Shown: in pieces, positions 1-64,000 of the stretch
Position numbering within the stretch: the first letter of the stretch is position 1
Layout of the letters: each line of letters begins with the position of its first letter
DNA from: an uncultured Candidatus Saccharibacteria bacterium
GTDB lineage: Bacteria; Patescibacteriota; WWE3; 9FT-COMBO-53-11
Assembly (NCBI GenBank): GCA_964348395.1
Contig: CAYGCK010000001.1
Location: 85,018-149,017 of the forward strand
DNA: 64,000 nucleotides
Direction: 5' to 3'
The notes under the pieces: model-generated
Seen by the model: the letters and a program-made list of their open reading frames with translations, nothing else
The model's database searches: none
What the model was told of the DNA's origin: nothing
Made by a program: the position numbers and the translations under genes

Positions 1-1026
1 CTCTATCAAGTGTTTATAGAGGAGGGGGTCGACGTCTTTGAAACCGCCGAGGAGGAGGAGAAGAAACCGGAAGAGATAGAGCGGGAACTGCAGGCTCAAG
101 CCGCCCGCGACACGACCATCTCCTCCGACCCCGTGCGCATGTACCTTCGGGAGATAGGGAGAACCGCGCTTTTGACCAAAGAGGAGGAGGTTGCGCTAGC
201 AAAGAGTATAGAAAAAGGTGAGAAGGGTGCGGGGAGGTTACGCCGCGCTACATCCAGGATGAGCAAAAAGACTCGAGATAAGTTCGCCGAGGATGTTCGG
301 GAGGGAGGCAGGGCCAAGGAGATGTTAACCCGCGCTAACCTTCGGCTGGTGGTTTCGATCGCCAAAAAGTATTTAGGGAGAGGGCTATCTTTTTTGGATC
401 TGATTCAAGAAGGAAACATTGGTTTGATGCGGGCGGTTGAGAAGTTTGAGTGGAGGCGGGGCTTTAAATTTTCAACCTACGCGACCTGGTGGATTCGCCA
501 GGGTATAACCCGCGCCATAGCCGATCAGGCTCGGACCATAAGGATTCCCGTGCATATGATTGAAACGATAAACAAATTCAATCGAGTTCAGAGGCAACTC
601 GAGCAAAAACTGGATCGCGAGCCGACGCCCGAGGAGATAGCAAAAAAGATGAAAATATCCGCGGACAAGGCGCGCGAGATTATAAAGATATCCCAAAAAC
701 CAGCGTCGCTTGAGACCCCCATCGGTGAAGAACATGACTCGCGATTAAAGGACTTTGTCGCCGACGATGAGGTAGCCGCTCCAACCGACGATACTTCAAA
801 GGAGCTTCTCCGCCAGCAACTTATAGAGGTTTTGGGGACGCTTTCGCCCCGCGAGCAAAAGGTTATCGAGCTTCGCTTTGGCTTGCGAGATGGAAAACCC
901 CGAACGCTTGAGGCGGTGGGGAAGGAGTTTGGTGTCACTCGCGAGCGCATACGCCAAATAGAAGCTAAAGCCATACGCAAGCTCAAGCACCCCTCGCGTT
1001 CAAAGATTATTAAGGATTACCTATAA
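1..1026 (+). CDS. rpoD: RNA polymerase sigma-70 factor (primary sigma, RpoD-like), 5' end truncated by window
   Basis: Region 1.2 ([12 protein letters not shown]), region 2 ([24 protein letters not shown]), region 3, and region 4 HTH ([15 protein letters not shown]...TLEAVG) are all present. The frame is open to position 1. Confidence 0.9.
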
Positions 1027-1084
1027 AGCAGGTAGCTAAATTGAACTATCTGGTATCTGATATCTAATCTCTGGTATCTTATCC

Positions 1085-1990
1085 TTGATGTTTCCTGTCT
1101 TTTTGGTACCCGCGGTTTTGGCCTATCTTTTTTTGGCGCTAGCCGCCCTAATTGACAAGATTCTTCTTAAAACAACCATCGTTTCCCCTCGAGCGTACGC
1201 TTTCTTTGTTGGGATTTTGAGTGTAGGGGTTTTGGTGTTACTGCCTTTTGGGGTGGTCAGCGTGCCTACGGGGCGGGTTATTCTTGCTTCCCTAGCCTCG
1301 GGGGTTTGTGGAGTTTATGCGCTTTGGGCCTTCTACAGCGCTTTGAAGGAGCACGAGGCCTCCCGCGTCGTGACCGCGGTCGGCGCTTTGGTACCTATTT
1401 TTACCCTTCTTTTAAGCATCGTCATCCTGAACGAGGGCTTGAACGCGCTTCAATTCATCGCCTTTGTGCTCTTGGTTGTGGGTGGGGCTATCATCTCCTA
1501 CCGGGAGAACGTGAAGCGGGCTTACACTTTTGAGATTCTGGCGCACGCCGCGCGGGCTTCGGCTTTTTTTGCTGTGTCCTTTACTCTTCTTAGATTTGTT
1601 TTTATCTTTGAACCCTTTCTCAACGGATTCTTTTGGACTAGGATTGGGGGGATTTTGGGAGCTTTGACAATTCTGGCTGTTCCGGAGAACCTAAAACGCA
1701 TTTACTGGGCCGCTAAAAAAGCTCCCAAGCGCGCGCCCGTAGTTTTTGTGCTCAATCAGGGCTTGGGCGGCGCGGGGGCTATCTTGCAAAACTACGCGAT
1801 ATTTTTAGGCTCCGCCGCTCTGGTGGGGGCGCTCCAGGGTGTGCAGTACGCTTTTCTTCTTGTTCTTATCGTTTTTTTATCTAAGCGGTTTCCTCAACTT
1901 AAGGAGCAGCTGGGTCTTAGGGAGTGGAGCTTAAAAATTTTTGCCATTGCCGTTGTGGGTATCGGGTTGTATCTTATTTCGATAAGCTAG
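1085..1990 (+). CDS. DMT/EamA-like multi-pass membrane permease
   Basis: About 10 predicted TM helices with a duplicated 5-TM architecture and no soluble domains. Confidence 0.55.
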   Translation: MMFPVFLVPAVLAYLFLALAALIDKILLKTTIVSPRAYAFFVGILSVGVLVLLPFGVVSVPTGRVILASLASGVCGVYALWAFYSALKEHEASRVVTAVGALVPIFTLLLSIVILNEGLNALQFIAFVLLVVGGAIISYRENVKRAYTFEILAHAARASAFFAVSFTLLRFVFIFEPFLNGFFWTRIGGILGALTILAVPENLKRIYWAAKKAPKRAPVVFVLNQGLGGAGAILQNYAIFLGSAALVGALQGVQYAFLLVLIVFLSKRFPQLKEQLGLREWSLKIFAIAVVGIGLYLISIS

Positions 1991-1993
1991 ACG

Positions 1994-3016
1994 ATGAGAA
2001 GATATCTGACAACAATCGCAAAAATCGCGCTTTATCTTTTTACTTTCTTTGGCCTTTCTTTTCTGGTTTTATATCTTCTTCTTGGTCGAGGGGGAGAGGC
2101 AGAGGAAATAGCTTGGGGAGTCTCTTTCGACCCCTACTACGCCGAAGGGCTAGGACTCGACTGGCGGGAGACATATCTTTCGCTTCTTGATGAGGTTGGG
2201 GTGGATCATCTTCGCCTCGTCGCTTTTTGGAACGCGGTAGAGCCGCGGGACGACGAGTTTGACTTTGAAAGGTTGGATTTCCAGATTCAGGAGGCAGAGC
2301 GCCGTGGGGCGAAGGTGATTTTGGCGGTTGGACGCCGGCTTCCCCGCTGGCCGGAGTGCCATATTCCAGAGTGGGCTTTAACTATGACGGATAAGGAGCA
2401 GCAAGAGGAGGTTCTGGAACTCGTGCTCCAAATCGTCAACCGCTACAAAGATAGCCCCGCCCTTGAGTTTTGGCAGCTTGAAAACGAACAGTTTGTCTGG
2501 TTTTTTGGCGAGTGCCCGGGACCGAGCGCGCCTTTGGTTAAGCGTGAAATCGAGTTAATCCGCGAGCTCGACCCTGACCACCAGTTTGTCTTGACCGAAA
2601 GTGGGGAACTCTCCACCTGGTTTAGGGTTACGGGGCGTGGAGACTACATTGGGATCTCGATGTATAGGATTATTTACGACGGGAACTACACCAAACTATA
2701 CTTAAGCTACCGTCCCTTCTTTCCGCAGTGGTATTACCGTATTAAGGCTAACTTCTACAAGGGTATAGGTCGGGTAAAAGAGGTTTTTATAAGTGAGCTT
2801 CAAGGGGAGCCCTGGGGCCACAAACCCTTGACCGAGATGACCCTTGAGGAGCAGTACAGAACGCTATCCCCGGGTCAGTTCCGCTACAACCTCGACTTCG
2901 CCCGCTCGACCGGGTTTGACCGCATCTACCTTTGGGGAGCGGAGTGGTGGTTTTACGCTAAAGAGAAGTTAGGGATTCCCGATTTCTTGGACACGGCGAA
3001 GGAGCTTTGGAATTAA
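1994..3016 (+). CDS. membrane-anchored GH5-like glycoside hydrolase (clan GH-A)
   Basis: N-terminal TM anchor and a QLENEQ/NEP-type catalytic acid motif. Paralogous to 25806..26804. Confidence 0.6.
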   Translation: MRRYLTTIAKIALYLFTFFGLSFLVLYLLLGRGGEAEEIAWGVSFDPYYAEGLGLDWRETYLSLLDEVGVDHLRLVAFWNAVEPRDDEFDFERLDFQIQEAERRGAKVILAVGRRLPRWPECHIPEWALTMTDKEQQEEVLELVLQIVNRYKDSPALEFWQLENEQFVWFFGECPGPSAPLVKREIELIRELDPDHQFVLTESGELSTWFRVTGRGDYIGISMYRIIYDGNYTKLYLSYRPFFPQWYYRIKANFYKGIGRVKEVFISELQGEPWGHKPLTEMTLEEQYRTLSPGQFRYNLDFARSTGFDRIYLWGAEWWFYAKEKLGIPDFLDTAKELWN

Positions 3017-4165
3017 ATGATGTCTAAATCTCAAACCTCAAATATCAAACCTCGAACCTCGAAATCCTTCCCAAAGGATTTCCTGTGGGGCTCGGCGACC
3101 TCGGCGTACCAGGTTGAGGGGAGCAATAAAAACTCCGACTGGGAGCACTGGAGGGTTAGGGCGGGCTTGTCCTGCGACCACTATAATCGCTTCGAGGAGG
3201 ACTTCGACATCGCCAAGTCCTTGAATCAAAACGCCCACCGCTTCTCCGTCGAGTGGGCCAGGATTGAGCCGGAGAAAGGCGAGTTCGACGAGCGGGAGGT
3301 AGAACACTACAGACAGGTGCTGAAAGCCCTAAAAAAGCGCAAAATCAAGCCCTTGGTCACCCTCCACCACTTTACCAACCCCCTTTGGGTGGCGGAGCGT
3401 GGGGGGTGGGAGAATCCTGACGTTGTTTCCTACTTTGAGTCTTATGCTCGCTACATCGTAACCCAGCTTAAGGACCTCTGCGACTTTTGGGTGACCATTA
3501 ACGAACCCGTGGTTTACTTTCAAAAGGGGTATTGGGAAGGCGGGGGACCTCCTGGGAAAAGGGATCCGCTAAAAGGGTACCTCGTTATCCGACATATGCT
3601 TAATGCTCACCGGGCGGCGTACGACATCATACACGACATTCAACCGAAAGCCCGGGTGGGTATAGCTTACGTTTTGGGGTATCTAAGATCGCCCGTTCCT
3701 GTGAGTTTCGATCCCGTCCGCGAATTTGAGCAGTTTTTCATTAAAAAAGCCAAAGCACAGGATTTTATAGGCGTCAACTATTACCGCGCGGTAGGTCGGA
3801 TAAATGATTTACCCAAAAGTGACATAGGATGGGCTATCTATTCTCACGGGCTCTACGAAAACCTGATGGACGTTAAGGAGCGCTTTGATCTTCCCGTCTA
3901 CATAACCGAGAACGGGATTGCAGACGCGGACGACGATCAAAGGGCCGACTTTATAGCCGACCATCTGGCGGCGACGCTTGAGGCGATATCAGAAGGAGCG
4001 GACGTTAAGGGATATTTTTACTGGTCGCTTCTCGATAACTTCGAGTGGGAGAGCGGTTACGAACCGAGGTTCGGCTTGGTGGAGGTTGATTATAAAACCC
4101 TGAAGCGGAAAGTTCGCCCCTCAGCCCGAGTCTATGCCAGGATCGCCAAGGAGAACTCCCTTTAG
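3017..4165 (+). CDS. glycoside hydrolase family 1 (beta-glucosidase/beta-galactosidase-like)
   Basis: DFLWGSATSAYQVEG N-terminal signature, the TINEP acid/base motif, and the YITENG nucleophile motif. Confidence 0.85.
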   Translation: MMSKSQTSNIKPRTSKSFPKDFLWGSATSAYQVEGSNKNSDWEHWRVRAGLSCDHYNRFEEDFDIAKSLNQNAHRFSVEWARIEPEKGEFDEREVEHYRQVLKALKKRKIKPLVTLHHFTNPLWVAERGGWENPDVVSYFESYARYIVTQLKDLCDFWVTINEPVVYFQKGYWEGGGPPGKRDPLKGYLVIRHMLNAHRAAYDIIHDIQPKARVGIAYVLGYLRSPVPVSFDPVREFEQFFIKKAKAQDFIGVNYYRAVGRINDLPKSDIGWAIYSHGLYENLMDVKERFDLPVYITENGIADADDDQRADFIADHLAATLEAISEGADVKGYFYWSLLDNFEWESGYEPRFGLVEVDYKTLKRKVRPSARVYARIAKENSL

Positions 4166-4984
4166 ATGAAGATTACTTTGGCCATTCCAAGTTATAACGG
4201 TCTCTCTTATTTGAAAAGATTGATTCCCCGTGTTTTAGAGGAAGATTTCGACGACGTTTTTGTCTTAGACGACGCGTCTAAGGATGGAAGCGCCGAGTTT
4301 TTGAGAAAAAACTTTCCTTCCGTTAAAGTGATTCGCGGAAGAAAAAACGTCGGTCCCACGGCAAACAGGAATCGGATGTTAAAGCAGAGTTTTGGCGATA
4401 TCTTAGTCTTTTTAGACGTCGATATGGAGCTCGTCAGCAAAAAGGTAACCCCCAAGATAAAAAAACTTTTCCAAAAATACCCAAAGGCAGCCGTTTTTGG
4501 GGGGTTTATTTTGGGTGAAACAGGCGAGCCCATGTGGTATAACCGCGGGTACGATTTGCACCCGATAAGAAGTGCCAAATCGGCGGTTTTGCATCAAATG
4601 GCACTTAACTTCTGGGACGACCCAGCAATACGCGGGTATATCAAAGAAAACGCGAAAGAAGTGAGTTTGGATTTTGAAAAACCAAAGGACGGGAAGGTGG
4701 ACTGGGTGACCGAGGCCTTCTTTATGGTAAGAGGGGGTGTTTTTAAGAAGCTCGGCGGTTTCGATGAGGGATTTAAGATGTTCCACGAGGGCCCCGATTT
4801 TTGCAAGCAGGCTCGAACCGCCGGGTTTGACGTTCGCTTTACCACTAAGCTCAAGGCCAAGCACTTAGGGGCGAAGTCGACTCCCGAAGCCAAGCGCAAG
4901 AAATACTTCCTCGACTCCACAATCTACTGGTATAAGAAGCACTACGGCATTCCCAGAGACCTCGTCAAAAAATTTATTTCTTAA
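4166..4984 (+). CDS. family 2 glycosyltransferase
   Basis: The IPSYNG...DDASKDGS (DXD-like) N-terminal GT-A fold signature. The start codon abuts the GH1 stop (TAG ATG). Confidence 0.75.
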   Translation: MKITLAIPSYNGLSYLKRLIPRVLEEDFDDVFVLDDASKDGSAEFLRKNFPSVKVIRGRKNVGPTANRNRMLKQSFGDILVFLDVDMELVSKKVTPKIKKLFQKYPKAAVFGGFILGETGEPMWYNRGYDLHPIRSAKSAVLHQMALNFWDDPAIRGYIKENAKEVSLDFEKPKDGKVDWVTEAFFMVRGGVFKKLGGFDEGFKMFHEGPDFCKQARTAGFDVRFTTKLKAKHLGAKSTPEAKRKKYFLDSTIYWYKKHYGIPRDLVKKFIS

Positions 4985-5054
4985 ATATAATCTTCCTTCT
5001 ATCGGCTTTTTGTGGCAAAATAGCAAGAGAAAATATCTTTGGAGAGGAGGAGAC

Positions 5055-5549
5055 GTGGAACCCGGTCCGGAATCTCTCTACTTCGTGGATTGGCTTTGGG
5101 ATTATCTTTCCCCCTTGGGATTTCGTGGCTTTCAGCTCTCTTTTTCCGTGGGGTGGGTGAGGTTCTGGACGCTCGAGCCCCCTAAGGGTTTGGGGGAATC
5201 CAGGTCGATTTTCCTGGAGATACCGACGGGACGTCCTGCCGACGCCCTGATGGACGTCTACACCAGTTTGGAGGAGACCTTGGGTGTGGACGGGAGAATG
5301 CCCTCGCGGGATATCGTCGAACCCGTGGACGGTCTTCTGCAGCACGTCTGCTCCCTGGCCGTTCTTCTCGGGGGTTCCGGGCAACCGACCTTTCAGCTCG
5401 ACTTCAACTGCTTCCCCAAGGTCGGAGGGCCAAAGGTGTGCCTCGATTTTGGAGGCCACCGCATTGTAAGTGACCGTCAGGAGCTTTGGATAGCGCTTCT
5501 TGAGGTCTTGGAGGAGGCTCGTAGCGCCTTGGAAAAACCTCCCCATTAG
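5055..5549 (+). CDS. hypothetical protein
   Basis: GGAGG SD 6 nt upstream of GTG. Helical-looking sequence, preferred over the overlapping minus-strand ORF 4974..5546, which is Gly/Pro/Arg-rich. Confidence 0.35.
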   Translation: MEPGPESLYFVDWLWDYLSPLGFRGFQLSFSVGWVRFWTLEPPKGLGESRSIFLEIPTGRPADALMDVYTSLEETLGVDGRMPSRDIVEPVDGLLQHVCSLAVLLGGSGQPTFQLDFNCFPKVGGPKVCLDFGGHRIVSDRQELWIALLEVLEEARSALEKPPH

Positions 5550-5613
5550 GAGCTGGTGGGGAGTTTTTTGTATAATTTATCGCCCGCTAAACTCCCTAAA
5601 AAGGAGGAGAGAG

Positions 5614-5829
5614 ATGCCACTTTGTTCTTCGTGCAGTGAGGACTCGCGGTCCAGTGGGTGCGGAAGAACTCTTTGGGTCGAATACACTTGCCGACAGTGC
5701 GAGGGGAGGTTTACCAATAAGGATTTCGACGGCTTCAAGCTTGTCGTTCGCTGCATTCACTGCGGTTCTGGCGAGCTCGACAGCGAGTGCGTTTTCTGCG
5801 GCGGCGTACCCTTGAGCGCCGTGGCCTGA
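5614..5829 (+). CDS. small zinc-ribbon protein (four CxxC pairs)
   Basis: Strong AAGGAGGAG SD followed by ATG. Contains CSSC...CRQC...CIHC...CVFC. Confidence 0.5.
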   Translation: MPLCSSCSEDSRSSGCGRTLWVEYTCRQCEGRFTNKDFDGFKLVVRCIHCGSGELDSECVFCGGVPLSAVA

Positions 5830-5898
5830 AGCTAACACCTTCGGGCCTTTCCTTAAATTGGGGATTCACCAATCTTAGGTTAAAATATATGTGTCCGT

Positions 5899-5973
5899 TC
5901 CCCGGTAGCTCAGCGGTAGAGCGCCCGCCTGTTAAGCGGTAGGTCGATGGTTCGAATCCATCCCGGGGAGCCA
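5899..5973 (+). tRNA. tRNA-Asn (anticodon GTT)
   Basis: Manual cloverleaf: acceptor TCCCCGG/CCGGGGA, D arm GCTC-AGCGGTA-GAGC, anticodon loop CTGTTAA, T arm GATGG-TTCGAAT-CCATC, discriminator G, encoded CCA. Confidence 0.85.
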
Positions 5974-6069
5974 AACCTACCCAGTCTGACGCTTAATATA
6001 ATCCTTTATCGAGTCCCAGCCCCTTTGCTCGACGACCCCCCCCGCTCTTGTTATTATCTATTCAGTTAG

Positions 6070-8670
6070 ATGAAAACTTTCCTGCCTGGATTAAAACTCG
6101 GGAGGTTGAAGATTCCCTTCAGAAGAGTTCTCTCTCTTCTCCTTGGCTTTACCCTAGTTTTCTCCCAATTTTCGCCCTGGCTCCCGCTGTTTGGCCCTCC
6201 CCCTGCTCAAGCCGCCGGCACTACTTACTACGTTGACGCTACTGGAGGGAGCGATTCCAATCCCGGCACTTCAATAACCACACCCTGGCAAACGGTGGCT
6301 AAGGTTAATGCTGCCAGCTTGGCCCCGGGGGACTACATTTATTTTAAAAGAGGGGAGACATGGGTTTTTGCTACTTCAACCGACCGTTTAATTGCTCGAA
6401 GTGGGGTAACCTACGGAGCATATGGAAGCGGGAATTTGCCAATAATCGATGGTAATGGTGTCAGTGATGGGATGTTGGGTATGGATGTTAATAACGTTAG
6501 AGTGGAAGATATTAAGTTTACCAATTGCTACGATGCTTGTGCGCAGTTTATTCGGACCAATAACGTTAGCGTGGTCGATTCTGAGATGAGCGGAGCGGGC
6601 AATGATAATCTTTTATTCATCACGGATAATACTAATGTCACTGTTTCTGGCGGGAAATACTATGATCCAGTAAGAAGAGTGGCAGGACCGCAAGTTACTA
6701 ATATTGAAATTGCCAATGGGGGGAGTAATTTTACAATCGACGGAGTCGAGCTTTATGGTGCGGAGAATGCTGGAATAAGCATCCATAACCACACGGGAAC
6801 AGATGTCCCCACAAATATAACAATTAATAACGTTTATAGCCACAACAATACTGGCCATGGAATCCAAATTCTCACCCAAGACGAAACCCAGGCAGTAGAC
6901 ATTGATATCACCAATTCCCGTTTTATATCAAATAATACGGGAGTAAGGGTCTTTAAGTCCGGTTCTTATTATATCCATGGAGACGTTTTAGTTGATAAAA
7001 ATGTCTTTGGGAACAATTCGGCCTATGGCTTTTTTGTAGAAGGTGATGATGTAACGATACAGCGATCGACCTTTTATGGTACAAATCAGGCCGGGCAAGT
7101 CTCCAGTGCGAAAAATTTTACATTTCAGAACAACACGACGTACCTCAGTCCTTCAAATCCCATATGGATGCTCTTCGTCTCTGGTGGTACTAGAGTTGAC
7201 GGGATATCCGCAAAAAACAATATCTTCTACATGACTACAACTTCTGGTCAATTTGTCGGGTCGGCCCTTAATAGTTCAACAAACATGGTTGTTGACTACA
7301 ATCAATATTACTTCTCGCCTTATGCTGGTAACGCGCGTTGGATGAAGGAGGGAACGGCATATAATTTTACAAACTGGCAGACAGTAGTGGGCAACGATAC
7401 ACATGGTTTGGGACCAACATCAGACCCCTTGTTTAATGACCCTTCTGTTTATGATTTTACCCTTCAGGCTGACAGCCCGGCGATCGGGGCGGGGATGGAC
7501 GTCGGTCTCGCGTTCAACGGGGACGCGCCGGACATCGGGGCCTACGAATACGTCTACGCTCCCGCCGCCCCCAGCTCTTTAGCCCAATATAAATCTAATG
7601 GGACGACGGTAGTCCCTACTAACGGATTAACGAACGAGAATTCGGTTGTCTTGAAGCTGGCGATGTCTTCCGTCAACGCTGCCGATTCCCTCACCCCCCA
7701 AGTCGAGATAAGGGAAGTTGGAACGGCTTTCAGCAACGCCGTTACCCATTCCGGCCCCGCGGTCGCCTTCTCCGGGACTCCCGTGACCGGTACCGCCATC
7801 GTCTCGGGCCTGACCAACGGCCGGAGCTACCACTGGCAGGCGCGGGCGAACAACTCGGCCGGCGCCGGCGCTTGGGTTTTAGGAGGGACCTTTACGGTCG
7901 ATACCGCTACCCCCTCTTTCGCTTTGACCAAGATCGGAACGTTGAATTACCAATCGGGGATCAACACTTATTACTACACCGGCTCGAAGCCGACTTTCTC
8001 CGGCACGGGGGAAGCGGGAGCAGCCATTACTCTCAAGGTCGGGGGCACGACCCGGGCGACCGGGACGATCAGTGCTAATGGGAGCTGGAGCTTGGGCGGT
8101 TATACTTTCTCCGCCGGATCTCATACAGCGCAGATTACAGCCACCGACGCCGCTGGTAACCAGACGGCTGCCGCCTTCACCCTCGTTATCTCCCCTGATT
8201 GGAGCCTCTTCCCCAGTTGGTTGGTAACCCAACTTACGGGCGAGGAGCTCTATCCGGCGGAAGAGGGTCCGCTTCCGGTTGAAGAAGAGAAGCCCCCGGA
8301 GGAAGAGGAGCCGGCGGTTAAAGGCAATACGGTTACCGTCCGCCTCGCCGACCAGAAAGGGAAGCCGCTGGCGGGGATCTGGGTCACCCTGGCCTCCGAA
8401 CCGCAAACCGCCCAAACCGATGCGAACGGAGAAGCAACCTTCACTAACGTTACTCCCGGAGAGCACACCCTTTCCTTTGAATACGGTGGGGAGAAGGTGG
8501 AACGGACGCTCAACCTCCTCGGCGATGAGCAAGATTACAAGCTGGATGTGACTGTTGAAGGTGTTCCGCCCGAAGGTTACTTCTTTGGTGTCCAATGGTA
8601 CCTCTGGCTGCTATTTGGGGGAATTGGCGCCTTGGTCTTGGTGATGATTCTGCGAAAGGTCCGTCGTTAA
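6070..8670 (+). CDS. large secreted right-handed parallel beta-helix (pectate-lyase-fold) surface protein
   Basis: N-terminal signal/TM and many NxS/T-rich beta-helix repeats. Followed by a PEEEKPPEEEE linker and a CarboxypepD_reg-like beta-sandwich (TVRLADQKGKPLAGIWVTL...ANGEATF). The C-terminus is PPEGYFFG plus a TM helix plus RKVRR. Confidence 0.8.
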   Translation: MKTFLPGLKLGRLKIPFRRVLSLLLGFTLVFSQFSPWLPLFGPPPAQAAGTTYYVDATGGSDSNPGTSITTPWQTVAKVNAASLAPGDYIYFKRGETWVFATSTDRLIARSGVTYGAYGSGNLPIIDGNGVSDGMLGMDVNNVRVEDIKFTNCYDACAQFIRTNNVSVVDSEMSGAGNDNLLFITDNTNVTVSGGKYYDPVRRVAGPQVTNIEIANGGSNFTIDGVELYGAENAGISIHNHTGTDVPTNITINNVYSHNNTGHGIQILTQDETQAVDIDITNSRFISNNTGVRVFKSGSYYIHGDVLVDKNVFGNNSAYGFFVEGDDVTIQRSTFYGTNQAGQVSSAKNFTFQNNTTYLSPSNPIWMLFVSGGTRVDGISAKNNIFYMTTTSGQFVGSALNSSTNMVVDYNQYYFSPYAGNARWMKEGTAYNFTNWQTVVGNDTHGLGPTSDPLFNDPSVYDFTLQADSPAIGAGMDVGLAFNGDAPDIGAYEYVYAPAAPSSLAQYKSNGTTVVPTNGLTNENSVVLKLAMSSVNAADSLTPQVEIREVGTAFSNAVTHSGPAVAFSGTPVTGTAIVSGLTNGRSYHWQARANNSAGAGAWVLGGTFTVDTATPSFALTKIGTLNYQSGINTYYYTGSKPTFSGTGEAGAAITLKVGGTTRATGTISANGSWSLGGYTFSAGSHTAQITATDAAGNQTAAAFTLVISPDWSLFPSWLVTQLTGEELYPAEEGPLPVEEEKPPEEEEPAVKGNTVTVRLADQKGKPLAGIWVTLASEPQTAQTDANGEATFTNVTPGEHTLSFEYGGEKVERTLNLLGDEQDYKLDVTVEGVPPEGYFFGVQWYLWLLFGGIGALVLVMILRKVRR

Positions 8671-8835
8671 CAACTAAGGGGAAACTAAAGCTCTCAGCTC
8701 TTTCCCCACATCCCTAAGATAGTTAATGTCTTCCAGCAACTTAAGTAGTTTGGAGAGATCAGGGGTATTTATATTATCCTTTGGACCGGGGAGCCACCTC
8801 TTTCCTAATACGATTGAGCGGATATCGAAAGTTTC

Positions 8836-9546
8836 ATGAACGCACCGACCGCACGTTCCGTTATTAAAGAATTAAAACGACTTGGAAATCCAAAAAAAGC
8901 CAAGGCGTCGGCTTGGTTTTTCAAAACTGGCAAAGGTCAGTATGGCGAGGGCGACGTTTTTGCGGGGGTAACCGTCCCGGAGCAAAGAAAGGTAGCCAAG
9001 CAGTTTAAAGAACTACCCCTTAAAGAAATTGCCAAACTCCTGGAAAATAAAATCCACGAATGCCGTCTAACGGCGCTCTTTATCCTTGTTGGTAAGTACA
9101 ACAAGGCCGATGGCAAAGAAAAAGAGCGGCTCGCTAAGTTTTATCTTTCACATTTGCAATACGTTAATAACTGGGACTTGGTCGACTCCTCCGCCTCTTA
9201 TATCCTTGGAGACTATTTGCAAGATAAGGACAAGTCAATTCTTTACAAACTCGCTCGTTCGGCTAACCTTTGGGAGCGCCGGGTGGCTATAATTGCTACC
9301 GCTGCCTTCATAAAAGAAGGTCGGTACCGAGATACTCTCAAAATTGCAAAAAACCTTCTAAAAGACGAGCACGACTTGATCCACAAAGCGGTCGGCTGGA
9401 TGCTAAGGGAGGTTGGGAATAAATCGCGCTCCACCGAAGAGAAGTTTTTGGATAAGCACGCCAGCTCAATGCCCAGGACAATGTTGAGATATGCTATTGA
9501 AAAATTTCCCAAGGAAAAAAGAGCTGAATACCTTTCAAAGACTTGA
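8836..9546 (+). CDS. DNA alkylation repair protein (AlkC/AlkD HEAT-repeat family)
   Basis: AlkD-like sequence pattern (KAKASAWFFKTGKGQYGEGDVFAGV...WDLVD) at about 236 aa. Confidence 0.8.
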   Translation: MNAPTARSVIKELKRLGNPKKAKASAWFFKTGKGQYGEGDVFAGVTVPEQRKVAKQFKELPLKEIAKLLENKIHECRLTALFILVGKYNKADGKEKERLAKFYLSHLQYVNNWDLVDSSASYILGDYLQDKDKSILYKLARSANLWERRVAIIATAAFIKEGRYRDTLKIAKNLLKDEHDLIHKAVGWMLREVGNKSRSTEEKFLDKHASSMPRTMLRYAIEKFPKEKRAEYLSKT

Positions 9547-9584
9547 GTTGATCGCTGACCAAACATGCTAGTCTGACGGTAGTT

Positions 9585-9872
9585 ATGCCGAGAGCCAAGA
9601 AAGAAGATCCCAAAATCGAAATCAAAGCCAAAATGAGCGGCACCGAAGGGTGGAAAGAGTGGGCGAAGGATTTGGGTAAGAATAAGAAACTCAAGTCCTC
9701 CTGGTGCGGCCCCGACGCTATCTACGGTCTGGGTTTGATTGGGGCACTAGTCTACTACATCCAGGCGGCGACGGACTTTGGATCAGCGGTTCTCGGAATC
9801 CTAAAAGCCCTGGTTTGGCCCGCATTCTTGGTCTATAAATTCCTCGAAAGCTTCTACGGGGTCGTAAGATAA
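9585..9872 (+). CDS. hypothetical small membrane protein
   Basis: Lys-rich N-terminus followed by two TM segments. Confidence 0.4.
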   Translation: MPRAKKEDPKIEIKAKMSGTEGWKEWAKDLGKNKKLKSSWCGPDAIYGLGLIGALVYYIQAATDFGSAVLGILKALVWPAFLVYKFLESFYGVVR

Positions 9873-9904
9873 GCTTTCCCGCGAGGCGTACGCCGAAAAC
9901 TCCC

Positions 9905-11370
9905 CTAGGGAGTGACGTAAAAGTAAGCCCCCGCTCCTGTATAGTTAAACCACAACAACCCCTCCGCCACCAGGTTGACGCGTTCATAGTACCAGCCACC
10001 CGTAGATGGAGCTGTAACGCCAAAGACAAAGGTCCCGACCTCTCCCGGTGCAACCGTCGCTTCAACCATCGTCGCGGGCCTTATGTTGTTAAACCAACCG
10101 GGGTTTTGGAAAGAACTCGCTCGACTAGGTCCCCAAGTCCCCAGTCTCACCGGCCACGGCCCGTCTCGGGTCCAGGTCGCCGACCCTACGTTTTTGGCTT
10201 TGAGGCGAATGGTTTGGGTTTGTCCGGGACTCATAAAGACCGAGTTGGTGCTATGCCCAACTCCCAGAAACTCCCACCGGTATCCGGGTAGAACGTTGAT
10301 ATAAAAGCCCGCGCCCGGGTAGTTAAACCACATTAAACCTTCCGCTACCAAATTGACGCGTTCGTAGTGCCAGCCCGGAGCGTAGCGGGCGAGGACGGGG
10401 AAGCCGAATGTCCCTACCTCACCGGGCGCGACCGAGCTTTCGTTAAGGAGCGCCGGGCGAATATTGTTGAACCAGCCGCCGTGCCAGAAAACGCTCGCTC
10501 GACTAGGTCCCCAAGTCCCCAGTCTCACCGGCCAGGATTGATCTTTGTACCAGGTGGTAGTACCTGTATTTTTGGCTTTGAGGTTTATGGTTTGGACCTC
10601 CCCCGGGTTCATAAAAACGGAATTCGTGCTGTGTCCGACTCCCAAAAATTGCCAGCTAAATCCGGGAGGAGTGACGTAAAAGTACGCTCCGGCTCCGGTG
10701 TAGTTAAACCAGGTTAAACCCTCGGCGACCAGGTTGAAGCGCTCATAGAACCAGCCCTGGTTAAGAGGGGCCGAAACCTCAAAGGTAAAGGTTCCTATCC
10801 CCCCGGGTGCAACCGTCTCCTCGTTCAAAAGCGCTGGCCTTATATTATTGAACCAACCAGAATGGTAGAAGGAACTAGCACGCGAAGGTCCCCACGTCCC
10901 CAACCTCACCGGCCAGGATTGATCGCGATACCAGGTAGCGGTGCCTATATTCTTAGCCTTGAGCCGGATGGTCTGGGTTTCCCCAGGGCTCATAGAAACC
11001 GAGTTTTTGCTGTGGGAAACACCCAAAAACTCCCAGCGGTAAAGCGGTGCGGCGACCGAGACTGTGAAGAACTGGGAGAGGGAGGTCCCGTCCCCAAGCG
11101 CCAGCTTAAAGCTTTCCCAGTAGTAATCCTTGGCATAGGAGGGGCTCTGGAGGTTGAAGGTAAAGGATCCGATTTCACCGGGTGCAACGGTCACCTCGTT
11201 TAAGGCGGCGGGGGTTTGGGAGTCTATCCATCCAGTTCCTTGGAATATGCTAGTGCGCCCCGAGGGATTTGCGGTTTTAAGGAGGAGCCGGTTTCCCGTA
11301 TTGGTCCACGTCGAGTTCCCGGTATTTTTGAACCTCAACGTCACGCTCTTGTCGGTTCCGTAGCTTGAGA
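9905..11370 (-). repeat. four tandem ~370-bp coding repeats (CARDB-like beta-sandwich modules) inside the amidase gene
   Basis: Near-identical peptide strings recur in shadow frames (RSTRSPSPQSHRP at 10106, 10367 and 10862). The repeated protein blocks are WEFLGV(S/G)HS.NSV.M.PGE.QTI.LKAKN.G..TW. Confidence 0.65.
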
Positions 11371-12598
11371 AGAATATCCAGTCGAAGTCGAGCTGCTTTG
11401 CCGAGAGGTTCCAGCCGGATTTCTTGTTCCAGGTGGTCTCCCGAATCGTCTGGAGACGGTCGTAAGCGAGGTTACCGGGACATGCGGTAACCCCCGCGTC
11501 TCTATGACCCGCTATAGTCCACAAATTTAAGCAGGAAGAGGAGCCACAGAAGGTGTGGGTGGTGTTGGGGTTTATCTCGTAGTTGGACGATTTCCAAGCG
11601 AGGAGATCGGTGAGGGAGTTCATCATAGCCGCGGACGGCGGAGGCGAGCCCGCGCAGGCGGAGGCGTTGGATTGGAAACACCCAATCAAAGCCACACCCA
11701 AAGACCCGCTATTGTAGGTATAGACGTGTCCGGCGACCACATTATCGCCGCCGAAGCGCCCTTCGTAGATGATTCCGTTTTGGCCGATTAGATAGTTGTA
11801 ACCGATATCACCCCACCCTCTAGTGTATGTGTGGTATTCCCATATCGCCCGCACTGCAGCCGCGGGATCGGAGGAGTCCAAGACCGTGTGGTGGAGGAAA
11901 AACTGGGTCACCGGGGTATATTGCGGGTACCAGTGTTGAGCGGTTCCCTTAAATAGATTTCCATAAGGGTCGGGGCTTCCCCAACCGGCGCGATCTACTA
12001 TGGTCGGACCTTCGCCTTGGGCTAGAGCGCTAAAAGTTTGTTTGAGATCGTCGAGAACGGAGCGCAGCTTGGGAGTTTTGGATGAGATGTAGGTTATCTT
12101 TAAATCCTTTATTTTGGGCGCGGGGTCGCCGTTTTTTCCTCGGTTCAAGTCCAAGCGATATTGGAAGTAACGTCCTTCGGCGAGTATGGGGACCTCGGGG
12201 AAAAGTTCGTTGGGGTTGGGATCGTCGTCTCGTATGGGACCGGCGACCTCAACCTCAATCCACCGTCCCCACTGTTTGCCGTCGTCGGAAACTCTGATAT
12301 AAAACTTTCTGGATCCCTCGGGGGCGTTCTCTTCCTTCCAGTGGGGGGCAATGGCGTTAAAGGGCATTTCGGCAAGGTAAGCGGGGGATTCGAAGGTTTT
12401 CTTGGCCTGTCCGGGAGGGAGCGTGAGGGTTTCTCCTCCCGATCTCTCGCGCCTTTGTATACCCACGGCTAGACTCGCCTTAATTACGGGGTGGAGGGCG
12501 ATGATAAGTAGGAAAATGAACGCGGCGGCCGCGAGTTTTATCTTGGTTTCATCCTGATCTAGGGTTTTGTCCTTTATTCTCTTTATGTAGTGGAACAC
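9905..12598 (-). CDS. secreted N-acetylmuramoyl-L-alanine amidase (Amidase_2/PGRP domain) with four C-terminal CARDB-like repeats
   Basis: Signal/TM at the N-terminus and the PGRP motif GWGDIGYNYLIGQNGIIYEGR. The C-terminal half is four ~120-aa repeats (one divergent, three about 80% identical). Confidence 0.85.
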   Translation of the reverse strand: MFHYIKRIKDKTLDQDETKIKLAAAAFIFLLIIALHPVIKASLAVGIQRRERSGGETLTLPPGQAKKTFESPAYLAEMPFNAIAPHWKEENAPEGSRKFYIRVSDDGKQWGRWIEVEVAGPIRDDDPNPNELFPEVPILAEGRYFQYRLDLNRGKNGDPAPKIKDLKITYISSKTPKLRSVLDDLKQTFSALAQGEGPTIVDRAGWGSPDPYGNLFKGTAQHWYPQYTPVTQFFLHHTVLDSSDPAAAVRAIWEYHTYTRGWGDIGYNYLIGQNGIIYEGRFGGDNVVAGHVYTYNSGSLGVALIGCFQSNASACAGSPPPSAAMMNSLTDLLAWKSSNYEINPNTTHTFCGSSSCLNLWTIAGHRDAGVTACPGNLAYDRLQTIRETTWNKKSGWNLSAKQLDFDWIFFSSYGTDKSVTLRFKNTGNSTWTNTGNRLLLKTANPSGRTSIFQGTGWIDSQTPAALNEVTVAPGEIGSFTFNLQSPSYAKDYYWESFKLALGDGTSLSQFFTVSVAAPLYRWEFLGVSHSKNSVSMSPGETQTIRLKAKNIGTATWYRDQSWPVRLGTWGPSRASSFYHSGWFNNIRPALLNEETVAPGGIGTFTFEVSAPLNQGWFYERFNLVAEGLTWFNYTGAGAYFYVTPPGFSWQFLGVGHSTNSVFMNPGEVQTINLKAKNTGTTTWYKDQSWPVRLGTWGPSRASVFWHGGWFNNIRPALLNESSVAPGEVGTFGFPVLARYAPGWHYERVNLVAEGLMWFNYPGAGFYINVLPGYRWEFLGVGHSTNSVFMSPGQTQTIRLKAKNVGSATWTRDGPWPVRLGTWGPSRASSFQNPGWFNNIRPATMVEATVAPGEVGTFVFGVTAPSTGGWYYERVNLVAEGLLWFNYTGAGAYFYVTP

Positions 12599-12610
12599 TT
12601 GCTTTTAATT

Positions 12611-13231
12611 CTACCAAGCGCGTTTCTTGATGCGTCTCCCGACGCCTGCCAAAAACAGAGTTCCACCCAGGGACATGACTCCGGCGACCGCAAAAACCAA
12701 GTTGTAGCCAAAGGTAGCGGCCATCAGACCCCCTATAGCGCCGGCCAAAGCAGAGCCCAAGTCGGTCGCCGTGTAGTAGAGACTCCACTCCAAACCCTCC
12801 TCGTGACGGTCGACGTGGCGCGTAAAGATAGCAAGCCAGGAGGGGTAGGATAGCGCCCCCCCAATCCCGTAAATTGCCTGGACGACCATGACCTGCCAGG
12901 GGTATTTGACAAGGATATACAAAAACGCGCTGGTCGTGATAAGCAACGACCCCGCTATCATAATCCAATAATCGTCCCACTCTCCGCGCTTGAGGTCTAT
13001 GTAGCGGGCGATCGGAATTTGAACAAAACTTTTAACCAAAAAGTAGACCGCCGAGGCAAGACCCGCCAGGGCGACGCTTCCCCCCTCGACCTGCTCGGTA
13101 AAGAAGACAGCGATAATAGGGGTTACGAGCCCCCATCCGGAGAGCACAAGAATATCGGAAAGAGTCAAGAACTCGATAATGCGGTTGACTTTTATTCCTA
13201 CGAAGAATTTTCTGAGGTAGTTTTTCATCTC
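12611..13231 (-). CDS. MFS-like half-transporter (6 TM)
   Basis: AGGAG SD before ATG (MKNYLRKFF). Six hydrophobic helices resembling an MFS half. Confidence 0.5.
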   Translation of the reverse strand, partial: EMKNYLRKFFVGIKVNRIIEFLTLSDILVLSGWGLVTPIIAVFFTEQVEGGSVALAGLASAVYFLVKSFVQIPIARYIDLKRGEWDDYWIMIAGSLLITTSAFLYILVKYPWQVMVVQAIYGIGGALSYPSWLAIFTRHVDRHEEGLEWSLYYTATDLGSALAGAIGGLMAATFGYNLVFAVAGVMSLGGTLFLAGVGRRIKKRAW

Positions 13232-13312
13232 CTGAAGTGAATGTAGCAAAAAAGGTGCCGATTGTGAGCGTTTAAGCCCGCAATCGGCACTCTTTGACAG
13301 TCTCAACCCTCC

Positions 13313-14911
13313 CTAGTTCTGGAAGAAGGTCTCGTATTCGCCGGGCAGAATCTCAGGCTCTTGGCCTTCGAAAAGCTCGGCGAAGGAGGCGCTAACCTCG
13401 CGTCCCTTGCTCCAGTTGATGAGTCGCCCCGCCTGCATCCAGCTTCGCCCGCCGGTGTACTCGACGTCCAGAAGCAGGATGAGCTCCTGCTCTTCTCCCT
13501 GGTTTTCGAGGAAGTGCAGGTTCACGAGCTCCTCTCCTTGCAGGAAGCTCTTGGAGCCCTCGATCTTGGATCGGAATGGGCCCATACCGTCCACGAGTTC
13601 CCAGGTCTCACCTTTCCAGCGGTAGACGGCTCCGGGCTCACGCCCTTCCTTCTCAATCTGAGCGTTGAGAAGTTCTATGGAGACCGATTCCTCTGAGTGT
13701 GGGCTGTTGAAGCGGTACCAGGACCCGTCAAGCTTAAGCAGAAGGGTCAGGTCCTCGTCGCCGTTTGCTCCCGTCACAAGATACGCGGGGAGGACGTGTT
13801 CCGACTCATCTTCCGGCTCAACCCAGGCGAGCTGACCGGTCTCGAGCCGCTTTTGCATCTGCTTGACGAATTGCCACTTGGCCCGCAACTGGAGGTTGAG
13901 CTGGGCTTCGATGGCCTGCTCGAGTTTGCTGAGTTCCGTCTGGATGCGGGACGCCCCGCGGCCGAAGACTCCGGCCAGAGCCGCCAACGGTCTGGCGACG
14001 GCGCTCCCCACAACCCGAAGAATCCAAAGCAGGACGTAAAGCCCCAGGACGCCGGCCACGATCAAAAGGATCGTGTCCACGCCTGATGTCGCGGACCCTT
14101 GGTAGCTTGCGAGCCGTGTCGTGACGAAGCGGTAGAGTAGGTACACCGCTAAACCTAGGATAAGTCCGAGCTGAACGAGGATGAGGATAGCAGTGTCCTT
14201 CTTCTCTCGCCACAGGCTTCGGGCCTTTTGCTCCAGGGTTTGGGTGGCGCCTTCTCGGAGCTTCTTGGACCCTCCGCGGGCAACGTTTGCTACCGCGCCG
14301 AATCCTCGATGCGTGACGGTCAGCGCTCCCTCAGAAGCACCTGAGACCCCTTGGAAAACTCCCGCGCCGGTGCCGAAGAGGTTCGAAAACCCCGTGAGCA
14401 GCCGGTGGGAGGTTGGGGTGGCGTACCAGGGGAGCTTGGGTAAGTTGGTAAGCACCCTTCGTCTCGATTCTTCCTCGACCGCGACCTCCGCGGGTTCGGG
14501 GGCGGGTTCAAAAAACCACCCAAGAACTGCCGCCGGATAGGCGAGCACTCCTCGAAGAAGCGTAGCCGCGAAGCGCAGAAGCGGTCCGAAGAAGAGCCAG
14601 AGCACAAAAGCTGCTCCGATAAGCACTCCCATCCAAAAGAGAAGCTCAAACTCCGCTCGGAAGCCCTCGATCTGCGCCCTCATCTCCTCCAGCTTGAGAA
14701 ACCCGAAGGCGCGCTCAATCTCCCAAAGAGCCCTCGCGCCAAAGACCATGGAAACGATGAGGCCGATCGATTTGACGCTCCTCACGAACGCCGCTTCCAT
14801 ATGGGAGGGGCGCCGCCCTTGCTGAAGAGTCTCGGCAAGAAAAATGACGAGCAAGGCCGCAACTGCAACCACGATGTCGCCAACGAACTTGGCGTTTTGC
14901 AAGATTTCCAT
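13313..14911 (-). CDS. polytopic membrane protein with C-terminal DUF4178-like soluble domain
   Basis: Multiple TM helices followed by a charged C-terminal domain. High GC with pervasive shadow ORFs. Confidence 0.55.
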   Translation of the reverse strand: MEILQNAKFVGDIVVAVAALLVIFLAETLQQGRRPSHMEAAFVRSVKSIGLIVSMVFGARALWEIERAFGFLKLEEMRAQIEGFRAEFELLFWMGVLIGAAFVLWLFFGPLLRFAATLLRGVLAYPAAVLGWFFEPAPEPAEVAVEEESRRRVLTNLPKLPWYATPTSHRLLTGFSNLFGTGAGVFQGVSGASEGALTVTHRGFGAVANVARGGSKKLREGATQTLEQKARSLWREKKDTAILILVQLGLILGLAVYLLYRFVTTRLASYQGSATSGVDTILLIVAGVLGLYVLLWILRVVGSAVARPLAALAGVFGRGASRIQTELSKLEQAIEAQLNLQLRAKWQFVKQMQKRLETGQLAWVEPEDESEHVLPAYLVTGANGDEDLTLLLKLDGSWYRFNSPHSEESVSIELLNAQIEKEGREPGAVYRWKGETWELVDGMGPFRSKIEGSKSFLQGEELVNLHFLENQGEEQELILLLDVEYTGGRSWMQAGRLINWSKGREVSASFAELFEGQEPEILPGEYETFFQN

Positions 14912-15001
14912 CTCAAGTCTCCTTTCTTTTTTATCGTTTTGTAGTTGAATTTTACCCTATAATCTGTAGTTGTCAATTTAGATATATGGATTTACGGGAT
15001 G

Positions 15002-15030
15002 TTGACTTAAGTCCTATAACGGGTTATCAT
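15002..15030 (+). promoter_or_regulatory. sigma-70-like promoter (TTGACT, 17 nt spacer, TATCAT) upstream of the flp pilin gene
   Basis: Near-consensus hexamers with ideal 17-nt spacing, about 80 nt upstream of the pilin start. Confidence 0.5.
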
Positions 15031-15109
15031 CGACGTACCCCCCTGCCAAAGCTTGAAAAATCATCCCTGCATTCAAACTCTGTTTTGTGAGAGGAAGGGA
15101 GAGAAGACG

Positions 15110-15259
15110 ATGTTAATGAACCTTAGCAACCAGCGGGGCCAGGGTTTGGTCGAGTACGCGCTGATCATGATTCTGGTCGCCATGATTGTGCTCGTGATCT
15201 TGGTTCTTCTCGGGCCGGCTGTTGGAAACATGTATTCGAACATCATATCCAACATCTAG
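15110..15259 (+). CDS. flp: Flp/Fap family type IVb pilin
   Basis: GGAAGGGAGAG SD. Sequence MLMNLSNQRGQGLVEYALIMILVAMIVLVIL carries the Flp signature (G...EY) plus a hydrophobic helix. Confidence 0.7.
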   Translation: MLMNLSNQRGQGLVEYALIMILVAMIVLVILVLLGPAVGNMYSNIISNI

Positions 15260-15278
15260 CCCCCGCGGCAGGGTGTGA

Positions 15279-15323
15279 GGCGTCTGGACGGGTTATCTCC
15301 TCCGGACGCCTTCTTCTTTTTTA
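15279..15323 (+). terminator. rho-independent terminator after flp
   Basis: 10-bp stem GGCGTCTGGA/TCCGGACGCC with one G-U pair, followed by TTCTTCTTTTTTATT. Confidence 0.6.
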
Positions 15324-15343
15324 TTGGTATTATTGGAGCAATC

Positions 15344-15454
15344 ATGAAAAAGGAGAGGAAAGCTGTTGTGCGCCGGGTGTTGCAGGCGGTGGAAAAGGAC
15401 CCTACCACCGTCGCCGCGGTGCTTTTAGCGCTACGGCGGGAGTGTAAGGGTTAA
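15344..15454 (+). CDS. possible 36-aa small ORF (MKKERKAVVRRVLQAVEKDPTTVAAVLLALRRECKG)
   Basis: GGAGCAAUC then ATG. No homology recognised. Confidence 0.2.
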   Translation: MKKERKAVVRRVLQAVEKDPTTVAAVLLALRRECKG

Positions 15455-15509
15455 AGACAACAAACCCAAGGGAACGGTATTTGTAATAAAGCTTCCAAAA
15501 AAGAAGTAA

Positions 15510-15543
15510 GGGCCGGCGTGTGTGGGCGATTACACACCGACCC
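15510..15543 (-). terminator. 34-nt terminator hairpin repeat, copy 1 (downstream of REC gene)
   Basis: GGGUCGGUGUGU-AAUCGCCC-ACACACGCCGGCCC forms a perfect stem with G-U pairs only on the minus strand. Followed on minus by CUUCUUUUUU. Confidence 0.55.
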
Positions 15544-15547
15544 TGAG

Positions 15548-15973
15548 TTACCTCCGCGCGACCTCGCGAGAGCCCCGACCCGCGGCGACCACCTTGGACA
15601 AAATCCGCCCGAAGTTTTCGGCGGGTGTGCGCTCGTCCACCCACGCGTCCACGCCGCTTTTGAAGATGGGTTCCATCTCCTCCTCCAGAAGAAGCGGTGC
15701 ATGGAGGATGAAGATGGTGGAATCCGGCAGGTGACGCCGAGCGCGGCGGATAAAACCGGCGAGCTCTAAGAGCTCCTCGGGGTGGTAAAGGAACGCGCTC
15801 ACCAAAACCACATCTGGTCTGGGGGGAGCGAGCTCGGATCGAACCCTTGAGACCTTGAGTCGGCTCAAAGCCACGATCTCAAATTCCCCGGACTCCTCGA
15901 CCATCTCTTTAAGCCGCTCGCGAATCTCCACGTTGTCCTTATCGGAGACAACTATTACTCGTTTCTTTCCCAT
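15548..15973 (-). CDS. stand-alone response-regulator receiver (REC) domain protein, atypical
   Basis: REC-like fold pattern (VIVVSDKDNVEIRERLKEMV...VVLVSAF...), no output domain. Confidence 0.65.
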   Translation of the reverse strand: MGKKRVIVVSDKDNVEIRERLKEMVEESGEFEIVALSRLKVSRVRSELAPPRPDVVLVSAFLYHPEELLELAGFIRRARRHLPDSTIFILHAPLLLEEEMEPIFKSGVDAWVDERTPAENFGRILSKVVAAGRGSREVARR

Positions 15974-16047
15974 GAATCTCCCTCCTTAAAGGCAAGTACA
16001 TTAGAACGAGCTTATCTGGAATAGAATTATACCACCGAAAAGAAAGC

Positions 16048-16083
16048 GGGGCCGGCGTGTGTGGGCGATTACACACCGACCCC
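16048..16083 (-). terminator. 34-nt terminator hairpin repeat, copy 2 (downstream of 16099..16587)
   Basis: Identical 34-mer to 15510..15543. Followed on minus by CUUUCUUUUC. Confidence 0.55.
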
Positions 16084-16098
16084 TAGAGCAGAGGGCTC

Positions 16099-16587
16099 CT
16101 AGTCGTAACCGTAGTTGTGGACCTGCAGGTTGCCCGCGTCGATGGTGTAGGGCCCCTGGATCTGACCGTAGGCGGCGCAGTAGTCTCCGGGGGAGTGCAC
16201 CACGGACAGCAGGTTCACGGTGTCGTAGCCGACACCCGGCTCACCTCCATCAACGACCTTAAAGGTGAGGTCGCACCCAACAACCGCGGGGTTGCCGTAC
16301 ATTGCGCGGACGGTGAAGGTGGCCCAGTTATCGACCACGTTGGTCGCAACCACCGGGCCGGACCACGAGCTGGCGTAAGTTCCCCCGCGATCCCAGGAGA
16401 GCCAACCCTTGGCCGGGCGCCCGTCCCAGGCCTCGTGGGCGTCGAAGACGAGGTCCACCCACCCCCACGGGGTGTCGAACCCAACGTCCCCGGTCGCCTT
16501 CTCGGCTGGGCCGCTGGCAAACGCCGCACCCACGACAAGAAGCGACAACACCAACACGGAAACGATAGGTAGGAGTTTCCTTTGCAT
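16099..16587 (-). CDS. GC-rich secreted hypothetical protein
   Basis: Signal peptide MQRKLLPIVSVLVLSLLVVGAAFA. No recognised domain. Confidence 0.55.
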   Translation of the reverse strand: MQRKLLPIVSVLVLSLLVVGAAFASGPAEKATGDVGFDTPWGWVDLVFDAHEAWDGRPAKGWLSWDRGGTYASSWSGPVVATNVVDNWATFTVRAMYGNPAVVGCDLTFKVVDGGEPGVGYDTVNLLSVVHSPGDYCAAYGQIQGPYTIDAGNLQVHNYGYD

Positions 16588-16676
16588 TGCTCCCTCCTTC
16601 CCCCCAACTATTGGGGTAAATAGATTAGGAAATTACTCCTTGAACTGCGCCATTTTACCACGCGGTTTTCCGATGG

Positions 16677-17768
16677 CTAGCGCACAATTGTGATATTACC
16701 CTTGTCCAAATCCGTTCTGGCTGAGCCGACACAATTGCTTCCACCATCGAATCCATCCACGTAGGTGTCGTAACTTTCTCCGGACCCATTAATCTGCACC
16801 CGCACCGTGTCTACATTATTTGGCGAACCAGAATCGCCGGCTCGGAATATCACGGTATACCCCGGTTCCCCATTCAGTGTTCCCGTCATAGTCATGTTCA
16901 TCGCTGCTATGCAGGTATTGCTGGTAGGGGCGTAGAAGTTCATGTCGGTGATATTGGTCGAGTGGAACCTCCCTTTATCAAGCCACTCTTCCCTAACATT
17001 GTGGAAATTAATTTGCCACTCACCTTCAAACACTCCTGACCCGTAATCCTTTGCATCTCCACCAAAACTGATATCCAACCAGTCTTTGCGTTTGCTTGCG
17101 GGTTTTAGAATGTGCCCACCACCGCTTATTGTCTTTGGAGGAGGAATGGGAATAGAAATGTAAAGCGCCGCAGAAAAATCATACTGCCAGTATTGTCCAC
17201 TAAGTCTAACCTGCCCATCGTTACCGGCGTAGGTTAGCAGGCTCAACGGTATTTTGAATTCTGCGATGTTATTGTTAGTGAGTCCAGCTGCGCAGTCAGA
17301 GTTGTCTACCGAGAACATATCGGTATACCAGTACTCGACACCGTTACTTGCTAAGCCACCCAAATCTACCCAACCGCTACCGTCTGTTTGCATAACGCGG
17401 GGAAACACCATTTCCAGTATTGTGTAGCCAGCATCTGGCCAACTTGCAGTTTGTGGAGTTCTATAGTAGAAGTTACCGTTGACGTTGAGCACGCAAGCCG
17501 TTGCCCAGCCTGGTTCAGTCATATCGGCCTCATACGCTACGTAAAGGTAATCTCCTACAACGTACCCGTATACATCGACGGACGTCCCACCTCCCCAACT
17601 TGTAGTGCTGGTACCAAGAAGTTGGTATTCAGGGTCGACGACACCATCGATGGTTGGAGGGTCAGTCGCTTCAACCACCGTTGTTGGTGCTAGGGTGTAG
17701 AGTCCAAAAGCAAGTGTGAGAAAGGCAACAATACCAGAAGCTAAAGCTAGATGTTTCTTTATTTTCAC
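16677..17768 (-). CDS. secreted hypothetical protein
   Basis: Signal peptide MKIKKHLALASGIVAFLTLAFGLYTLA and a beta-rich composition. Confidence 0.55.
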   Translation of the reverse strand: MKIKKHLALASGIVAFLTLAFGLYTLAPTTVVEATDPPTIDGVVDPEYQLLGTSTTSWGGGTSVDVYGYVVGDYLYVAYEADMTEPGWATACVLNVNGNFYYRTPQTASWPDAGYTILEMVFPRVMQTDGSGWVDLGGLASNGVEYWYTDMFSVDNSDCAAGLTNNNIAEFKIPLSLLTYAGNDGQVRLSGQYWQYDFSAALYISIPIPPPKTISGGGHILKPASKRKDWLDISFGGDAKDYGSGVFEGEWQINFHNVREEWLDKGRFHSTNITDMNFYAPTSNTCIAAMNMTMTGTLNGEPGYTVIFRAGDSGSPNNVDTVRVQINGSGESYDTYVDGFDGGSNCVGSARTDLDKGNITIVR

Positions 17769-17809
17769 TCTTTCTCACCCCCTCTCAAAAACTTCAACAC
17801 TACCTAATA

Positions 17810-17843
17810 AATTCCAAATAAAAAACCGCCCTAAGGGCGGCGG
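17810..17843 (-). terminator. rho-independent terminator
   Basis: Minus strand reads CCGCCGCCCUUAGGGCGG followed by UUUUUUAUUU. Confidence 0.5.
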
Positions 17844-17930
17844 TGGCAGGGCCAATTCGCTCGGTAATGTAGTGGTTTCACACTGAACCCATAATATCAA
17901 ACTATTTCGGTTTCAGTCAATTTGGGTGGT

Positions 17931-17965
17931 AAAAAAGAAAGGGCAGAACCGCGGGGTCCTACCCT
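17931..17965 (-). terminator. rho-independent terminator directly after the 17975..18193 stop
   Basis: Minus strand reads AGGGUAGGACC-CCGC-GGUUCUGCCCU (11 bp including G-U pairs) followed by UUCUUUUUU. Confidence 0.55.
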
Positions 17966-17974
17966 TTGTGTGTG

Positions 17975-18193
17975 CTAGATGCGCTTGAAGGCGGCGGCGA
18001 AGAGAATCACCGTCCCCACAAGCACCAGCACGGCAGCCAGGAGAAACGGCGCGAAGGGGAGAATGTACATTCCCCAAAAACCTCGGCCGATCTCGATCGG
18101 GCCGCCTGAGAAGTTGGCGTCGATCAGGAGGTACGCCATACCCATGAGGGCTAAGGCGACGAGCAGCCAGATCACCATTCTCATGATCTCCAT
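17975..18193 (-). CDS. small two-TM membrane protein
   Basis: 72 aa, two hydrophobic helices, followed by tandem terminators. Confidence 0.5.
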   Translation of the reverse strand: MEIMRMVIWLLVALALMGMAYLLIDANFSGGPIEIGRGFWGMYILPFAPFLLAAVLVLVGTVILFAAAFKRI

Positions 18194-18347
18194 CTCCTTT
18201 CTCCGCCTTAGGCGGACAGGTTTTAAAGACTGTTCTAAATTATAGTTCCTTTCTCCCGATCTGTCAAACTATAGGGTGCTAGTGTAGGGATCGGGTGTTA
18301 GAATTAGGGAAAGGTCGTTATCTCTTTTTAGAGAAAGGAGGCGAGAG

Positions 18348-18686
18348 ATGATGGCCAGCAAGCCAGTTGGTTGGAGGTGCGTGGGCATCGCATCCAGCGG
18401 TGGCCGGATGGTTACCTGTCCGGCACGAGGTTCCGGACCACCGCCCTATCCTTCGATGTGCCCCAAATGCGGGAGGAAAACCGTTATCGGCGTCTACGAG
18501 GAGGTTGTCTTGCCGACTCCCGCACGACACGCGACTCGCTCTGCAGACCGGGTGGAGATCACGCCCGTGGTAGTTCCTTCGAACTCCCCGCGCGTGAAGC
18601 GCCCGCGAATTCGGGCGAGCCGAAAGGTAGTCGCGTCAAAGCCAAAGCCAGCGCCTGTCCCAACGGAAAGAATAGGGGTCCCATGA
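18348..18686 (+). CDS. zinc-ribbon protein (CPARG...CPKCG) with basic proline-rich tail
   Basis: Very strong GAAAGGAGGCGAGAG SD. Cys pairs are CxxxxxxxxC...CPKCG. Confidence 0.5.
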   Translation: MMASKPVGWRCVGIASSGGRMVTCPARGSGPPPYPSMCPKCGRKTVIGVYEEVVLPTPARHATRSADRVEITPVVVPSNSPRVKRPRIRASRKVVASKPKPAPVPTERIGVP

Positions 18687-18803
18687 GCTCCAACCACAAC
18701 TTTAGGTAAAGCCAGTCCGCGAGCTTGAAACTCAAGGGCTGGCTTAATCTTTTCCCTGTGATTTTTACCCGTGTCACCCGTTAGTTTCTATGAGGAGGGA
18801 GAT

Positions 18804-19007
18804 ATGGAAAAGGAAGAGGAGTCGATAGGGTGGCTCGATGTCTTGGTGGTATGCCGCTTCTTGGGCTTGAGGTGTGAAATCTGGAGTAATTATGCCGCCA
18901 TAGAAGGTGAGGTAATGACAATTGAAGAGGCGAGCTGGTGGCTTGTTCCGAGGATTCTCGCCAAGTTTGGAGGTGCCCAGCCGCGCCGCAAACGCCGCCC
19001 TAAGTGA
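18804..19007 (+). CDS. hypothetical small protein
   Basis: GAGGAGGGAG SD before ATG. Followed by a terminator. Confidence 0.4.
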   Translation: MEKEEESIGWLDVLVVCRFLGLRCEIWSNYAAIEGEVMTIEEASWWLVPRILAKFGGAQPRRKRRPK

Positions 19008-19050
19008 AGCCGAGACTTTTGGTTTTGGGGTTTCGGCTTCTTGCTTTTTT
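19006..19050 (+). terminator. rho-independent terminator
   Basis: GAAGCCGA...UCGGCUUC stem followed by UUGCUUUUUU. Confidence 0.6.
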
Positions 19051-19105
19051 ATATCCGTAGGTTAGAATTACCCCAATTAACCAACCATAAAGAAAGGAGG
19101 GATCG

Positions 19106-19729
19106 ATGAGCGAGAGGGTGGAAAGCGTCCAAAGGGCGTTTGTACCTTGTTCGCCCGATACAGAAAGGGCTTTTTTGGGAACCATTCTTAAAGACCGAGA
19201 CTCGCGGACCGTTCGGCGAATGACGGCTCGAGGCCTCATTTCCGCGGACGATTTCTATGAGCACAGAAACCGCCGCGTCTGGGAGGCCGCGGTGACCTTG
19301 GTTCAGAGGGGCGAGCTCCTCGACCCCATCTTGATGAGAAGGGAGCTTGAGGCATCGGACTCCGCTCTTTTGGATACGGATCCGGGTTATGAATTTTGGA
19401 CCGAGCTCGTCGAGGAGGCCTCGGATTCCCGAGCCCTCGAGGAGTATGCCTATATCATCGGGCAGACCGCCTGGAGGCGTCGGATGATCGTGTTTGCTCA
19501 CGACGTCACAAGAGGGGCGGGGGACAACGTACGCTTTTCTAAGGAACCGCTTGAGCTATGGTTCAACGCTCAGCGGCAACTCAAGAAGCTTCGCCCCAAG
19601 CCTATCGGGCTTGGTTGGTTGGGGTTCGTTTGGCGTTGGTTCGTCGTGAATTGGGGATGGAGGTTGTGGGCGCGGTTCACCCACGTATTCTTCCGACACC
19701 ACTACTCCGACGGATACGACTACTGGTGA
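19106..19729 (+). CDS. DnaB N-terminal-domain-like protein with Trp-rich hydrophobic C-terminal tail (possible truncated helicase relic)
   Basis: Residues about 20-150 align to the DnaB N-terminal helical domain (FLGTILKD.., DDFYEHRNRRVWEAAVTLVQRGELLDPILMRREL, EYAYIIGQTAWRRRMIV). No Walker A or RecA domain follows. The tail is GWLGFVWRWFVVNWGWRLW. Confidence 0.5.
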   Translation: MSERVESVQRAFVPCSPDTERAFLGTILKDRDSRTVRRMTARGLISADDFYEHRNRRVWEAAVTLVQRGELLDPILMRRELEASDSALLDTDPGYEFWTELVEEASDSRALEEYAYIIGQTAWRRRMIVFAHDVTRGAGDNVRFSKEPLELWFNAQRQLKKLRPKPIGLGWLGFVWRWFVVNWGWRLWARFTHVFFRHHYSDGYDYW

Positions 19730-19789
19730 CCAGTTCGAGAAATCGAGCTGGTCTTTCTCTTTTTCTAGGAAAAGGTTAAGATTTAGGCG

Positions 19790-20884
19790 ATGAAAGTCTT
19801 AAAGGTAGCACTGTTTCTGCTTCTTTTTCTCTTTGCAGGTGTGGGGTTTGCTACGGCACAAACCGAAGACGTATCAGCCTGCGTTTATTATTTCTACGGG
19901 GAGGGATGTCCCCACTGCGCCAAGGTTGACCCTGTGCTGGATGAGCTTGAGGATAAGTACCCAAATCTTAAAATTGAGCGCTACGAGGTTTGGTATGACC
20001 GCGGAAACGCCACACTTTTTCAGGAATATAATACCTCTTACGAAGTTCCTCAGCCCTGGGGCGTGCCGACTATTTTTATAGGTGATAAATACTTCGTCGG
20101 GGACGTGCCAATAATCGCGGGTTTGGAAGGGGAGATTCTCGCCAACCCCTCCCTGCTCTGTCCCGGAGAGGAGCCGGAGCCCGCCCCTAAAGAAGGGTTG
20201 GGGGCGCTTCCTTTGGCAACCATAATAGGAGCGGCGGTCGTTGACTCCATCAACCCTTGTGCGATTGCGGTTCTTTTGGTTCTTCTTTCGGCGTTTTTGA
20301 TGAGGGCGGGAAGCAAGAAGCGAGCGCTTGCGGCGGGTCTCGCCTTTACCGCGTCCATTTATACCGCCTACTTCCTCTTTGGGTTGGGACTCTTCTCGGC
20401 CATACATCTCTCGGGCTTTTCCAACATAGTCTACAGAGCGGTGGGAGTATTGGCCATCTTGATTGGACTTTTGAACATAAAGGATTATTTTTGGTACGGC
20501 GGTGGGGGATTTGTGATGGAAATCCCCAGAAGCTGGCGTCATACCCTCAAGGACATACTCCACAAGGCGACTTCGCCCCTGGGGGCGTTTCTGGTGGGGT
20601 TTGTGGTTATCTTGTTTGAGCTTCCCTGCACCGGTGGGCCTTATTTCTTTGTGCTGGGGCTTTTAGCGGATAAAGTTCCCTTGTCCCAAGCTGTGCCGCC
20701 TCTTCTTCTTTACAACGTTTTCTTCGTTCTTCCTCTGCTTTTAATCATCGCTCTAGTTTATCTGGGGTACTCTAGCGTACAGCAAGCAGCTGAGTGGAAA
20801 GAGAGAAATACTCGGCTTTTGCACCTCGTGGGTGGGCTTATTATGATCGCTTTGGGAATTGTGGTTGTTTTGAGGTTGGTTTAG
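19790..20884 (+). CDS. thioredoxin-domain / CcdA (DsbD-family) fusion thiol-disulfide transporter
   Basis: Signal peptide and a thioredoxin CPHC motif. Six-TM CcdA core with both conserved TM cysteines (INPCAIAV, ELPCTGGPYFF). Confidence 0.8.
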   Translation: MKVLKVALFLLLFLFAGVGFATAQTEDVSACVYYFYGEGCPHCAKVDPVLDELEDKYPNLKIERYEVWYDRGNATLFQEYNTSYEVPQPWGVPTIFIGDKYFVGDVPIIAGLEGEILANPSLLCPGEEPEPAPKEGLGALPLATIIGAAVVDSINPCAIAVLLVLLSAFLMRAGSKKRALAAGLAFTASIYTAYFLFGLGLFSAIHLSGFSNIVYRAVGVLAILIGLLNIKDYFWYGGGGFVMEIPRSWRHTLKDILHKATSPLGAFLVGFVVILFELPCTGGPYFFVLGLLADKVPLSQAVPPLLLYNVFFVLPLLLIIALVYLGYSSVQQAAEWKERNTRLLHLVGGLIMIALGIVVVLRLV

Positions 20885-20936
20885 AAAAGAAAAGCTTCAG
20901 CGTAGAGTCACGCTGAAGCTTACACAAAGTCCTCTC

Positions 20937-21254
20937 CTAGAGTAAAGCCAGTTGATGATTGTGCCTTGTCACTACTACGGCACTTGGCTCTATCCAGCCT
21001 CCCATTTCTGGAAAATCCCAACCTAAGTACTGCTGTACTAGGAGACGGGCACGAAGGGATATCTTATCCCTAAGAGCGTTAGGCAAACCGTCCGCCGTGT
21101 AAAGATGGAGTCCGCCGAAGTTGAAGCTCACTTTCACAGCGTTTGGGAAAAGCGGGTCGGTTGACGGATTGATTCTAGTGAAGATTACCGGAAGAGTTAG
21201 ATCCAGCCTCTCATTCTTTAGCTCCACAGCTTCAAGTACCTTCTCGTCGGCCAT
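20937..21254 (-). CDS. hypothetical protein, paralog of 21362..21643
   Basis: Collinear similarity to the neighbour, including the YLGWDFPE...PSAVVVTRHN block. Confidence 0.5.
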   Translation of the reverse strand: MADEKVLEAVELKNERLDLTLPVIFTRINPSTDPLFPNAVKVSFNFGGLHLYTADGLPNALRDKISLRARLLVQQYLGWDFPEMGGWIEPSAVVVTRHNHQLALL

Positions 21255-21361
21255 CTAGCCCTCCTTTCTTTAGGTTTTATTGTTGTGAAAAAGATAGCAC
21301 GAGCTTGGGCTAAAAGAAAGAGCCCCCGGCCGCTTGTGCTGCGGGGGCTTCTCTTGGGTGG

Positions 21362-21643
21362 TTAGTTCTTGTGAACCACCACCGCTTGGGGGGCGATACG
21401 AATGGGCTCTACCTTCTCCCAGTTTAGGTACCGTCTCACAATGTCGCACGCCTTTGTCTCGATTCCCACCTTGTGGGGTAGGAGAGCGTCGGTGCGCAGG
21501 AATTCTGGATTGCTGTGGAAGAGAACGCTCACCTGGTCGTTTCTTCCCGGGTGCGGCAGGATACTTGTGAAGGTTATAACTGTACCGTTAAGCTTGAGAG
21601 TCTCAACGCCCGCAAGTACCACCTCTCCTTTTACGGCTTCCAT
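21362..21643 (-). CDS. hypothetical protein, paralog of 20937..21254
   Basis: YLNWEKVEPIRIAPQAVVVHKN matches the neighbour's C-terminus. Confidence 0.5.
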   Translation of the reverse strand: MEAVKGEVVLAGVETLKLNGTVITFTSILPHPGRNDQVSVLFHSNPEFLRTDALLPHKVGIETKACDIVRRYLNWEKVEPIRIAPQAVVVHKN

Positions 21644-21806
21644 CTTGTCTACCTCCTACTAAGGAAAACGGAGCCGTGTAGGGCTTTGACCCTTGTTGAG
21701 GGGCGCCTCTCTCCCTACCATTTAAGTCTTAATTAAAGTATAACATCGAAAAAAAGAAAGCCACCTCGGAGCGTGAAGCTCAAAGGTGGCTCTTGCGGTC
21801 CGTTGG

Positions 21807-22412
21807 TTATTGGACCTTTCGGCGGCGAATCGCCCAGGCGATAGCACCACCGACTGCCGGCAGACCCAGCGCCGCGATGAAGAACCCCCAACCACCGCCG
21901 GAAGGCGGAATCTCGGGCGGTTCCTTGGGCGTCTTGGTAGGCGTCGGTTCCGGCTCTTCTGGAGTATCCGTGGGCGTTGGAGACGGTCCCTCGGTGGGGG
22001 TCTCCGTCGGTCCCGGTGGAGTCTCCGTGGGTGGCGGCTCCGTCGGTGTCTCCGTCGGCGGTACCGGTGTGTCGGTCGGTGGGACCGGCGTCGCGGTTGC
22101 CTCTGGCATGTGGTACGCCCAGTGACTCAGCTCGCAGTACTGCGGGCCGTCATTGCAGGATCCCTCCTGGCCAAACCCGCCTTCGGGAATGTAGTCGATG
22201 ACCCAATTCCCGGCCTTGAAGCAGTACTCGTCTGCGCCTTCCACTGGGTACTGCGACAGGTCACCGCTGTTGATCTTGGTCCACCCGTTCCCATCGGGAC
22301 AGGTATCCTGGCCGGTTGCCTGTGCCGGCGTTGCGGCGAAGGCAAACAGCGCGAGGGCGACCAAAGATAGACCAACGATGACCGGCAAAACGTTCCACAG
22401 TTTCGGTTTCAT
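21807..22412 (-). CDS. secreted Cys-containing protein with Pro/Thr-rich stalk and C-terminal sorting signal (GGG plus TM plus RRRK)
   Basis: Signal peptide ending AQA and a (TPxP)n linker. The C-terminus is EIPPSGGGWGFFIAALGLPAVGGAIAWAIRRRKVQ. Confidence 0.65.
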   Translation of the reverse strand: MKPKLWNVLPVIVGLSLVALALFAFAATPAQATGQDTCPDGNGWTKINSGDLSQYPVEGADEYCFKAGNWVIDYIPEGGFGQEGSCNDGPQYCELSHWAYHMPEATATPVPPTDTPVPPTETPTEPPPTETPPGPTETPTEGPSPTPTDTPEEPEPTPTKTPKEPPEIPPSGGGWGFFIAALGLPAVGGAIAWAIRRRKVQ

Positions 22413-22447
22413 GCCGTTTCTCCTTTCCTGAGTTTGGTTGGTGGAAC

Positions 22448-23188
22448 TTACGGATGCGGATATGCGGTTAGCTCTTCATACTCCTCCTCCGGCGAGTTGA
22501 CGCGCTCGGCGAAAACTACTAAGCGCTGTCGAGACGTTCCCCAGGGGGTACAGGTCAAGAGCGCAAGCTGGCTTGATCTGACCTCCCGCGCCTCGCGGTC
22601 GTAGGTCTGGAATGTGAGCCAGACCTCGTCCGGGTTTACCACCACCGACCCGATGACCCGAAAGTGCAAGACCTCGATAGTCGAGCGGACGATGATGTCA
22701 TCCCCAACTTCTAGTTTGTCGAGCGAGGTGAAGACCATAGGAACCGGTCCCCATTGCCTCTCGCCCCAGACGAGAGCTACCCCTTCGGCCCCTATATAGC
22801 TAGTCCAGGTCGGGATCCATATCGGATCGTTGCTTTTGCGGATCCACGACATGGAGCCGCTGGTGGTTGTCACCACCTCGGCAACCCTGAGGGGCTCGTC
22901 GAGTCCGATGGCCGGAATCTCGAGCCTCACGTCCCCGTTCACGAGATCCTCCTCAGTCAAATAGACCGGCGTCGGTGTCGGTGTCGGTTCAAGGGCGGGG
23001 AGAGGTGTTGGCACCACATCTAGCGGTGCTAGCTCTTCGGTAGGGATCACCACCGTTTCCCGCTCTTGGGATTCTTGAGCGGTAGGAGTCGGCGGTGGAG
23101 GGGCAGGCACGTCAGCCCTCGAACAAGCGAGGGTGGCGGCCAGAAGTCCAACAAGCGGTAAGAGGAGTACTAAAGGTTTTCCTCTCAT
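22448..23188 (-). CDS. sortase-family transpeptidase (N-terminal signal/lipobox-like anchor)
   Basis: LEIPAIGLDEPL resembles SrtA IEIPDADIKEPV. The active-site block is VVVNPDEVWL...QLALLTCTPWG...RQRLVVFAERV (TLxTC cysteine plus downstream Arg). Confidence 0.7.
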   Translation of the reverse strand: MRGKPLVLLLPLVGLLAATLACSRADVPAPPPPTPTAQESQERETVVIPTEELAPLDVVPTPLPALEPTPTPTPVYLTEEDLVNGDVRLEIPAIGLDEPLRVAEVVTTTSGSMSWIRKSNDPIWIPTWTSYIGAEGVALVWGERQWGPVPMVFTSLDKLEVGDDIIVRSTIEVLHFRVIGSVVVNPDEVWLTFQTYDREAREVRSSQLALLTCTPWGTSRQRLVVFAERVNSPEEEYEELTAYPHP

Positions 23189-23324
23189 ATCTTATCTCCT
23201 TTCATTTGGTTTTTTACGTACTCCTAGAATTATACAGCAAAAACTCAAAAATGCAAAACTATAGGATTGTTCACTGAAGGGGAATTGGGTCAGCCGGAGA
23301 GGCGATAGTAGTTATTATTGGGAT

Positions 23325-23477
23325 TTAGCAGAATTCACAGATTTCGGAGCGCGGGCCTTGGTTTTTCTCGTATTTGTGCTCGAGGGTACCGTCTTGGTTC
23401 TTCTTAAAGGGTTCGTCGGGTTTTATCTCCTCGCCGCAGTTTTTGCAGATTTTTCCCTTTTCTTTTTTGGCTTCCAT
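23325..23477 (-). CDS. 50-aa zinc-ribbon mini-protein (CKNCG...CEFC)
   Basis: Not in the ORF track (under 60 aa). Reads MEAKKEKGKICKNCGEEIKPDEPFKKNQDGTLEHKYEKNQGPRSEICEFC. Confidence 0.3.
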   Translation of the reverse strand: MEAKKEKGKICKNCGEEIKPDEPFKKNQDGTLEHKYEKNQGPRSEICEFC

Positions 23478-23482
23478 AAAAT

Positions 23483-23578
23483 TTAACAAAACTCGCAAAC
23501 CACCGAGCGTTCTTCCTCTTTCTCCCTAGATTCTTTCTTGGGCTTCTCTTGCGGTTTCTTCTTGGTTTCTTTAGCCAT
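23483..23578 (-). CDS. 31-aa Lys/Glu-rich mini-ORF ending CEFC
   Basis: Reads MAKETKKKPQEKPKKESREKEEERSVVCEFC. GGGGAG precedes the ATG. Shares the CEFC-stop ending with the next ORF. Confidence 0.2.
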   Translation of the reverse strand: MAKETKKKPQEKPKKESREKEEERSVVCEFC

Positions 23579-23596
23579 CACTCCCCATACTAGCGA

Positions 23597-24556
23597 TTGG
23601 TGCTTACCGCGTCAAGCTTGAGTTTTACGGATATTATCTGCCATAATGCTCCCGTGAGCAAACGGCTTTTGTTTCTTCTTTTTTTGCTTCTCATTCTGGT
23701 TTTGGGTGGAGGGATCTTCTATTATTTGCGCTTCCTAAGGCCCGGTAGCGAGGGAGAGGTTAGTGAGGAGGAGACCACGCCGCAAGAGTACACCTGCGAT
23801 GGACAGATCTACACCAACGCCCGCCAAGGCTACAAGGTTTGCTATCCGGCGGACTGGCACACGAGGGATTTTGGCTACTCGCAGCTTGGTGTGGGTTTTG
23901 ACCCCTTCCCGATACCGGAAGCAAGCGAGTACGGCGGGATTTTTACCGTAAACGTTTCGAGGCAAGGTAGCGCCGCGGTCTTGACCGACCACCTTGGGGG
24001 GTTGGTTGACCCTACGACCGAGACGGTAACCGTGGACGGGGTAACCGCTATTAAGGTAAGCGGAACTATCCCCTCCGACAATGTGTTTTTCCCCAGCTAC
24101 TTTGAAGTGACGGTGGTGTTTGAGAACTTTGATAGAACCTACGCGATTGACCTTCTCTCCTCCCCGGACAATTACGAGGTAAACATCTTGCAGTTTGAGA
24201 GTTTTGTCGAGAGCTTTATGTTCTTGGACGACGTCTCCTCACCGCCTTGGGGACAGGATATCTTCCTGTTCTCTCCCTGGCCCGCCGACTCGGTATCCGA
24301 ATCGTTCCGCGTTGCTGGCGAGGCCAAGGGGGCGTTTGAGGCAACCATCGTTGCGCGTCTCAAAAACGACGCTGGAGATGTCCTTCTTGAGGAACCCATC
24401 ATATATAACGCGCCGGACGTGGGGGAGCTGGGGTACTTTGATGTGGCCGTTACCTTTGAAACCACGGCCTCGTCCGGGATTTTGGAGGTTTTCCATACGT
24501 CTGCTAAAGACGGCTCGATCGTCGACTTAGTATCGGTACATCTGGATTTCGAGTAA
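23597..24556 (+). CDS. membrane-anchored protein with C-terminal Gmad2-like Ig domain
   Basis: TM LLFLLFLLLILVLGGGIFYYL. The C-terminus (FRVAGEAKGAFEATIVARLKNDAGDVLLEE...VFHTSAKDGSIVDLVSV) fits the Gmad2 pattern. The start codon is uncertain (GTG at about 23657 is possible). Confidence 0.55.
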   Translation: MVLTASSLSFTDIICHNAPVSKRLLFLLFLLLILVLGGGIFYYLRFLRPGSEGEVSEEETTPQEYTCDGQIYTNARQGYKVCYPADWHTRDFGYSQLGVGFDPFPIPEASEYGGIFTVNVSRQGSAAVLTDHLGGLVDPTTETVTVDGVTAIKVSGTIPSDNVFFPSYFEVTVVFENFDRTYAIDLLSSPDNYEVNILQFESFVESFMFLDDVSSPPWGQDIFLFSPWPADSVSESFRVAGEAKGAFEATIVARLKNDAGDVLLEEPIIYNAPDVGELGYFDVAVTFETTASSGILEVFHTSAKDGSIVDLVSVHLDFE

Positions 24557-25248
24557 TGGAGGATAAAAAAGTAAAAACTAAGAAACAACCGGAAACTCAA
24601 CCTCAAACGACGGGTTCCAAGCGGACCTGTCTGACCCTTTTTGGGGGGTTTGCTTTGGGTCTTGTCATTGTCTTTCTCCTTTTTCTGGCGGGTGTGGCTG
24701 TCGCCATAACCTCGACCGGGCTTGTGGAGGTGCCGGTTCTGTCCAGTCTCTTCATGCCGCCCGAGATCACCGAGGACTTCTCTTACCAGGAGGTTCCGTT
24801 GGACGGAATCGAAGAGAAAATTTCTTTTCCCAAAGGAACGGTAGATAGGGTCGACCTAACCCTAACCTCAGACGACGTAAATACCTTTATCAATTCAGAG
24901 CTTGTAGGCGCCGGAACGGCTGCCAAAAGTATAGCGGTTCGGCTCGAGGAGGGGGTTATTAAGGTGAAGGGAGAGGTGACCATCCCCGATATGGCTGCCG
25001 CACAAGACACAACTTTTTATGCGGTTGTGAAGATAAACAAGGAGAAGGACGGTCCTTTGGAACTTGAGATTCAAGAAGCTCGTTTGGGATCCTTGTCGCT
25101 GCCGTCTTTTGTAACCAGCGGTTTGATAAATAGCTTTCTTTCTTCTTCGGGGGTTTCGCTGGAAGAGATTCCGATTGAGGAGATTACCATTACCGAAGGT
25201 AGCGTCCACTTAGGGGGTATCGATCCCTCGGCTTTTGGTGGGGAGTAG
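24556..25248 (+). CDS. membrane-anchored hypothetical protein
   Basis: Start overlaps the upstream stop (TAATG). Single TM helix then a soluble domain. Confidence 0.55.
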   Translation: MEDKKVKTKKQPETQPQTTGSKRTCLTLFGGFALGLVIVFLLFLAGVAVAITSTGLVEVPVLSSLFMPPEITEDFSYQEVPLDGIEEKISFPKGTVDRVDLTLTSDDVNTFINSELVGAGTAAKSIAVRLEEGVIKVKGEVTIPDMAAAQDTTFYAVVKINKEKDGPLELEIQEARLGSLSLPSFVTSGLINSFLSSSGVSLEEIPIEEITITEGSVHLGGIDPSAFGGE

Positions 25249-25316
25249 ACCTCGCCCGCTGGAAGCGGTCTGCGTGCTCACTCTTGACAATTCCAGTAAG
25301 CTTCCTGTAAAGTGAT

Positions 25317-25370
25317 TGCAGTGCCCCTTCAGAGGCTTGTCTTGAGCCTCGCCGAAAGGGCATTTTTGTT
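25317..25370 (+). terminator. rho-independent terminator (nested hairpin plus U tract)
   Basis: GAGGCU-ugucuug-AGCCUC lies inside UGCCCCUU...AAGGGCA, followed by UUUUUGUUG. Confidence 0.5.
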
Positions 25371-25468
25371 GAAACCGTGAGAGGAGGTGAAATCAGTTAA
25401 TCAGTTGTCTGGCGGTCTAGTTGTTTAGTGACTAGATAACCAAAAGACCAGATAACCAAACAACCAAT

Positions 25469-25672
25469 ATGGCTTACAGTCACGTTTCAAAGAAAAGCGG
25501 TCGCACCTACTATCTTCACTCCAAGACCGTAACCCTTAAAAACACCGGAAAACAGCAAACCATCTACTACTTTGCTCCCGATGTTCGCGCAGGCGCCATC
25601 GACTCGGTTCCTGCCGGGATGAAGGTTGAGGAAAACCCCCGCACTGGCCTCCCATATCTTAAGAGGGGATGA
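25469..25672 (+). CDS. hypothetical small protein
   Basis: 67-aa ORF. A/C-rich repeat leader with no SD. Confidence 0.45.
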   Translation: MAYSHVSKKSGRTYYLHSKTVTLKNTGKQQTIYYFAPDVRAGAIDSVPAGMKVEENPRTGLPYLKRG

Positions 25673-25805
25673 TAATCCCTTTAATGCGGGGCTTAATAGT
25701 TTAGGGTGGGCTGCCCTGTTCAAGCGCATTTACCCGACCTTTATTTGAGAACCTTATGGTTCGTGGGTAGAGCCTTAAGCAGGGCAGCTCATCGGTGGAA
25801 ACTTA

Positions 25806-26804
25806 GTGCAATCGAATTCAAGGGTGGACAGTTTAATTCGAATCTTTCTTATATCACTCCTTTTGTCGATGTTTTTTAGCTTCTCGCCTCCGGTCGCCTC
25901 TGGCGTACAGGAACTTTCCCTGGGTTTTAGTTTTAGCCCCCGCTACGCTGAGGAATTGGGACTCGACCCCCAATCATCCTACCTAGAACTTCTCGACACT
26001 TTTGATTTCACAAGCGTCAGGATCCCCGTCTATTGGAATCGGGTTTACCGGGATGGGATCTACGATTTTTCGGAGGTCGATTTTCTTATTCGAGAGGCGA
26101 AACGCCGCGGACTTAGCGTGGTTTTATCTTTTGGATACCGCAATTTCCGTTGGCCCGAATGCTATGCTCCCGAGGAGTTCAAGGAGGGAAGCTACGCCGA
26201 CTTTGAGCGAGAACTCCTCATCTTTGTCGGGAAGGTGACTGACCAGTTTGCAGGGGGAAGCGAGGTTGACGTTTGGCAACTTGAAAACGAACCTTTTCTG
26301 CACCCCCGTTGCAGATTTTTAAAGCTTTCTACCATCCGAAAGGAGATTGAGCAAATAAGATACTCGGATGATCTCAAGCGCCCAATCCTTTTAACCTTCG
26401 GCGGCGGTGAGGTTCTGGGATTTCCGCTTCTTTGGCCTCTTTATAAGGAAGCGGATATCATAGGCGCCAGTTACTATACGCGCATTCTCGACCCTTTATT
26501 TAGACGCTTTTACATGGACGTATATGCATTGGGGATACTGTCTCCCCGCGCGATTTGGAGGGAACGAGAGTTTATCGAGGGTAAAGATAGAGATTTTTGG
26601 GTTATAGAGGTTCAGGCTGAGCCATGGGCGGGCGACCCGAGAACCATGTCGCCCGAGATCTTAAAAAACAATTGGGATCTTCTTTTGTCGCAAGGGGCAG
26701 CGGACGGAGCTTATCTTTGGGGAGTTGAGTGGTGGCTCCGGGAGAAAGCGGGAGGAAAACCTCAACTTTTTGAAACCGCTCGGGAACTTTTTGGTACGAG
26801 GTAG
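25806..26804 (+). CDS. membrane-anchored GH5-like glycoside hydrolase (paralog of 1994..3016)
   Basis: Collinear with 1994..3016 (GFSFSPRYAEELGLD.., WQLENEPF). Confidence 0.6.
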   Translation: MQSNSRVDSLIRIFLISLLLSMFFSFSPPVASGVQELSLGFSFSPRYAEELGLDPQSSYLELLDTFDFTSVRIPVYWNRVYRDGIYDFSEVDFLIREAKRRGLSVVLSFGYRNFRWPECYAPEEFKEGSYADFERELLIFVGKVTDQFAGGSEVDVWQLENEPFLHPRCRFLKLSTIRKEIEQIRYSDDLKRPILLTFGGGEVLGFPLLWPLYKEADIIGASYYTRILDPLFRRFYMDVYALGILSPRAIWREREFIEGKDRDFWVIEVQAEPWAGDPRTMSPEILKNNWDLLLSQGAADGAYLWGVEWWLREKAGGKPQLFETARELFGTR

Positions 26805-26883
26805 GTTTGCTATCTTTAAGGTGGAAGGAGGTGAAGCCGCATAATCGCGGAAGTACCAGATGGTACCTCTGCGAAGCAGAAGT

Positions 26884-27090
26884 ATGGTGCCTAATCATCA
26901 TCACAACCTTATCCAACAGCTTTCCGAACTTATGGATTCAGTTTGGCGATACGAAAACCACTATATGCAAGACGCCTCATCCTGCGCCGATTGTCAAGCG
27001 CTGTGGGGAAAACTCAAAGAGCGGCACGAGGAGGATATCACTGCTCTCAAAAGTCACATCGCCGACCACGTTAAAGCTGGGGATTGGTAA
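26884..27090 (+). CDS. hypothetical small His/Cys-containing protein
   Basis: ORF reading MVPNHHHNLIQQ...CADCQALW... Confidence 0.35.
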   Translation: MVPNHHHNLIQQLSELMDSVWRYENHYMQDASSCADCQALWGKLKERHEEDITALKSHIADHVKAGDW

Positions 27091-27137
27091 GTTTAGTAGC
27101 AAGTTGCAAGTAGCTAGTAGTTAGTAATACTTGGGAG

Positions 27138-27464
27138 ATGGCTATCTCAATAGACGAGTTTAAGAAAATTGAATTGAAGGTAGGGAAGGTTCTAAAGGTC
27201 GAAGAGGTCGATGGGTTGGATAAGCTCTATAAACTCTCGGTCGATATCGGCGAGGGGGAGCCTCGAAATCTTCTTGCTGGTGTTAAGGAGTTTATGAAAC
27301 CTCAAGAGCTCGAGGGTAAGAGTATCGTGGTCGTCGCCAACTTGGAGCCCAAAGAGGTAAAGGGGATAGTTTCGGAGGGTATGCTTCTGGCCGCTGACGA
27401 GGACGGGCGGCCGATTCTTCTCACTCCAGAGGAAAACGTCGCCCCGGGAACGCCCGTCAGATGA
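27138..27464 (+). CDS. tRNA-binding domain protein (CsaA/Trbp111/EMAP-like)
   Basis: Typical Trbp111 pattern FKKIELKVGKVLKVEEV...LKLSVDIGEG. Confidence 0.8.
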   Translation: MAISIDEFKKIELKVGKVLKVEEVDGLDKLYKLSVDIGEGEPRNLLAGVKEFMKPQELEGKSIVVVANLEPKEVKGIVSEGMLLAADEDGRPILLTPEENVAPGTPVR

Positions 27465-28345
27465 ACGTCTTGGAACGAGCTGATCGCAAGCGAAATATCG
27501 AAGGCAACCCCGCAGGAGCGGTGGCGATTTTAGAAAAAGCCCTCCAAGACGCCAAGGACGAGGACCGGATACCTATTCTTCTCAAGCTTGCAAACTATCA
27601 AATCGACGTCGGGCAAGTGGAGGAGGCACAGAATTCCTTTAAGCAGGTCATTGACCTTGCCCGAGCGGGAAAGGAATACCTGGCTTTGGCCGATGCTCAG
27701 AGGAAGTGGGCCTATCTCCTTTGGCACCAACATGCCAATAAGGAGGAGGCACTTTCCCTAGCCCGTAGCGCTCTTAGGGCGCTGAAGAAGGATTCGAAGA
27801 GTTCCAGGAGAGAAAATCTAAAGGTAGCCGCCAACATTTTTGCGACCTTTGGCAATATCTACGGAGACTCCAAGGAGTTTAGGAAGGCCTCCATTTGGTA
27901 CCGCAAAGCTTTAGGCAGTGCTGAAGATGCGGGGTTCAAGGAGCGGACGGTGACGGTTTTGGGGGACTTAGGGAATCTATTTCTTTGGCGAAAAGACTAC
28001 TCAGAAGCCAGAGAGTATCTTCAGCAGGCGGCTAGGCGAGCCAAGAGGTATTACCGACACGCCTACCCTTCATCACTGCTGAGATTGGGTCGACTCTATC
28101 TTCAACAAGAGGATCTCCTGCGAGCTGAGAAGTTTGCTCGGGAATCTCTAGAGGCCTCTTTGAAAGGAGAGTGGGAGAGGGAGAAAGCCGACGCTTGGGA
28201 CTTACTTGGTGATATAGCTAGTGTTAGAGGGGGGAAACGGGAAGCAGAGAGGTTTTACCGGCGTGCGTTGGAAAGCTACCTTAAGATCAAACACATACCA
28301 AGTGCGGAGAGAGTTCGGAGTAAAATTAAAGCGCTGGTAAAATAA
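27461..28345 (+). CDS. TPR-repeat protein
   Basis: Repeated W..LG..Y....Y..A...Y..AL 34-aa periodicity. Confidence 0.65.
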   Translation: MNVLERADRKRNIEGNPAGAVAILEKALQDAKDEDRIPILLKLANYQIDVGQVEEAQNSFKQVIDLARAGKEYLALADAQRKWAYLLWHQHANKEEALSLARSALRALKKDSKSSRRENLKVAANIFATFGNIYGDSKEFRKASIWYRKALGSAEDAGFKERTVTVLGDLGNLFLWRKDYSEAREYLQQAARRAKRYYRHAYPSSLLRLGRLYLQQEDLLRAEKFARESLEASLKGEWEREKADAWDLLGDIASVRGGKREAERFYRRALESYLKIKHIPSAERVRSKIKALVK

Positions 28346-28350
28346 GGCGA

Positions 28351-28426
28351 GGGCGCGTAGCTCAACGGTTAGAGCACCAAGCTTATACCTTGGGGGTTCC
28401 TGGTTCGAATCCAGGCGCGCCCACCA
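28351..28426 (+). tRNA. tRNA-Ile (anticodon TAT/UAU)
   Basis: Manual fold: GGGCGCG/CGCGCCC acceptor, D arm GCTC-AACGGTTA-GAGC, anticodon stem CCAAG/CTTGG with loop CTTATAC, T arm CCTGG-TTCGAAT-CCAGG, encoded CCA. Confidence 0.75.
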
Positions 28427-28432
28427 GACGTT

Positions 28433-29296
28433 TTACTCATCACACACTCGATAGCTCACCTGGTCAAATAGTTCCCCGCTCGCTCTAACCACCGCAAGAG
28501 TCGCCTCGCAACCCTCGATATCGACTCTTACAAAGTGGTTATCCTGGAGTTTCGCCTTTGAAGAGCCGAGCGGCGCCCCGAGTGAGTAAGTCGTCGCTCC
28601 GCCCCCGCCGGTTACGATATAAACCACCCCACCTGCCTCGAGGCGCTCGTAGTTATGCTCGTGTCCCGAAAACACGAGATCCACTTGGTATCTGTCGAAT
28701 AAATGGACGAGTTTATCCTGGACTTGTGCGTTTGAGCCGTGGACGGTTCCCGAGGAGAAAGGTGGGTGGTGAAAGAAGACCACTCTTATGGTGGAGGTGG
28801 CTTTTGAAAGTTCCTCCTCGATCCAAGTAATCTGCGTGCTATCGAGGTTGTTTGTATCGAGCGAGATAAAAAGAGCGCCGCTCTCTTCAAATGAGTAATA
28901 ACGTCCGTATTCTTTAAAGTAGCTAAGGTAAGAGGATAGGGAGTCGCACTGGTAGTCGTGGTTGCCAGGTGAAGGGTAGATGGCCCTGCTTTCTAAGAAC
29001 TCGGCGTATATATCGCCAAAGCGGGTTTTATAGCCTTCCTTGGTCCCGCACGGGTAGACGACGTCTCCGGTCAAGATAGCAAACGTTGTCTCTTCCTCAT
29101 CCATTAGCGAAGCCAGCGCCTTTTGAACGTCTCCCCCAGTTCCGCTATCTCCAAAGGCGAGAAAGGAGAAAGCAGCTGTTTCGCTTGCTGGGGGTTGATA
29201 CTGGGGCTCTTCGATCCGGCGAGCGAAAATGATTAAGAACGCCGCCAAGAGGATTAGGGTCACTGTCGCGATTTTGAGGGCCTTATTAAACCTCAC
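28433..29296 (-). CDS. calcineurin-like metallophosphoesterase (secreted or membrane-anchored)
   Basis: Metallophosphoesterase motifs GDSGTGG, GDVVY, GNHDY, GHEHNYER. Confidence 0.8.
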   Translation of the reverse strand: MRFNKALKIATVTLILLAAFLIIFARRIEEPQYQPPASETAAFSFLAFGDSGTGGDVQKALASLMDEEETTFAILTGDVVYPCGTKEGYKTRFGDIYAEFLESRAIYPSPGNHDYQCDSLSSYLSYFKEYGRYYSFEESGALFISLDTNNLDSTQITWIEEELSKATSTIRVVFFHHPPFSSGTVHGSNAQVQDKLVHLFDRYQVDLVFSGHEHNYERLEAGGVVYIVTGGGGATTYSLGAPLGSSKAKLQDNHFVRVDIEGCEATLAVVRASGELFDQVSYRVCDE

Positions 29297-29375
29297 TTGT
29301 CTACATTAAAGAATATCAAAGGGTCTTATATTTTCTGGAATAATACCCCTTATCTTTTGCTAACATTCCTTATAG

Positions 29376-32000
29376 ATGGAGCAACTTGACAAAGCCTATA
29401 CACTCTCGACATCCCAGGTTCTCCGTGCCGCAGAGACGGCCGAGGGCGGGCTTTCCACTGAAGAAGCGGAGCGCCGTTTGAACAAGTTCGGCTCCAACGT
29501 AATTCTTGAGGAGAAGAAGTTTAAGACCTTGAGACTTCTCGCGTCCCAATTTAAAAATTTCTTTATCGTTCTCCTTATATTCGCTTCTATTCTTTCCTTC
29601 GCTTTCGAGTCCGCCACGAACGGTTTTGTACTTCTCGTGGTCGTGGCGCTCAACGTCGCGGTCTCATTTCTCCAGGAGCGAAAGGCTGAAAAGACCATTG
29701 AATCGCTTCGCAAGATATACCCCAACAAGGTTGAGGTTATTCGCTCAGGCGAGTCGATGCGAGTTGATATACACGAGATCGTGGTTGGGGATGTCGTCGT
29801 TTTGAGAGAAGGGGTGGCGGTTCCTGCCGATTTGAGACTTCTTGAGGAGAGCGACCTCAAAGTGGACGAGGCGGCCTTGACTGGTGAGTCCGTGGTATCG
29901 GAGAAGGTTACCAAGGGTCTTGGGGAGGGTGTAGCCCTAGGGGACAGAAAAAATATGGCTTTTGCCGGAACGCTGGTGGTTGCCGGAGAGGGACTCGGGG
30001 TCGTGGTCGCAACCGGTGGCGCGACAGAGCTTGGGCGTATCGCCGCCTTCGTCCAGGAGGAGGAGGAGCGAAGCCTCCTTCTTGAAAGAATTGCCCATCT
30101 TGGTGTTTGGCTGGTCGGTATATCCGCGATGCTCTCTCTTCTTATACTTGCGCTGGGGTTCATAAGAAGCCACGAGCTCATTCATACGGTAAACTTTGCG
30201 ATAGCGGTTTTTGTTTCGGCGGTACCGGAGAGTTTGCCGACCATAACCACCCTTGCGTTGGCGCTTTCGGCGCTTAGACTATCCAAAAGGAGAGTTCTTG
30301 TTCGCCACTTGGCTACGGCCGAAACGCTTTCCGGTATCGATCTTTTTGCTTTCGACAAGACCGGGACTCTCACACTAAACGAGATGTCGGTTGCGAAAAT
30401 CGTCTTGCCAAGCCGTGAGTTTGAGGTGACCGGAACTGGGTTCTCATCCGCGGGGGAAATTTTGGAGGGTGGTAGGGCAGTCGACCCCAAAAGCGATAAG
30501 GAGCTTTCGCGGTTCGTGAAGGTTGGGACGCTTTCCGCCTCCGCCGCCATACTGCCCGCCGGAGACGGCGGCGAACACTTTGTCGTTCGCGGCGACCCGA
30601 CCGAGGGGGCTTTCCACGTTCTCGCTCGCAAAGCGGGTGTGGGCACCGACCGTGCGAAGTTTATCAAAGACTTTACTTTCACATCGGCCCGCCGTATGAG
30701 ATCTCGGGTTTTTAAGGAGGGGGAGAACTATCACGTTTATGCCCTTGGGGCACCGGAGGAGATCTTGGCCCTGTGTCCCCAGCACGAGGAGGGTTTGCAG
30801 CAGCAAGCCGACGAGCTAGCTAGGGCGGGGTACAGGGTTTTGGCTTTGGCTACTAAAACCTATCGTGGAGGTGGGTTAAAGCGTGAGGAGGTCGAGCGGG
30901 ACCTAACGTTTGTTGGTTTTGGGGCGCTCCTTGATAAACCAAAAGAACACGTTGCGGATACGTTTAGAACGTTGAGGGGAGCAGGGATAAGACCAATCGT
31001 TATAACCGGCGATCACCCGGGGACGGCGCTCGCGGTTGCCAGAAGCCTGGGCCTTGAGGTGTCCGATAAAAGCGTCCTTTCGGGCCGCGACTTGGATGGT
31101 CTATCTGATGAGGAACTTATTAGGGTTGCCCCGCATATCTGGGTCTTTGCGCGTATCTCGCCGACTCAAAAATATCGGTTGGTTTCTATCTTCAAGGATA
31201 AGATGGGCCTTAGGGTAGCGGTTTCGGGGGATGGGGTAAACGACGCCCCAGCCCTCAAAAAATCCGACGTAGGAGTGGTGATGGGTCGCAAGGGCACCGA
31301 CGTCTCAAAAGACGCGGCGGACCTTGTCATTATGGATGACGAGATAGAGGCGGTCTTGCCGGCAATATCGGAAGCCAGAACCCTCTACGACAATATCAAG
31401 AAATTCTTTACCTTCCTTTTGTCAGGGAACTTTGAGGAACTTCTTATTATCGCGGCCGCGCTTGTATTGGGTTTGCCCCAACCGTTTACTACCATTCAAA
31501 TACTTTGGGTAAATTTTGTGACCGATGCTTTCCCGGCCTTTGCCCTAGCTTACGATCCTCCCAGCGAGGAAACGCTTAAGACCAAACCCCGGGATTTAAG
31601 CTCTAAAATGATTCGCCCCGTGCTCTTATACGCCCTTTTTCTAGGTGCTATATCACTTATCGGGGAGTCGTTCCTTTTTGTCTCTTATCTTCCCGACGTG
31701 GACTTGGCCCGAACCATGATTTTCACCGGAGCCGTATTGTTTGAACTTTTCATTGTCTTTTCTATAAGGACCTCCGGACCCATTTGGGAAGGTCTTTTTA
31801 CCAACCGCTATCTTATCTGGGCGTTTCTGCTATCTTTTTCGCTTCAGCTTTTGGCGATTTACCTCCCTCCCTTGCAGTCCGCTATGGGAACCGTCGCCTT
31901 GGACGCCGAGCATTTCGGCATCGTGGGGGCGTTTGTACTGGCGTCTTTGGTTATTACCGAAACCGGAAAATGGGTAGTTAGATTGCGCTCTGGTGGTTAA
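29376..32000 (+). CDS. P-type cation-transporting ATPase (type II-like)
   Basis: P-type ATPase motifs DKTGTLT, TGES, GDGVNDAPAL, and 10 TM helices. Confidence 0.9.
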   Translation: MEQLDKAYTLSTSQVLRAAETAEGGLSTEEAERRLNKFGSNVILEEKKFKTLRLLASQFKNFFIVLLIFASILSFAFESATNGFVLLVVVALNVAVSFLQERKAEKTIESLRKIYPNKVEVIRSGESMRVDIHEIVVGDVVVLREGVAVPADLRLLEESDLKVDEAALTGESVVSEKVTKGLGEGVALGDRKNMAFAGTLVVAGEGLGVVVATGGATELGRIAAFVQEEEERSLLLERIAHLGVWLVGISAMLSLLILALGFIRSHELIHTVNFAIAVFVSAVPESLPTITTLALALSALRLSKRRVLVRHLATAETLSGIDLFAFDKTGTLTLNEMSVAKIVLPSREFEVTGTGFSSAGEILEGGRAVDPKSDKELSRFVKVGTLSASAAILPAGDGGEHFVVRGDPTEGAFHVLARKAGVGTDRAKFIKDFTFTSARRMRSRVFKEGENYHVYALGAPEEILALCPQHEEGLQQQADELARAGYRVLALATKTYRGGGLKREEVERDLTFVGFGALLDKPKEHVADTFRTLRGAGIRPIVITGDHPGTALAVARSLGLEVSDKSVLSGRDLDGLSDEELIRVAPHIWVFARISPTQKYRLVSIFKDKMGLRVAVSGDGVNDAPALKKSDVGVVMGRKGTDVSKDAADLVIMDDEIEAVLPAISEARTLYDNIKKFFTFLLSGNFEELLIIAAALVLGLPQPFTTIQILWVNFVTDAFPAFALAYDPPSEETLKTKPRDLSSKMIRPVLLYALFLGAISLIGESFLFVSYLPDVDLARTMIFTGAVLFELFIVFSIRTSGPIWEGLFTNRYLIWAFLLSFSLQLLAIYLPPLQSAMGTVALDAEHFGIVGAFVLASLVITETGKWVVRLRSGG

Positions 32001-32024
32001 CCGATTGAGAGGGGGTGATAAAAA

Positions 32025-32207
32025 GTGAACTTTCTTGACCCATACAGGGAAAGGCTACATCTGCTGTTGGATATCGCTTCGCTAGTCGCCTTAGGTTTGG
32101 CAACATACGGGTGGTACACCGCAACTGACATTTGGCTAGCCTCAACCCAATGGATGTTGGTTTCGCTGTGGATTTTGGTATTGGCCGGTCACGTAAGAAG
32201 GCTGTAG
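32025..32207 (+). CDS. small two-TM membrane protein
   Basis: GGGGGTGA SD then GTG, 60 aa. Confidence 0.35.
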   Translation: MNFLDPYRERLHLLLDIASLVALGLATYGWYTATDIWLASTQWMLVSLWILVLAGHVRRL

Positions 32208-32219
32208 ATTTAAGGGATC

Positions 32220-33122
32220 TTACAGTTCGGCGAGATCCATCTTCTCCTGAGGAGCTGAGACCTCGATGTGGTCGAGGTACTTCTCGGTCGTTGAAAGGCG
32301 TTTGTGCCCCGCAATCTTCGAGACCAAAACCAGCGAGGCTCCGCGCTTTAGATGGTGAGCGATAAAGGTGTGCCTAAGATCGTTTACGGTCGCATCGTCG
32401 ATTCCAGCAAGCTCAAGATAGCGCTTGATGGTCGCGCGGATGTTTCTTACGAGAAGAGGTCTCCCGGTTCTTGTTATAAAGACGTGGTTGGACTTGGCGT
32501 TCTTGGGTCTTTCTTTTTCGAGATAGGTCTCGAGTGCCTTTTGTGCCCTTGAGTTTAGAGGAACTTTTCGCTCTGGGTGGCGGTTGAACTCTCTGATGGT
32601 CACCTCCCCAGCTCTTGTGCCTTTGCCAAACTTAATGTCCTCAAGACGAAGCCGCGACAATTCCCCGATTCTTACGCCGGTCTGAAGCAAAAGCTCGACG
32701 ATGGAGTAGGTTCTCGCGTCGTTTCGCACAGCGTCTCGAAGCGCTCTATATTCGGTTTCGGAAAGAATACGCGGAGGCTTGGCCTCAAATTTAGGATGCT
32801 CTACCAAAAGCGCCGGGTCGTCGGTTATAAACTCGTTGACCTTAATGTATCTAAAGAAGCTCTTGACGGCGTTGGTTTTTCGGGAAACGGACTTTTTGGT
32901 GTAGCCGCGCTTTAGGAGCTTGGCCATAAAAGCCTCTATATCGTCTTTGGTTATCTCGGCGATGTGCGCTTTCTCAAGTTCCTGAAGAAACTCGATAAGC
33001 TGGTCGATATCTTTACCATAGGCCAAAACCGTAGCGTGTGCCCGGTTTTTGCTCTTCAAATGGTCTATGAACTTTTGGTGCGCGTCTTTCATCGGTATCA
33101 TTATCGGATAAAAGAATAGCAC
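32220..33122 (-). CDS. tyrosine site-specific recombinase (XerC/XerD family)
   Basis: Catalytic signature R...HxxR...Y (LRHTFIAHHL, GHKRLSTTEKYLD) and an N-terminal SAM-like domain. Confidence 0.85.
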   Translation of the reverse strand: MLFFYPIMIPMKDAHQKFIDHLKSKNRAHATVLAYGKDIDQLIEFLQELEKAHIAEITKDDIEAFMAKLLKRGYTKKSVSRKTNAVKSFFRYIKVNEFITDDPALLVEHPKFEAKPPRILSETEYRALRDAVRNDARTYSIVELLLQTGVRIGELSRLRLEDIKFGKGTRAGEVTIREFNRHPERKVPLNSRAQKALETYLEKERPKNAKSNHVFITRTGRPLLVRNIRATIKRYLELAGIDDATVNDLRHTFIAHHLKRGASLVLVSKIAGHKRLSTTEKYLDHIEVSAPQEKMDLAEL

Positions 33123-33157
33123 TAACCCATAATAAAGTCAACAGAAGTACAACGCTA

Positions 33158-33643
33158 TTGGATAACGGTATCTATGGGAATGTTGATATAATTTTTCCGA
33201 TGGAACGACCTGCCCGTGGACCGCGAAGTAAAACCTTACACCGCGTTTTCTCGTTTCTCACTTCTGGGAAGATATTTCTTCCTCTTTTTGTTTTATCTAT
33301 GTTTCTTTTGGTTAAAAGCTTCTATGGCGTACGTTCAAAAGGAGAGGAGCTTTCACGTCTAGAGACAGAGGTGGAAGCTCTGGAGGGTAAGGTTGAGGAG
33401 CAACTGGGAGAACTCGACTACAGAAATTCGGAAGAGTTTGTCTATAAGGAAGCTTTGGAACAGCTCGGTTACACAAGGCCCGGTGAGGTGATTGCGGTCT
33501 TACCGGATTTTGAGGAGGGTAAAACCTTATCCGCAGAGGAGGGAGCGTCGTCCAATGAAGAGGAGGAACCTTCCGAGACCGCTGTGCAGGAGGAGCCCGC
33601 TCCCAATTGGAAGAGGTGGCGAATACTCTTTTTCGGCAGCTGA
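33158..33643 (+). CDS. septum-formation initiator family protein (FtsB/DivIC-like)
   Basis: TM helix, a coiled coil, and the signature EFVYKEALEQLGYTRPGEVI. The start codon is uncertain. Confidence 0.55.
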   Translation: MDNGIYGNVDIIFPMERPARGPRSKTLHRVFSFLTSGKIFLPLFVLSMFLLVKSFYGVRSKGEELSRLETEVEALEGKVEEQLGELDYRNSEEFVYKEALEQLGYTRPGEVIAVLPDFEEGKTLSAEEGASSNEEEEPSETAVQEEPAPNWKRWRILFFGS

Positions 33644-33810
33644 TCCAGCTAAGCTGGACTGGTTTGGATATAGAAACCTTTTGAATCCCCTGTTATCATG
33701 AAGATGAGCCCAAAGCGGGCTGGTGGAACGGTTTACCACGCGTGGCTCATAACCACGAGGACCTGGTTCAACTCCAGGGCCCGCAACCAGGCCTGCCTGT
33801 CGGCAGACAA

Positions 33811-33888
33811 GGCTGGGTAGCTCAGTCGGTTAGTAGCGCCGCCCTCATAAAGCGGAGGTCGTGGGTTCGAATCCCACCCCAGCCACCA
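33811..33888 (+). tRNA. tRNA-Met (anticodon CAT), elongator-type
   Basis: Manual fold: GGCTGGG/CCCAGCC acceptor, anticodon loop CTCATAA, T arm GTGGG-TTCGAAT-CCCAC, encoded CCA. A G1-C pair argues against an initiator. Confidence 0.75.
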
Positions 33889-33942
33889 CGCGGGTTATTC
33901 AATTTCCCCTTTTGCTGTGGTGAGTGTTATCATTTCTCTGTT

Positions 33943-34929
33943 ATGGCAAAACGAGTTTTGACAGGAGATCGCCCGACGGGGCCGTTACATTTGGGACATT
34001 ATGTCGGGAGCTTAAAGGCCCGTCTCGAACTTCAAGATAAAGGTGCCGAGGTATTTATTTTCGTCGCCGATTACCACTCTCTGACTCGCGGCATAAGCCC
34101 CGAGAGAACTAAGAAAATCAAACAAAACACCCGCGGACTTCTTTTGGACTACCTTTCCGTGGGGCTCGATCCCGAAAAAATCACCATCTATCGCCAATCA
34201 GACATTCCCCAGGTCGCCGAACTGGCGCTCCTTTTTGGAATGTTAGTCACCGTCCCGCGGCTATCGAGGGTTCCTACGCTCAAGGAGGTTATGAGAGACG
34301 AGAAGATACAGACCCCCTCGTTCGGGCTCTTGGGTTACCCGGTCTTGCAGGCGGCGGATATAGCGTTGGTAAAGGGCGAGGTGGTCCCGGTGGGCCGCGA
34401 TCAGGCCTCGCATCTGGAAGTGACCCGCGAGATAATCCGCCGGTTCAACGGCGATTTTAAGAAGGTCTTCCCCGTGCCCGAGGCCCTCATAAAGGGAGAG
34501 GTTCTGCCCGGGACCGATGGGCAAGCAAAGATGAGTAAATCCCTGGGCAACGCCATCATGCTCTCCGACGACCCCTCTACTGTAAAGAAGAAGGTCGAGG
34601 GGATGTATACCGACCCCAAGAGGGTCCACCAGAGTGACCCCGGGAGCGTCGAGGGCAACCCCGTCTTCTCTTATTTAGACGCCTTCGCTACCGACACCCG
34701 AAAGGTGTCGGAGTATAAAAAGCGTTACCGCGCTGGGACCGTAGGGGATGTAGAGATCAAGGGGTATCTGGCTGAGATTCTGGACGAATTTCTGGGACCC
34801 ATTAGGAAACGCCGAAGCCAATTGGTAAAATCTACCGAGTTGGATAAAATCCTAGAGAACGGAAGAGACAAAGTTTCCTCAATCGCCGACGTGACGCTTA
34901 AGGAGGCTCGCGAAGCGATGGGGTTGTAA
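33943..34929 (+). CDS. trpS: tryptophanyl-tRNA synthetase
   Basis: Class I HIGH-like GHYVG and KMSKS motifs. The start is placed after the tRNA because the ORF-track start at 33742 overlaps the tRNA. Confidence 0.9.
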   Translation: MAKRVLTGDRPTGPLHLGHYVGSLKARLELQDKGAEVFIFVADYHSLTRGISPERTKKIKQNTRGLLLDYLSVGLDPEKITIYRQSDIPQVAELALLFGMLVTVPRLSRVPTLKEVMRDEKIQTPSFGLLGYPVLQAADIALVKGEVVPVGRDQASHLEVTREIIRRFNGDFKKVFPVPEALIKGEVLPGTDGQAKMSKSLGNAIMLSDDPSTVKKKVEGMYTDPKRVHQSDPGSVEGNPVFSYLDAFATDTRKVSEYKKRYRAGTVGDVEIKGYLAEILDEFLGPIRKRRSQLVKSTELDKILENGRDKVSSIADVTLKEAREAMGL

Positions 34930-34933
34930 GCCG

Positions 34934-36760
34934 ATGCAACGCTCAAGACTACCGAAAAACCTTAAATCTCCTGCGCGAAAAGGTCAAAACCTGGTGTCCT
35001 GGCTGTTTTTCGCTATAGTTCTGGTCATCATACTTTGGGCTTTTGCTACCCCTATTTCGCAGCCCGTGGAGGTTCCGGTATCTGAGGTTCTATCCTCCAT
35101 TGAGGCCGGGGAGGTTAAAAGAATCGAAATCACCGGGGACAAGCTTTCCGTAACCTTTAAGTCTGGGGAGGAGGTTGTCTCGACCAAGGAGACCGACTTT
35201 GGTTTTTTGGAGATACTTGCGCAATCCGGGGTGGACCCCTCTTTGGTCGAAGAAGGCATTGGGGTTAAGAAAGGGTTTCCCTGGGTGGATATTCTTCTTG
35301 GGTTTTTGCCCGTGGGTTTGATTATTCTGTTCTTCTTCTACTTCTCCAGGCAGGCTCGCGGGGGCGTGTCGGATATTCTCTCTTTTGGGCGGTCTCGCGC
35401 AGAGCTTTTTATCCGCGGTCGCCAGCCCAAGATTACCTTCGCGGATGTGGCGGGTGTGGATGAGGCCGAACAGGAGCTGGAGGAGGTCGTCGATTTCTTA
35501 AAGAACCCCGGCAAATACAGAGCTCTTGGCGCACGTATTCCCAAAGGAGTGCTTCTGGTCGGGCCAGCAGGCACGGGGAAAACTCTCTTGGCCCGCGCGG
35601 TGGCGGGCGAGGCTAACGCTCCCTTCTACTCCATTTCCGGATCGGAGTTTATGGAGATGTTGGTGGGTGTTGGCGCGGCGCGTGTCCGGGACCTTTTTGA
35701 GACCGCCAAAAGGAATGCACCGGCGATTATCTTTATCGACGAGATAGAGTCCATCGGTCGCCAGCGAGGAATCGGAATTACCGGGGGGCATGAGGAGAGG
35801 GAGCAAACCTTGAACCAGATTTTGACCGAGATGGACGGTTTTACCCCCTCCGATAACGTTATAGTTTTGGCGGCCACCAATCGCCCCGAACTCTTGGACC
35901 CCGCCCTGACCCGCCCGGGTCGTTTCGACCGGCGAGTCGTTTTGGACCTCCCCGATATTGAGGGGCGCGTTGGGATATTTAAAATTCACTCTCGAGGCAA
36001 GCCCTTGGCCCGCGCGGTGGACCTTAAAAAGATCGCCAAGCGAACGGTTGGTTTCTCCGGAGCGGATATCGAAAATATGTTGAATGAGGCGGCAATTCTA
36101 GCCGCCCGAGAGGGGAAGAAGTCCGTAAGTATGAAGCACCTCGAGGAGGCGGCGACCAAAGTGAAGCTCGGGCCGGAAAAAAGGCGACTGCAATCCCCGG
36201 AGGAGAGACGTATGACGGCTTATCACGAGGCAGGCCACGCCATAGTTGCCTCGCAGCTGCCTCATATGGACCCGGTTCACAGAGTGAGTATTGTTTCCCG
36301 AGGCGTGGCTCTTGGATTTACAGAAATTCCCCCTGCCATAGATCGTTATCAGCACACGCAAAGCGAACTTGAGGAGAGGATTGCGTCTCTTCTCGGTGGG
36401 CGGGCTTCTGAGGAGTTCATCTTTAACGAGTTTACGGTTGGGGCGGCCTCGGATCTTGCCCAAGCCACAGCCATCGCCCGCAAGATGGTTTCGGAGTTTG
36501 GGATGTCCGAGCTCGGACCCGTTTCCACAGGAGGTGGGGAGAGAGTTTGGTTTGGAATGACCAGGGATCCTGAGGGCTGGTCGGACGATACCGCATCCCG
36601 AGTAGACGAGGAGGTAAGAAAGATCCTTAACCGCGCCTACAGCCGAGCGAAGGAAGTACTGCAAGCAAACCGCGATAAACTCGATCGAGTTACCGACGCG
36701 CTTCTTAAACAGGAAACCATAGAAGGGGAGGAATTCAAGCGGTTGATAACCGCAAAGTAA
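34934..36760 (+). CDS. ftsH: ATP-dependent zinc metalloprotease FtsH
   Basis: N-terminal TM helices, AAA Walker A GPAGTGKT, and the HEAGHA zinc motif. Confidence 0.95.
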
Positions 36761-36801
36761 CTCCAATAAATCTAGAGGTCACTTAGGTTACTATTGTTAC
36801 T

Positions 36802-37740
36802 GTGAACCGCCTAGTCCTAATCGATACCGCCAACTTCTTACACCGCGCCTTTTATGCCTTTCCTATGAACCTGACCGCTTCCGATGGGCAGGTGATAAAC
36901 GCCGTCTACGGGTTCTCCTCCATGCTTATCAACCTTGTAAAGGAGCTCGAACCCACCCATCTGGCCTGCGCAATGGAATCTGAGGAGGAGGTCGTCTTTC
37001 GGGAGGTGGAATTTCCCGAGTATAAGGCGACAAGGGTTCCCAAATCTCCGGAGGAGCAGGTCGCCTACGAGTCTCAGTTTCCTCTTGTATTGGAGCTTTT
37101 GGCGGCTGCTGATATTAAGACGCTTACGGCCGAAGGATATGAGGCAGACGACGTTATTGGGACGGTGGCAAAACAAGTCACAAGTAGCAAGTCACAAATA
37201 GCAAGAAGGACAGAAGTGATAATCACATCTAACGACCGGGATCTGATGCAGCTTATCGACGGGCGAGTCAAGTTCTACCTTCCGGCGGTGGGCAAGAATA
37301 AAGCCAAACTCTACAGGAGAAGGGAGTTTTTGGAGGAGTACGGGTTCGCTCCAGAAAATCTCGTCGATTTCAAAGCTTTGCGAGGAGATACCTCGGATAA
37401 CATCCCCGGGGTCCGCGGTATAGGGGAAAAAACCGCGACGGAGCTTATCAGAAAACATGGAAACCTTGAGAAGATTTATAAAAATATATTGGAGATAAGG
37501 CCTGCGGTTGCCACCAAGCTAAACGACGGGAAAGACAAAGCAGAACTTTCCAAACGCTTAGCTACCATAGCGACCGAAGCACCGCTCCGGTTCAAGCTCT
37601 CCGATCTAAAATTTGGAGGATTTGTCAACGACAAAGTTGTGCAGCTCTTCGAGAAATGGAATTTCAAATCCTTGCTGGCAAAAATCAATAATTCTCCCGA
37701 GACGAAGGTAGAAAGCGAAGATCAACTAAAACTGCTCTAA
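36802..37740 (+). CDS. stand-alone 5'-3' exonuclease (Pol I N-terminal domain / FEN family)
   Basis: Typical Pol I 5'-3' exonuclease pattern LIDTANFLHRAFYA..., GYEADDVIGT, and an H3TH motif. GTG start. Confidence 0.8.
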   Translation: MNRLVLIDTANFLHRAFYAFPMNLTASDGQVINAVYGFSSMLINLVKELEPTHLACAMESEEEVVFREVEFPEYKATRVPKSPEEQVAYESQFPLVLELLAAADIKTLTAEGYEADDVIGTVAKQVTSSKSQIARRTEVIITSNDRDLMQLIDGRVKFYLPAVGKNKAKLYRRREFLEEYGFAPENLVDFKALRGDTSDNIPGVRGIGEKTATELIRKHGNLEKIYKNILEIRPAVATKLNDGKDKAELSKRLATIATEAPLRFKLSDLKFGGFVNDKVVQLFEKWNFKSLLAKINNSPETKVESEDQLKLL

Positions 37741-37755
37741 TATAAACTAGACTAT

Positions 37756-38856
37756 ATGAAGGTTGCTCTGGTACACGACTTTTTAAATCAATATGGCGGA
37801 GCGGAGAGGGTACTTGAGGCCATTCATGACATCTTCCCATACTCCCACGTTTACACCTCGCTCCACAGACCTACAAAACTGCCTTTGAGGATGAAAAATT
37901 GGGATATAAGACCCTTCAAGCTGCCGCGGATTCCCGTGGCCCATTTTCTGAAGTACTACACCGCTTTCTACCCCCTCCTTTTTGAGGGGATAGACCTCTC
38001 AGACTACGATTTGGTTATCTCCTCGACCGCTTTTTTTGCCAAAGGGGTTTTGACTCGTCCCCCGACCGTCCACATCTCCTACATCCACACACCGCCTCGG
38101 TTCCTCTACCACTACAGCGCAGAAACCGGCAAACGGGAGCTATTTGTCTATCGACCCGTACTTTCCGTTTTGGATAACTTCTTTCGGGTGTGGGATTACC
38201 ACGCCGCCCGCAGACCGCAATTTTTGGTGGCTAACTCTCAAGAGGTTGCGGGACGAATTAAGAAATTTTATCGGCGAGAGGCGACTGTCATCTACCCGCC
38301 CGTTGAGTTGCCTAAAAACCCAGTCGACCAACCAACCGATCAACTGGGCAGTTATTACCTAGTCGTCTCCCGCCTTCTGCCGTATAAGCGAATCGATTTG
38401 GCGGTCCGAGCGGCCAACCAACTCAAAATACCGCTCAAGGTAGCGGGGGCGGGAAAGGAGGAGAGGAGACTCAAAAAGATGGCGGGACCTACGGTTGAGT
38501 TTCTCGGGTTTGTGACCGATGAGAAACTAGCAAGGATTTACAAAGATTGCCACGCTCTAGTTTTTCCCACAGAGGAGGACTTTGGGATAACGCCCGTTGA
38601 GGCGATGAGCTTTGGCAAACCTGTACTTGCATTTGCGAAGGGGGGTGCTACGGAGTCGATTGTGCCAGGTAGGACCGGTGAGTTTTTCGCCGAGCAGACG
38701 ACGGATTCGCTGACCGAAGCCTTACAGAATTTCGATCCATCCAAGTACAAAGCGCGTGACTGTATCACCCAAGCCAAGAGGTTTTCCAAAGACCGTTTCA
38801 AGAAAGAATTTTCAGCCTTCGTCGACTCAAAACTTAAAGAGAGTAGAGTCATATGA
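37756..38856 (+). CDS. glycosyltransferase family 4 (GT-B)
   Basis: C-terminal GT4 signature EDFGITPVEAMSFGKPVLAFAKGGATESI. Confidence 0.8.
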   Translation: MKVALVHDFLNQYGGAERVLEAIHDIFPYSHVYTSLHRPTKLPLRMKNWDIRPFKLPRIPVAHFLKYYTAFYPLLFEGIDLSDYDLVISSTAFFAKGVLTRPPTVHISYIHTPPRFLYHYSAETGKRELFVYRPVLSVLDNFFRVWDYHAARRPQFLVANSQEVAGRIKKFYRREATVIYPPVELPKNPVDQPTDQLGSYYLVVSRLLPYKRIDLAVRAANQLKIPLKVAGAGKEERRLKKMAGPTVEFLGFVTDEKLARIYKDCHALVFPTEEDFGITPVEAMSFGKPVLAFAKGGATESIVPGRTGEFFAEQTTDSLTEALQNFDPSKYKARDCITQAKRFSKDRFKKEFSAFVDSKLKESRVI

Positions 38857-39413
38857 CAACCGTCTATCTTTTGCGCCACGGTGAAACCGAGAATCCCGAG
38901 GATTTAATAAAGGGTCGGCTCGACCGCTTTGCTCTAAGCCCGCGCGGCAAGAAGCACTTAAAAAGGGCTGCCAGGCAGTTGGCCAACGAGCGGGTCACCT
39001 CCGTCTACACCAGCCCTCTTCTAAGAGCTCGGCAAAGCGCAGAAGTGTTCAAGGAGTCTTTTCCGAAAGCCAAATTTCGGGTTTTGGAGGAGCTTAACGA
39101 ATGGGACAGCAAACTCGCGGGCAAACCCAACGCCTTTATAAAGAGCAAACCCTACTCCTTTTTCCTTAAATATTACGAATCTCCGGATCAAGTCCTCTCG
39201 AGGATGAGGAAGGCGCTTGAGCTTATGGTCGGGGAAAACCGCGACGGGGCTGCCGTCGCTTTCTCCCACGGATGGCCGCTTACCTTACTTCTTCTTGACT
39301 TGGAGGGTAATAAATTCAAATATCCGCTGACCTCTTTTCCTCACGATAGGCTTTCGCGTATCGAATTGGGCGGTAAGCAAAAATCGCCCAGAATTTTGCA
39401 TTTTAGGTTTTAA
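38853..39413 (+). CDS. histidine phosphatase family protein (phosphoglycerate-mutase-like)
   Basis: RHG catalytic motif (LLRHGETEN). Overlaps the upstream stop. Confidence 0.75.
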   Translation: MTTVYLLRHGETENPEDLIKGRLDRFALSPRGKKHLKRAARQLANERVTSVYTSPLLRARQSAEVFKESFPKAKFRVLEELNEWDSKLAGKPNAFIKSKPYSFFLKYYESPDQVLSRMRKALELMVGENRDGAAVAFSHGWPLTLLLLDLEGNKFKYPLTSFPHDRLSRIELGGKQKSPRILHFRF

Positions 39414-39429
39414 ACTTTAAACTAAGCTT

Positions 39430-40293
39430 GTGCCGGAACTACCAGAGATTGAAACAATAGTTAAGGATCTGAAGGAAGCCCTCCCGGAATTGGTGGTTAA
39501 GAGGGTTATCGTCCACGGGGGCTACCGCCCTAAGGCTTCTGATTTACCCTCTACTGTTGGTTCCTCCGTTTCGACGGTTGACAGGGTCGGAAAGACCGTC
39601 CATATGGTTTTGGACGACACACGCCGTGTCGTTTTTCACCTTGCTATGACCGGCCGATTGCTTCTTCGGCGGGCTGGAGACGTTCCTGATCCCAATCAAC
39701 GGGTCAGCTTTATCTTCTCGGACGGAAGGCAGCTTAGGTTTACTGATATCCGCATGTTTGGTTGGGTTGAGCTTTTTGGCGAGGACCGCTTTAGGGAGTT
39801 TAGCAAGCGTTACGGCCCAGACCCGTTTGAAATTACCGCCGAGGAATTTGCAGAGCGGTTTCTATCAAAGAAAGTATCTGTTAAGAACGTGCTCCTGGAT
39901 CAGTCTTTGGTTTCCGGAATCGGAAACATATATGCCAACGACGCGCTGTGGATGGCGGAGATTCACCCTGAAGCCAAAACCCACAAACTCTCAGGAGAAC
40001 AGTTAAGAAAGTTGCATCAAGCGGTACTGGACATACTTCGTGAGGGTATCGAACACAGGGGATCGAGCATAGATACCTACGTAGATGCGTACGGAAGAGC
40101 GGGTAAACATCAAGAACACTTTAGGGTTTACCAGAAAGAGGGGGAGAAGTGCGCGCGCTGCGGCAGCGTGCTACGGTTCAAGCAGCTCAGTGGGCGCGGA
40201 ACCTTCTATTGCGACAACTGCCAGCTTTTGGGTTTGGGTAAAGGAGACGCTGTCGAGGAACAGATTAAGGGGCAAGAAACATTCGGATTATAG
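39430..40293 (+). CDS. mutM: formamidopyrimidine-DNA glycosylase (Fpg/MutM)
   Basis: N-terminal (M)PELPEIE, H2TH, and a C-terminal zinc finger CARCG...C..C. Confidence 0.9.
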   Translation: MPELPEIETIVKDLKEALPELVVKRVIVHGGYRPKASDLPSTVGSSVSTVDRVGKTVHMVLDDTRRVVFHLAMTGRLLLRRAGDVPDPNQRVSFIFSDGRQLRFTDIRMFGWVELFGEDRFREFSKRYGPDPFEITAEEFAERFLSKKVSVKNVLLDQSLVSGIGNIYANDALWMAEIHPEAKTHKLSGEQLRKLHQAVLDILREGIEHRGSSIDTYVDAYGRAGKHQEHFRVYQKEGEKCARCGSVLRFKQLSGRGTFYCDNCQLLGLGKGDAVEEQIKGQETFGL

Positions 40294-40301
40294 TCTAGCT
40301 C

Positions 40302-41321
40302 ATGTTACTTAAAAAGATTTATCTGGAGAATTTTAGGAGTTACCCCAAAAAGATTTTCGAGTTTAACGGCGAGATAACACTGGTTGTCGGGCCAAACACC
40401 GCGGGCAAGAGCAACCTTATGGAATCTATTTTCCTTCTTGCTTTTGGCACTTCCCCATGGGCGACGTTAGACCAAGAAATGTTGAGGGGCGGCGCAAAGC
40501 TCGGGTTTGTCAGAGCCGCATTTGAGGGCGGAGATAAAAGGGAGCTTGAGGTAATCTTAACCGGAAACGGCAAACGGTTTCGCGTCAACGGGGTTGGGCG
40601 GCGCCTATCCGATTTTTCCCAGCACTTCCACGCCGTTCTTTTCTCGCCGCAGGACCTAAATCTGGTGACCGGCGCGCCGGACTTGAGACGCAGATTTGTG
40701 GATTTTGCCCTTGGGAGCACCAGTTTGGAGTACGCGAGGACGCTTCGTGAGTATGAGAAGGTACGAAAGCGAAGGAACCGGCTTTTGGAGCAGATTAAAA
40801 AGAGCAAATCTTCCGAGGATGAGCTAGGTTTTTGGGACGCAAAGCTTCTGGAGTATGGCGTTCCTTTGCAGGACAGCCGAAAGGAATTTTTTGACGAGGT
40901 TAATGGAGATCTTAGAACCGAGAGATTGGAACTTAGTTATATTCTCTCAGGATTGACCGCGGAGAGACTCCGAGATTCGAGGACGCGGGAGATAGCAGCC
41001 GAAACCTCGCTCATTGGGCCACACCGCGACGACTTTTCTTTCTTCTCTGGGGAGAGAGACCTGTCGGGCTACGGTTCACGCGGCGAGCAGAGGCGGGCGG
41101 TACTTGTCCTAAAGCGTGCGGAGTTGGGGTATGTGGAGAGGAGGATCGGGTACAGGCCGCTCCTTCTTTTGGACGATATCTTCTCCGAGCTCGACAAGAA
41201 AAATCGCGCCGGGGTTTTTGAACTCATAGACGGTGGACAGGGGCAGGTCATCATCACTACCGCCAATCCCGAGCAAGTGCCCACCGAAACACTCCGAGAG
41301 CTGAGGGTTATTGAGCTCTAG
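40302..41321 (+). CDS. recF: DNA replication and repair protein RecF
   Basis: Walker A GPNTAGKSNLMESI and the RecF/SMC-like signature. Overlaps the upstream stop. Confidence 0.9.
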   Translation: MLLKKIYLENFRSYPKKIFEFNGEITLVVGPNTAGKSNLMESIFLLAFGTSPWATLDQEMLRGGAKLGFVRAAFEGGDKRELEVILTGNGKRFRVNGVGRRLSDFSQHFHAVLFSPQDLNLVTGAPDLRRRFVDFALGSTSLEYARTLREYEKVRKRRNRLLEQIKKSKSSEDELGFWDAKLLEYGVPLQDSRKEFFDEVNGDLRTERLELSYILSGLTAERLRDSRTREIAAETSLIGPHRDDFSFFSGERDLSGYGSRGEQRRAVLVLKRAELGYVERRIGYRPLLLLDDIFSELDKKNRAGVFELIDGGQGQVIITTANPEQVPTETLRELRVIEL

Positions 41322-41329
41322 CTTGTTGT

Positions 41330-41353
41330 GGAACACTTCGCGCGAAGTGTTCC
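41330..41353. repeat. 24-bp perfect palindrome GGAACACTTCGCGCGAAGTGTTCC (copy 1)
   Basis: Perfect 12+12 inverted repeat between convergent recF and 41405..41599. A second copy with one mismatch lies at 62467..62490. Confidence 0.7.
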
Positions 41354-41404
41354 TAAGCTAAGGGAAAGAAAAGGACCCGGGATTTCTCCAAGGTCCTTGG
41401 GTGG

Positions 41405-41599
41405 TCACTCCTCAGCCAGCTCGGCGAGTTTCTCGGCCATCTTTTCGCTCCGCCGTGCCCTGTCGATGGTGTTGAGAGCGTATCCTCCAATCATGAGGAG
41501 GAGACCGTCGAACGCCCAGCGCCCGGATGCGGCGATCACGGCTGCAACCAGGAGGCCGAAACCCAGAAGCAGCACCAGATAAGATATCTTGCGCAGCAT
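41405..41599 (-). CDS. small membrane protein
   Basis: 64 aa, one or two TM helices. Separated by 3 nt from the upstream small gene. Confidence 0.45.
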   Translation of the reverse strand: MLRKISYLVLLLGFGLLVAAVIAASGRWAFDGLLLMIGGYALNTIDRARRSEKMAEKLAELAEE

Positions 41600-41602
41600 C
41601 TT

Positions 41603-41773
41603 CTAACTCCTTTCTCCTTTGTTTGTTTGGCGATCTCTCCTGCGTTTCTTGAGCCATCTGACGAGCGGGATTACGAAGGCCGCGATTACCGAGAGTACGA
41701 CGATCACGGGGGTCACGACCACGGTCAGCACCACCCTGATCACCTGCTTTAGAGCCCGCGCTACCTTGTTCAT
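41603..41773 (-). CDS. 56-aa small membrane protein
   Basis: Not in the ORF track. GGAAGAGAGG SD. Reads MNKVARALKQVIRVVLTVVVTPVIVVLSVIAAFVIPLVRWLKKRRRDRQTNKGERS. Confidence 0.35.
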   Translation of the reverse strand: MNKVARALKQVIRVVLTVVVTPVIVVLSVIAAFVIPLVRWLKKRRRDRQTNKGERS

Positions 41774-41790
41774 GTCCTCTCTTCCCTTCG

Positions 41791-42435
41791 CTACTTGGGC
41801 CGGTAGAGAGTAGCGGGCTCGTTTTCCCGGGTCTCTGCCGGGTAGATCCGGTAGAAATCCTGGGGGATCACGGAGCTATCCGGGTCCAGGTACTCCGCCT
41901 CGTGGATCTCTTGTGCGAGCTCCAACCCCACGAACCTCCAGTGCCACGGCTCCCAAGCGAGCTCGACCCCGCACGCGGCGAGTCCGAGGTTGCTGTAGGG
42001 GGGCTCGTCGCAGCGCTTGAACGGGTAGGACTCGACAAACCCAAACTCGTGAGCGTGTTCCTTAAGCCATCGCCAGAGTTGGTGGTTTGGACCGTAATCT
42101 GGCGATCGGGTCGGCTCGGTAGCCAAGTCGAAGGTTGTACCGAGCTGGTGTTCACTGCGCCCTGCCTCCATAGAGAAGTCTTTGCACCGGGTATTCCAGG
42201 AGCACTCTTTCTCGTGGATGGCCGCCTGGTAGTCATACGACCTAAAGCCGCTCACAACCACGACCTCGTAACCGTCTGCCTCCGCGGCTTCTATCATCAG
42301 GTTGAGACGGTAGCCAGCTTCCGAGTTAATTCCTGGATTGTAATCTGCCGGGAGCGGGTGATCTTTGTCCACCAAAACGTCAAACGGAAGGGTGGACGAG
42401 ACCAGCAGGAGAATTCCGACCAGAAGGTCGATCAT
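41791..42435 (-). CDS. D-alanyl-D-alanine carboxypeptidase (peptidase M15B, VanY-like)
   Basis: M15B motifs SGFRSYDYQ and SEHQLGTTFDL. Confidence 0.8.
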   Translation of the reverse strand: MIDLLVGILLLVSSTLPFDVLVDKDHPLPADYNPGINSEAGYRLNLMIEAAEADGYEVVVVSGFRSYDYQAAIHEKECSWNTRCKDFSMEAGRSEHQLGTTFDLATEPTRSPDYGPNHQLWRWLKEHAHEFGFVESYPFKRCDEPPYSNLGLAACGVELAWEPWHWRFVGLELAQEIHEAEYLDPDSSVIPQDFYRIYPAETRENEPATLYRPK

Positions 42436-42523
42436 CGATCTAACCTCCTTTCTTTTAGGTTTTAACCGAATTCTACCATCTAACCTATAGCTTCACAAAT
42501 AAGAGAAAGAAAAAAGCGAAGAT

Positions 42524-42671
42524 TACTCATCTTCGCTTTGCGCGGGGACTTGGTTCAAGAGGTATCGCAGAAATTCCCTACTCTGTTTCCAGAACACTGC
42601 TACCAGGAAAATCCAAATAAGAACCGACGAAACTACGATAAACTCGACCAAGTCGCGACCCTCTCCCATGT
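42524..42671 (-). CDS. 48-aa small membrane protein
   Basis: AAGGAG SD. Reads MGEGRDLVEFIVVSSVLIWIFLVAVFWKQSREFLRYLLNQVPAQSEDE. Confidence 0.35.
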
Positions 42672-42739
42672 GCCGCTCCTTTCTTAGTGTGGTTTTTTGA
42701 TGAGGTTAAGTTTACTACACTTTGCTGTAAAATTGGGGC

Positions 42740-44542
42740 GTGAAGTTCTCCCGTCTAGCAGATTACTTCTCCAAAATAGAAGCGACCCCAAAGCGGCTTG
42801 AAATGACCGACCTTCTGGCCAAGCTCCTCAAGGAAGCGACATCCTCGGAAATAGACAAAATATGCTACCTCGCCTTGGGCCAGCTAGCTCCTCTTTACGA
42901 GGGTGTCGAGTTTAATCTCGCCGAGAAGATGATGGTCCGCATTATGGCGGAGGCGTACGACAAACCCCAAGAGGAGGTCCGCAAGCTCTACAAAAAGAAA
43001 GGGGACTTGGGCGAGGCGGCGGAGGAACTGGGTTCAAAGTTTAAAGTTAAAAGTTTAAAGTTGACAGTTGACCAGGTTTATAGGGAGTTGAGGAAAGTAG
43101 CAGAGATTGAGGGGGCGGGATCGCAGGAGAAAAAGGTTAAGTGGGCGGCTGAGCTTCTCAAGAAACTCGACCCCTTGTCCACCCGCTTTGTGACTCGCAT
43201 ACCGGTCAAAAAGCTTCGGCTCGGGTTTTCCGACAAAACTATCCTCGACGCGCTCTCCGTCATGGAGGTCGGGGACAAGAGCGCCAGGGCGGGTATAGAG
43301 CGCGCTTACAACGTATTGGCGGATATTGGGAAAATCGCCCAACTTGTCAAGACTAAAGGGGTCAAGGGGCTTGCAAAAATTAAAGTGTCGGTCGGGACCC
43401 CCGTCAGGATGGCCGCCGCCGAGCGCCTTCCTACCCCCCAGGAAATTATCGACAAGATGGGGGGCCGGCTCGCCGCCGAGCCCAAATACGACGGCTTTCG
43501 CGTGCAACTTCACCTCGATAAGTCAAGGAAGCTCAAAGAACGCGAGGGGGGTGAGCAGCTTGCTCTTCTGGCGGCCGAGGTAGGGGGTCCTTGGGTCAAG
43601 ATTTTCTCCCGCAATTTGGAGGACACGACCGCTATGTTCCCAGAGATAGTTGCGGCGGCGCAAAAACTCCCGGCTAAAAGCGTGATTATGGAGGGTGAGG
43701 CGATAGCTTACAACCCCGAAACAGAGGAGTTTGAGCCTTTCCAGGAAACGGCCAAAAGGAAGCGCAAGTACGACGTTATGGAGAAAGCAGAGAAGCTTCC
43801 TCTTAAGGTTTTCGCTTTTGACCTTTTGTATCTCGACGGTCGTGACTTAACCCACAACCCCTATTCCACAAGGCGCGGAGCTCTGGAGAAATTGGTAAAA
43901 GGTTCCGAGAACACCATACTCATAGCCGAGGAACACGAATTTAAAGACGCAGAGAGACTCCAGGAGTTCTTTATGGAACAGGTCGAACACGGGCTTGAGG
44001 GGATAATGACCAAGAGATTGGACGGCGTTTACCAAGCCGGGGTTCGGAATTTCAATTGGGTAAAGCTCAAGAGGGTTGAGGAAGGGGAGCTCGAGGACAC
44101 CATAGACTGCGTGGTATTAGGGTACTACCGTGGTCGCGGCAAGAGGGCAGAGTTTGGCATAGGCGGTTTTTTGGTCGCGGTTTATGACGATAAGGCCGAC
44201 GCCTTCAAGACCATATCCCGGGTGGGGACTGGTTTAAAGGATGAGGAATGGCGAGAGATGAAAAGGAGGGTCGATAAGATATCGGTTAAAGAGAAGCCCA
44301 AGAATGTCAAGGTTGTCAAAGAGCTCGTTCCGGATGTTTGGGCCGCGCCGCAGATTGTAGTTGCCATTCGAGCCGACGAGATAACCCGCTCGCCCTTGCA
44401 TACCGCTGGGGCCCGGGGGGACGAGCCGGGGCTTGCCCTACGCTTTCCTCGACTTATGGCTTTTCGGAATGATAAGGCGCCGGAGCAAGCGACGACGGTT
44501 TTGGAGGTTGAGAAGCTTTTTAAGAAGCAGCGAAAGCGGTAA
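42740..44542 (+). CDS. ATP-dependent DNA ligase (archaeal/eukaryotic Lig I-like)
   Basis: Adenylation motif I EPKYDGFR (KxDG), an N-terminal DNA-binding domain and an OB domain, about 600 aa. GTG start. Confidence 0.9.
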   Translation: MKFSRLADYFSKIEATPKRLEMTDLLAKLLKEATSSEIDKICYLALGQLAPLYEGVEFNLAEKMMVRIMAEAYDKPQEEVRKLYKKKGDLGEAAEELGSKFKVKSLKLTVDQVYRELRKVAEIEGAGSQEKKVKWAAELLKKLDPLSTRFVTRIPVKKLRLGFSDKTILDALSVMEVGDKSARAGIERAYNVLADIGKIAQLVKTKGVKGLAKIKVSVGTPVRMAAAERLPTPQEIIDKMGGRLAAEPKYDGFRVQLHLDKSRKLKEREGGEQLALLAAEVGGPWVKIFSRNLEDTTAMFPEIVAAAQKLPAKSVIMEGEAIAYNPETEEFEPFQETAKRKRKYDVMEKAEKLPLKVFAFDLLYLDGRDLTHNPYSTRRGALEKLVKGSENTILIAEEHEFKDAERLQEFFMEQVEHGLEGIMTKRLDGVYQAGVRNFNWVKLKRVEEGELEDTIDCVVLGYYRGRGKRAEFGIGGFLVAVYDDKADAFKTISRVGTGLKDEEWREMKRRVDKISVKEKPKNVKVVKELVPDVWAAPQIVVAIRADEITRSPLHTAGARGDEPGLALRFPRLMAFRNDKAPEQATTVLEVEKLFKKQRKR

Positions 44543-44698
44543 CTTAAAACTGGTAACGTTAGTTAGTCGTAGTTAGTGAGAGGAGGTGAAACCGCTTAAG
44601 GAGCGGAAGTATCAAGTTAAGAAAGTATCAAGTACCATGTAAAGATTGAACATGGTAAATGGTAGATGAACAAATGGTACTTCTGCTTTAGCAGTACA

Positions 44699-45058
44699 AT
44701 GGCTAAAACATCAATGGGACTTGAGGAAAACGTCGCGGGGGCGCTGGCCTACTTTTTAGGTTTTATCACCGGTATTTTCTTTCTTCTTACCGAAAAAGGA
44801 AGGTTCGTTCGCTTCCACGCTATGCAATCGACCATCCTTTCCGGAGGTTTGGTCATCCTGTCGCTTGTTTTGGGTATTATCCCGATTGTGAACGTGGTCT
44901 GGTTTGCGCTTTCGCCTTTCGTAACGGTTGCCGCATTCGTCTTGTGGCTTTACCTTATGTACCAGGCGTATCAGGGGAAGATGTATAAGCTCCCTTGGAT
45001 TGGTGATATTTCGGAGCAACAGATGGACAGTTTCGGAGGGGGCGGCGAAGTAGAGTAA
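44699..45058 (+). CDS. DUF4870-like membrane protein
   Basis: Three TM helices, resembling the yqaE/DUF4870 family. Confidence 0.5.
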   Translation: MAKTSMGLEENVAGALAYFLGFITGIFFLLTEKGRFVRFHAMQSTILSGGLVILSLVLGIIPIVNVVWFALSPFVTVAAFVLWLYLMYQAYQGKMYKLPWIGDISEQQMDSFGGGGEVE

Positions 45059-45069
45059 ATTTAAGATAT

Positions 45070-45711
45070 ATGAAAGCTCTCGCCGACGCTAAGAGGAAGA
45101 TGCTCGAGGAGCATCTTGAGAAGCGCGGAATTAGCGATAAGCGCGTTTTGAAAGCGTTCAATGTTGTGCCCCGCGAAGAGTTCGTGTCCCGTAGGTACCG
45201 TGATCTATCGTATGAAGATATGCCTTTGGAGATCGGGAGTGGGCAAACCATTTCCCAACCCTACACCGTTGCTTTTATGACTCAGCTTCTTGATCCCCAA
45301 CCGCAAGATAACGTTTTGGAAGTTGGAACCGGATCAGGCTATCAGGCTGCGATACTCTCACGGCTTTGTCGCAAGGTTTATACCATCGAGAGGGTTGAGG
45401 AGCTAGCCGAAAGCGCCCGAGATGTTTTAGAAAGATGCGGTTACGACAACGTCGAGGTTGTCGTCGGTGACGGGAGTTTGGGGCTCGCCGATAAAGCCCC
45501 TTTTGACAGGATTGTCGTCACCGCCGCCTCCCCCAGGGTTCCCCGACCTCTCGTTGAGCAGCTTAAGGTGGGTGGGCGATTGGTTGTGCCGGTTGGCGTT
45601 GGGCTTCAGGATATGGTGAGGCTCACCAAGACGAGGGACGGCGAGAAGGTCGAGCGTTTTAGCGGCTTTCGCTTCGTGCCTTTGGTTGGGGAGGAAGGGT
45701 TTAGGGAATAG
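45070..45711 (+). CDS. pcm: protein-L-isoaspartate O-methyltransferase
   Basis: PCMT motifs SQPYTVAFMTQLL and VLEVGTGSGYQAA. Confidence 0.9.
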   Translation: MKALADAKRKMLEEHLEKRGISDKRVLKAFNVVPREEFVSRRYRDLSYEDMPLEIGSGQTISQPYTVAFMTQLLDPQPQDNVLEVGTGSGYQAAILSRLCRKVYTIERVEELAESARDVLERCGYDNVEVVVGDGSLGLADKAPFDRIVVTAASPRVPRPLVEQLKVGGRLVVPVGVGLQDMVRLTKTRDGEKVERFSGFRFVPLVGEEGFRE

Positions 45712-45732
45712 AAAACTTGCTATCTTGAATCT

Positions 45733-46905
45733 GTGCTTCTGGATTTCTACCACCACATAAAACTCCCGCATTTTAGGGCTAAACCGCTATCCGCTCTTTA
45801 CTTCTCATTTACGCTGCGTACCCTCGCTATATCCTTGGTTAGCGTCTTTATACCTATTTACATCCTCAATATAACAGGGGATTTTCTGTGGGTTTTGGTA
45901 TTTTTTGCCGCTTACTCGTCCTTTGTCGTCGCGCTTGCCATGCCTTTGGGGTGGCTGGTAGTACGGATTGGGTTTAGGTGGTCCGTTTTTGTGGCGAGCG
46001 TTCTTTTGGCGCTGGAGCTCTTCCTTTTCTCCTTAGCCGCAGAAAACATTTTGTACCTTTGGATTGTTGTTCCCCTTGAAGCCGCGAAGTTGCTTCTTTT
46101 CTGGATTCCTTACCACCTCATCTTTGTCGAAGACGCTTCCGCCCGACACTTTGGGGAGCAGGTTTCCATACCGGGTGTTATCGCAAGATTGGTCGCCGTG
46201 GTGGCGCCTCTTGCCGGGGGCTTTACAATTTCAAAAATAGGATTTACCTCGGTATTCTACCTGGCCATCTTCTTGGTATTGGCATCCGCCCTGCCTTTGT
46301 TTTTTATGCCGCACCACGCCCACGGCGCCTATCCTGGCTGGAGGCACATCCTCAAAGAAACCTTTGCCGGGGGATACGGGAGAATTTTTGCCGCTTTTTG
46401 GGGGGTTAGAAGCGTGGCGCTTGTCGCCGCGGTGGTCTGGCCGGTTTTCTTATTCGGGTTAACCCAAAATTCATACAGCGAGGTTGGGGTTATAACATCC
46501 GCTGTTCTTTTAGTTTCGGTTGTTTCCCTCCTTGCAACCGGAAGAGCTGTAGACAGGTTCGGTAGAAGGTTGGTTTTGAGGTTCGGGGCTTGGGTAAACA
46601 GCACGATATGGATTGTCAAAGCTTTCATAGCGACCCCTTTCGAGGCGTTTTTTGTGGATTCCTTGAACAAGCTCGTCGACGGGGTTCAGGGTATACCGTT
46701 TGACGTAGTGACCTACGAGAAAGCGAGGAGGCGAAAACACCCCAGCGAGTTTATCGTCCGCCGCGAGATGTTACTTCATTTTGGAGGGATTTTAACCACT
46801 TTGGGAATGATGGGGCTTTGGGTTTTAGGTGTGCCTCTTCCAGCGTTTTTCTTGATTGCAGCCTTAGGTTACCTTGTCTCCATGTTTATGCTAGCTGGCG
46901 ACTAA
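45733..46905 (+). CDS. MFS-like transporter (about 12 TM)
   Basis: Polytopic hydrophobic profile. Confidence 0.55.
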   Translation: MLLDFYHHIKLPHFRAKPLSALYFSFTLRTLAISLVSVFIPIYILNITGDFLWVLVFFAAYSSFVVALAMPLGWLVVRIGFRWSVFVASVLLALELFLFSLAAENILYLWIVVPLEAAKLLLFWIPYHLIFVEDASARHFGEQVSIPGVIARLVAVVAPLAGGFTISKIGFTSVFYLAIFLVLASALPLFFMPHHAHGAYPGWRHILKETFAGGYGRIFAAFWGVRSVALVAAVVWPVFLFGLTQNSYSEVGVITSAVLLVSVVSLLATGRAVDRFGRRLVLRFGAWVNSTIWIVKAFIATPFEAFFVDSLNKLVDGVQGIPFDVVTYEKARRRKHPSEFIVRREMLLHFGGILTTLGMMGLWVLGVPLPAFFLIAALGYLVSMFMLAGD

Positions 46906-46995
46906 CCGCTCTTGTTAATCTTCTCCCTAATCCGCTATCATAGGTGATAGGATGACCTCGTGTATCATCTCTCGAGAGGGGGTGAAAAACTCTTA

Positions 46996-47658
46996 ATGTG
47001 GCAGGACATACTCGATAGTATGAGTGACGCCTTAACCACCTCTCTTACCGGTCTAGCTGGCGGTTTTCCTGAATTCCTAGGTGGTTTAATAATCCTTCTG
47101 GTCGGTCTTATCGTTGCCGGTTTGGTCAAGCGCGGCTTGGATGCCCTTTTTGGGGTTTTGAAAGTTGACAAGTGGGGGGAGAAAGCAAAGCTAACCAAGG
47201 GTGCGAGCGTGCGCGTGTGGCAAAAATTGATAGGAGAGATCGCCCGCTGGGCGGTGATAGTTCTCTTCTTGGTTCCGGCGCTTGCGACCTGGGGAGTACC
47301 GGGAATTTCTGATCTTTTGAGCGATCTCCTGGCTTACTTGCCCAACGTTTTCGTGGCCGCCGTCATTGGTTTTATCGGCATAGTGGTCGCCGATTTGACC
47401 GAGGGGGTGATAAGGCAAGGATTCAAGGGTATCGGAGCCGTCTCGGCTCAGGTTATGGCGGGAGTTTCTCGCTACGCAATCCTCTTTTTTACCGCGCTTG
47501 TGGTCTTGAACCAGCTTGGTGTCGCCGCTAACTTGGTGCAGGTTCTCTTCACCGGTGTTGTAGCGATGCTCGCCTTGGCTGGAGGTTTAGCGTTTGGTTT
47601 GGGAGGACAGGAAACGGCCAGGGATATTCTTGAGGCGATACGAAAAAGGCTAAGCTAA
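46996..47658 (+). CDS. conserved-TM-helix-repeat family membrane protein (putative small mechanosensitive-channel-like)
   Basis: GAGGGGGTGA SD. Repeated TM helix units. Confidence 0.5.
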   Translation: MWQDILDSMSDALTTSLTGLAGGFPEFLGGLIILLVGLIVAGLVKRGLDALFGVLKVDKWGEKAKLTKGASVRVWQKLIGEIARWAVIVLFLVPALATWGVPGISDLLSDLLAYLPNVFVAAVIGFIGIVVADLTEGVIRQGFKGIGAVSAQVMAGVSRYAILFFTALVVLNQLGVAANLVQVLFTGVVAMLALAGGLAFGLGGQETARDILEAIRKRLS

Positions 47659-47717
47659 GGACCTGGTTCGTATCTTTTCAGATATGGCGTTCTTGCCCTC
47701 TGTTTTCTGTTCTCTGT

Positions 47718-48185
47718 GTGTTGTTCACTTTCAATATGATTTATTTGGGAACCGACCATCGGGGTTTTGAATTGAAGGAGAAAATTGCGCTGTGGCTTGG
47801 GGAGTGGGGTTACGAGTTCGAGGATTTAGGGGCTGCGTCTTACGATAAGAAGGACGACTACCCCGACTTTGCCTCTGCAGTTGCAAGAAAGGTTTCCGAA
47901 AACCCGAAAGAGAACAGAGGAATACTGCTCTGCGGTTCCGGCGTTGGGGTTGATGTGGTAGCCAATAAGTTCAAGAGTGTGCGCTCGGCTCTTGTGTGGG
48001 GTGATGAAGAGGCGTTGGTGAAGCAGTCCCGCCAGCACGACGGAACGAACGTCCTCTCCCTTCCCGCCGATCACCTAAGCGAGAAACAAGCCAAAAACAT
48101 CGTCAAAACCTGGCTCGAAACCCCCGATCCTTCAGAAGAGCGCCACCTGCGACGCATTAAAAAGATTTCCAATCTTGAATCCTAA
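47718..48185 (+). CDS. rpiB: ribose-5-phosphate isomerase B (RpiB/LacAB family)
   Basis: RpiB pattern LGTDHRGFELK.., LLCGSGVGVDVVANKF. The true start may be ATG at 47736. Confidence 0.85.
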   Translation: MLFTFNMIYLGTDHRGFELKEKIALWLGEWGYEFEDLGAASYDKKDDYPDFASAVARKVSENPKENRGILLCGSGVGVDVVANKFKSVRSALVWGDEEALVKQSRQHDGTNVLSLPADHLSEKQAKNIVKTWLETPDPSEERHLRRIKKISNLES

Positions 48186-48241
48186 ACCTATCACCCGAAA
48201 GGTGTAGATGTTTCAGTGAAAAAGAAAAGCGAGGGGAAAAT

Positions 48242-48442
48242 TCACCCTCGCTTGGCCTGTGCCGTCCTCGCCAGGTTGAAGACCTCGTCCACCCTCATGT
48301 CTCCGAGTGGGGGGTACGGGCTCCTCCATCTGCGCTTTTTGTCCGGTGGGAGAATGATGTTGAGGATCTCCCACATGTACTCCGGACGCCTCGGTTTCTC
48401 CTTCGGCTCCAACAGCTTCTTGATCTTCGCTAAGAGCTTCAT
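48242..48442 (-). CDS. hypothetical small basic protein
   Basis: AAGGAG SD 6 nt before the second ATG. Confidence 0.35.
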   Translation of the reverse strand: MKLLAKIKKLLEPKEKPRRPEYMWEILNIILPPDKKRRWRSPYPPLGDMRVDEVFNLARTAQAKRG

Positions 48443-48465
48443 ATCCATCTCCTTTGCTGGCGAAG

Positions 48466-48975
48466 TTATTCCACGATTTGAGGTACTTCCTTGCCTACGA
48501 CCAGACCCCCGCCGTAGATTTGTTGGAAAACGACCCCTTTAGGCAGCTGGAGGATCCATTCTATCCCAACGAAGGAGCGCATGCTCCCCACAACAACACT
48601 CGTGTAGACCCACCTTCCTTTGCGGAAGAAGGCAGGTCCGCGCCGCCAAGGCCTCTCGACGGGAAGGTAGCGGAGGGACTCTTTGAGGAAATCGGCGGCT
48701 TCTTTGACTAGTCGCCCATCACCCCAAAACCTGGGTCTTATCCCGCCGTCGTACCACCTGCTCCAGATGGGGGTTTGGAGCAATAGGAAGATGACCTCTC
48801 TACCTGGTGCCCGGCGTGAGCCAGCCCAACTATCCCGGTAGCGAAGAGTCCCCCTGATGTACTCTATCTCTTTAAAACCGAGATTCCATGGCGCTACCCG
48901 CTCGCCGCCGACAGCGTAGGTGTGGAGGGCGGCGTCAGCTAAGAAATCCTGAAGTTCAACCAAACTGACTAACAT
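48466..48975 (-). CDS. hypothetical protein
   Basis: 169-aa ORF, GC-rich, no recognised domain. Confidence 0.4.
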   Translation of the reverse strand: MLVSLVELQDFLADAALHTYAVGGERVAPWNLGFKEIEYIRGTLRYRDSWAGSRRAPGREVIFLLLQTPIWSRWYDGGIRPRFWGDGRLVKEAADFLKESLRYLPVERPWRRGPAFFRKGRWVYTSVVVGSMRSFVGIEWILQLPKGVVFQQIYGGGLVVGKEVPQIVE

Positions 48976-49120
48976 TTTCTCCCTCCTTTCAGACGTTTTC
49001 TGCTTATGCAGATGATAACACGGGGTTTTTAAGGTGCCAACACTGGTAAAATTAATAAAGTGATTGAAATTGGACGACCGCTCAAAGCGGTTCTAGCAAT
49101 TTCAGGTATATCGTAGGACT

Positions 49121-49807
49121 ATGGTTGAAATTGTTCCAACCATCCTGGTTCACAGCAAAGACGAGTTCATAAAACGCCTCGAGCTCGTCGCTCCTTATGT
49201 TTCTCGCGTTCAGTGGGACATAATGGACGGGCATTTTGTTCCCAATACCACCTTCTCCGACCCTCTTGTGTTTGAGGAGATTGAGGAGAAGGAGCTGTGG
49301 AAGGGACCGGATCCGGACGTATCTCTTCTCAAGATTGAGGCGGATTTGATGGTTCAAGACCCCGAGCGGTGGGTTGAGCTTCTTAAGCATCCCTGGGTCG
49401 ACCGTCTGATCTTTCACGTCGAGTCGAAAGGGAACCACCAGGGGTGGCTCGAGTTAATACAGGAAGCCGAATCCAAAAGCTTTAGTGTGGGTGTGACCCT
49501 GGACCCTGATACTCCGCTCGAGCGGGTTTGGAAATTCTTGCCTAAGGTCGACCTCTTCCAGGCGATGGGTGTAAAAAGTGGGTTTGGAGGGCAAAAGTTT
49601 GTCCCTTCCGTCCTGGGCAGAATCCGGGAGGTCAGGGACGCTTTCCCCAACCTTCCCATCTCGGTCGACGGCGGAGTAAACGTGGAAACCTCGCCCGGCA
49701 TGGTCGCCGCCGGGGCGACCGAACTCTGCGCTGGCTCGGCCATATTTGAATCTGATAACGTTGATGAGGCAATCAAAGCGTTAGAAGATGCCTCTTCCAA
49801 TGTCTAG
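49121..49807 (+). CDS. rpe: ribulose-phosphate 3-epimerase
   Basis: Rpe signatures PTILVHSKDEF and DIMDGHFVPN. Confidence 0.9.
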   Translation: MVEIVPTILVHSKDEFIKRLELVAPYVSRVQWDIMDGHFVPNTTFSDPLVFEEIEEKELWKGPDPDVSLLKIEADLMVQDPERWVELLKHPWVDRLIFHVESKGNHQGWLELIQEAESKSFSVGVTLDPDTPLERVWKFLPKVDLFQAMGVKSGFGGQKFVPSVLGRIREVRDAFPNLPISVDGGVNVETSPGMVAAGATELCAGSAIFESDNVDEAIKALEDASSNV

Positions 49808-50384
49808 AAGGTTTGAAAAAATCTCCATTTTTGGTTTCGCCGACGCTCACGAAGATAGACCCGAATGGAAGGCGGCCTATGAGACCTCCAAACTCCTCGC
49901 CGAGCAGGGTTACACAATAGTAAACGGCGGAGGACCGGGTGTTATGAAAGCGGCGACCCTGGGGGCTAAGGAAGCAAACGGCAAGGTCATTGGGGTGAGC
50001 TTCTACCCCAAAGACGCCCCTTACTTTGAGGGTCGAGACAAGAGTAACCCAATCGACCAGGAGATAAAGACCACAAATTATTTGGAGAGGACGCTACGGC
50101 TTTTGGATATAGGCGACGCCTACGTCATCTTCCGCGGCGGTACCGGGACGGTGTCGGAGTTTGGCATGGCTTGGGGGGTCGCGCGGCTTTATTTTGGGCA
50201 CCACAAGCCCTTTATCCTATACGGTGGGTTTTGGCATGAGATTTTGGAGGCAGTCGCCAAAAATATGTATATTAGAGGCGAGGAACTCAAGGTCTATCGC
50301 ATAGTCGATACCCCTGAGGAGGTCTTGGAAGAAATTCAAAAACTAGAGAAGGAAACGGAAAATTCCTTAGTGTATCGAGCATGA
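49788..50384 (+). CDS. LOG-family protein (TIGR00730 Rossmann-fold)
   Basis: LOG motifs GGGPGVMKAATLGA and GGTGTVSEF. Overlaps rpe by 20 nt. Confidence 0.8.
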   Translation: MPLPMSRRFEKISIFGFADAHEDRPEWKAAYETSKLLAEQGYTIVNGGGPGVMKAATLGAKEANGKVIGVSFYPKDAPYFEGRDKSNPIDQEIKTTNYLERTLRLLDIGDAYVIFRGGTGTVSEFGMAWGVARLYFGHHKPFILYGGFWHEILEAVAKNMYIRGEELKVYRIVDTPEEVLEEIQKLEKETENSLVYRA

Positions 50385-51247
50385 AATTTCCCAAGAAAGA
50401 TCACTACACAACCGACAAACTCTACAAGATGGCAAACGAGATGAGGGAAGACCTTATCAAGATGCTTACCCTAGCGGGTTCCGGCCACTCCGCGGGGCCG
50501 TTGGGAACCATGGAGATCTGGACCGCGATGTATTTTCATATCCTCAACCACAAGCCCCAGGATCCGGATTGGAAGGATCGGGATCGTCTTATTCTCTCCT
50601 GCGGGCACATTTGCCCCGCCCGCTACACAGTTATGGCTCACGCCGGTTATCTCCCTCACGAGGAGCTTTGGACGCTCCGCAAGTGGGGGACACGGTTGCA
50701 AGGGCACCCAGAGCGAACCAAACTCCCGGGGGTAGAGACGACTTCCGGTCCCTTAGGTTCCGGTCTGTCGCAGGCCGCCGGTATGGCTCTGGCCGGCAAG
50801 ATGGATGAGGCGAAGTGGAGGGTTTATTGCATCATGAGCGACGGGGAACAACAGGCCGGAAACACTTGGGAGGCGGCGATGTTTGCTGGGAAGAATAACC
50901 TCAACAACCTAACCGCCATTATGGACAGAAATAATATCCAAATAAACGGGCACACCGAGGATGTGATGCCGTTGGAACCACTGGAGGAAAAGTACAAATC
51001 CTTCGGTTGGCATGTTTTGCATATCGATGGGCACAATATCGAGGAATTTATAGACGCCGTAAATCACGCCAAAGCGGTTTACGAGGATCCGACCTTGATA
51101 ATCGCTCACACCATACCCGGCCGTGGGGTTGGGTTTATGGAATGGGACCCCGCCTGGCACGGCAAGCCTCCCAAGCCGGAGGAGGCCAGAAAAGCGCTGC
51201 ACGAGATAAGAACCTTGGGTGGGAAGATAAGGAGCGAACACGAGTAA
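50381..51247 (+). CDS. transketolase, N-terminal (TPP-binding) subunit
   Basis: Split tkt N-terminal signatures GHSAGPLG and GHPE. Confidence 0.9.
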   Translation: MKFPKKDHYTTDKLYKMANEMREDLIKMLTLAGSGHSAGPLGTMEIWTAMYFHILNHKPQDPDWKDRDRLILSCGHICPARYTVMAHAGYLPHEELWTLRKWGTRLQGHPERTKLPGVETTSGPLGSGLSQAAGMALAGKMDEAKWRVYCIMSDGEQQAGNTWEAAMFAGKNNLNNLTAIMDRNNIQINGHTEDVMPLEPLEEKYKSFGWHVLHIDGHNIEEFIDAVNHAKAVYEDPTLIIAHTIPGRGVGFMEWDPAWHGKPPKPEEARKALHEIRTLGGKIRSEHE

Positions 51248-51270
51248 ATAGGAGTAGAGAGTAGTTAAAA

Positions 51271-52281
51271 ATGCCTATAAATAAATCAGCAAAACTGGTC
51301 CCAAACGTCTTGGACAAGAAGAAGCTTGAGATGTTGCCCACCCGCGACGGCTACGGTAAGGGAGTGGTCGAGGCGGGAAGAAAAGATAAAAACGTCGTTG
51401 TTTTGTGCGCAGATTTGGCGGAATCTACCCGTTCTCACTGGTTCCAGCAAGAGTTCCCCGATCGCTACGTAGAGATGGGGGTCGCGGAGCAGAATATGGC
51501 CTCCTTGGCCGCCGGGATGGCTTTGGGAGGTAAGATCCCGTTTATTGCCTCTTACGCGGTATTTTCACCGGGAAGGAATAACGAGCAGATTAGAACCCTG
51601 ATATCTCTTCAGGAAACCAACGTCAAGATAATGGGCGCCCACGCGGGCATTTCGGTGGGGCCCGACGGGGCGACGCACCAGGCCCTTGAGGATATGGCTT
51701 TGATGAGGGTGCAGCCCAATATGACCGTTTTTGCGCCCTGCGATGTGTGGGAGGCAAAGAGGATTGTCGAGACCATAGCCAAGCTTGACGGACCCGCCTA
51801 TATGCGCTTTGCCCGCGAAAAGACGCCGGTTGTAACGACCGACAAAACGCCTTTTAAGATAGGCCAGGCGCGGGTATTTTGGGAATCCAAAGGTAAGATC
51901 GTGGATGTTACGATTGTGGCTTGTGGACCGCTGGTCCACGAGTCGCTTTTGGCCGCCGCAAGATTAGAAAAGTCCGGCTTGGGCGTCGAGGTTTACAACT
52001 CGCCGTCGGTCAAACCCTTGGACGAAAAAACCATCCTCGCGGCAGCTAAAAAAGCGGGCGCAGTTGTGACCGCGGAAGAGCACCAGGTGGCGGGTGGATT
52101 GGGAGGGGCGGTCGCAGAATTTTTGGGCGAGAACTACCCTGTCCCGGTCGTTCGCGTGGGGGTCAAAGACCGCTTTGGGGAGTCCGGCGACCCAGATGAA
52201 TTGATGGTTAAGTTTGGGTTAGTTGCCAAGGACATCGTCGCCGCAGCGAAAAAAGCAATAGGACTCAAAAAGAGCAAGTAA
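51271..52281 (+). CDS. transketolase, C-terminal (pyrimidine-binding) subunit
   Basis: Typical split transketolase C-terminal subunit. Confidence 0.9.
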   Translation: MPINKSAKLVPNVLDKKKLEMLPTRDGYGKGVVEAGRKDKNVVVLCADLAESTRSHWFQQEFPDRYVEMGVAEQNMASLAAGMALGGKIPFIASYAVFSPGRNNEQIRTLISLQETNVKIMGAHAGISVGPDGATHQALEDMALMRVQPNMTVFAPCDVWEAKRIVETIAKLDGPAYMRFAREKTPVVTTDKTPFKIGQARVFWESKGKIVDVTIVACGPLVHESLLAAARLEKSGLGVEVYNSPSVKPLDEKTILAAAKKAGAVVTAEEHQVAGGLGGAVAEFLGENYPVPVVRVGVKDRFGESGDPDELMVKFGLVAKDIVAAAKKAIGLKKSK

Positions 52282-52290
52282 TTTACTCAT

Positions 52291-53154
52291 ATGGCCGCTA
52301 AAGACGTATTAACCAAAGCCCAAGACGAAGTCTACTCCATAGGCGCCTTTAACGCTGCCAATATCGAAACTTTAAAAGCCATTGTAGGTGCCGCGGCCAA
52401 GCTTAGGGCACCAATAATTGTGGAAAGCTCGCACGGCGAGACCGAATTTATAGGCGCCGCCAATTTGGTGGACCTCGTTAAAAATTATCGCGAAGAAACC
52501 GGTGTTCCAATTTTCATAAATTTGGATCACGCGCCGTCAGTTGAGGCGGCCGAGGAGGGAATCGAGGCCGGTTACGAGCTTATACACATCAATGCCTCCA
52601 AGTTGCCTTACGAGGAGAACGTCGCGGCGACAAAAAAGGTCGCGGAGGAGGCGCACGCGAAAGGTCTTTTGGTCGAGGCGGAGCTCACTTTTATTGAGGG
52701 CTCGAGCGCACCGCATCTTCAGGAGAAGATTGAGGAAGAGCAGGCCAAATCGAAGTACACCGATCCCGAGCAAGCCAAGGATTTTGTGTCGCGCACCGGG
52801 ATAGATACCTTGGCGGTTTCCATAGGCAACGTCCACGGCGTATACAAGACCGCCCCCAAGCTGGATCTGGAGCTTTTAAGGACCCTTAGGCAGACCCTTC
52901 CGTGCTTCTTTAGCCTGCACGGCGGGAGCGGCATCCCCGACGATCAGGTCCGGGGAGCTATAAAGACCGGTCGGATAGTCAAGGTTAACGTCAACTCGGA
53001 GATGAGAATTGCCTACCGGGAAACTCTGGAGAAAGTACTTAAAAAGACCGACGAGGTTGCCATTTACAAGATTATGCCTGACGTCATCGCCGCCGTCCAG
53101 GAGGTAGTGGAGCGCAAGATCAAGCTCTTTGGCTCCGAGGGGAAGGCCACTTAA
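52291..53154 (+). CDS. fba: class II fructose/ketose-bisphosphate aldolase
   Basis: Class II aldolase fold signature with the NLDHA zinc-site His. Confidence 0.85.
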   Translation: MAAKDVLTKAQDEVYSIGAFNAANIETLKAIVGAAAKLRAPIIVESSHGETEFIGAANLVDLVKNYREETGVPIFINLDHAPSVEAAEEGIEAGYELIHINASKLPYEENVAATKKVAEEAHAKGLLVEAELTFIEGSSAPHLQEKIEEEQAKSKYTDPEQAKDFVSRTGIDTLAVSIGNVHGVYKTAPKLDLELLRTLRQTLPCFFSLHGGSGIPDDQVRGAIKTGRIVKVNVNSEMRIAYRETLEKVLKKTDEVAIYKIMPDVIAAVQEVVERKIKLFGSEGKAT

Positions 53155-53582
53155 AGCAGCTTGGACATTACGCAGAAGTCCTGTCCTTCGTAGTGGTTTT
53201 TGAGGTCGGCCGTCGTTTTGTACCCGAGCTTTTCGTAAAAATCGACCGCGCCCCAAGTGGATCCAGTGTGTAGGTAAATCTTATGGACCCGGTTTTTCCG
53301 GGCGATTTCTTCGGTCTCTTCCATAAGAGCCCGACCTATACCCCTGCCTCGGGCTTTGTGACCCACGATAAGCTGGGAGACGTACATAACGCCTGCCATG
53401 TAGTTGCCATCAACCATCCCTAGGACCGTGTTCCCTTCCTTGGCGCTTAGGTAGAACTTGACTTTCTTCCAGTACCTTTCGTCCCGTTCGTGGCCAAAGT
53501 GTTCCTTGTGAGTCAGCGGCCACTCGATTTTCCCAAACGCCTTCATGGCTTTGGTTTTGGTCTTTGTCCGTATTATCCTCAT
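53151..53582 (-). CDS. GNAT-family N-acetyltransferase
   Basis: Acetyl-CoA binding motif RGRGIGRALM. Confidence 0.75.
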   Translation of the reverse strand: MRIIRTKTKTKAMKAFGKIEWPLTHKEHFGHERDERYWKKVKFYLSAKEGNTVLGMVDGNYMAGVMYVSQLIVGHKARGRGIGRALMEETEEIARKNRVHKIYLHTGSTWGAVDFYEKLGYKTTADLKNHYEGQDFCVMSKLL

Positions 53583-53635
53583 AACGAATTTATACCCGAC
53601 AAATCTTTAGTAACGGGATTTGTAGCGTTGAGTGC

Positions 53636-54166
53636 TTAAGGCTTGAACTGCTGCATATACTGGCTCAAGTCCAGAAACTCCACTCCAGTTGGGAGTGTGA
53701 ACCGCGAGTCGGTGACCACCTCCGGGTTGCAGCTGTACTCGTAGCCCAGTGCCTGGGCGGAGGAGTCGGCCGCTTCCAAGTCAGATGTATCATATTCCTC
53801 ACCCTCTGCCAGGGTAACGCAGAGCTTGGTTCCTTGGCTTTGTCCCTCCTGCCAGTAGTAGGTGCAGTCGTCGCGGTAGATGTACTTAAACGTTCCCGTC
53901 TCTTGCGTGGTTATCTCGCCGTAGTACTTGTTCCCTTTAAGGTAAAAGGTGGCGGAATCCCCTTGGTAGCTCCAGGTGCACTTCATTGCGGTGCCCACCT
54001 TTAGGGCATCGGCGATGCTGCCGACGAAACCCCCGTCGGAGGAGGATTCCTCGGTTGTGGTGGGGGAGGCGCCTTCGCGTAGGTAGAAGTACCAATATCC
54101 GGCTCCTGCAGCTCCGAGCAAGACGATAATGATGGCGATTAGAAGACCTTTGTTCAGTGTTATCAC
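53636..54166 (-). CDS. membrane-anchored hypothetical protein (Cys-containing beta-rich ectodomain)
   Basis: TM LLIAIIIVLLGAAGAGYWYFYL. The start is placed at the GTG next to AAGGGGG, but the SD spacing is poor. The longer track ORF (to 54586) is rejected because it overlaps the plus-strand 54312 gene. Confidence 0.4.
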   Translation of the reverse strand: MITLNKGLLIAIIIVLLGAAGAGYWYFYLREGASPTTTEESSSDGGFVGSIADALKVGTAMKCTWSYQGDSATFYLKGNKYYGEITTQETGTFKYIYRDDCTYYWQEGQSQGTKLCVTLAEGEEYDTSDLEAADSSAQALGYEYSCNPEVVTDSRFTLPTGVEFLDLSQYMQQFKP

Positions 54167-54311
54167 CCCCTTTGCAGTAATATCAGGCTCTAACGCGATT
54201 TTATAATTTGTTTTTAGGTCGCGGCAAACAAAGCAACGGTTTTCTTGACTCACTAGAAATCGGGAATATAATTTAGGCAAATCCCATAACTCCAAGAAAG
54301 GAGGAAGTAAG

Positions 54312-54836
54312 ATGAGAGCGAGCCACACCTTAAAGCGGACGGCGGATCTCTTGACCTTAATTCGATTTGTCGGAGTGCTAGTCGTCCCGCTCGTCGGCTT
54401 GGCCGAGGGTCCCTCGGCGGTTGCCGGGACTGGAGGATGGCTTCTTCTCCTCCTGTGGATGACCGACCTGTTCGACGGCCAACTGGCGCGCCGTAGCGGC
54501 TTAGCCGGGGAAGGAAGACTTGCAGAGCTCGACGGTTGGGCGGATCTGCTTCTCGCGTTGTCGGGCTTTACCCTGCTTACTATCACCGGGTTCGTGAGTC
54601 CCTTGGTCTGGGCGGTGGTGACCCTGGCGACCCTGGTCCTGGTCCGCGTGGACTTTCTGGTCTTCCAAGGAATTGCGTCCTTTTTCTTGTCGGTGTTCTA
54701 CTTTTGGACGGCGATTCGGCAGGACTCGACGTTCCTGGTGCTCTTGGCGGCTTTCCTTGGGATACACGCACTGCTGTCGCGCGAGCGGTTCGTGTTCCTT
54801 TGGAACCGCTTTTGGGGTCACGTGTGGCTTCGTTAG
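54312..54836 (+). CDS. CDP-alcohol phosphatidyltransferase family protein
   Basis: AAAGGAGGAAG SD. Motif DLFDGQLARR...G...LDGWAD matches D-x2-DG-x2-AR...G-x3-D-x3-D. Confidence 0.6.
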   Translation: MRASHTLKRTADLLTLIRFVGVLVVPLVGLAEGPSAVAGTGGWLLLLLWMTDLFDGQLARRSGLAGEGRLAELDGWADLLLALSGFTLLTITGFVSPLVWAVVTLATLVLVRVDFLVFQGIASFFLSVFYFWTAIRQDSTFLVLLAAFLGIHALLSRERFVFLWNRFWGHVWLR

Positions 54837-54980
54837 GAACTCATCAAACAGGCTGTGCTTTTTTGCACGGCCTTTTTTTGGTTAGACGGTCTTGAGAAAA
54901 GAGCTGTCTGCCCTATAGCGTTGACTTTCTGGAGCAAAAGAGTATAATTTAGGTATAAAAACCAAGGAAAGGAGGGATCG

Positions 54981-55319
54981 ATGGACGACGATTTGGACTA
55001 CGGTGAGTACTACGACGATTACTACTTCGACGACGAGCCGGTAAGAGAATGGCCCGATGGTCCGTGCGAAGTCTGCGGGGTACCGTACTACGTAAACGGC
55101 GTCCCGTCTCACGTCCATATTTACCCTGCCAAAAAGCAGCCGGGCTTCTTGGAACGGTTGTTCGGGACTGGGGAGTACTGCAAAGTCTGCGGTCACGGTC
55201 ACGGGGCTCACCTTCAGCCTTGGGTCAGGGAGTGGGCGATGCATAACATGGATCAGATCGCCCTCCAGCGACTGGCCACTCTTATCGCTATAGATTACAT
55301 CACCGGGGCTGATTTCTGA
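54981..55319 (+). CDS. acidic Cys/His-rich hypothetical protein (CEVCG...CKVCGHGHG)
   Basis: GGAAAGGAGGG SD. Acidic DY-rich N-terminus and two CxxC pairs. Confidence 0.5.
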   Translation: MDDDLDYGEYYDDYYFDDEPVREWPDGPCEVCGVPYYVNGVPSHVHIYPAKKQPGFLERLFGTGEYCKVCGHGHGAHLQPWVREWAMHNMDQIALQRLATLIAIDYITGADF

Positions 55320-55388
55320 CCGGCTGTCTAACAGTGTAAGGGCTGGATTCATTGGAGTCTGGCCCTTTTCCCTTTTGGAAGGAGGTAT

Positions 55389-55691
55389 TTAGAAGCGCCT
55401 GCGACCTCTTCGGTCGTTAAACCGCGGACCTTTTGGTCGATCTTCTCTTGGTCTGGCGACGTTGACGGCAATCGTTCTTCCTTCCATCATCGTGCCGTTT
55501 AATTTTTTGATAGCTTCATCGGCCTCGTGATCTTTTTCCATCTCGACAAATCCGAAACCCTTACTCTGGCCTGTGTCTCTGTCGGAAATCACAGTTGCAG
55601 AGGAAACTGCACCAATCTCTGAAAACATCTCTTGGAGTTTGGAATCGGTAACGCTATAAGGAAGCCCTCCGACGAATAATTTCTTAGTCAT
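55389..55691 (-). CDS. RRM-type RNA-binding protein (glycine/arginine-rich tail)
   Basis: RNP-2 LFVGGL and RNP-1 KGFGFVEM. Confidence 0.85.
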   Translation of the reverse strand: MTKKLFVGGLPYSVTDSKLQEMFSEIGAVSSATVISDRDTGQSKGFGFVEMEKDHEADEAIKKLNGTMMEGRTIAVNVARPREDRPKGPRFNDRRGRRRF

Positions 55692-55789
55692 TCAATTATC
55701 ACCACCTTTATTTTTCTGTTTCTGTCTGATCGTGTGGGATAAGCTTTGAGGATATCTTTTACCGAACGAGAGGAAACAAATACTCACGC

Positions 55790-55820
55790 AGTATAGCACA
55801 CCGTTTCTAACCTTGTTTAA
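55790..55820 (-). promoter_or_regulatory. putative extended -10 promoter (TGcTATACT) for the RRM gene
   Basis: The minus strand reads TTAAAC, a 19-nt spacer, then TGCTATACT. The -35 element is weak. Confidence 0.3.
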
Positions 55821-55828
55821 AAGAAAAA

Positions 55829-55857
55829 GGCGGCTTGCGTGGGGGTCGCGAGCCGCC
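55829..55857 (-). terminator. strong rho-independent terminator
   Basis: Minus strand GGCGGCU-(15-nt loop)-AGCCGCC followed by UUUUUCUUUU. Confidence 0.65.
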
Positions 55858-56129
55858 TCGGGTTCCTTGCCGGTACTGTCTTAGGAGTGCACTCCCATCC
55901 GCGAAGATGCTTTTTCCACGTCAGTCTTTAAGTTCCGGCAAGGGTCTACTGGAATCCGCTCTCTCAAGCGGGGATTCTCAGTGGTTGTGGGGTCGCCACA
56001 ACCTTGCTGGCCCGTTCAAGATCCGAGCCGTGGATCCCTTCGGGGCTCGCAACATCCAACCTCTTGGGTGCTGGGAGCTCGAAAGGATGTTTAATTCTAA
56101 CCTTTTTGTCAAACGAACTTTTTTAGGAT
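55829..56129 (-). ncRNA. candidate structured non-coding RNA or long structured 3' UTR (about 300 nt)
   Basis: No credible ORF. Multiple perfect hairpins (GGUUGUGG-CGAC-CCACAACC, CGAGCC...GGCUCG, GGAGUGCACUCC, long-range CCUUGCCGG/CCGGCAAGG). Ends in a terminator. Confidence 0.3.
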
Positions 56130-56942
56130 TTAGGAGATAGCTATATCGCGGCGGTTGAACCAGATGAGGCCGACGATGGTACAGACCAAACCCACCCCTA
56201 GAAAAACCGCTACGGACTCAAGCTCCAAATCGTTCCTAAGGAGGGGGGTGTTGGATTCGAAATAATGGAAGAAGGATAGATACTTGAGGTCTGCCAGGTT
56301 TTCTTTAAGGGCGGCCACCACGTTGACAAAATACATGGCGAGCATCAAAACCGCGGAGACCAGGGTGACCTTGCCCCGGTCGGAGAAGAAGCTGGAGAAC
56401 ATCATGGTTATTCCGAGGAGTGCAAACCCAAAGCACGCCCCCAAAACCGCTAGCGTTAGGTGGTTTTGGAGCTGATAATCGACGTTGTAAATCTCCGCAA
56501 AAGGAACGACCGAGAGTGCAGAGGCGAATACGAAGGTGAGGATTATCACCGCCCCGGCTAGATATTTGCCCAGGAAGAGTTTAGTCCTGGAGATGGGTTG
56601 GGACAGGAGAACCTCAATAGTCCCGTGGTCTATCTCGCCCGCGAGCGCCCCACCGCCAAAGCTTATCGCCAAGATAATAAGAAGGAGAGGCCACATCAGG
56701 CTGTAGTGCTCGCCGCTCAAGAAACCCTCGATGCTTCCTAAGAAGCTTCCTATCTCGATGTTGAAGGCTTTGAGAAACTCCTCGGGGTAAAACTCCACCA
56801 GTGTTTCGGTAAAATTCGCGGCTTGTGTCGAGAAGGAAGGGAACAGGGCGACCAGAAGCCACACCAAAAGAGCCGCCCCCAGCGTGTAGCCGACTATGCT
56901 CCATTTACTCTTTTTGATTGTCTGCAGGATCAAGGCTAGCAT
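56130..56942 (-). CDS. ABC-2 type exporter permease
   Basis: Six TM helices. The start overlaps the upstream ATPase stop. Confidence 0.8.
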   Translation of the reverse strand: MLALILQTIKKSKWSIVGYTLGAALLVWLLVALFPSFSTQAANFTETLVEFYPEEFLKAFNIEIGSFLGSIEGFLSGEHYSLMWPLLLIILAISFGGGALAGEIDHGTIEVLLSQPISRTKLFLGKYLAGAVIILTFVFASALSVVPFAEIYNVDYQLQNHLTLAVLGACFGFALLGITMMFSSFFSDRGKVTLVSAVLMLAMYFVNVVAALKENLADLKYLSFFHYFESNTPLLRNDLELESVAVFLGVGLVCTIVGLIWFNRRDIAIS

Positions 56943-57823
56943 TATCGGTAAAACTCCAAAAACACCTCTTCCAAGCTCTCGGGGATTATCTCGATATCCA
57001 GCAGGGTAAATTCTTTGATTTTATCCAGCACCGGGTTGATGTCTCCTTTAACCCTCAAAACAACTCCGTTTGGCATTTCTTTTATAACCTCCACCCCTGC
57101 CATCTCAAACCCGTCTTTGGGTGCTTTTTTGGCAAACGTCGCGGTGACGTTGTAGATCTTTTTGCCCTTGAGCGCCCGCACGCTGTCTACGGATACGAGC
57201 TTGCCGTTTTTAATAATCCCCACGCGGTTGCAGATGCGCTCCACCTCGCCGAGGTTGTGAGAGGACATAAAAACGGTGGTGCCCTCGGCGGCAAACTTTT
57301 GGAGAATCTCATAGATCTTGTTTTGCAAGAGGGGATCTAGCCCTAACGTTGGCTCATCTAAAATCAAAAGCTCAGGTTGGTGCATGAGGGCTAGAATGAG
57401 GCCAAGCTTTTGCCGGTTTCCGGAGGAGAGGTTTTTGAATTTGGGTTTGACGTCAAAGTCCAGGTCTTTGGCGAGCTTTCGCGCTTGGGAGGGGCCGTTG
57501 AATTTCTCGAAAAATTTAATATGCTCCTGTCCGGTCCAGTTGCTGTAGAGCCGGACATCTCCTGAGAGATAGCCGATGTGCTCCTTGAGTTGAGGGCCGT
57601 CGCGCCTTGCATCGAGGCTGAAGATGGTGATTTGGCCCTCGTCGGGTCTTAGGAAATCCATCATGCAGCGTATGGCGGTGGTCTTGCCGGCGCCGTTGGG
57701 ACCCAAAAACCCGAAGATTTCGCCCTTTTCGACAGAGAAGGAGATGCCGTTTACCGCTTTAGTCTTACCGAAGAATTTCTTGAGGTCCTTGACCTCGATG
57801 ACGCTTTCCTTTTTAGGCACCAA
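56942..57823 (-). CDS. ABC transporter ATP-binding protein
   Basis: Walker A GPNGAGKTT, signature LSSGNRQK, Walker B LLILDEPT. Confidence 0.9.
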   Translation of the reverse strand: MVPKKESVIEVKDLKKFFGKTKAVNGISFSVEKGEIFGFLGPNGAGKTTAIRCMMDFLRPDEGQITIFSLDARRDGPQLKEHIGYLSGDVRLYSNWTGQEHIKFFEKFNGPSQARKLAKDLDFDVKPKFKNLSSGNRQKLGLILALMHQPELLILDEPTLGLDPLLQNKIYEILQKFAAEGTTVFMSSHNLGEVERICNRVGIIKNGKLVSVDSVRALKGKKIYNVTATFAKKAPKDGFEMAGVEVIKEMPNGVVLRVKGDINPVLDKIKEFTLLDIEIIPESLEEVFLEFYR

Positions 57824-57846
57824 GGATATCTTAGCAGGATGGGTTT

Positions 57847-57900
57847 GGGAAAGAAGAAAAGCCCATCAGACCTGCCCGCCTTAGGCGGAGGTGATGGGCT
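57847..57900 (-). terminator. rho-independent terminator
   Basis: Minus strand AGCCCAUCA...UGAUGGGCU with an inner CCGCCUAAGGCGG, followed by UUUUCUUCUUU. Confidence 0.55.
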
Positions 57901-58159
57901 AATCGAGATCGGGTAGGATTGCTCCGACTAGTACCTCTCTGGCGGCGTCGATTCGCTGTTGAATCTCCGCCCGGAGTTTTCTCCTTCTGGCGAGATAGGG
58001 AGGATTCTCCGCCAGCGCCAGCTGGTAGGTCCCCTTGGCGATATGCATGTACTCCAAGGCGGCCTCCCTTTGGCTCTTGCTCAAACCCTCCTGTTCCAGA
58101 AGGTCTTGACCCGCGTTGAAGAAGGTCTCGGCTATCGCCATCTGAAGCGGGACGATCAT
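57899..58159 (-). CDS. hypothetical alpha-helical protein
   Basis: 86-aa ORF followed by a terminator. Confidence 0.45.
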   Translation of the reverse strand: MIVPLQMAIAETFFNAGQDLLEQEGLSKSQREAALEYMHIAKGTYQLALAENPPYLARRRKLRAEIQQRIDAAREVLVGAILPDLD

Positions 58160-58262
58160 CTCTTACCTCCTTTCCCCAGTTATTACTGGAAATGATAGCA
58201 CGATAACATTCGTCTGCCTCCTCTGTTAAACTAATTTTGATGTTGAAGCGTCTTTTCGCTCC

Positions 58263-58350
58263 GGAATCTGGTTTTTCGGAAACGCCGTTCTCGTCTGCTG
58301 ACGAGCCGCCTCGTCCTCGTCGCCTTCGCTTCTGCGGGATGTTCCTCAAA
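58263..58350 (+). promoter_or_regulatory. conserved 5' leader element, copy A (covarying hairpin plus conserved ATG-TTC-CTC-AAA start)
   Basis: Shares UUUUCGGAAACG, hairpin CUCGU-cugcug-ACGAG, CGCCUCGYCCUCGUC and UGCGGGAUGUUCCUCAAA with copy B. Confidence 0.5.
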
Positions 58351-60060
58351 ACCAGTTCCTTCGCTCGGCGTATTCTGCTTTTGATTCTCTTACCCTTACT
58401 CTTTACTCGCGCAGCGTGGGCTCAGGAGAGCTGGGTTATCGAGAGCTTTAACTCCGAAATCTTTATCCCCAAAAATGGCAAGGTGCAGGTTGTCGAGACT
58501 ATCGAGGTCGACTTCTCTGTGGCAAAACACGGGATCTTCCGCACCATTCCTACACAAGGGATTAAGTTTCGCCTTGGGGAGGTCAAGCAGGATGGGACAA
58601 GGGCAATAACCGATGTAGATACCTCCAGCGAAAGAGTCACTGTTAGGATAGGCGACCCCGATGTAACAATCTCAGGGAAGCATAAATATGAAATAGAGTA
58701 TGAGGTTGGTAAGGTTATAACCCGTTTCGACGATCACGACGAGCTCTATTGGGACGTGACCGGTACCGAGTGGGGTGTTTCGATTAGGAAGGCCTCGGCG
58801 ACGGTTGCCTTGGAGGGGACAGTCGTTCAAAACGTGGTCTGCTACACGGGGCGTTTTGGCTCGCAGGCGAGGGACTGTTCTGCCGTGGTTATAGGCGGTG
58901 AGGGAGAGTTTGTAACGGTGGGGGCGCTTTCCGCACGCGAGGGCTTAACCGTCGCAACCGCCTTTCCAACAGGACTGGTTGAGGAACCTTTTTACCTGGA
59001 TGATTTCCTAAAGCCCTACTGGCTTATTCTGGGATCCTTGGCCGCGGTCGCCTATGTCGTTTGGCAGTGGTGGAAGCACGGGCGGGACATGTGGTACAAA
59101 GCGCACGTTGTGGACGACCCCAAGGCCGAGGAAGGTATCAAACCGCTTTTCGCCAAGCGAACCGTGGTCGTGGAGTTTGAACCTCCTTTGGGGTTGAGAC
59201 CCGGAGAGGTAGGTACTCTAGTTGACGAGCGCATCAATATATCCGATATCTCCTCGACCATCGTAGACTTGGCGGTTAGGGGGTACCTAAAGATTATAGA
59301 GAAAGGGGAAGGAAGAAAGAGAAAGTATCGATTTGAAAAGCTAAAGGAGGCCGACGAAAGTCTCAAGGATTGGGAGAGGGAGGTTTTGGAGGGGATTTTC
59401 AAAGGCGACAAGGACAGGGTGGAGCTCGACGCTCTTAAGAATAAGTTTTACCGAAACCTCTCAGGTATCAGGGAAAAGCTCTACGCTGGCCTTACCGACG
59501 CGGGCTACTTTCCCCAGCCCCCGAACAAGGTTATGGCGCGACACGCGGTTAAAGCAGGGGTTCTTTTGGGAGCGACCGCGGTGCTGTTTTATATCTTTAG
59601 CAACATGAACCTTTCCTGGGTTCCGATACCGGTTGCGGTCTTGGGGGTTCTCATGCTCTTGTCCTCCCCCTTGATGCCCCGCAAAACCGGCAAAGGGACG
59701 GAAGCGGTGAGGCGCGCCTCCGGCTTTAAGCTTTTTATCTCGACCGCCCAAAAGTATATGCAACAGTTCAACGAGCGTATAAACAGGTTCGACGAGTTCT
59801 TGCCCTACGCCATGGCTTTTGGGGTAACGAGCAAGTGGGTCAAGACGTTTGAGAAACTGGGGGTCGAACCGCCCAAGCCCTCCTGGTATGTGGGGCCCGG
59901 GCCGTTTAACGCCGCCTCTTTCGCCTCCTCGGTACACGCTATGGAGAGCTCTTTCGCCTCGACCCTTCCCTCGAGCCCCTCCCAAGGTGGGGGGAGCGGA
60001 TTCGGCGGCGGGGGTTTCTCCGGTGGGGGATTCGGCGGCGGGGGCGGCGGGAGTTGGTAG
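58339..60060 (+). CDS. DUF2207-family membrane protein with Gly-rich C-terminal tail
   Basis: Signal peptide MFLKTSSFARRILLLILLPLLFTRAAWA and a DUF2207-like extracellular domain. Several TM helices and the tail GGGSGFGGGGFSGGGFGGGGGGSW. Confidence 0.65.
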   Translation: MFLKTSSFARRILLLILLPLLFTRAAWAQESWVIESFNSEIFIPKNGKVQVVETIEVDFSVAKHGIFRTIPTQGIKFRLGEVKQDGTRAITDVDTSSERVTVRIGDPDVTISGKHKYEIEYEVGKVITRFDDHDELYWDVTGTEWGVSIRKASATVALEGTVVQNVVCYTGRFGSQARDCSAVVIGGEGEFVTVGALSAREGLTVATAFPTGLVEEPFYLDDFLKPYWLILGSLAAVAYVVWQWWKHGRDMWYKAHVVDDPKAEEGIKPLFAKRTVVVEFEPPLGLRPGEVGTLVDERINISDISSTIVDLAVRGYLKIIEKGEGRKRKYRFEKLKEADESLKDWEREVLEGIFKGDKDRVELDALKNKFYRNLSGIREKLYAGLTDAGYFPQPPNKVMARHAVKAGVLLGATAVLFYIFSNMNLSWVPIPVAVLGVLMLLSSPLMPRKTGKGTEAVRRASGFKLFISTAQKYMQQFNERINRFDEFLPYAMAFGVTSKWVKTFEKLGVEPPKPSWYVGPGPFNAASFASSVHAMESSFASTLPSSPSQGGGSGFGGGGFSGGGFGGGGGGSW

Positions 60061-60075
60061 ATTTTCCAAGCTTGG

Positions 60076-60194
60076 GGAATGTCTTTTCGGAAACGTCGTC
60101 TCCTATTGCTGTAGGATCGCCTCGCCCTCGTCACCTACGTTCCTGCGGGATGTTCCTCAAAGACATCTCCCCTGCGCTTCTTTCTTGTCTCTGA
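60076..60194 (+). promoter_or_regulatory. conserved 5' leader element, copy B, with 14-codon uORF MFLKDISPALLSCL, upstream of the PfkB kinase gene
   Basis: About 75% identical to copy A. Hairpin UCCUA-uugcug-UAGGA carries four compensatory pair changes relative to copy A. Confidence 0.5.
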
Positions 60195-60221
60195 TCTCTG
60201 TTCTCTGATATCTTTAAGACA

Positions 60222-61208
60222 ATGCCAAGTCCCGAGGGAATGCCCAATCACTTCGACCTCATAACAATAGGCGACTGTGTGGTCGATATCTTTTCTTTTC
60301 CTCAAGAAGCGGATGTCCATTGTCAACTCCACGGCGACGAGGAGTGTGAGCTGTGTCTGTCTGCAGCGGACAAGGTCCCGAGCAAGGGCTTCTCCCTAAC
60401 CTTCGGCGGAAACGCCGCAAACGTTGCGGTCGGCTCCTCGCGCTTGGGAGTCAAAACCGCGATATACACCCACGTGGGGGAAGATCTTTTTGGCCGCGAG
60501 ATTCTGGAGAACTTTAAGCACGAGGGGGTCGATACCTCGCTCGTAAAGGTTGACAAGGATCAACCGACGAACGTCAATATCATAATCTCTTGGGAGGGGG
60601 AGCGGACCATCCTCTCAAAGCACCAGCCGCGAAAGTACGAGGTCCCCAAAGTCCACGCGCCGTGGGTCTACTTTTCCTCTCTCGCCCCGGGTCACGATTA
60701 CTTCCACGAACCCTTCTTCGCCTACGTTAAAGAGAATCGCGCCAAGGTCGCCTTTAACCCCGGTTCTTATCAGATTAAGGAGGGTCTCAAGGCCTACGCC
60801 AAGCTTCTTAAGATGACCGAGGTTTTGATATTAAACCGGCAGGAGGCGGGGCAGCTTTTGGGGGTGGACCACGCGCTAAAAAACGAGCGCGAGCTTGTCG
60901 CGCGGCTTCACGAACTAGGTCCAAGAATTGTTGTCGTAACCGATGGACCGGCGGGCGCCTACGCCTCCGACGGCGAGAGCTTTCACTTCCAGAAGGCTAC
61001 CAAGAAGCCGGCCAAGGAGAGGACAGGGGCGGGAGACGCTTTCTCGACCGGTTTGACCGCCGCGTTGGTTTTGGAACGAGACCTGCCGACCGCGCTCAAA
61101 TGGGGGACCTTAAACGCCGAGTCGGTGACGCAAGAGGTCGGCGCGCAAGCCGGGCTCCTCAAGCGCAAATCACTTGAAGCACGGGTAAAAAACTTAAATA
61201 ATTTATAG
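60222..61208 (+). CDS. PfkB-family carbohydrate kinase (ribokinase-like)
   Basis: C-terminal motif GAGDAFSTGLTAAL and N-terminal GG motif region. Confidence 0.85.
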   Translation: MPSPEGMPNHFDLITIGDCVVDIFSFPQEADVHCQLHGDEECELCLSAADKVPSKGFSLTFGGNAANVAVGSSRLGVKTAIYTHVGEDLFGREILENFKHEGVDTSLVKVDKDQPTNVNIIISWEGERTILSKHQPRKYEVPKVHAPWVYFSSLAPGHDYFHEPFFAYVKENRAKVAFNPGSYQIKEGLKAYAKLLKMTEVLILNRQEAGQLLGVDHALKNERELVARLHELGPRIVVVTDGPAGAYASDGESFHFQKATKKPAKERTGAGDAFSTGLTAALVLERDLPTALKWGTLNAESVTQEVGAQAGLLKRKSLEARVKNLNNL

Positions 61209-61216
61209 ACTATTGT

Positions 61217-62467
61217 ATGGAGGAACTTGCTAAACTTCTGGGAACCACCAAAGAAAAGCTCGAGACCCTTACGGAGGAGATGGGAGATTTTACCGGGAAA
61301 AAGGACGTTCCTTCTCGGCTTTTGGAGATCGTTAAGGCGGAGAGGGCGCGAGCCCTCGACGAGCTCGGGCTCTCGGAGAACTCTCCTCGAGAGAAGGTTT
61401 TGGAAGCGTTGGCCTCCCGCGTCGAGCTCATAGAGGAGGAGATAAAGAAGGTCCTCGGCGATCCCGATATCCAAAACCACGAGGACATAACGCGGCTCTT
61501 CGAGCGCGCCTTTGAGATCGCCAAACCCAAGAAAGGTTTTTTCCTCAAGGAGGAGAAGGCCCGCGAGCTCTTTCGTAAAAACCCTCCCAAGAACATCCTC
61601 GCGCAAGCGGGTTATGAGAGCGTGGAGGAGATGTTTAAGAATGAGGACTTGCGGGAGGTCTACTCGGCGATACGGTTTTTGGAGGATAGGAAGTGGCAGA
61701 ACGAGGTCTTCTTTGCTCCCGCATCCGACTTTACTCCAGAGGATTTTGAGGAGCGGGAGATCGTTGCGCGCATCCTCGACCCCAAAAAGTGGGGGTCGGA
61801 GGCCCTAAACTTTACCAAGAAGAAGTTCCACAACACGACCCACCTCAAGGAGCTGGGTGTGGTCATCTTGATCCCGGTTGAATATACGGAGGGGGCACTG
61901 ACCCGGCTATTTTCTATGATGTTCCATTATCTAAACGAGGTCTCTTTTTACGCCAAGTATTTTAAGCTCATATCCGAGGAGCCCAAGACTTTCGCCGCCA
62001 AGTTCATCTCCGCCCTCCGAGGCGACGTCCGCGAGGACGCCCCCGCCGTCGAAAACATCGTCTCTTGGGTCATTATGCAACGCTACTTGGCCAAGGAGGA
62101 CCCGGAGGACCCACGTCTCGCCATTCCCCACATCTCGCCCGAGGCGATGCACTGGGCTAAGGCCTCCTCCAACCTGGCAAAGCTTGGGCAAGACGCTCCG
62201 GGCTTGTCGTTTTTCGCGGGCAAGGCACACCTTTGTGGGTTTATGGGCGGCGAGCTTACCTCCTTTAACTTTGAGGACAACGTCTTTTCGCTTGCTGCAG
62301 GGGAGGATACCCCGCAATACACCTACCACGCCCGCGAGGCGCTGTGGAATCGGTTTTTTATGGAATATTTCGAGGGCCGCGAGGACGTCTTGGAGACCTT
62401 GATGGTTGAAGACTTCGGCCAGGGCTTTGTGGGATTCAAGATCCGCGACTCCACCCCCATGGCTTAG
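61217..62467 (+). CDS. hypothetical protein (about 416 aa, soluble)
   Basis: Long ORF with good coding appearance. No recognised domain. Confidence 0.55.
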   Translation: MEELAKLLGTTKEKLETLTEEMGDFTGKKDVPSRLLEIVKAERARALDELGLSENSPREKVLEALASRVELIEEEIKKVLGDPDIQNHEDITRLFERAFEIAKPKKGFFLKEEKARELFRKNPPKNILAQAGYESVEEMFKNEDLREVYSAIRFLEDRKWQNEVFFAPASDFTPEDFEEREIVARILDPKKWGSEALNFTKKKFHNTTHLKELGVVILIPVEYTEGALTRLFSMMFHYLNEVSFYAKYFKLISEEPKTFAAKFISALRGDVREDAPAVENIVSWVIMQRYLAKEDPEDPRLAIPHISPEAMHWAKASSNLAKLGQDAPGLSFFAGKAHLCGFMGGELTSFNFEDNVFSLAAGEDTPQYTYHAREALWNRFFMEYFEGREDVLETLMVEDFGQGFVGFKIRDSTPMA

Positions 62468-62490
62468 GAACACTTCGCGCGAAGTATTCC
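62467..62490. repeat. 24-bp palindrome GGAACACTTCGCGCGAAGTATTCC (copy 2, one mismatch)
   Basis: Lies between convergent 61217..62467 and 62500..62835. The flanking TAAGCC matches copy 1 when inverted. Confidence 0.7.
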
Positions 62491-62499
62491 CAAAGCAGT

Positions 62500-62835
62500 T
62501 TAGCTAGTAAACGTTCGAATAACCTTGTCTATTTCTTTTGATAAGTCAGGATTGATGCGGTATATGACGTGACCTTTGAGACCCTTACTTAGAAGTATCC
62601 CTATCTTTTCCAAATCAACCAAGTTCTTTGACATCCATTTGTAAGAAATTCCTAGCTTTCTTTTGACTTCAGTTACGGTCATGGACTTTTGGGGATAGAG
62701 CATCTTAATTATCTTTATCCGGTTTTCATTACCCAATCCCTTAAATACCTTCGTCCATTCCTTTTCCGACAGTTTTGGAGGCACCATTTGGCGCTGATTG
62801 TACCACCGCTGGACAATTCGCGCGAATTGTCGCAC
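62500..62835 (-). CDS. winged-helix transcriptional regulator (ArsR/HTH-like)
   Basis: HTH region MTVTEVKRKLGISYKWMSKNLVDLEKIGIL. The real start may be the internal Met (MVPPK..). Confidence 0.5.
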   Translation of the reverse strand: MRQFARIVQRWYNQRQMVPPKLSEKEWTKVFKGLGNENRIKIIKMLYPQKSMTVTEVKRKLGISYKWMSKNLVDLEKIGILLSKGLKGHVIYRINPDLSKEIDKVIRTFTS

Positions 62836-62850
62836 AGCAGTGGAAGGTAA

Positions 62851-63882
62851 TTGAAAGGTAGGAAGAAAAACTTATATCCTTATGCTGGCGTGGCGAAAGT
62901 ATTTGTGACAAGAAGAATCCCGGAAGAAGGTTTGAAACTCTTGGAAGGCAAGGTTGATCTCGAGGTTTGGGAGGAGGATCGTGTTATTCCCCGCGAGGTT
63001 CTTCTTGAAAGGGTCAAAGGAATTGATGCGCTTTTGCCTCTCCTGACCGACAAAATTGACGGTGAGATGATGGACGCCGCCGGCTCCGGTCTTAAGGTCA
63101 TCGCCAACTACGCCGTGGGTTACGACAATATCGACGTCAAAGCCGCAATCGAGCGAAAGATTTACGTCGCCAATACCCCCGGTGTTTTGACCGAGGCGGT
63201 CGCCGAGCACACCTTTGCTTTAATGCTTGCAATTGCTCGCCGCATCCCCGAATCCGATCGGTTTACTCGGGCGGGCAAATACGTCGGTTGGGAACCGATG
63301 CTTCTTTTGGGAACGGAGGTCAAGGACAAGGTCTTGGGTGTCGTGGGTTTGGGGCGCATAGGGAGTCGGGTAGCCGAGATGGCGGCCAAGGGGATGGGAA
63401 TGAAGGTTTTCTACCACGACCCCAAGCAGGACCCCGAGTTTGAGAAGGAGTTCGGCGCGGTCTATAAGAAGGAGCTAGACGATCTTCTTAAAGAGGCGGA
63501 CTTCGTTTCCATCCACGTACCACTGCTGCCTGCGACCCGCCACCTGATAAACGCCGATAATCTAAAACTGATGAAAAAAACCGGCTACCTCATAAATACC
63601 TCCCGCGGTCCGGTGGTGGAGGAGAAGGCACTGGTCGAGGCCCTCAAGGCGGGAACCATTCGGGGTGCGGCGCTGGACGTTTTTGAGGAGGAGCCCAAGC
63701 TCGCCCCGGGCTTGTCCGAGCTTGATAACGTGGTTCTGACTCCCCACACCGCCTCGGCCACGGATGAGGCGCGCGGGGCGATGGCGCGCCTTGCGGCCCA
63801 GGCGATTTTGGATGTCTTGGGCGGTAAAGCACCCGAGAATTTGGTCAACAAAGAACTCGCGGGAGGAGGTGAGGTTGAATGA
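62851..63882 (+). CDS. D-isomer-specific 2-hydroxyacid dehydrogenase (glyoxylate/hydroxypyruvate reductase-like)
   Basis: NAD-binding GLGRIGSRVA and catalytic His/Glu/Arg context. The start codon is ambiguous (TTG at 62851 or GTG at 62893). Confidence 0.85.
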   Translation: MKGRKKNLYPYAGVAKVFVTRRIPEEGLKLLEGKVDLEVWEEDRVIPREVLLERVKGIDALLPLLTDKIDGEMMDAAGSGLKVIANYAVGYDNIDVKAAIERKIYVANTPGVLTEAVAEHTFALMLAIARRIPESDRFTRAGKYVGWEPMLLLGTEVKDKVLGVVGLGRIGSRVAEMAAKGMGMKVFYHDPKQDPEFEKEFGAVYKKELDDLLKEADFVSIHVPLLPATRHLINADNLKLMKKTGYLINTSRGPVVEEKALVEALKAGTIRGAALDVFEEEPKLAPGLSELDNVVLTPHTASATDEARGAMARLAAQAILDVLGGKAPENLVNKELAGGGEVE

Positions 63883-64000
63883 GAAAGATTTTTTGGATTC
63901 TTCTTATCATCCTGGTCTTAATCGGCGGCGGGTATTACCTGTGGCGGCAGGGTTTTCTGGACCCTTATCTAGGGTCCTATCTACCGTCCCCGCAATACGA
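63879..64000 (+). CDS. hypothetical membrane or secreted protein, 3' end truncated by window
   Basis: ATGA overlap with the upstream stop. Reads MRKIFWILLIILVLIGGGYYLWRQ... Confidence 0.4.
   Translation, partial: MRKIFWILLIILVLIGGGYYLWRQGFLDPYLGSYLPSPQY

Follow-up and report, generated by a model that had tools for sequence, protein, structure and literature searches.

Here we describe two adjacent genes in a 64-kb stretch of DNA from an ultra-small CPR (Patescibacteria) bacterium (the window, by which we mean the whole stretch analysed), which in our reading form an operon for covalent surface display. The upstream gene encodes a sortase homologue and the downstream one a 201-aa protein whose IPPSG-GGW signal would be cleaved by this sortase, with Glu143 replacing the usual His in its role; we consider this reading fairly probable. 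Established in the analysis are the two genes as a pair, their operon signals, a sorting signal homologous to the LPXTG type, the sortase fold, the presence of the Cys and Arg of the active site and a recurrent His-to-Glu exchange. The locus is an ordinary-looking case of a familiar type of system; what is rare in it is a variant active site that may be functional.

In the proposed scheme, the 201-aa protein would be exported through Sec by its signal peptide and its four-Cys head domain would fold outside the cell, probably aided by a thioredoxin-DsbD-type oxidoreductase in a presumed helper role. The C-terminal helix and the RRRK stop-transfer patch would hold the protein in the membrane, and the membrane-tethered sortase would recognise IPPSG-GGW, a sequence derived from the xP[K/Q]TG-GGW of the clade. 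Cys213 is then expected to attack the Ser-Gly bond, giving a thioacyl intermediate (with presumed cleavage at Ser|Gly), while Glu143, if the enzyme is active, would take the acid/base role of the usual catalytic His. Finally, the protein would be handed to the amine of a cell-wall precursor, the presumed acceptor, its head domain then standing on a Pro/Thr stalk of ~65 residues.

The gene pair and related loci

The open reading frames and peptide strings quoted in the preliminary description of this DNA were all found in their places, and its assignment of the upstream gene to the sortases held. The protein scored 57.9 bits against Pfam PF04203 (cutoff 26.6) and 44.7 bits against TIGR01076 (cutoff 39.35), and its AF2 model, with domain blocks mostly at pLDDT 85-94, contains the eight-stranded sortase beta-barrel, Foldseek returning sortase C/E/A structures with probability 1.0 and E about 5e-10. 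The overall pTM is 0.60 because the first ~75 residues are disordered. Judged by the cutoffs passed and the modelled fold, this is a real sortase. A hydrophobic signal/anchor, in which Cys22 is conserved, forms its N-terminus; a linker rich in Pro and Thr and the catalytic domain (~aa 85-232) follow. An identical protein already bears the name 'sortase' at NCBI, so the system had been called unannotated with only half the truth. Profile search of all ORFs of the 64-kb window gave this gene as the sole match, and no second sortase was found.

The 201-aa protein is built as had been described: a signal peptide (aa 1-32), a 4-Cys domain (aa 33-102), which is conserved and belongs to no Pfam family, a Pro/Thr stalk (aa 103-167) and the sorting signal (aa 168-201). 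Together with the N-terminal signal peptide it has the tripartite layout of a motif, ~20 hydrophobic residues and a basic C-terminus. In place of a literal L-P-x-T-G the window has I-P-P-S-G, which retains the Pro and the Gly (positions 2 and 5), and the pentapeptide is, as noted before, none of LPXTG, LAXTG or NPQTN.

Read from the sequence, the sortase gene and the 201-aa gene appear as one operon with a promoter-like site, a ribosome-binding site and a terminator (Table 1). The promoter-like site, a consensus match only and the best one in the region, ends about 40 bp before the start codon of the sortase; AGGAAAGGAG lies within the 35 bp that separate the substrate ATG from the end of the sortase gene; and the terminator-like hairpin begins 15 nt past the substrate stop codon (-24.3 kcal/mol, z = -5.1, matched by 0/200 shuffles). 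Orthologues of the thioredoxin-DsbD gene adjoin the sortase-substrate pair in L001 and L010, and this conserved neighbour likely helps to form disulfides in the Cys-containing substrate. Peptidoglycan-related genes (Amidase_2, VanY) are also present within the window. A 532-aa membrane protein (13313..14911) had no Pfam match.

Table 1. Features of the window and sorting-signal tails of related loci
Feature	Position	Strand	Basis or locus
Promoter-like site TTTGCA-17-TATAAT	23229..23257	-	10/12 consensus matches
Sortase, 246 aa, unclassified CPR clade	22448..23188	-	Pfam, TIGR01076, PDB profile, AF2/Foldseek, NCBI name
Glu143, codon GAG, catalytic His position (S. aureus SrtA His120)	22760..22762	-	Alignment
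Cys213, codon TGT, catalytic Cys in LLTCT (SrtA Cys184)	22550..22552	-	Alignment
Arg222, codon CGC, conserved sortase Arg in RQRLVVF	22523..22525	-	Alignment
Ribosome-binding site AGGAAAGGAG	22420..22429	-	Read from sequence
Predicted sortase substrate, 201 aa	21807..22412	-	Sequence, domain alignment, domain pLDDT about 95
Predicted cell-wall sorting signal	21810..21911	-	Positional equivalent of TPKTG-GGW-TM-RRRRGN in L044
IPPSG, aa 168-172	21897..21911	-	Sequence
GGW after IPPSG	21888..21896	-	Sequence
Hydrophobic helix, aa 176-195	21828..21887	-	Sequence
RRRKVQ basic patch, aa 196-201	21810..21827	-	Sequence
Intrinsic-terminator-like hairpin and T-run	21749..21792	-	Folding
Thioredoxin (CPHC) fused to DsbD/SfLAP-type membrane domain	19790..20884	+	Pfam SfLAP, DsbD_2, Thioredoxin_2
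866-aa beta-helix / Ig-like surface protein	6070..8670	+	Pfam, homologue comparison
VPPEG of the 866-aa protein, then TM helix and RKVRR	8563..8577	+	Sequence
VPKTG-GGW tail			L001/L017
PPKTG-GGW tail			L008/L042/L043
TPKTG-GGW tail			L010 and L044
APQTG-GGW tail			L009 and L013/14/16/19
PPQAG-GGW tail			L020/L032

The order of a sortase followed by a tailed protein was found with 8 further distinct tail types on independent contigs, and the tails after orthologous sortases in 8 related CPR loci follow the pattern xP[K/Q][T/A]G-GGW-TM-basic. Since only 2 window ORFs of at least 80 aa in 64 kb have a TM-plus-basic C-terminus after a Px..G string, and since the arrangement recurs elsewhere, the pairing of the sortase with the 201-aa protein is well beyond chance, which bears out the earlier view that the sortase gene sits beside its cognate substrate.

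In L044 the gene neighbouring the sortase is an orthologue of the window substrate, the invariant TCPDG.GW.K...YCFKAG...C.LSHW.Y domain being common to both, and it carries TPKTG-GGW exactly at the position of the window IPPSG-GGW; MAFFT aligned P-PSGG-GW with P-KTGG-GW. Besides L044, seven further clade tail types fit xPx[T/A]G-GGW. The comparison with curated sorting domains that had been proposed gave a divided outcome: the window tail passed none, with no match to TIGR01167 (LPXTG_anchor) at E up to 10, while the L044 orthologue passed this model with 21.2 bits (cutoff 15.9); the tails of L009 and L001 scored 15.3 and 13.1. Because the neighbours read xPxTG-type plus GGW, the L044 tail passes TIGR01167 and MAFFT aligns the two, we take IPPSG for a derived member of the LPXTG class, a Thr-to-Ser and Lys-to-Pro derivative, a mild variant of the classic type and not a new kind of signal.

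Glutamate at the catalytic histidine position

The His-Cys-Arg triad of sortases is treated as invariant, and to our knowledge the catalytic His is present in every characterised sortase. In the window enzyme, H120 of S. aureus SrtA aligned to E143, so the His at the end of strand beta4 is missing, in keeping with the earlier remark that no canonical His precedes the TLxTC Cys; in this region (residues 141-150) the AF2 model has a pLDDT of only about 67. Other clade members have His in the same column, within GHRQWG. The Cys of LLTC213T, of the TLxTC type, aligned to SrtA C184. Arg222 lies 9 residues past Cys213, a spacing as in class C, with its RL.V block aligned to class C structures; it was equated with SrtA R197 by motif position, the local HMM alignment having stopped short of that Arg. 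It is invariant in 18/18 sequences and, like the Cys at the catalytic position, present in all 136 complete sequences of the larger alignment. By fold and sequence, the window protein is a sortase homologue with one triad residue missing.

The larger alignment held 151 sequences, the sample for the His column being, among the matches listed, 150 of ~8,700 sortase-like representatives. It contained 133 His-Cys-Arg and 3 Glu-Cys-Arg enzymes, which means 133 His, 3 Glu and no third residue in the His column of the 136 complete sequences. Each of the Glu sequences stems from an independent assembly of its own (the NCBI MAG, Logan SRR31655986 with P0002, and JGI Ga0214473 with L035), and they fall into two separate, supported lineages of the tree: the window enzyme and P0002 grouped at 88% bootstrap, and L035 was sister to the His-bearing L001 at 87%. 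In either lineage the codon must have changed at two nucleotides to turn His into Glu (CAY to GAR). No column but that of E143 splits all Glu enzymes from all His enzymes, and a search for a compensating His or other change common to all Glu enzymes found none; the replacement of a conserved acidic residue by Gly180 is confined to the window/P0002 lineage. These two enzymes are only about 61-64% identical, and both keep the 31 columns, Cys213 and Arg222 included, that are invariant across an 11-sequence clade alignment. The sole separating column, the kept invariant columns, the two lineages and the two-nucleotide changes were all counted in favour of a functional Glu enzyme.

A broader proposal would see here a natural Glu-Cys-Arg sortase, occurring in at least two CPR lineages and active on the adjacent substrate with a carboxylate as acid/base residue, which a shift to Ser at P1 may accompany; we put it forward tentatively, the chances lying somewhat on the other side. 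Glu together with Ser at P1 has n=1, the window being the sole Glu locus in which both the sortase and the substrate tail are complete, since the other Glu-bearing loci L035 (1239 bp) and L049 (1138 bp) end ahead of the tail.

P0272, a complete 153-aa protein, also ends in PPSGW. It was unusable as a further Ser-type substrate because it has no TM helix, stands in a phage-like context and has no sortase nearby.

The Glu143 protein might instead be a dead or crippled pseudo-sortase, the substrate staying membrane-held by its helix while its uncleaved motif drifts from TPKTG to IPPSG. SrtA is reported to need the His-Cys-Arg triad for its activity (PMC5148588), the catalytic His among these residues (PMC5148588, PMC4155245), and this His is regarded as the acid/base residue (PMC3019223). 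Our search of the available literature library met no demonstration of a carboxylate standing in for it, and nothing relevant on natural His-less sortases, the H131D mutant or CPR sorting motifs. Two positions of the window motif also deviate from the clade consensus, and the tail does not pass TIGR01167 as that of the orthologue beside a His enzyme does; this departure could represent decay. Loss of function, however, would be expected to vary His, Cys and Arg, yet only Glu has appeared, twice independently and by a two-nucleotide change each time, while Cys213, Arg222 and the other clade-invariant columns were kept although the window enzyme and P0002 have diverged by about 36-39%. In the signal itself the P, the G, the GGW, the helix and the basic patch are intact, and the T-to-S exchange lies within the normal range of the clade because a His-bearing relative, with PPQAG beside its sortase, tolerates Ala at P1. 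We judge a dead enzyme unlikely; if it were one, the locus would hold a sortase pseudoenzyme with a decaying signal.

Other readings of the tail and of the enzyme

The preliminary description had seen in 'PPxG' a possible lineage-specific, non-LPXTG motif and had stated that the 866-aa beta-helix protein carries the same signal, so that an atypical sortase would read an [IV]PPxG signal common to both proteins and unrelated to LPXTG. In both tails [I/V]PP[S/E]G indeed precedes aromatic residues, a TM helix and a basic stretch, PP.G near a TM helix is a priori rare, and an altered active site could shift specificity; the likeness was, however, noticed post hoc and between two tails only. The 201-aa tail corresponds by orthology to TPKTG-GGW, and the neighbours with VPKTG, TPKTG, PPKTG, APQTG or PPQAG plus GGW, the MAFFT alignment and the L044 score speak against a motif foreign to LPXTG. 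In the 866-aa protein VPPEG is present, but it stands directly past the last Ig-like domain, with no stalk, no GGW and Glu at P1. The Px.G motif is absent from homologues with the same CarboxypepD_reg-plus-TM ending (P0021, P0022, P0024, P0026, P0034, P0036), which end motif-free in TM and basic residues, and curated sorting-domain models gave no match to the 866-aa tail. An independent [IV]PPxG signal therefore seems improbable to us; the VPPEG tail is probably a plain membrane anchor and the 866-aa protein probably stands outside the sortase system. The peptides PPEIPPSGGGWG and PPETPKTGGGWE were named together with EGVPPEGYFFG of this tail.

The class of the enzyme bears on another reading, in which a pilus-type (class C-like) polymerising sortase is paired with a pilin instead of forming a wall-anchoring unit. 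Class C sortases were the best matches in sequence and fold: the PDB profile search matched them with E about 1e-27, and the nearest structures in Foldseek were of class C/E, with TM to target about 0.55-0.61. The proposed HMM check nevertheless succeeded only at the family level, for no NCBIfam class A-F/GN model reached its cutoff (14.7-38.4 bits against 140-166). The scores and cutoffs in bits were 38.4/160 for C, 37.7/160 for E, 29.1/166 for F, 20/158 for GN, 19/165 for D and 14.7/140 for the LPxTATN-specific class D (SrtD), and the class A and class B models gave no match. Filing the enzyme under any one class was rejected, all models lying far under their cutoffs. Beyond the class C score, the sequence has no class C-type DP[FWY] lid ahead of the first strand, the substrate lacks Ig-like pilin domains and consists of a 70-residue head and a disordered Pro/Thr stalk, and the operon holds one substrate gene only, which makes a pilus system very improbable.

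That the tail is a GlyGly-CTERM, PEP-CTERM or other exosortase/rhombosortase signal merely located beside a sortase gene, as had also been suggested, has a negligible chance: a GGGW run precedes the helix and weak sub-threshold matches exist (GPS-CTERM 16.9 against 28 bits, PFE-CTERM 13.8 against 24), but no model reaches its cutoff, the tail has no GlyGly-CTERM or PEP-CTERM match, no rhomboid or exosortase is found among the Pfam-matched multi-pass membrane proteins of the window, and the signal is conserved beside sortases in every related locus, the orthologue passing the LPXTG model.

Significance and comparison with known systems

Sortases serve as drug targets and are in wide use for protein ligation. 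A naturally selected Glu-Cys-Arg enzyme would mean that the acid/base residue can be swapped, giving a new catalytic variant of the family; it would also matter for the proton-transfer steps of catalysis, which are debated, and might provide a scaffold that differs in pH profile or P1 specificity. From the comparison of tails comes, in addition, a usable definition of the sorting signal in a widespread CPR sortase clade: xPx[T/A/S]G-GGW, then a TM helix and a basic end. As the usual LPXTG models overlook this signal in most cases, better surface-proteome prediction for uncultivated episymbionts may be possible.

The window system resembles LPXTG anchoring (S. aureus SrtA; PF04203, MEROPS C60, TIGR01167) in fold, TLxTC-type Cys and Arg, in the Sec signal peptide, in the tripartite tail (Pro at 2, Gly at 5, helix, basic end) and in the adjacency of the genes. 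It differs in Glu for His, in reaching no class A-F cutoff, and in its IPPSG motif: the clade leaves position 1 free, P1 is Ser, and a conserved GGW comes next. In C. difficile SrtB, with its (S/P)PXTG substrates, the first motif position is likewise not Leu: its cut in SPKTG and PPKTG falls between T and G (PMC4155245), and PPKTG is present literally in L008/L042/L043. A further likeness is that SrtB is a single sortase for a handful of substrates. SrtB is, however, a class B enzyme with the canonical His, whereas the CPR clade has no class B match, adds GGW and tolerates Thr, Ala or Ser at P1.

The nearest solved structures by profile and fold are those of class C/E sortases (A. oris SrtC1 2xwg, T. 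fusca SrtE 9iok), and the Cys-to-Arg spacing of 9 residues is as in class C; on the other side stand scores of 38 bits against cutoffs of 160, the missing class C lid motif, a substrate motif other than the LAXTG of class E and a substrate that is not a pilin. Sortases occur in more than half of CPR genomes and are near-ubiquitous in Microgenomates (family fam000526; Meheust et al. 2019, PMC6744442). Linked disulfide-forming machinery was discussed for them in the same paper, and the window locus likewise has a thioredoxin-DsbD-type neighbour; neither a substrate motif nor an active-site variant is given there or in the CPR genome papers checked.

Two laboratory constructs come close to the changes described here. 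Engineered eSrtA(4S) uses LPxSG (PMC8248031), so a sortase can chemically accept Ser at P1, and the engineered His131Asp S. pneumoniae SrtC-1 (PDB 2wts) shows that a protein with a carboxylate in place of the His can still fold. In contrast to both, the changes in the window clade are natural, recurrent and conserved.

The sortase and its gene neighbourhood

The ORFs quoted in the preliminary description were all recovered at their coordinates, and the features discussed here are collected in the first table. The sortase matches PF04203 Sortase with 57.9 bits (cutoff 26.6) and TIGR01076 with 44.7 bits (cutoff 39.35), and a profile built from it and its relatives matched solved class C sortases at E ~1e-27. 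In the AlphaFold model the catalytic domain is confident (pLDDT mostly 85-94 when averaged over 10-residue blocks), and a Foldseek search placed it with sortases of classes C, E and A at probability 1.0. None of the class-specific NCBIfam sortase models comes near its cutoff (the top one, class C, gives 38 bits vs 160), and the enzyme lies outside every named sortase class. Its closest relatives belong to WWE3, Collierbacteria and other Patescibacteria; an identical protein, named 'sortase [Candidatus Saccharibacteria bacterium]', is already held by NCBI on a ~264-kb contig. The window has a GC content of 52%, and a profile search of all its ORFs found no second sortase.

Features of the sortase-substrate region and of the other window genes discussed
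Feature	Position	Strand	Remark
Sortase	22448..23188	-	246 aa
Sortase Cys22	23123..23125
Sortase Gly180	22649..22651
Substrate ORF	21807..22412	-	201 aa, downstream of sortase
Substrate signal peptide	aa 1-32
Substrate conserved four-Cys domain	aa 33-102		no Pfam family
Substrate Pro/Thr stalk	aa 103-167
Substrate IPPSG	aa 168-172		GGW next
Substrate hydrophobic helix			20 residues, after GGW
Substrate C-terminal end			RRRKVQ, after helix
Small ORF	21362..21643	-	93 aa, no family match
Small ORF	20937..21254	-	105 aa, no family match
Thioredoxin (CPHC) fused to DsbD/SfLAP-type membrane protein	19790..20884		conserved neighbour of sortase-substrate pair
VPPEG of the 866-aa protein	8563..8577		then YFFG, helix, RKVRR
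Amidase_2 protein	9905..12598	-	897 aa, with Ig-like domains
Tyrosine recombinase (Phage_integrase family)	32220..33122	-	directly adjoins the tRNA genes
Two tRNA genes	33714..33885	+
VanY-type D-Ala-D-Ala carboxypeptidase	41791..42435	-

A promoter-like site with 10/12 matches ends ~40 bp 5' of the sortase start codon, the sortase and substrate genes are separated by 35 bp that contain the ribosome-binding site AGGAAAGGAG, and a hairpin with a T-run (-24.3 kcal/mol, z = -5.1) is located 3' of the substrate stop codon; from these signals the two genes look like a single operon. The two small ORFs, which separate the substrate gene from the thioredoxin-DsbD gene, are alike by eye, both ending ...P.AVVV..(H/K)N..., and may be paralogues.

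Cys22 lies in the block L-A-C-[S/A]-R-[A/G]-D-[V/I]-P (alignment columns about 49-60), conserved in 9 of 12 clade members, in which the N-terminal hydrophobic stretch of the sortase ends. The block is lipobox-like and non-canonical, with Leu at -2 instead of -3, and the sortases of the clade may be lipid-anchored rather than helix-anchored.

The sorting signal in related loci

Loci with sortase relatives were taken from assemblies, genomes and metagenomes, and the gene 3' of each sortase was read. The tails found there give a clade signal of x-P-x-[T/A/S]-G, GGW, a helix and basic residues.

C-terminal tails of the proteins encoded downstream of related sortases
Loci	Tail
L001, L017	VPKTG-GGW-NDFF...RKRKKQ
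L008, L042, L043	PPKTG-GGW-ELFV...HRFKII
L010, L044	TPKTG-GGW-ELFL...RRRR(R/G)N
L009	APQTG-GGW-EEIG...RRRSGK
L013, L014, L016, L019	APQTG-GGW-EA(V/F)G...RRRGN
L020, L032	PPQAG-GGW-EMFI...RRRVS

The deciding case is the L044 protein, the orthologue of the window substrate, with the same stalk and the same invariant TCPDG.GW.K...YCFKAG...C.LSHW.Y domain; MAFFT places IPPSG-GGW of the window exactly at TPKTG-GGW of L044. The L044 tail passes the LPXTG_anchor model TIGR01167 (21.2 bits, cutoff 15.9) and those of L009 and L001 fall slightly under the cutoff, while the window tail does not match this model and has sub-threshold matches only, to GPS-CTERM, NPXTG and PFE-CTERM. Remoter substrate homologues carry EPKTG, EPPTG, PPPTG, HPPTG or IPVTG ahead of a helix and a basic tail. 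C. difficile SrtB, whose substrates share with the clade a first motif position other than Leu, cuts SPKTG, PPKTG, SPSTG and SPQTG between T and G (PMC4155245), and the engineered sortase eSrtA(4S) makes efficient use of Ser at P1 on LPxSG (PMC8248031). On this comparison IPPSG is a two-substitution derivative within the LPXTG-class family and no new kind of signal; the earlier label 'non-LPXTG' is thus correct for the literal string and yet misleading.

The same signal had also been ascribed to the 866-aa beta-helix/Ig-like surface protein, which probably does not share it. Unlike the clade signal, its tail has no GGW; it also lacks a stalk, beginning a few residues past the last Ig-like (CarboxypepD_reg) domain, and its would-be P1 residue is Glu. 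The curated sorting models do not match this tail, and the Px.G motif is absent from six homologues (P0021, P0022, P0024, P0026, P0034, P0036) in which the same final domain leads into a helix and basic residues. Since the closest homologues span only ~65% of the protein, with C-termini that are not strictly orthologous, we retain a small chance that it is a substrate of the altered enzyme.

Several relatives depart from the simple gene pair. In full sequence, the substrate homologues P0271 and P0276, from outside the window, have the TCPDG.GWTKI...LSHW head, a Pro/Thr stalk and LPKTG, and straight after it, replacing the TM helix, a short sortase-like domain with the motifs H-N-G, (I/M)TC and R(L/V)(V/I)VF. 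Similar terminal TC...R..(I/V)F blocks were read at the C-terminal ends of P0275, P0281, P0284 and P0286. Pfam Sortase (cutoff 26.6) gave 24.9 bits for P0276, 24.3 for P0286 and 16.8 for P0284, and P0271 had no Pfam match. These six proteins are apparent single-chain substrate-sortase fusions, an odd arrangement in which the sortase domain lies behind the substrate's own cleavage motif. A different branch of this sortase clade (L004, L011, L012, L022-L025, L036, L037, L045) has no substrate gene after the sortase (at about 3000-3500 in most of these loci); the gene that overlaps and follows it there encodes a family-2 glycosyltransferase whose C-terminal region is multi-pass, which suggests that the sortase is coupled to a polysaccharide synthase. 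P0272 (L048, 4836..5297), complete at 153 aa, is homologous to the substrate head and stalk and ends ...KNPPSGW with no TM helix; its neighbours, many small genes in a run, an HTH_17 protein and an N6/N4 DNA methyltransferase, look like a phage or other mobile element. P0011 (237 aa, on a 1271-bp contig) starts with about 180 residues of a sortase without the catalytic Cys, continues in frame into a tail of the substrate type, ...PPAPPTAGGGWELLF...RHRGK, and is probably a deletion or assembly chimera of a sortase with the adjoining substrate gene.

Glutamate at the catalytic histidine position

The preliminary description had found no canonical His in the enzyme, and rightly: the family-profile alignment places E143 at H120 and C213 at C184 of S. 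aureus SrtA. The clade alignment reads (I/V)YGHRQWG in all members except the window enzyme (VWGERQWG) and P0002 (VYGERQWG), while R222 is invariant, 9 residues past the Cys as in class C sortases. A census of 151 aligned sequences, representatives among the matches listed plus the window enzyme, gave His-Cys-Arg in 133 and Glu-Cys-Arg in three (the window enzyme, P0002 and P0127, a 207-aa protein agreeing with the L035 enzyme in length and all three motif blocks); the remaining 15, fragments or multi-domain proteins, have alignment gaps in at least one of the three columns. No residue besides His or Glu, and so neither of the single-step intermediates Gln and Asp, occurs in the His column of this set.

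Each of the three Glu sequences stems from a separate, independent assembly, and their codons are GAG, GAA and GAA against CAC/CAT elsewhere. In a bootstrapped NJ tree the window enzyme pairs with P0002 (88%) and the L035 enzyme with that of L001, which bears His (87%); His and Glu have thus interchanged at least two times, by two nucleotide changes each. Glu143 is the sole column by which every Glu enzyme differs from every His enzyme. Cys213 and Arg222 are present in all Glu enzymes, and the other 29 invariant columns of the 11-sequence clade alignment are retained in the window enzyme and P0002, a pair with a mutual identity of only about 61-64%. Glu enzymes also stand at the orthologous locus beside the orthologous substrate (L035 vs L001, window vs L044), and appear to be cognate enzymes rather than spare paralogues.

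A Glu-bearing sortase could be decaying: SrtA activity is reported to require the triad (PMC5148588), whose His is described as the acid/base of the reaction (PMC3019223). The pattern argues against decay, as Glu is recurrent, Cys213 and Arg222 are kept, and the locus and substrate are retained; it argues instead that Glu has been selected as a functioning substitute. In the searchable literature we came across no naturally occurring sortase that lacks the catalytic His. Carboxylates act as general base for Cys nucleophiles elsewhere, the nitrilase superfamily with its Glu-Lys-Cys triad being one example, so the same chemistry is plausible but unproven for a sortase fold.

Gly180 of the window enzyme occupies a conserved acidic column in the F.V.E..VV strand; among 37 His-bearing enzymes, 33 have Glu there and 3 have Asp. 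P0002 shares the Gly, and the third Glu-bearing enzyme (L035) retains Glu; Gly180 could be a second-site change coupled to His143Glu.

Proposed pathway and relation to known systems

In the most likely pathway the substrate would be exported by Sec, its head domain would fold oxidatively, and the helix and basic patch would retain it. Cys213 would then attack the Ser171-Gly172 bond, the predicted cleavage site, and pass the protein to a putative cell-wall amine, the Pro/Thr stalk displaying the head. The thioredoxin-DsbD-type neighbour, present also in L001 and L010, is the candidate oxidoreductase, in keeping with the connection of sortase substrates to disulfide machinery described for CPR (Patescibacteria) (PMC6744442). 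Peptidoglycan-related genes within the window are those of the Amidase_2 and VanY-type enzymes, which could target the cell's own wall or a host's. The tyrosine recombinase could be a XerC/D-like enzyme or the mark of an integration site.

Sortases are known to be common in CPR (PMC6744442); the CPR papers checked, this one included, describe neither the sorting motif nor active-site variants. The anchoring system itself is ordinary and would work like standard sortase anchoring. Its tail is an LPXTG-class derivative that fails TIGR01167, which the L044 orthologue passes, and its enzyme is homologous to the sortase family by fold and family models but lacks the catalytic His. The recurrent His-to-Glu replacement is rare and, as far as the searchable literature goes, apparently undescribed; it is directly testable.

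Follow-up and report, generated by a model that had tools for sequence, protein, structure and literature searches.

How does a bacterium read the isoleucine codon AUA when its DNA encodes a tRNA-Ile with a UAU anticodon, and would such a gene stand in for the TilS/lysidine system or work beside it? The question is raised by a gene at 28351..28426 (+) of the window, the whole 64-kb stretch of DNA analysed here. TilS occurs in 98% of the bacteria surveyed and is regarded as evolutionarily stable (PMC6063277), the review literature calls the UAU anticodon 'lost in prokaryotes', and the view in 2013 was of nine tilS-less species, three clades, with a bacterial tRNA-Ile(UAU) (PMC3575796). Very probably, the gene is a functional, vertically inherited tRNA-Ile(UAU) of a Kazan-like CPR bacterium that inserts isoleucine at AUA and belongs to a CPR-wide family of the ftsH neighbourhood. 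The message of this single window is modest: the gene is real, appears functional from its sequence, and is typical of its lineage. The novel part is the broader replacement that it may exemplify.

The tRNA-Ile(UAU) gene and its homologues

In the window, ARAGORN calls a tRNA-Ile of 76 nt with anticodon (tat) at exactly 28351..28426 (+), and the same interval matches Rfam RF00005 over the whole model with 73 bits (gathering score 29, E 4.7e-14), the top score among the four tRNAs of the window; the others are a tRNA-Asn(gtt), called by ARAGORN at 5899-5973, and two CAU tRNAs described below. The letters are GGGCGCG-TA-GCTC-AACGGTTA-GAGC-A-CCAAG-CUUAUAC-CTTGG-GGGTT-CCTGG-TTCGAAT-CCAGG-CGCGCCC-A-CCA. 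They form a 7-bp acceptor stem (GGGCGCG/CGCGCCC), a D arm (GCTC/GAGC), an anticodon stem (CCAAG/CTTGG), a variable loop of 5 nt, and a T arm (CCTGG/CCAGG), and the 3' end has the discriminator A73 followed by a CCA in the gene. The anticodon loop CUUAUAC corresponds to C32 U33 U34 A35 U36 A37 C38, with the anticodon bases at 28384-28386. A first-pass annotation, made from the letters alone, had described a tRNA-Ile with a UAU anticodon, which is borne out by ARAGORN and Rfam at the same coordinates. The cloverleaf elements it listed (7-bp acceptor, CCAAG/CTTGG, loop CUUAUAC, CCA) are all present in the sequence, and ARAGORN, which it had proposed to run on the whole genome, puts TAT at anticodon position 34, as it had read.

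We aligned 133 distinct tRNA-Ile(UAU) sequences, 17 of which were selected through FtsH and not through the tRNA. Across this set, 99.3% of the cloverleaf cells are paired, and double-sided changes occur at 17 of the 21 pairs (848 cells); none of 500 shuffles reaches the observed values, and the slid controls are all at or below 45% paired. C32, U33, the anticodon UAU (34-36), A37, A73, and U12:A23 are invariant in 133/133 sequences, and as this invariance is kept in the 17 FtsH-derived sequences, it is not an artefact of the collection method. Position 38 is A in 68 sequences, C in 51, and U in 14, and 4:69 is C:G in 95/133. The orthologue of Kazan bacterium GW2011_GWB1_52_7 differs from the window tRNA at six positions, four of which make up two compensatory pairs. 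A generic 55-nt tRNA-Ile(UAU) pattern matches the window once, versus no match in 100 shuffles, and this result, together with a cloverleaf held by compensatory changes in 133 homologues, excludes a chance origin. ARAGORN, Rfam, the homologue alignment, and the Kazan orthologue show that 28351..28426 is a genuine tRNA-Ile(UAU) gene, intact, conserved, and under structural selection.

The identity elements recognized by E. coli IleRS are A73, C4:G69, U12:A23, C29:G41, A37, and A38. By these E. coli-defined elements, the window tRNA has A73, C4:G69, U12:A23, and A37, but A29:U41 and C38.

The ftsH neighbourhood, the host lineage, and spread in CPR

The tRNA sits in a conserved neighbourhood anchored by ftsH (34934..36760 (+), NCBIfam TIGR01241, 732 bits). 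Upstream of the tRNA, a small tRNA-binding-domain protein (27138..27464 (+), PF01588, Trbp111/CsaA-like, Pfam E 1e-27) is followed by a TPR-repeat protein (27461..28345 (+), Pfam TPR families) that stops 5 nt short of the tRNA. A promoter/terminator scan around the tRNA returned nothing exceeding shuffle expectation; as it revealed no promoter-like site in the gap between the two, co-transcription of the TPR gene and the tRNA is likely. Downstream lie a metallophosphoesterase gene convergent with the tRNA (28433..29296 (-), Pfam PF00149), a P-type Ca2+/cation ATPase between the tRNA and xer (29376..32000 (+), NCBIfam), and a XerC/D-like tyrosine recombinase of the Phage_integrase family (32220..33122 (-), NCBIfam), which is a conserved neighbour of tRNA-Ile(UAU). 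A DivIC-like septum formation initiator (33158..33643 (+), Pfam PF04977), an initiator-type tRNA(CAU) (33714..33789 (+)), an elongator tRNA(CAU) (33811..33888 (+)), and the tryptophan-tRNA ligase gene trpS (33943..34929 (+), NCBIfam TIGR00233, 290 bits) lead up to ftsH, and a stand-alone 5'-3' exonuclease gene comes after trpS and ftsH. Many further ORFs of the window have no family match, and an ATP-dependent DNA ligase is present.

GC content is uniform across the window (50-55%; the genome is given as 52% GC), and the same DNA is found in the metagenome assembly GCA_012975005.1 and in Logan assemblies. The window FtsH shares 75% identity with a protein of a 'Patescibacteria group bacterium', 71% with the FtsH of candidate division Kazan bacterium GW2011_GWB1_52_7, and ~60% with proteins of Gottesman- and Woesebacteria. 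The Kazan contig (GCA_001004445.1) runs tRNA_bind - tRNA-Ile(tat) - P-ATPase - xer - DivIC and then tRNA(CAU) - tRNA(CAU) - trpS - ftsH - exonuclease - glycosyltransferase, i.e., it matches the gene order of the window, including tRNA-Ile(tat), except for the metallophosphoesterase. The FtsH identities and the gene order shared with GW2011_GWB1_52_7 identify the window as part of a Kazan-like member of CPR/Patescibacteria.

The genes around the tRNA differ in their constancy. In the Kazan GWB1_52_7 (L212) and Woesebacteria (L080) loci, no metallophosphoesterase separates the tRNA from xer, and the P-type ATPase is shared with Kazan GWB1_52_7 and locus L124 and missing in the same Woesebacteria locus. 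The tRNA_bind gene directly precedes tRNA-Ile(UAU) in loci L122, L123, and L212; in L080 and others, its place is between trpS and ftsH. The DivIC-like gene occupies the same place in L212 and L220 and adjoins two CAU tRNAs in Southlakia. The synteny tRNA-xer-divIC-tRNA-tRNA-trpS-ftsH is found in Kazan, Woese-, Gottesman-, and Dojkabacteria, and the order in the lineage is tRNA_bind - tRNA-Ile(UAU) - (cargo) - xer - divIC - tRNA-fMet(CAU) - tRNA-Met(CAU) - trpS - ftsH.

The spread of the gene was approached from two sides. One was a deliberately restrictive pattern scan (Ile-like D arm, loop CTTATA, and standard T loop; one genome per species), which returned at least 119 loci; all 119 listed were confirmed as tRNA-Ile(tat) by ARAGORN. 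By record title, the matches listed comprise 73 labelled as CPR groups, 19 as 'bacterium', 11 as 'Gammaproteobacteria'/'Pseudomonadales' MAGs, and three others, and they reach beyond CPR labels to Chloroflexota-type (five), Dormibacterota, Ignavibacteria, Planctomycetota, and 'archaeon' records (two each). The CPR labels among the matches listed include Saccharibacteria, Parcubacteria/Paceibacterota, Nomura-, Uhr-, Taylor-, Kaiser-, Woese-, and Dojkabacteria, as well as Peri-/Peregrini-, Magasanik-, Falkow-, Kuenen-, Collier-, and Buchananbacteria, WWE3, and Microgenomates. These labels are loose: the FtsH of two 'Saccharibacteria' MAGs (L056, L082) is closest to named Paceibacterota, and a 'Gammaproteobacteria' MAG (L021) carries the CPR-type cluster. 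The scan also under-counts, since most UAU tRNAs found through FtsH would fail the pattern; the genome of the window itself is not among the matches listed.

The other, unbiased approach anchored loci on FtsH instead of the tRNA pattern. Among 80 metagenome loci whose FtsH is 54-77% identical to that of the window, the tRNA is present in 16/27 with at least 9 kb upstream. Of 14 FtsH-anchored loci in which xer precedes ftsH and the sequence continues for 2.5 kb or more past xer, tRNA-Ile(tat) lies 7-2335 bp beyond xer in 13. Five FtsH queries (Yanofsky-, Doudna-, Colwell-, and Gottesmanbacteria, plus one JGI metagenome contig with an FtsH of Paceibacterota type), picked solely by name or length of the contig, gave tRNA-Ile(tat) in 8/8 FtsH-selected places. 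The position varies by group: in all seven Paceibacteria-type FtsH places, the tRNA is ~30-260 bp downstream of the ftsH stop, and 14 of the matches listed with ftsH have it 18-153 bp downstream of ftsH; in Kazan and Microgenomates, it is upstream of ftsH, beyond xer. The first-pass annotation had held tRNA-Ile(UAU) to be confined to a few lineages, a view that gives way to at least 119 species-level genomes, 73 of them CPR-labelled among the matches listed, and to the 8/8 FtsH-selected places. For the CPR lineage, tRNA-Ile(UAU) is the norm, though unusual by textbook standards. The literature searched held nothing relevant on lysidine, tilS, or the AUA codon together with CPR/Patescibacteria, and the CPR-wide extent of this tRNA seems under-appreciated and undiscussed.

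Decoding of AUA

Counted over 21 window genes, 158 of 9801 codons are AUA (16.1 per 1000), 31% of all isoleucine codons, which makes it a major codon and not a rare one. Its meaning was read from codon-aware alignments of the window FtsH, TrpS, and 5'-3' exonuclease with 47-107 homologues. At window AUA columns, the homologues of these three proteins have ATT/ATC in 33-52%, Val/Leu in 10-37%, and ATG in only 0-5%; window ATT and ATC codons show the same profile, and window ATG codons match ATG in 33-66%. Since AUA columns align with ATT/ATC/Val/Leu and not with ATG, AUA means isoleucine. The first-pass annotation had suggested a look at AUA usage, and the window genes returned a high usage with AUA as isoleucine.

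The window encodes two tRNAs that read CAU. The initiator-type tRNA at 33714..33789 (ARAGORN; Rfam 51.9 bits), which was absent from the first-pass annotation, has an A1xA72 mismatch, the pairs G2:C71, C3:G70, G4:C69, and G5:C68 as in E. coli tRNA-fMet, and a 3' end ...GCAACCA. The elongator at 33811..33888 (ARAGORN; Rfam 62.4 bits) is tRNA-Met-like, with G1:C72, G2:C71, C3:G70, U4:A69, G5:C68, A73, and a C31.A39 mismatch; its acceptor is close to that of E. coli metT (GGCUA...) and unlike that of E. coli ileX (C4:G69, C5:G68). We parsed 75 CAU tRNAs from the collected loci, with references from the annotated E. coli K-12 record, and found at most two per locus, one initiator-type and one Met-like. 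Members of the initiator family share G2:C71, C3:G70, G4:C69, and G5:C68, the loop CUCAUAA, and a mismatched or weak 1:72 (C.A, C.U, A.A, or U:A), and the elongator family has A:U or U:A at 4:69. Of the 54 parsed CAU tRNAs of the elongator class, only the E. coli ileX reference combines C4:G69 with C5:G68. TilS determinants differ between species (PMC12514573), so the missing Ile2 pairs are only suggestive. The elongator at 33811..33888 looks like a tRNA-Met and not a tRNA-Ile2, as the first-pass annotation had proposed, a reading supported by its metT-like G2:C71, C3:G70, and U4:A69 in place of the C4:G69/C5:G68 of ileX.

Many bacteria carry tilS-hpt directly upstream of ftsH, a spot that trpS fills in the window. 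No TilS-like or PP-loop ORF was found in the 64-kb window. Two ORFs were considered and rejected as tilS: (i) 33742-34929, upstream of ftsH, is trpS with a mechanical start that overlaps both CAU tRNA genes; (ii) 57932-58195 (87 codons), taken as a possible remnant for its SGGxDS motif, has no family match and overlaps other ORFs, and we attribute the motif to chance. Other assemblies of the same organism extend the region by ~11.5 kb (~8.5 kb at the 3' side and 3 kb at the 5' side); tilS/PF01171 was not found in this flank, which holds RpoD, MnmA, and other genes. PF01171 was not found in loci L001, L207, L209, and L212. E. coli TilS had no match by tblastn (best E 0.29) over 1.89 Mb including 111 ftsH neighbourhoods, and PF01171 is missing from the Pfam tables for another five CPR neighbourhoods selected through FtsH; in total, tilS was not found in 116 ftsH neighbourhoods. 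What lies upstream of ftsH is trpS, an S1-domain protein, EF-P, tRNA_bind, smpB, or a protein without assignment, and never TilS; this absence from ftsH neighbourhoods says little, because tilS is not ftsH-linked in the Kazan-like lineage anyway. From the ~75 kb inspected, we consider it rather likely that tilS is missing from the genome of the window organism, so that the tilS loss which the first-pass annotation associates with such tRNAs is plausible here.

Southlakia epibionticum, a cultured Saccharibacterium within CPR, offers an instructive contrast. Its tilS is directly upstream of ftsH (PMC10633639 supplement), it has exactly three 'tRNA-Met' genes, all ~6 kb or less from tilS, two of which flank a DivIC-like gene (PMC10633639), and its one annotated tRNA-Ile is located in the rRNA operon (PMC10633639). 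The equivalent region of the window and of related loci encodes two CAU tRNAs and one UAU tRNA, and tilS was not found there. This is what we would expect if the two decoding systems were alternative states of one locus, a comparison drawn with a single tilS genome and its gene table.

A redundant arrangement has to be weighed against this reading, in which TilS and a tRNA-Ile2(CAU) would be encoded elsewhere in the genome and the UAU tRNA would be an auxiliary reader of AUA. Dual genomes of this kind exist (Lactobacillus casei, Cyanothece PCC 7424, and Ferrimonas balearica; PMC3575796), the stable presence of TilS in 98% of surveyed bacteria (PMC6063277) and its occurrence in the cultured CPR bacterium Southlakia speak for it, and only about 75 kb of the genome was inspected. 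Nevertheless, we regard redundancy as unlikely: tilS was not found in the window, its flanks, or 116 related ftsH neighbourhoods, and each locus has at most two tRNA(CAU) genes, of initiator type and Met-like, while the tilS-bearing Southlakia has three by tilS-ftsH and no second annotated tRNA-Ile. Moreover, a codon that makes up 31% of isoleucine codons needs an abundant decoder, and fixation of the UAU gene over whole CPR classes would be unexpected for a dispensable extra copy.

Two other explanations carry far less weight. The tRNA could have been recently acquired or be decaying, e.g., brought in by a phage or integrative element, as its conserved neighbour xer is a Phage_integrase-family gene and the metallophosphoesterase and P-type ATPase found between the tRNA and xer here are not found there in Woesebacteria. 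However, the order from the tRNA to ftsH is conserved across Kazan, Woese-, Gottesman-, and Dojkabacteria, the orthologues diverge through compensatory changes, the tRNA is the best-scoring one in the window, and the regional GC is uniform, so that this reading is close to refuted and highly improbable. Even less probable is that the tRNA is charged with an amino acid other than isoleucine and that AUA is reassigned, as it is to Met in some mitochondria. A UAU anticodon also reads AUA in reassigned codes, with nothing else specific in favour, whereas window AUA codons fall on ATG in just 0-5% of cases with a profile like that of ATT/ATC, and A73, U12:A23, and A37 are invariant among the homologues; at the level of codon alignments, reassignment appears already refuted.

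We return to the preferred reading, a tRNA-Ile(UAU) that serves AUA as isoleucine. U34 would pair ordinarily with the A of AUA and isoleucine would be inserted, with tRNA-Ile(UAU) standing in for the TilS and tRNA-Ile2(CAU) lysidine system. It is the only AUA-cognate tRNA seen and is probably the main and only AUA decoder. If it is the sole decoder, the IleRS of the Kazan-like lineage must accept U34, which could be explained by an Arg where the E. coli enzyme has W905 (M. mobile type) or by a type-2 IleRS (Bifidobacterium, Neorickettsia). The window and its ~11.5-kb flank yielded no ileS; a 1032-aa gene past the window was considered and is not IleRS. In CPR loci, the class-Ia synthetases encoded close to the tRNA are ValRS, and among UAU-bearing loci ileS occurs only in L038 ('archaeon'), where it adjoins the tRNA-Ile(UAU), in keeping with the archaeal precedent.

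As in Mycoplasma mobile, features of the ribosome or of the tRNA may keep AUG misreading low, and competition from the tRNA-Met encoded 5.4 kb downstream may also curb it. A MnmA gene lies ~7 kb beyond the window, and the established substrates of MnmA carry U35. The first-pass annotation had stated that such a tRNA needs a modified U34; this is no requirement, since M. mobile, the only biochemically studied bacterial case, works with an unmodified U34 and rejects AUG through the ribosome and tRNA-Met competition (PMC3575796).

More tentatively, and with somewhat greater doubt than confidence, we raise the possibility that across much of CPR TilS and tRNA-Ile2(CAU) are absent and a genome-encoded tRNA-Ile(UAU) replaces lysidine, the two systems being alternative states of an ftsH-linked locus. 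The groups concerned are Kazan, Microgenomates (Woese- and Gottesmanbacteria), Dojkabacteria, and Paceibacteria (Yanofsky-, Doudna-, Colwell-, Taylor-, and Nomurabacteria). One state would have tilS and three tRNA(CAU), as in Southlakia; the other would have no tilS, two tRNA(CAU), and one tRNA(UAU); and what separates them would be a switch between C34 and T34, linked to the loss of tilS or to its absence from the outset. If true, CPR would be by far the largest bacterial group that reads AUA without lysidine, and the finding would bear on the proposal that tRNA-Ile(UAU) was the ancestral AUA decoder (Taniguchi et al. 2013, PMC3575796). An ftsH-tied tRNA-Ile(UAU) is the usual state in CPR, a radiation to which much of bacterial diversity may belong. 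A true lack of tilS would mean that TilS cannot serve as a target in all bacteria and that the IleRS and ribosome of CPR must discriminate between AUA and AUG without lysidine; in that case, annotation pipelines should not force an 'Ile2(CAU)' label on either CAU tRNA.

Comparison with known systems

The window gene is another case of a type already known in bacteria from M. mobile and others. It most resembles the tRNA-Ile2(UAU) of Mycoplasma mobile (Taniguchi et al. 2013, PMC3575796), with which it shares a genome-encoded UAU anticodon, A37, a small genome, and AUA as isoleucine; tilS was likewise not found, here for the inspected region only. Four features are shown for M. mobile: the absence of tilS, an unmodified U34, Arg865 in IleRS, and ribosome-dependent rejection of AUG. 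Unlike M. mobile, which is one species, the window-type gene is fixed across CPR, and AUA is a major codon in a genome of 52% GC.

Lactobacillus casei, Cyanothece PCC 7424, and Ferrimonas balearica (PMC3575796) also have a bacterial tRNA-Ile(TAT) gene, and the window organism would be in the same state as these three if tilS were present elsewhere in its genome. It differs from them in that tilS and a third tRNA(CAU) were not seen in the inspected region and in that the UAU gene is conserved in its lineage. With the canonical system of TilS and a lysidine-bearing tRNA-Ile2(CAU), represented by E. coli ileX and Southlakia, it shares the task of bringing isoleucine to AUA, and with Southlakia, also within CPR, the ftsH/DivIC/tRNA(CAU) neighbourhood (PMC10633639). 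In contrast to the canonical system, the PP-loop enzyme was not found in the region read, and the third AUN-box tRNA has T34, not C34; as T34 is encoded, a modification that switches the anticodon is not needed.

Farther afield, a tRNA with U34 reads AUA in Bifidobacterium and Neorickettsia, which have a eukaryote-type IleRS, in Nanoarchaeum and Korarchaeum, and in eukaryotes with their tRNA-Ile(UAU). In the Bifidobacterium/Neorickettsia, archaeal, and eukaryotic cases, acceptance of U34 is attributed to a type-2 IleRS. The eukaryotic tRNA-Ile(UAU) carries pseudouridine at 34 and 36, and the window tRNA gene is without an intron. A suppressor of the Bacillus subtilis tilS deletion (Kohrer et al. 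2014, PMC3919564) shows that one G34-to-U34 change, which yields a UAU anticodon, can substitute for TilS. Unlike that laboratory mutant of tRNA-Ile(GAU) (tRNA-Ile1), the gene in the window is natural, ancient, and separately conserved.

The two tRNA(CAU) genes and codon usage

The window encodes two tRNAs with a CAU anticodon, both on the forward strand. The elongator tRNA-Met (33811-33888, 78 nt) has an irregular D stem, and its anticodon loop is closed by a C31.A39 mismatch. This arrangement, ...CC CUCAUAA AG..., is common to the loci of its closest relatives (L122, L130, L137, and L178), while position 31:39 is A31.A39 or A31.G39 in other CPR relatives. Across the tRNA sequences compared, an unpaired 31:39 position thus looks like a conserved trait of CPR tRNA-Met. 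The initiator-type tRNA(CAU) (33714-33789), absent from the first-pass annotation, carries an A1.A72 mismatch where bacteria have C1.A72, and of the three canonical G:C pairs at 29-31:39-41, only two are present. Among the CAU tRNAs parsed from the related loci, position 1:72 of its relatives is C.A, C.U, A.A, or U:A.

Codon usage was counted over 21 window genes. ATG accounts for only 15 per 1000 codons, with starts counted in, a somewhat low value for a bacterium. In the same genes, most two-fold boxes prefer G-ending codons (i.e., GAG over GAA and TTG over TTA), and ATA is as frequent as ATT despite this preference. Other forward-strand genes of the window include a stand-alone 5'-3' exonuclease (36802-37740) and an ATP-dependent DNA ligase of the archaeal/eukaryote type (42740-44542).

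Genes neighboring tRNA-Ile(UAU)

A stand-alone tRNA-binding-domain protein (PF01588, Trbp111/CsaA-like) of 108 aa, encoded at 27138-27464 (+), is a member of the conserved tRNA-Ile(UAU)/ftsH neighbourhood, with counterparts in the Woesebacteria Ch104b locus (L080, 5905-6252) and the Kazan GW2011_GWB1_52_7 locus (L212, 67-393). Its gene adjoins tRNA-Ile(UAU) in Kazan-like genomes; in Woesebacteria, among others, it sits between trpS and ftsH. The interval between tRNA-Ile(UAU) and xer (28433-32000 in the window) encodes a metallophosphoesterase as well as a P-type cation ATPase, whereas that of Kazan GWB1_52_7 has the P-type cation ATPase without the metallophosphoesterase, and that of Woesebacteria Ch104b has neither. 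Because its contents differ among these three loci, the interval seems, from gene content, to be a variable cargo site.

About 7 kb past the 3' end of the window, the same organism encodes an MnmA-type tRNA 2-thiouridylase of the PP-loop type (L207, 10625-11884) and is therefore predicted to make s2U34 on some tRNAs. A bona fide ileS (TIGR00392, 791 bits) lies ~10 bp downstream of tRNA-Ile(UAU), on the same strand, in a 788-kb contig whose record is labelled ‘archaeon’ (L038, 863-3858). The class-Ia synthetase gene near tRNA-Ile(UAU) in several CPR loci (L012, L036, and L116) is valS, not ileS.

Placement of tRNA-Ile(UAU) at ftsH

Some of the MAG records seem to carry unreliable organism labels (L056, L082, L021, and L003). 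A CPR cluster of tRNA-Ile(UAU), tRNA(CAU), and xer is present in a MAG labelled ‘Gammaproteobacteria’, and the closest named relatives of FtsH from ‘Candidatus Saccharibacteria’ MAGs are Yanofskybacteria, Taylorbacteria, and Paceibacterota.

In Paceibacteria-type genomes, the ftsH stop codon is followed within about 20-260 bp by a same-strand tRNA-Ile(UAU) (loci L010, L018, L020, L034, L043, L056, L060, L072, and others, as well as L213-L219), and tRNA-Val(UAC) often comes next. While tilS precedes ftsH in the cultured Saccharibacterium Southlakia epibionticum and in other bacteria, ftsH of Paceibacteria-type loci has smpB on its upstream side, joined in L219 by tmRNA.

Follow-up and report, generated by a model that had tools for sequence, protein, structure and literature searches.

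Two hairpin-forming repeats at a DUF2207 gene as candidate members of a dispersed insertion-element family of WWE3/Patescibacteria

Palindromic elements inserted in frame within genes have been documented in Rickettsia as RPEs, which are dispersed, hairpin-forming repeats of ~100-150 nt without a known transposase and are found between genes as well as, free of stop codons, inside genes, where they are translated together with the host protein (PMC10969869). In REPIN hairpins, compensatory changes are frequent, and the recognition of a folded single-stranded DNA has been proposed (PMC3116915). These extragenic repeats of ~100 nt comprise two conserved REP 16-25-mers, inverted and placed at the ends, with a variable spacer between them, and reach tens to hundreds of copies. 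MITEs (Correia, ERIC, RUP and QMITE) are small and have no coding capacity, are predicted to yield stable stem-loop transcripts, differ in presence and absence between related genomes and are occasionally fused in frame to genes; they carry conserved terminal inverted repeats matching a parent IS together with copy-specific target-site duplications, and are usually AT-rich. Integron attC sites are imperfect palindromes of 57-141 nt, variable in sequence and conserved in single-strand shape, that flank single genes; their conservation resides at the ends, in the R''/R' boxes (RYYYAAC / GTTRRRY), and they stand in arrays beside intI. Finally, LhrC1-5 of Listeria and RsaE/RoxS of Firmicutes pair with ribosome-binding sites through conserved unpaired CU-rich motifs, occur as several sibling copies per genome and are free-standing genes with their own promoter and rho-independent terminator. 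Our literature search retrieved no description of dispersed repeat families in CPR genomes, MITEs and CPR being mentioned together only in another context.

The present analysis concerns a 64-kb stretch of a WWE3 genome (the window), in which an initial annotation had noticed two look-alike stretches, here copies A and B, associated with a DUF2207 gene and a PfkB-family kinase gene, respectively. With moderate confidence, we regard both copies as members of a dispersed, non-coding family of palindromic insertion elements of WWE3/Patescibacteria that resembles REPs and RPEs. The family is found at unrelated loci in several genomes, and relatives lack the element at the orthologous sites. Each element forms a single long hairpin, the length in the family being about 105-120 nt. 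The features of the two copies and their neighbors are listed in Table 1, and loci outside the window are designated by L and a number.

Table 1. Positions of the two element copies, their parts and the adjacent genes in the window
Feature	Position	Strand	Details
DUF2207 membrane-protein gene	58240-60060	+	606 aa; Pfam DUF2207, DUF2207_C; contains copy A
Extended -10 box TGTTAAACT of DUF2207	58224-58232	+	7 nt before ATG 58240, predicted leaderless start
Copy A, full unit	58255-58370	+	covariance model R1, 123.6 bits, E 5.6e-33; inside the DUF2207 coding sequence
TTCGCTC direct repeat, left	58255-58261	+	7 bp, brackets copy A
P1 closing stem, 5' strand, copy A	58263-58281	+	variable 58263-58275, invariant GGAA 58278-58281; pairs with 58342-58359
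P2 inner variable hairpin, copy A	58289-58306	+	UCUCGUC / UGCU loop / GACGAGC
C-rich near-invariant core, copy A	58307-58341	+	CGCCUCGUCCUCGUCGCC..CUGCGGGAUG, ATG 58339-58341 at its end
P1 closing stem, 3' strand, copy A	58342-58359	+	UUCC 58342-58345, variable 58348-58359; MFE and alignment folds
TTCGCTC direct repeat, right	58360-58366	+	starts of the two repeats 105 bp (35 codons) apart
Copy B, full unit	60066-60181	+	covariance model R1, 120.6 bits
14-codon ORF MFLKDISPALLSCL	60150-60194	+	opened by the ATG of copy B; length and sequence not conserved outside the element
Extended -10 box TGATATCTT of PfkB gene	60206-60214	+	7 nt before ATG 60222
PfkB-family kinase gene	60222-61208	+	Pfam PfkB, E 4.2e-43; neighbor, not part of the element

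Copies A and B, 1811 nt apart, give a gap-free alignment with 76% identity over 87 nt. The 18-mer TGCGGGATGTTCCTCAAA has two exact occurrences in the 64 kb against 0.04 expected, and none of 100 shuffles contained two matches; TTTTCGGAAACG also occurs exactly twice. The resemblance seen initially is present in the sequence beyond the level of chance given by shuffles, and both the positions of the ATG (58339-58341 in copy A and 60150-60152 in copy B) and the short ORF that it opens in copy B, ending at 60194, were read correctly. Parts of that description have to be revised. The unit is larger than the ~90 nt proposed, spanning ~116 nt by the covariance-model match, and it is not a leader duplicated in place, as copy B is more similar to foreign copies than to copy A: its identity is 97.8% over 45 nt with a copy from a different genome, against 88.6% over 44 nt with copy A, and it is nearer to the copies at L030, L019 and L025 than to copy A. 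The similarity between copies A and B ends at the borders of the element. The two copies are independent members of the family and not duplicates of one another.

A genome scan recovered three true copies in MAGs of Patescibacteria/WWE3, and a metagenome scan with a different pair of blocks recovered 14 loci bearing the element. Combined, the two scans gave ~13 distinct copies in Patescibacteria/WWE3 genomes and metagenomes, a small sample recruited by patterns requiring conserved blocks, in which each scan confirmed the block not required by its own pattern. All of the copies scored 66-124 bits with model R1. The initial annotation had proposed a search for further copies with the structure kept as a test, and ~11 more distinct copies of this kind were found. 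The copy number looks low, with 2 in the 64 kb of the window and each of the other contigs that bear the element having one; no copy was present in ~107 kb of orthologous loci taken without selection, most relatives lack the element, and none was found in the viral contigs scanned. Rfam 15 gave no relevant match with E up to 10 over 58100-60300, only four tRNAs at the gathering score over the whole window, and no match with E up to 1 at five other loci. Strings reminiscent of ribozymes (GAAAC, CUG..GAUG) were followed up with the hammerhead, twister, pistol and hatchet models, which returned nothing relevant. The genes adjacent to the copies have no gene family or pathway in common across genomes, encoding DUF2207, PfkB, dnaG, gyrB/holB, gltX, pgk, yidC and Hsp20, as well as an ABC-type solute-binding protein, a PAP2 phosphatase and a cyclophilin.

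Three near-invariant blocks are common to all copies, and no copy departs more than slightly from the others in the blocks CCTCGYCCTCG and CTGCGGGATGTTCCT. The strand of ~35 nt on the 3' side is C-rich and almost invariant (CCUCGCCCUCG...CUGCGGGAUG), and this core is strongly strand-asymmetric. An outer stem of ~12+4 bp, GGAAUCUGGUUUU..GGAA / UUCC..AAAACCAGUUCC, which was absent from the earlier description, closes the whole unit and recurs in the fold of every other full copy; the ATG of the element sits within its 3' strand. The inner hairpin with compensatory changes claimed from copies A and B alone holds up: both partners differ in four of its pairs, and one partner in a fifth. The outer stem adds four compensatory pairs, so that between the two copies eight of the 34 pairs are changed on both sides.

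The alignment of copy A with 12 other distinct copies of the family extends this pattern. Changes on both sides were found in 21 of the 30 pairs, and 91% of the cells were paired versus 42-54% with slid partners; the observed values were matched by none of 500 shuffles. Among the variable pairs of P1, 11 of 12 change on both sides, and all seven pairs of P2, a hairpin that occurs in a few interchangeable types, covary across the family, with weak support for a basal extension of 4 bp. Within the C-rich core, the family alignment gave no covariation support for pairing; a third helix predicted by RNAalifold, CUCGC/GCGGG, is invariant across the family. In a possible small hairpin, CCGC UCCU GCGG, most substitutions in the 5' strand replace C by U and preserve a wobble pair.

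The initial annotation had named a structure no better than that of shuffled controls as a reason to abandon its proposal. As RNA, both copies fold better than shuffles (z -4.2 and -2.5). Single-stranded DNA of either strand folds into this hairpin as well, with z values of -2.5 to -3.7 versus shuffles for the two copies. The variable stems contain 14 G-U versus nine A-C, with eight of the 14 G-U coming from one column; G-U does not appear to be favored over A-C, as would be expected of pairing at the level of DNA. In the closing stem, eight copies retain one and the same G-U pair.

The DUF2207 protein of the window is 100% identical to a 606-aa NCBI protein and starts with MLKRLFA at ATG 58240. 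All of the 21 DUF2207 orthologues with a complete called N-terminus start with M-K/R-R/K-hydrophobic...AQE, in agreement with the DNA of L002 and L003, and the box and the spacing upstream of the start are equal in the orthologues. Because the gene starts at ATG 58240, copy A is an insertion within the coding sequence. The corresponding 35-aa insert is found in the window protein alone among the 26 orthologues aligned (21 of the other 25 have an informative N-terminus), and L002 and L003 lack it at the DNA level. Deleting 58262-58366 restores MLKRLFARRILLLILLPLLFTRAAWAQE, which matches the N-termini of the orthologues. Altogether, copy A is best read as a stop-free, in-frame insertion of 35 codons in the predicted n-region of the signal peptide. 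The TTCGCTC repeat that brackets it may be a terminal or target consensus and not a copy-specific duplication: the left and right sides of the other copies show CGCTC and GCGCT, respectively, and flanking 7-bp repeats across the family agree at 4.64 of 7 positions for own flanks versus 4.42 for cross flanks. Apart from the perfect 7-bp repeat of copy A, no clear target-site duplication was found across the family, and the sole longer flanking duplication is the atypical one of 59 nt at L021.

Copy B begins 6 nt past the stop codon of DUF2207 and ends ~25 nt before the -10 box of the PfkB gene. Boxes equivalent to the latter, followed by 7 nt and ATG, are present in L003 (TGGTATCTT) and L002 (TGCTATTCT). 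The arrangement of TAnnnT, 5-9 nt and a start was found for 23 of the 58 genes of the window versus a background of 5.5-6.4%, and we infer the transcription starts from this spacing of motifs. Strongly SD-led genes exist beside leaderless genes in this genome. Given a leaderless transcript, copy B would lie outside the PfkB mRNA, and at six other copies (L010, L018, L021, L022, L024 and L025) the -10 box of the downstream gene likewise comes after the element. The DUF2207-PfkB synteny is kept in L002, L003 and L033-L036, and orthologous spacers of 64, 31 and 24 nt between the two genes contain no copy.

We propose that the element moves, or formerly moved, to new sites by inserting as a folded single-stranded nucleic acid, the mobility being suggested by the comparison of sequences. 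An enzyme supplied in trans would recognize the sequence of the invariant core, and for the stems shape alone would suffice, as in REP/REPIN and IS200/IS605-type ends. Copy A would have entered the DUF2207 gene after codon 7 and added exactly 35 codons without a stop. Translation would proceed from the leaderless ATG 58240 through copy A, and signal peptidase would remove the inserted residues along with the rest of the signal peptide, such that the mature DUF2207 protein would be unchanged and the insertion therefore tolerated; the in-frame ATG 58339 could serve as a fallback start. Copy B would occupy the only free space of a compact spacer, past the stop codon of DUF2207 and before the PfkB promoter, and, if transcribed, would form the 3'-terminal hairpin of the DUF2207 mRNA.

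The element shares with RPEs a palindromic nature, a similar size and, in copy A, a stop-free insertion translated with the host protein, but the host phylum differs and no sequence relation is apparent. RPEs lie mostly within genes and specify a conserved peptide, whereas only one of the ~13 copies here is intragenic, no frame is consistently open, and copy A lies in a signal peptide predicted to be cleaved and not in the mature protein. As in REPs and REPINs, compensatory changes keep the hairpin. Unlike in REPINs, the ends vary, the conserved blocks are internal and non-palindromic, with the symmetry ending at GGAA/UUCC, and the copy density is low; neither a RAYT gene nor a transposase or HUH enzyme gene was found in the 64-kb window, which does encode a XerC/D-like recombinase at 32220-33122, ~25 kb from the copies. 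Being small, non-coding, dispersed and variably present at orthologous sites, the element is similar to MITEs. It differs from them in that the termini are not conserved inverted repeats, as the terminal stem sequences vary and covary, in that, outside copy A, the flanking repeats lack copy specificity, and in its GC content of 53-66%; no parent IS was found in the window or at any locus. The low copy density, the lack of a transposase or HUH enzyme gene in the window, of conserved inverted repeats at the termini and of clear target-site duplications apart from copy A, together with a core that is conserved at an orthologous site and strand-asymmetric and the G-U pair kept in the closing stem, count against the insertion-element reading. 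So does the orientation of most copies, which are sense to an adjacent gene, although this bias, ~5 or 6 to 1 among co-directional contexts, is not significant.

The features of the core and of the closing stem bear on a serious but less probable rival interpretation, to which we give roughly one chance in a few: a structured RNA module useful to the host, which spread by insertion and whose resident copies are now under selection. Such a module could act as a 3'-UTR stabilizer or terminator, as a protein-binding site or as a multicopy small RNA, and in the last case its CCUC motifs could pair with ribosome-binding sites of the GGAG type. In a diverged orthologous pair (L017/L024 versus L021/L026), 36 of 39 positions of the core (92%) and 23 of 25 of the 5' arm are identical, while third codon positions of the flanking genes, 47-54% identical, are saturated. 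Inert selfish DNA would be expected to have decayed at this distance, and the retained core thus implies that selection acts on the resident copy or that other copies have converted it. Conserved unpaired blocks combined with covarying stems are typical of functional RNAs, and the asymmetry of the core, the conserved G-U pair of the closing stem and the C-to-U changes that keep the wobble pair in CCGC UCCU GCGG point in the same direction. Seven copies lie 0-45 nt past the stop codon of a co-directional gene or overlap that codon, and strongly SD-led genes are present in the genome. On the other hand, the copies at L010 and L018 lie between divergent genes without a -10 box in front, and those at L009 and L028 are antisense to neighboring genes. 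The lack of a G-U excess over A-C in the variable stems, of a U-tract consistent across copies downstream of the hairpin and of an Rfam family, the degenerate remnants of the element in L033 and L004, and the absence of the element from most relatives also speak against a host RNA.

A related and somewhat more doubtful idea is that the family represents a previously undescribed class of structured RNA of CPR bacteria, built on a mobile hairpin scaffold with the C-rich strand of ~35 nt as its active site or binding platform. It might be an anti-Shine-Dalgarno sponge, a small RNA, a protein sponge or a catalytic core, and the identity of 92% in the core against ~50% at neutral positions in the one orthologous pair suggests that resident copies are kept by selection. 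The invariant CCUCGCCCUCG strand could pair with ribosome-binding sites as LhrC and RsaE do, and sibling copies occur here as well; in contrast to those RNAs, no promoter or rho-independent terminator of its own is apparent for the element, a long terminal stem would enclose the RNA, and a coding sequence harbors one of the copies.

We consider it improbable that the copies are recombination sites bracketing a DUF2207 cassette, of the integron attC or the Xer/dif type, with the hairpin as the substrate of a tyrosine recombinase. Direct repeats that exactly flank one gene are unlikely by chance at 2 per 64 kb, the hairpin varies in sequence and keeps its shape, a XerC/D-like recombinase is encoded in the window, and the DUF2207 gene at L004 is bracketed by a different, inverted 41-nt repeat. 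Nevertheless, the DUF2207-PfkB synteny is kept in relatives without elements, copy A is within the gene and not outside it, the other copies are solitary and flank nothing, and the conserved sequence is internal, unlike the terminal R''/R' boxes of attC; no integron integrase or cassette array was found in the window.

Slightly less credible still is the proposal of the initial annotation, namely that a 5' leader was duplicated and exerts attenuation or translational coupling on both DUF2207 and PfkB through alternative hairpins, its conserved MFLK beginning the protein in one copy and a uORF in the other. In its favor, all copies keep the ATG, which the closing stem sequesters, and in copy A GACGAG can indeed pair alternatively with either of two CUCGUC repeats. 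Some form of alternative pairing, with at least -6.9 kcal/mol, exists in 9 of the 13 copies, but the partners differ from copy to copy, and the pairing is essentially absent in the remaining four. The DUF2207 gene starts upstream of copy A, copy B lies upstream of the -10 box of the PfkB gene, the genes that follow other copies are unrelated, with -10 boxes of their own past the element, the copies at L009 and L028 are antisense to the genes beside them, and orthologous loci lack the element; we infer that neither copy regulates DUF2207 or PfkB as a leader. The ORFs opened by the element ATG range from 14 to 78 codons and have unrelated tails, which argues against MFLK as a conserved start; copy A is the one case in which such an ORF continues into a real gene, apart from a chance fusion at L025, where DnaG truly starts at MADQ, 21 codons downstream of the element ATG. 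No frame of the six is open in every copy. A search of the protein database with the six-frame concatenate found no match, the query probably being swamped by low-complexity words, and the profile of the most often open sense frame retrieved only noise with E>1. A type I toxin or leader peptide was rejected, as the short MFLK peptides resemble one another (..IS P..) because the nucleotides of the 3' arm are conserved.

A plain segmental duplication of the 5' end of DUF2207 into the downstream spacer, suggested by two copies in the same orientation 1.8 kb apart, is refuted by ~11 further distinct copies at unrelated loci in other genomes, the closer kinship of copy B to foreign copies and the similarity that stops at the element borders. 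A DGR TR/VR pair was dismissed, as the mismatches between copies A and B involve all bases and are not adenine-specific, and no reverse-transcriptase domain is encoded in the window.

CPR genomes are small and compact, and the element family indicates that small insertion elements occur in them. Such elements could enter coding sequences harmlessly by landing in a signal peptide that is predicted to be cleaved off. The textbook-like covariation between two local copies does not on its own indicate a gene-specific riboregulator. The element also misleads genome annotation, to which it adds a spurious ATG and spurious short ORFs, and it lengthens upstream ORFs, as at L017 and L021. If the core works as an RNA, the family would be a new class of structured RNA in a lineage in which very few are known.

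Copies A and B align without gaps at an offset of 1811 nt (76% identity over 87 nt), and the 18-mer TGCGGGATGTTCCTCAAA, which the initial annotation had reported as shared, has exactly two occurrences in the 64 kb, where 0.04 would be expected. The covariation claimed for the inner hairpin was also reproduced, as pairing is kept with both partners changed in four pairs and a single partner in a fifth. A long outer stem closing the whole unit, in which GGAAUCUGGUUUU..GGAA pairs with UUCC..AAAACCAGUUCC, had been overlooked; this stem contributes four further compensatory pairs, so that 8 of the 34 pairs differ on both sides between the copies. The ATG of each copy (58339-58341 in A and 60150-60152 in B) is located inside the 3' strand of the outer stem. 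Both copies fold better than shuffled controls as RNA (z of -4.2 and -2.5 for A and B, respectively), and the same holds for single-stranded DNA of either strand.

The two copies belong to a family found in other genomes. The scan of one genome per prokaryotic species, in which the 5' and 3' blocks were required, yielded six chance matches and three true copies; the latter were all from Patescibacteria MAGs, one of which belongs to candidate division WWE3. The scan of metagenome contigs, requiring the middle and 3' blocks, yielded 14 loci with the element and four chance matches. In both scans, the block not required was independently confirmed. After removal of duplicates, approximately 13 distinct copies remained (66-124 bits), and no Rfam family matched any of them. 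All copies share a common plan: the first strand of a closing stem of variable sequence is followed by TTCGGAAACG, an inner hairpin that also varies, the near-invariant strand CCTCGCCCTCG...CTGCGGGATGTTCCT, and the second strand of the closing stem. In the family alignment, 91% of the cells were paired, compared with 42-54% when the partners were slid by 1-3 columns, and no shuffle matched the observed values; fitting the alignment to the model favors structure, but the pairing is still plain in the raw sequences and individual folds. Both sides changed in 21 of the 30 pairs, with 11 of the 12 pairs of the variable outer stem and all seven of the inner hairpin among them.

Coordinates and contexts of the element and other features (L-numbers denote loci from other genomes or metagenome contigs)
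Feature	Sequence or locus	Positions	Remark
Copy A unit	window	58255-58370	covariance model
Copy B unit	window	60066-60181	covariance model
Element 0-45 nt past, or overlapping, stop of co-directional gene	L017/L024, L021/L026, L019/L022, L025, L030		
Element between divergent genes	L010, L018		Hsp20 (L010), gltX (L018)
Element between convergent genes	L032		
Element antisense to both neighbours	L009		holB-gyrB
Element antisense to gene adjoining it with its 3' end	L028		
TAnnnT box examples	window	12599-12620, 29355-29375, 42720-42739, 57824-57845, 61195-61216	
AT-rich tandem-like repeats	window	60182-60205	
AT-rich tandem-like repeats	L032, L022, L018, L024		downstream of elements
41-nt inverted repeat	L004; also L005	2933-2973 and 4704-4744 (L004)	right arm begins at stop codon
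43-nt hairpin repeat	L004	2764-2806	
43-nt hairpin repeat	L033	8827-8869	
Degenerate element-like pieces	L004	2845-2905	
Degenerate element-like pieces	L033	8896-8927	
59-nt duplication regions	L021	~420-525 and 660-720	
59-nt duplication regions	L024	~8990-9260	

In the DUF2207 relatives (57-67% identical proteins), the start codon is preceded at 6-9 nt by an extended -10 box (TTGCTAGACT or similar), and the window gene has TGTTAAACT, 7 nt and ATG 58240. All 21 complete, called orthologue N-termini begin with M-(K/R)-(R/K), a hydrophobic stretch and AQE, a start also seen on the DNA of the orthologous loci L002 and L003. The window protein instead reads MLKRLFA, 35 extra residues (PESGFSET...CGMFLKTSSFA) and RRILLLILLPLLFTRAAWAQE. 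The extra 105 bp are bracketed by perfect TTCGCTC repeats (58255-58261 and 58360-58366), and deleting one repeat with the 98 bp in between restores a canonical signal peptide. Altogether, these comparisons indicate that copy A was inserted in frame and without stop codons into the n-region of this signal peptide. Translation would start at 58240 and read through copy A, and the residues encoded by the latter would be removed together with the signal peptide. The MFLK start assigned to DUF2207 in the initial annotation is contradicted by the box and the orthologue N-termini, which put the start upstream; copy A's own ATG is preceded by no -10 box and no Shine-Dalgarno sequence.

Copy B starts 6 nt past the DUF2207 stop codon and ends ~25 nt before TGATATCTT, which is followed by 7 nt and the PfkB ATG (60222). 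In L003 and L002, PfkB is preceded by the same box and spacing, and the DUF2207-PfkB spacers of 31 and 64 nt, respectively, lack the element; the spacer of L036 is 24 nt. Copy B would thus lie outside the PfkB leader proposed earlier. Nor does the proposed duplication hold, as copy B is closer to L030 (97.8% over 45 nt) and L019 (91.8% over 61 nt) than to copy A (88.6% over 44 nt), which shows that the two are separate family members and not a local duplication. The order DUF2207, PfkB, a ~416-447-aa gene without Pfam match and 2-hydroxyacid dehydrogenase is conserved, so the elements did not introduce the gene. The covariance model of the element (R1) detected no copy in ~107 kb of unselected orthologous DUF2207-PfkB loci.

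A TAnnnT box was found 5-9 nt before the start of 23 of the 58 window genes (~40%), often as TGnTAnnnT, compared with 5.5-6.4% of background positions, which implies that leaderless or near-leaderless transcripts are probably common in this genome. Strong AAAGGAGG ribosome-binding sites occur in a minority of genes (e.g., 14911, 19106, 22412, 23188, and 48975). Short AT-rich tandem-like repeats just upstream of -10 boxes (CTGATCTCTGTTCTCTGATATC; TTACTAATTACTAATTACTA; CTGGCTACTGACTACCGACTACTGGCTGC) may be UP-like promoter elements.

Other repeats were noticed. In WWE3 bacterium RIFCSPHIGHO2_01_FULL_48_15 (L004), the DUF2207 gene and its promoter are bracketed by a 41-nt inverted repeat (93% complementary), not seen in the eight other DUF2207 regions scanned, which could mark an invertible segment or be two copies of another small element. 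A separate 43-nt hairpin repeat (93% identity between its two copies) is found in this genome upstream of DUF2207 and in another (L033) in the DUF2207-PfkB spacer. Both copies precede degenerate pieces similar to the element's 3' half (e.g., CTCGCGGGATG, a 19-nt hairpin and TTCCTCGAAATTGGTTCCC), to which R1 gave no score. In the window, a 45-nt sequence that includes the hairpin CGGCGTGTGTGGGCGATTACACACCG occurs twice (15499-15543 and 16038-16082; 91% identical), each copy adjoining a small minus-strand ORF without Pfam match (15548-15973 and 16099-16587), and the gene of an 897-aa amidase/Ig-like surface protein (9905-12598) contains three to four tandem coding repeats of ~378 nt (9909-11203; 60-83% identical). 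The NCBI source name of the protein identical to the 58240-60060 product is 'Candidatus Saccharibacteria bacterium'. The label may be imprecise, since the close homologues (>50% identity) with a source name are of candidate division WWE3 and 'Patescibacteria group' bacteria, except one partial protein also labelled Saccharibacteria, and the DUF2207 locus is syntenic with WWE3 contigs.

As the repeat is dispersed, non-coding, palindromic and ~116 nt long, varies in presence between orthologous sites, and in one case was inserted exactly in frame, we consider it probably an insertion element of the sort represented by REP, MITE and RPE repeats. It differs from classical MITEs, as its termini are not conserved, and from REPINs, as its conserved sequence is internal and non-palindromic. 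The flanking repeats match about equally well within a copy (4.64 of 7) and between copies (4.42). The nearest behavioral analogue is the Rickettsia palindromic element, which likewise enters coding sequences in frame. Compensatory changes are also common in REPIN hairpins, for which recognition as folded single-stranded DNA has been proposed. In the variable stems, G-U (14, eight from one column) is not favored over A-C (9), a balance consistent with pairing that arose or was selected for in DNA. The 64-kb window encodes no transposase; its sole recombinase is a 300-aa XerC/D-like tyrosine recombinase (32220-33122, minus strand) near two tRNA genes (33714-33786 and 33811-33885).

A host-RNA function appears rather unlikely to us, albeit worth weighing. 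The core is strand-asymmetric and C-rich, one G-U pair is conserved, and the C-to-U changes beside the invariant GCGG are mostly wobble-compatible. Moreover, the element occupies the same junctions in two genomes, represented by L017/L024 and L021/L026, and the core is identical at 36 of 39 positions (5' arm, 23/25) despite flanking genes with 53.5% and 47.3% third-position identity (proteins, 70.5% and 78.6%), a misfit with a purely selfish element. The inner hairpin there was swapped for another type (10/20), such types being also present in non-orthologous copies of other genomes, and drift has affected the 3' arm (10/15); the core was conserved either by selection in place or by conversion from other copies. 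On the other hand, for some copies no transcript is predicted in the sense of the element, no consistent terminator tail is seen, L033 and L004 hold degenerate remnants near DUF2207, and most relatives lack the element. In L021, a 59-nt stretch from the 3' end of the upstream O-antigen-ligase-like gene is directly duplicated (52/59 identical) on either side of the element, a duplication that has decayed in the orthologue L024; the ORF upstream now continues into the element and terminates within the inner hairpin (..GSGRTSSETA-stop).

A leader, an attenuator or a conserved peptide, including the MFLK start and uORF of the initial annotation, is ruled out by the unrelated, divergent, convergent or antisense contexts of the copies, the -10 boxes that same-sense downstream genes possess 3' of the element, the unrelated tails of the ORFs opened by the element ATG (14-78 codons), and the lack of a frame open in all copies; in L025, the ATG is in frame with dnaG by chance alone, as DnaG starts with MADQIEEVK 7 nt after a TATACT box.

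Small palindromic dispersed repeats are of an already known kind, but no description of them in this host lineage was found in the literature searched. What is new in the probable insertion element is the invariant asymmetric core combined with freely covarying stems, and the insertion into a cleaved signal peptide. The case is a warning against inferring a riboregulator from covariation between two nearby copies. If the core acts as RNA, the element would matter much more.
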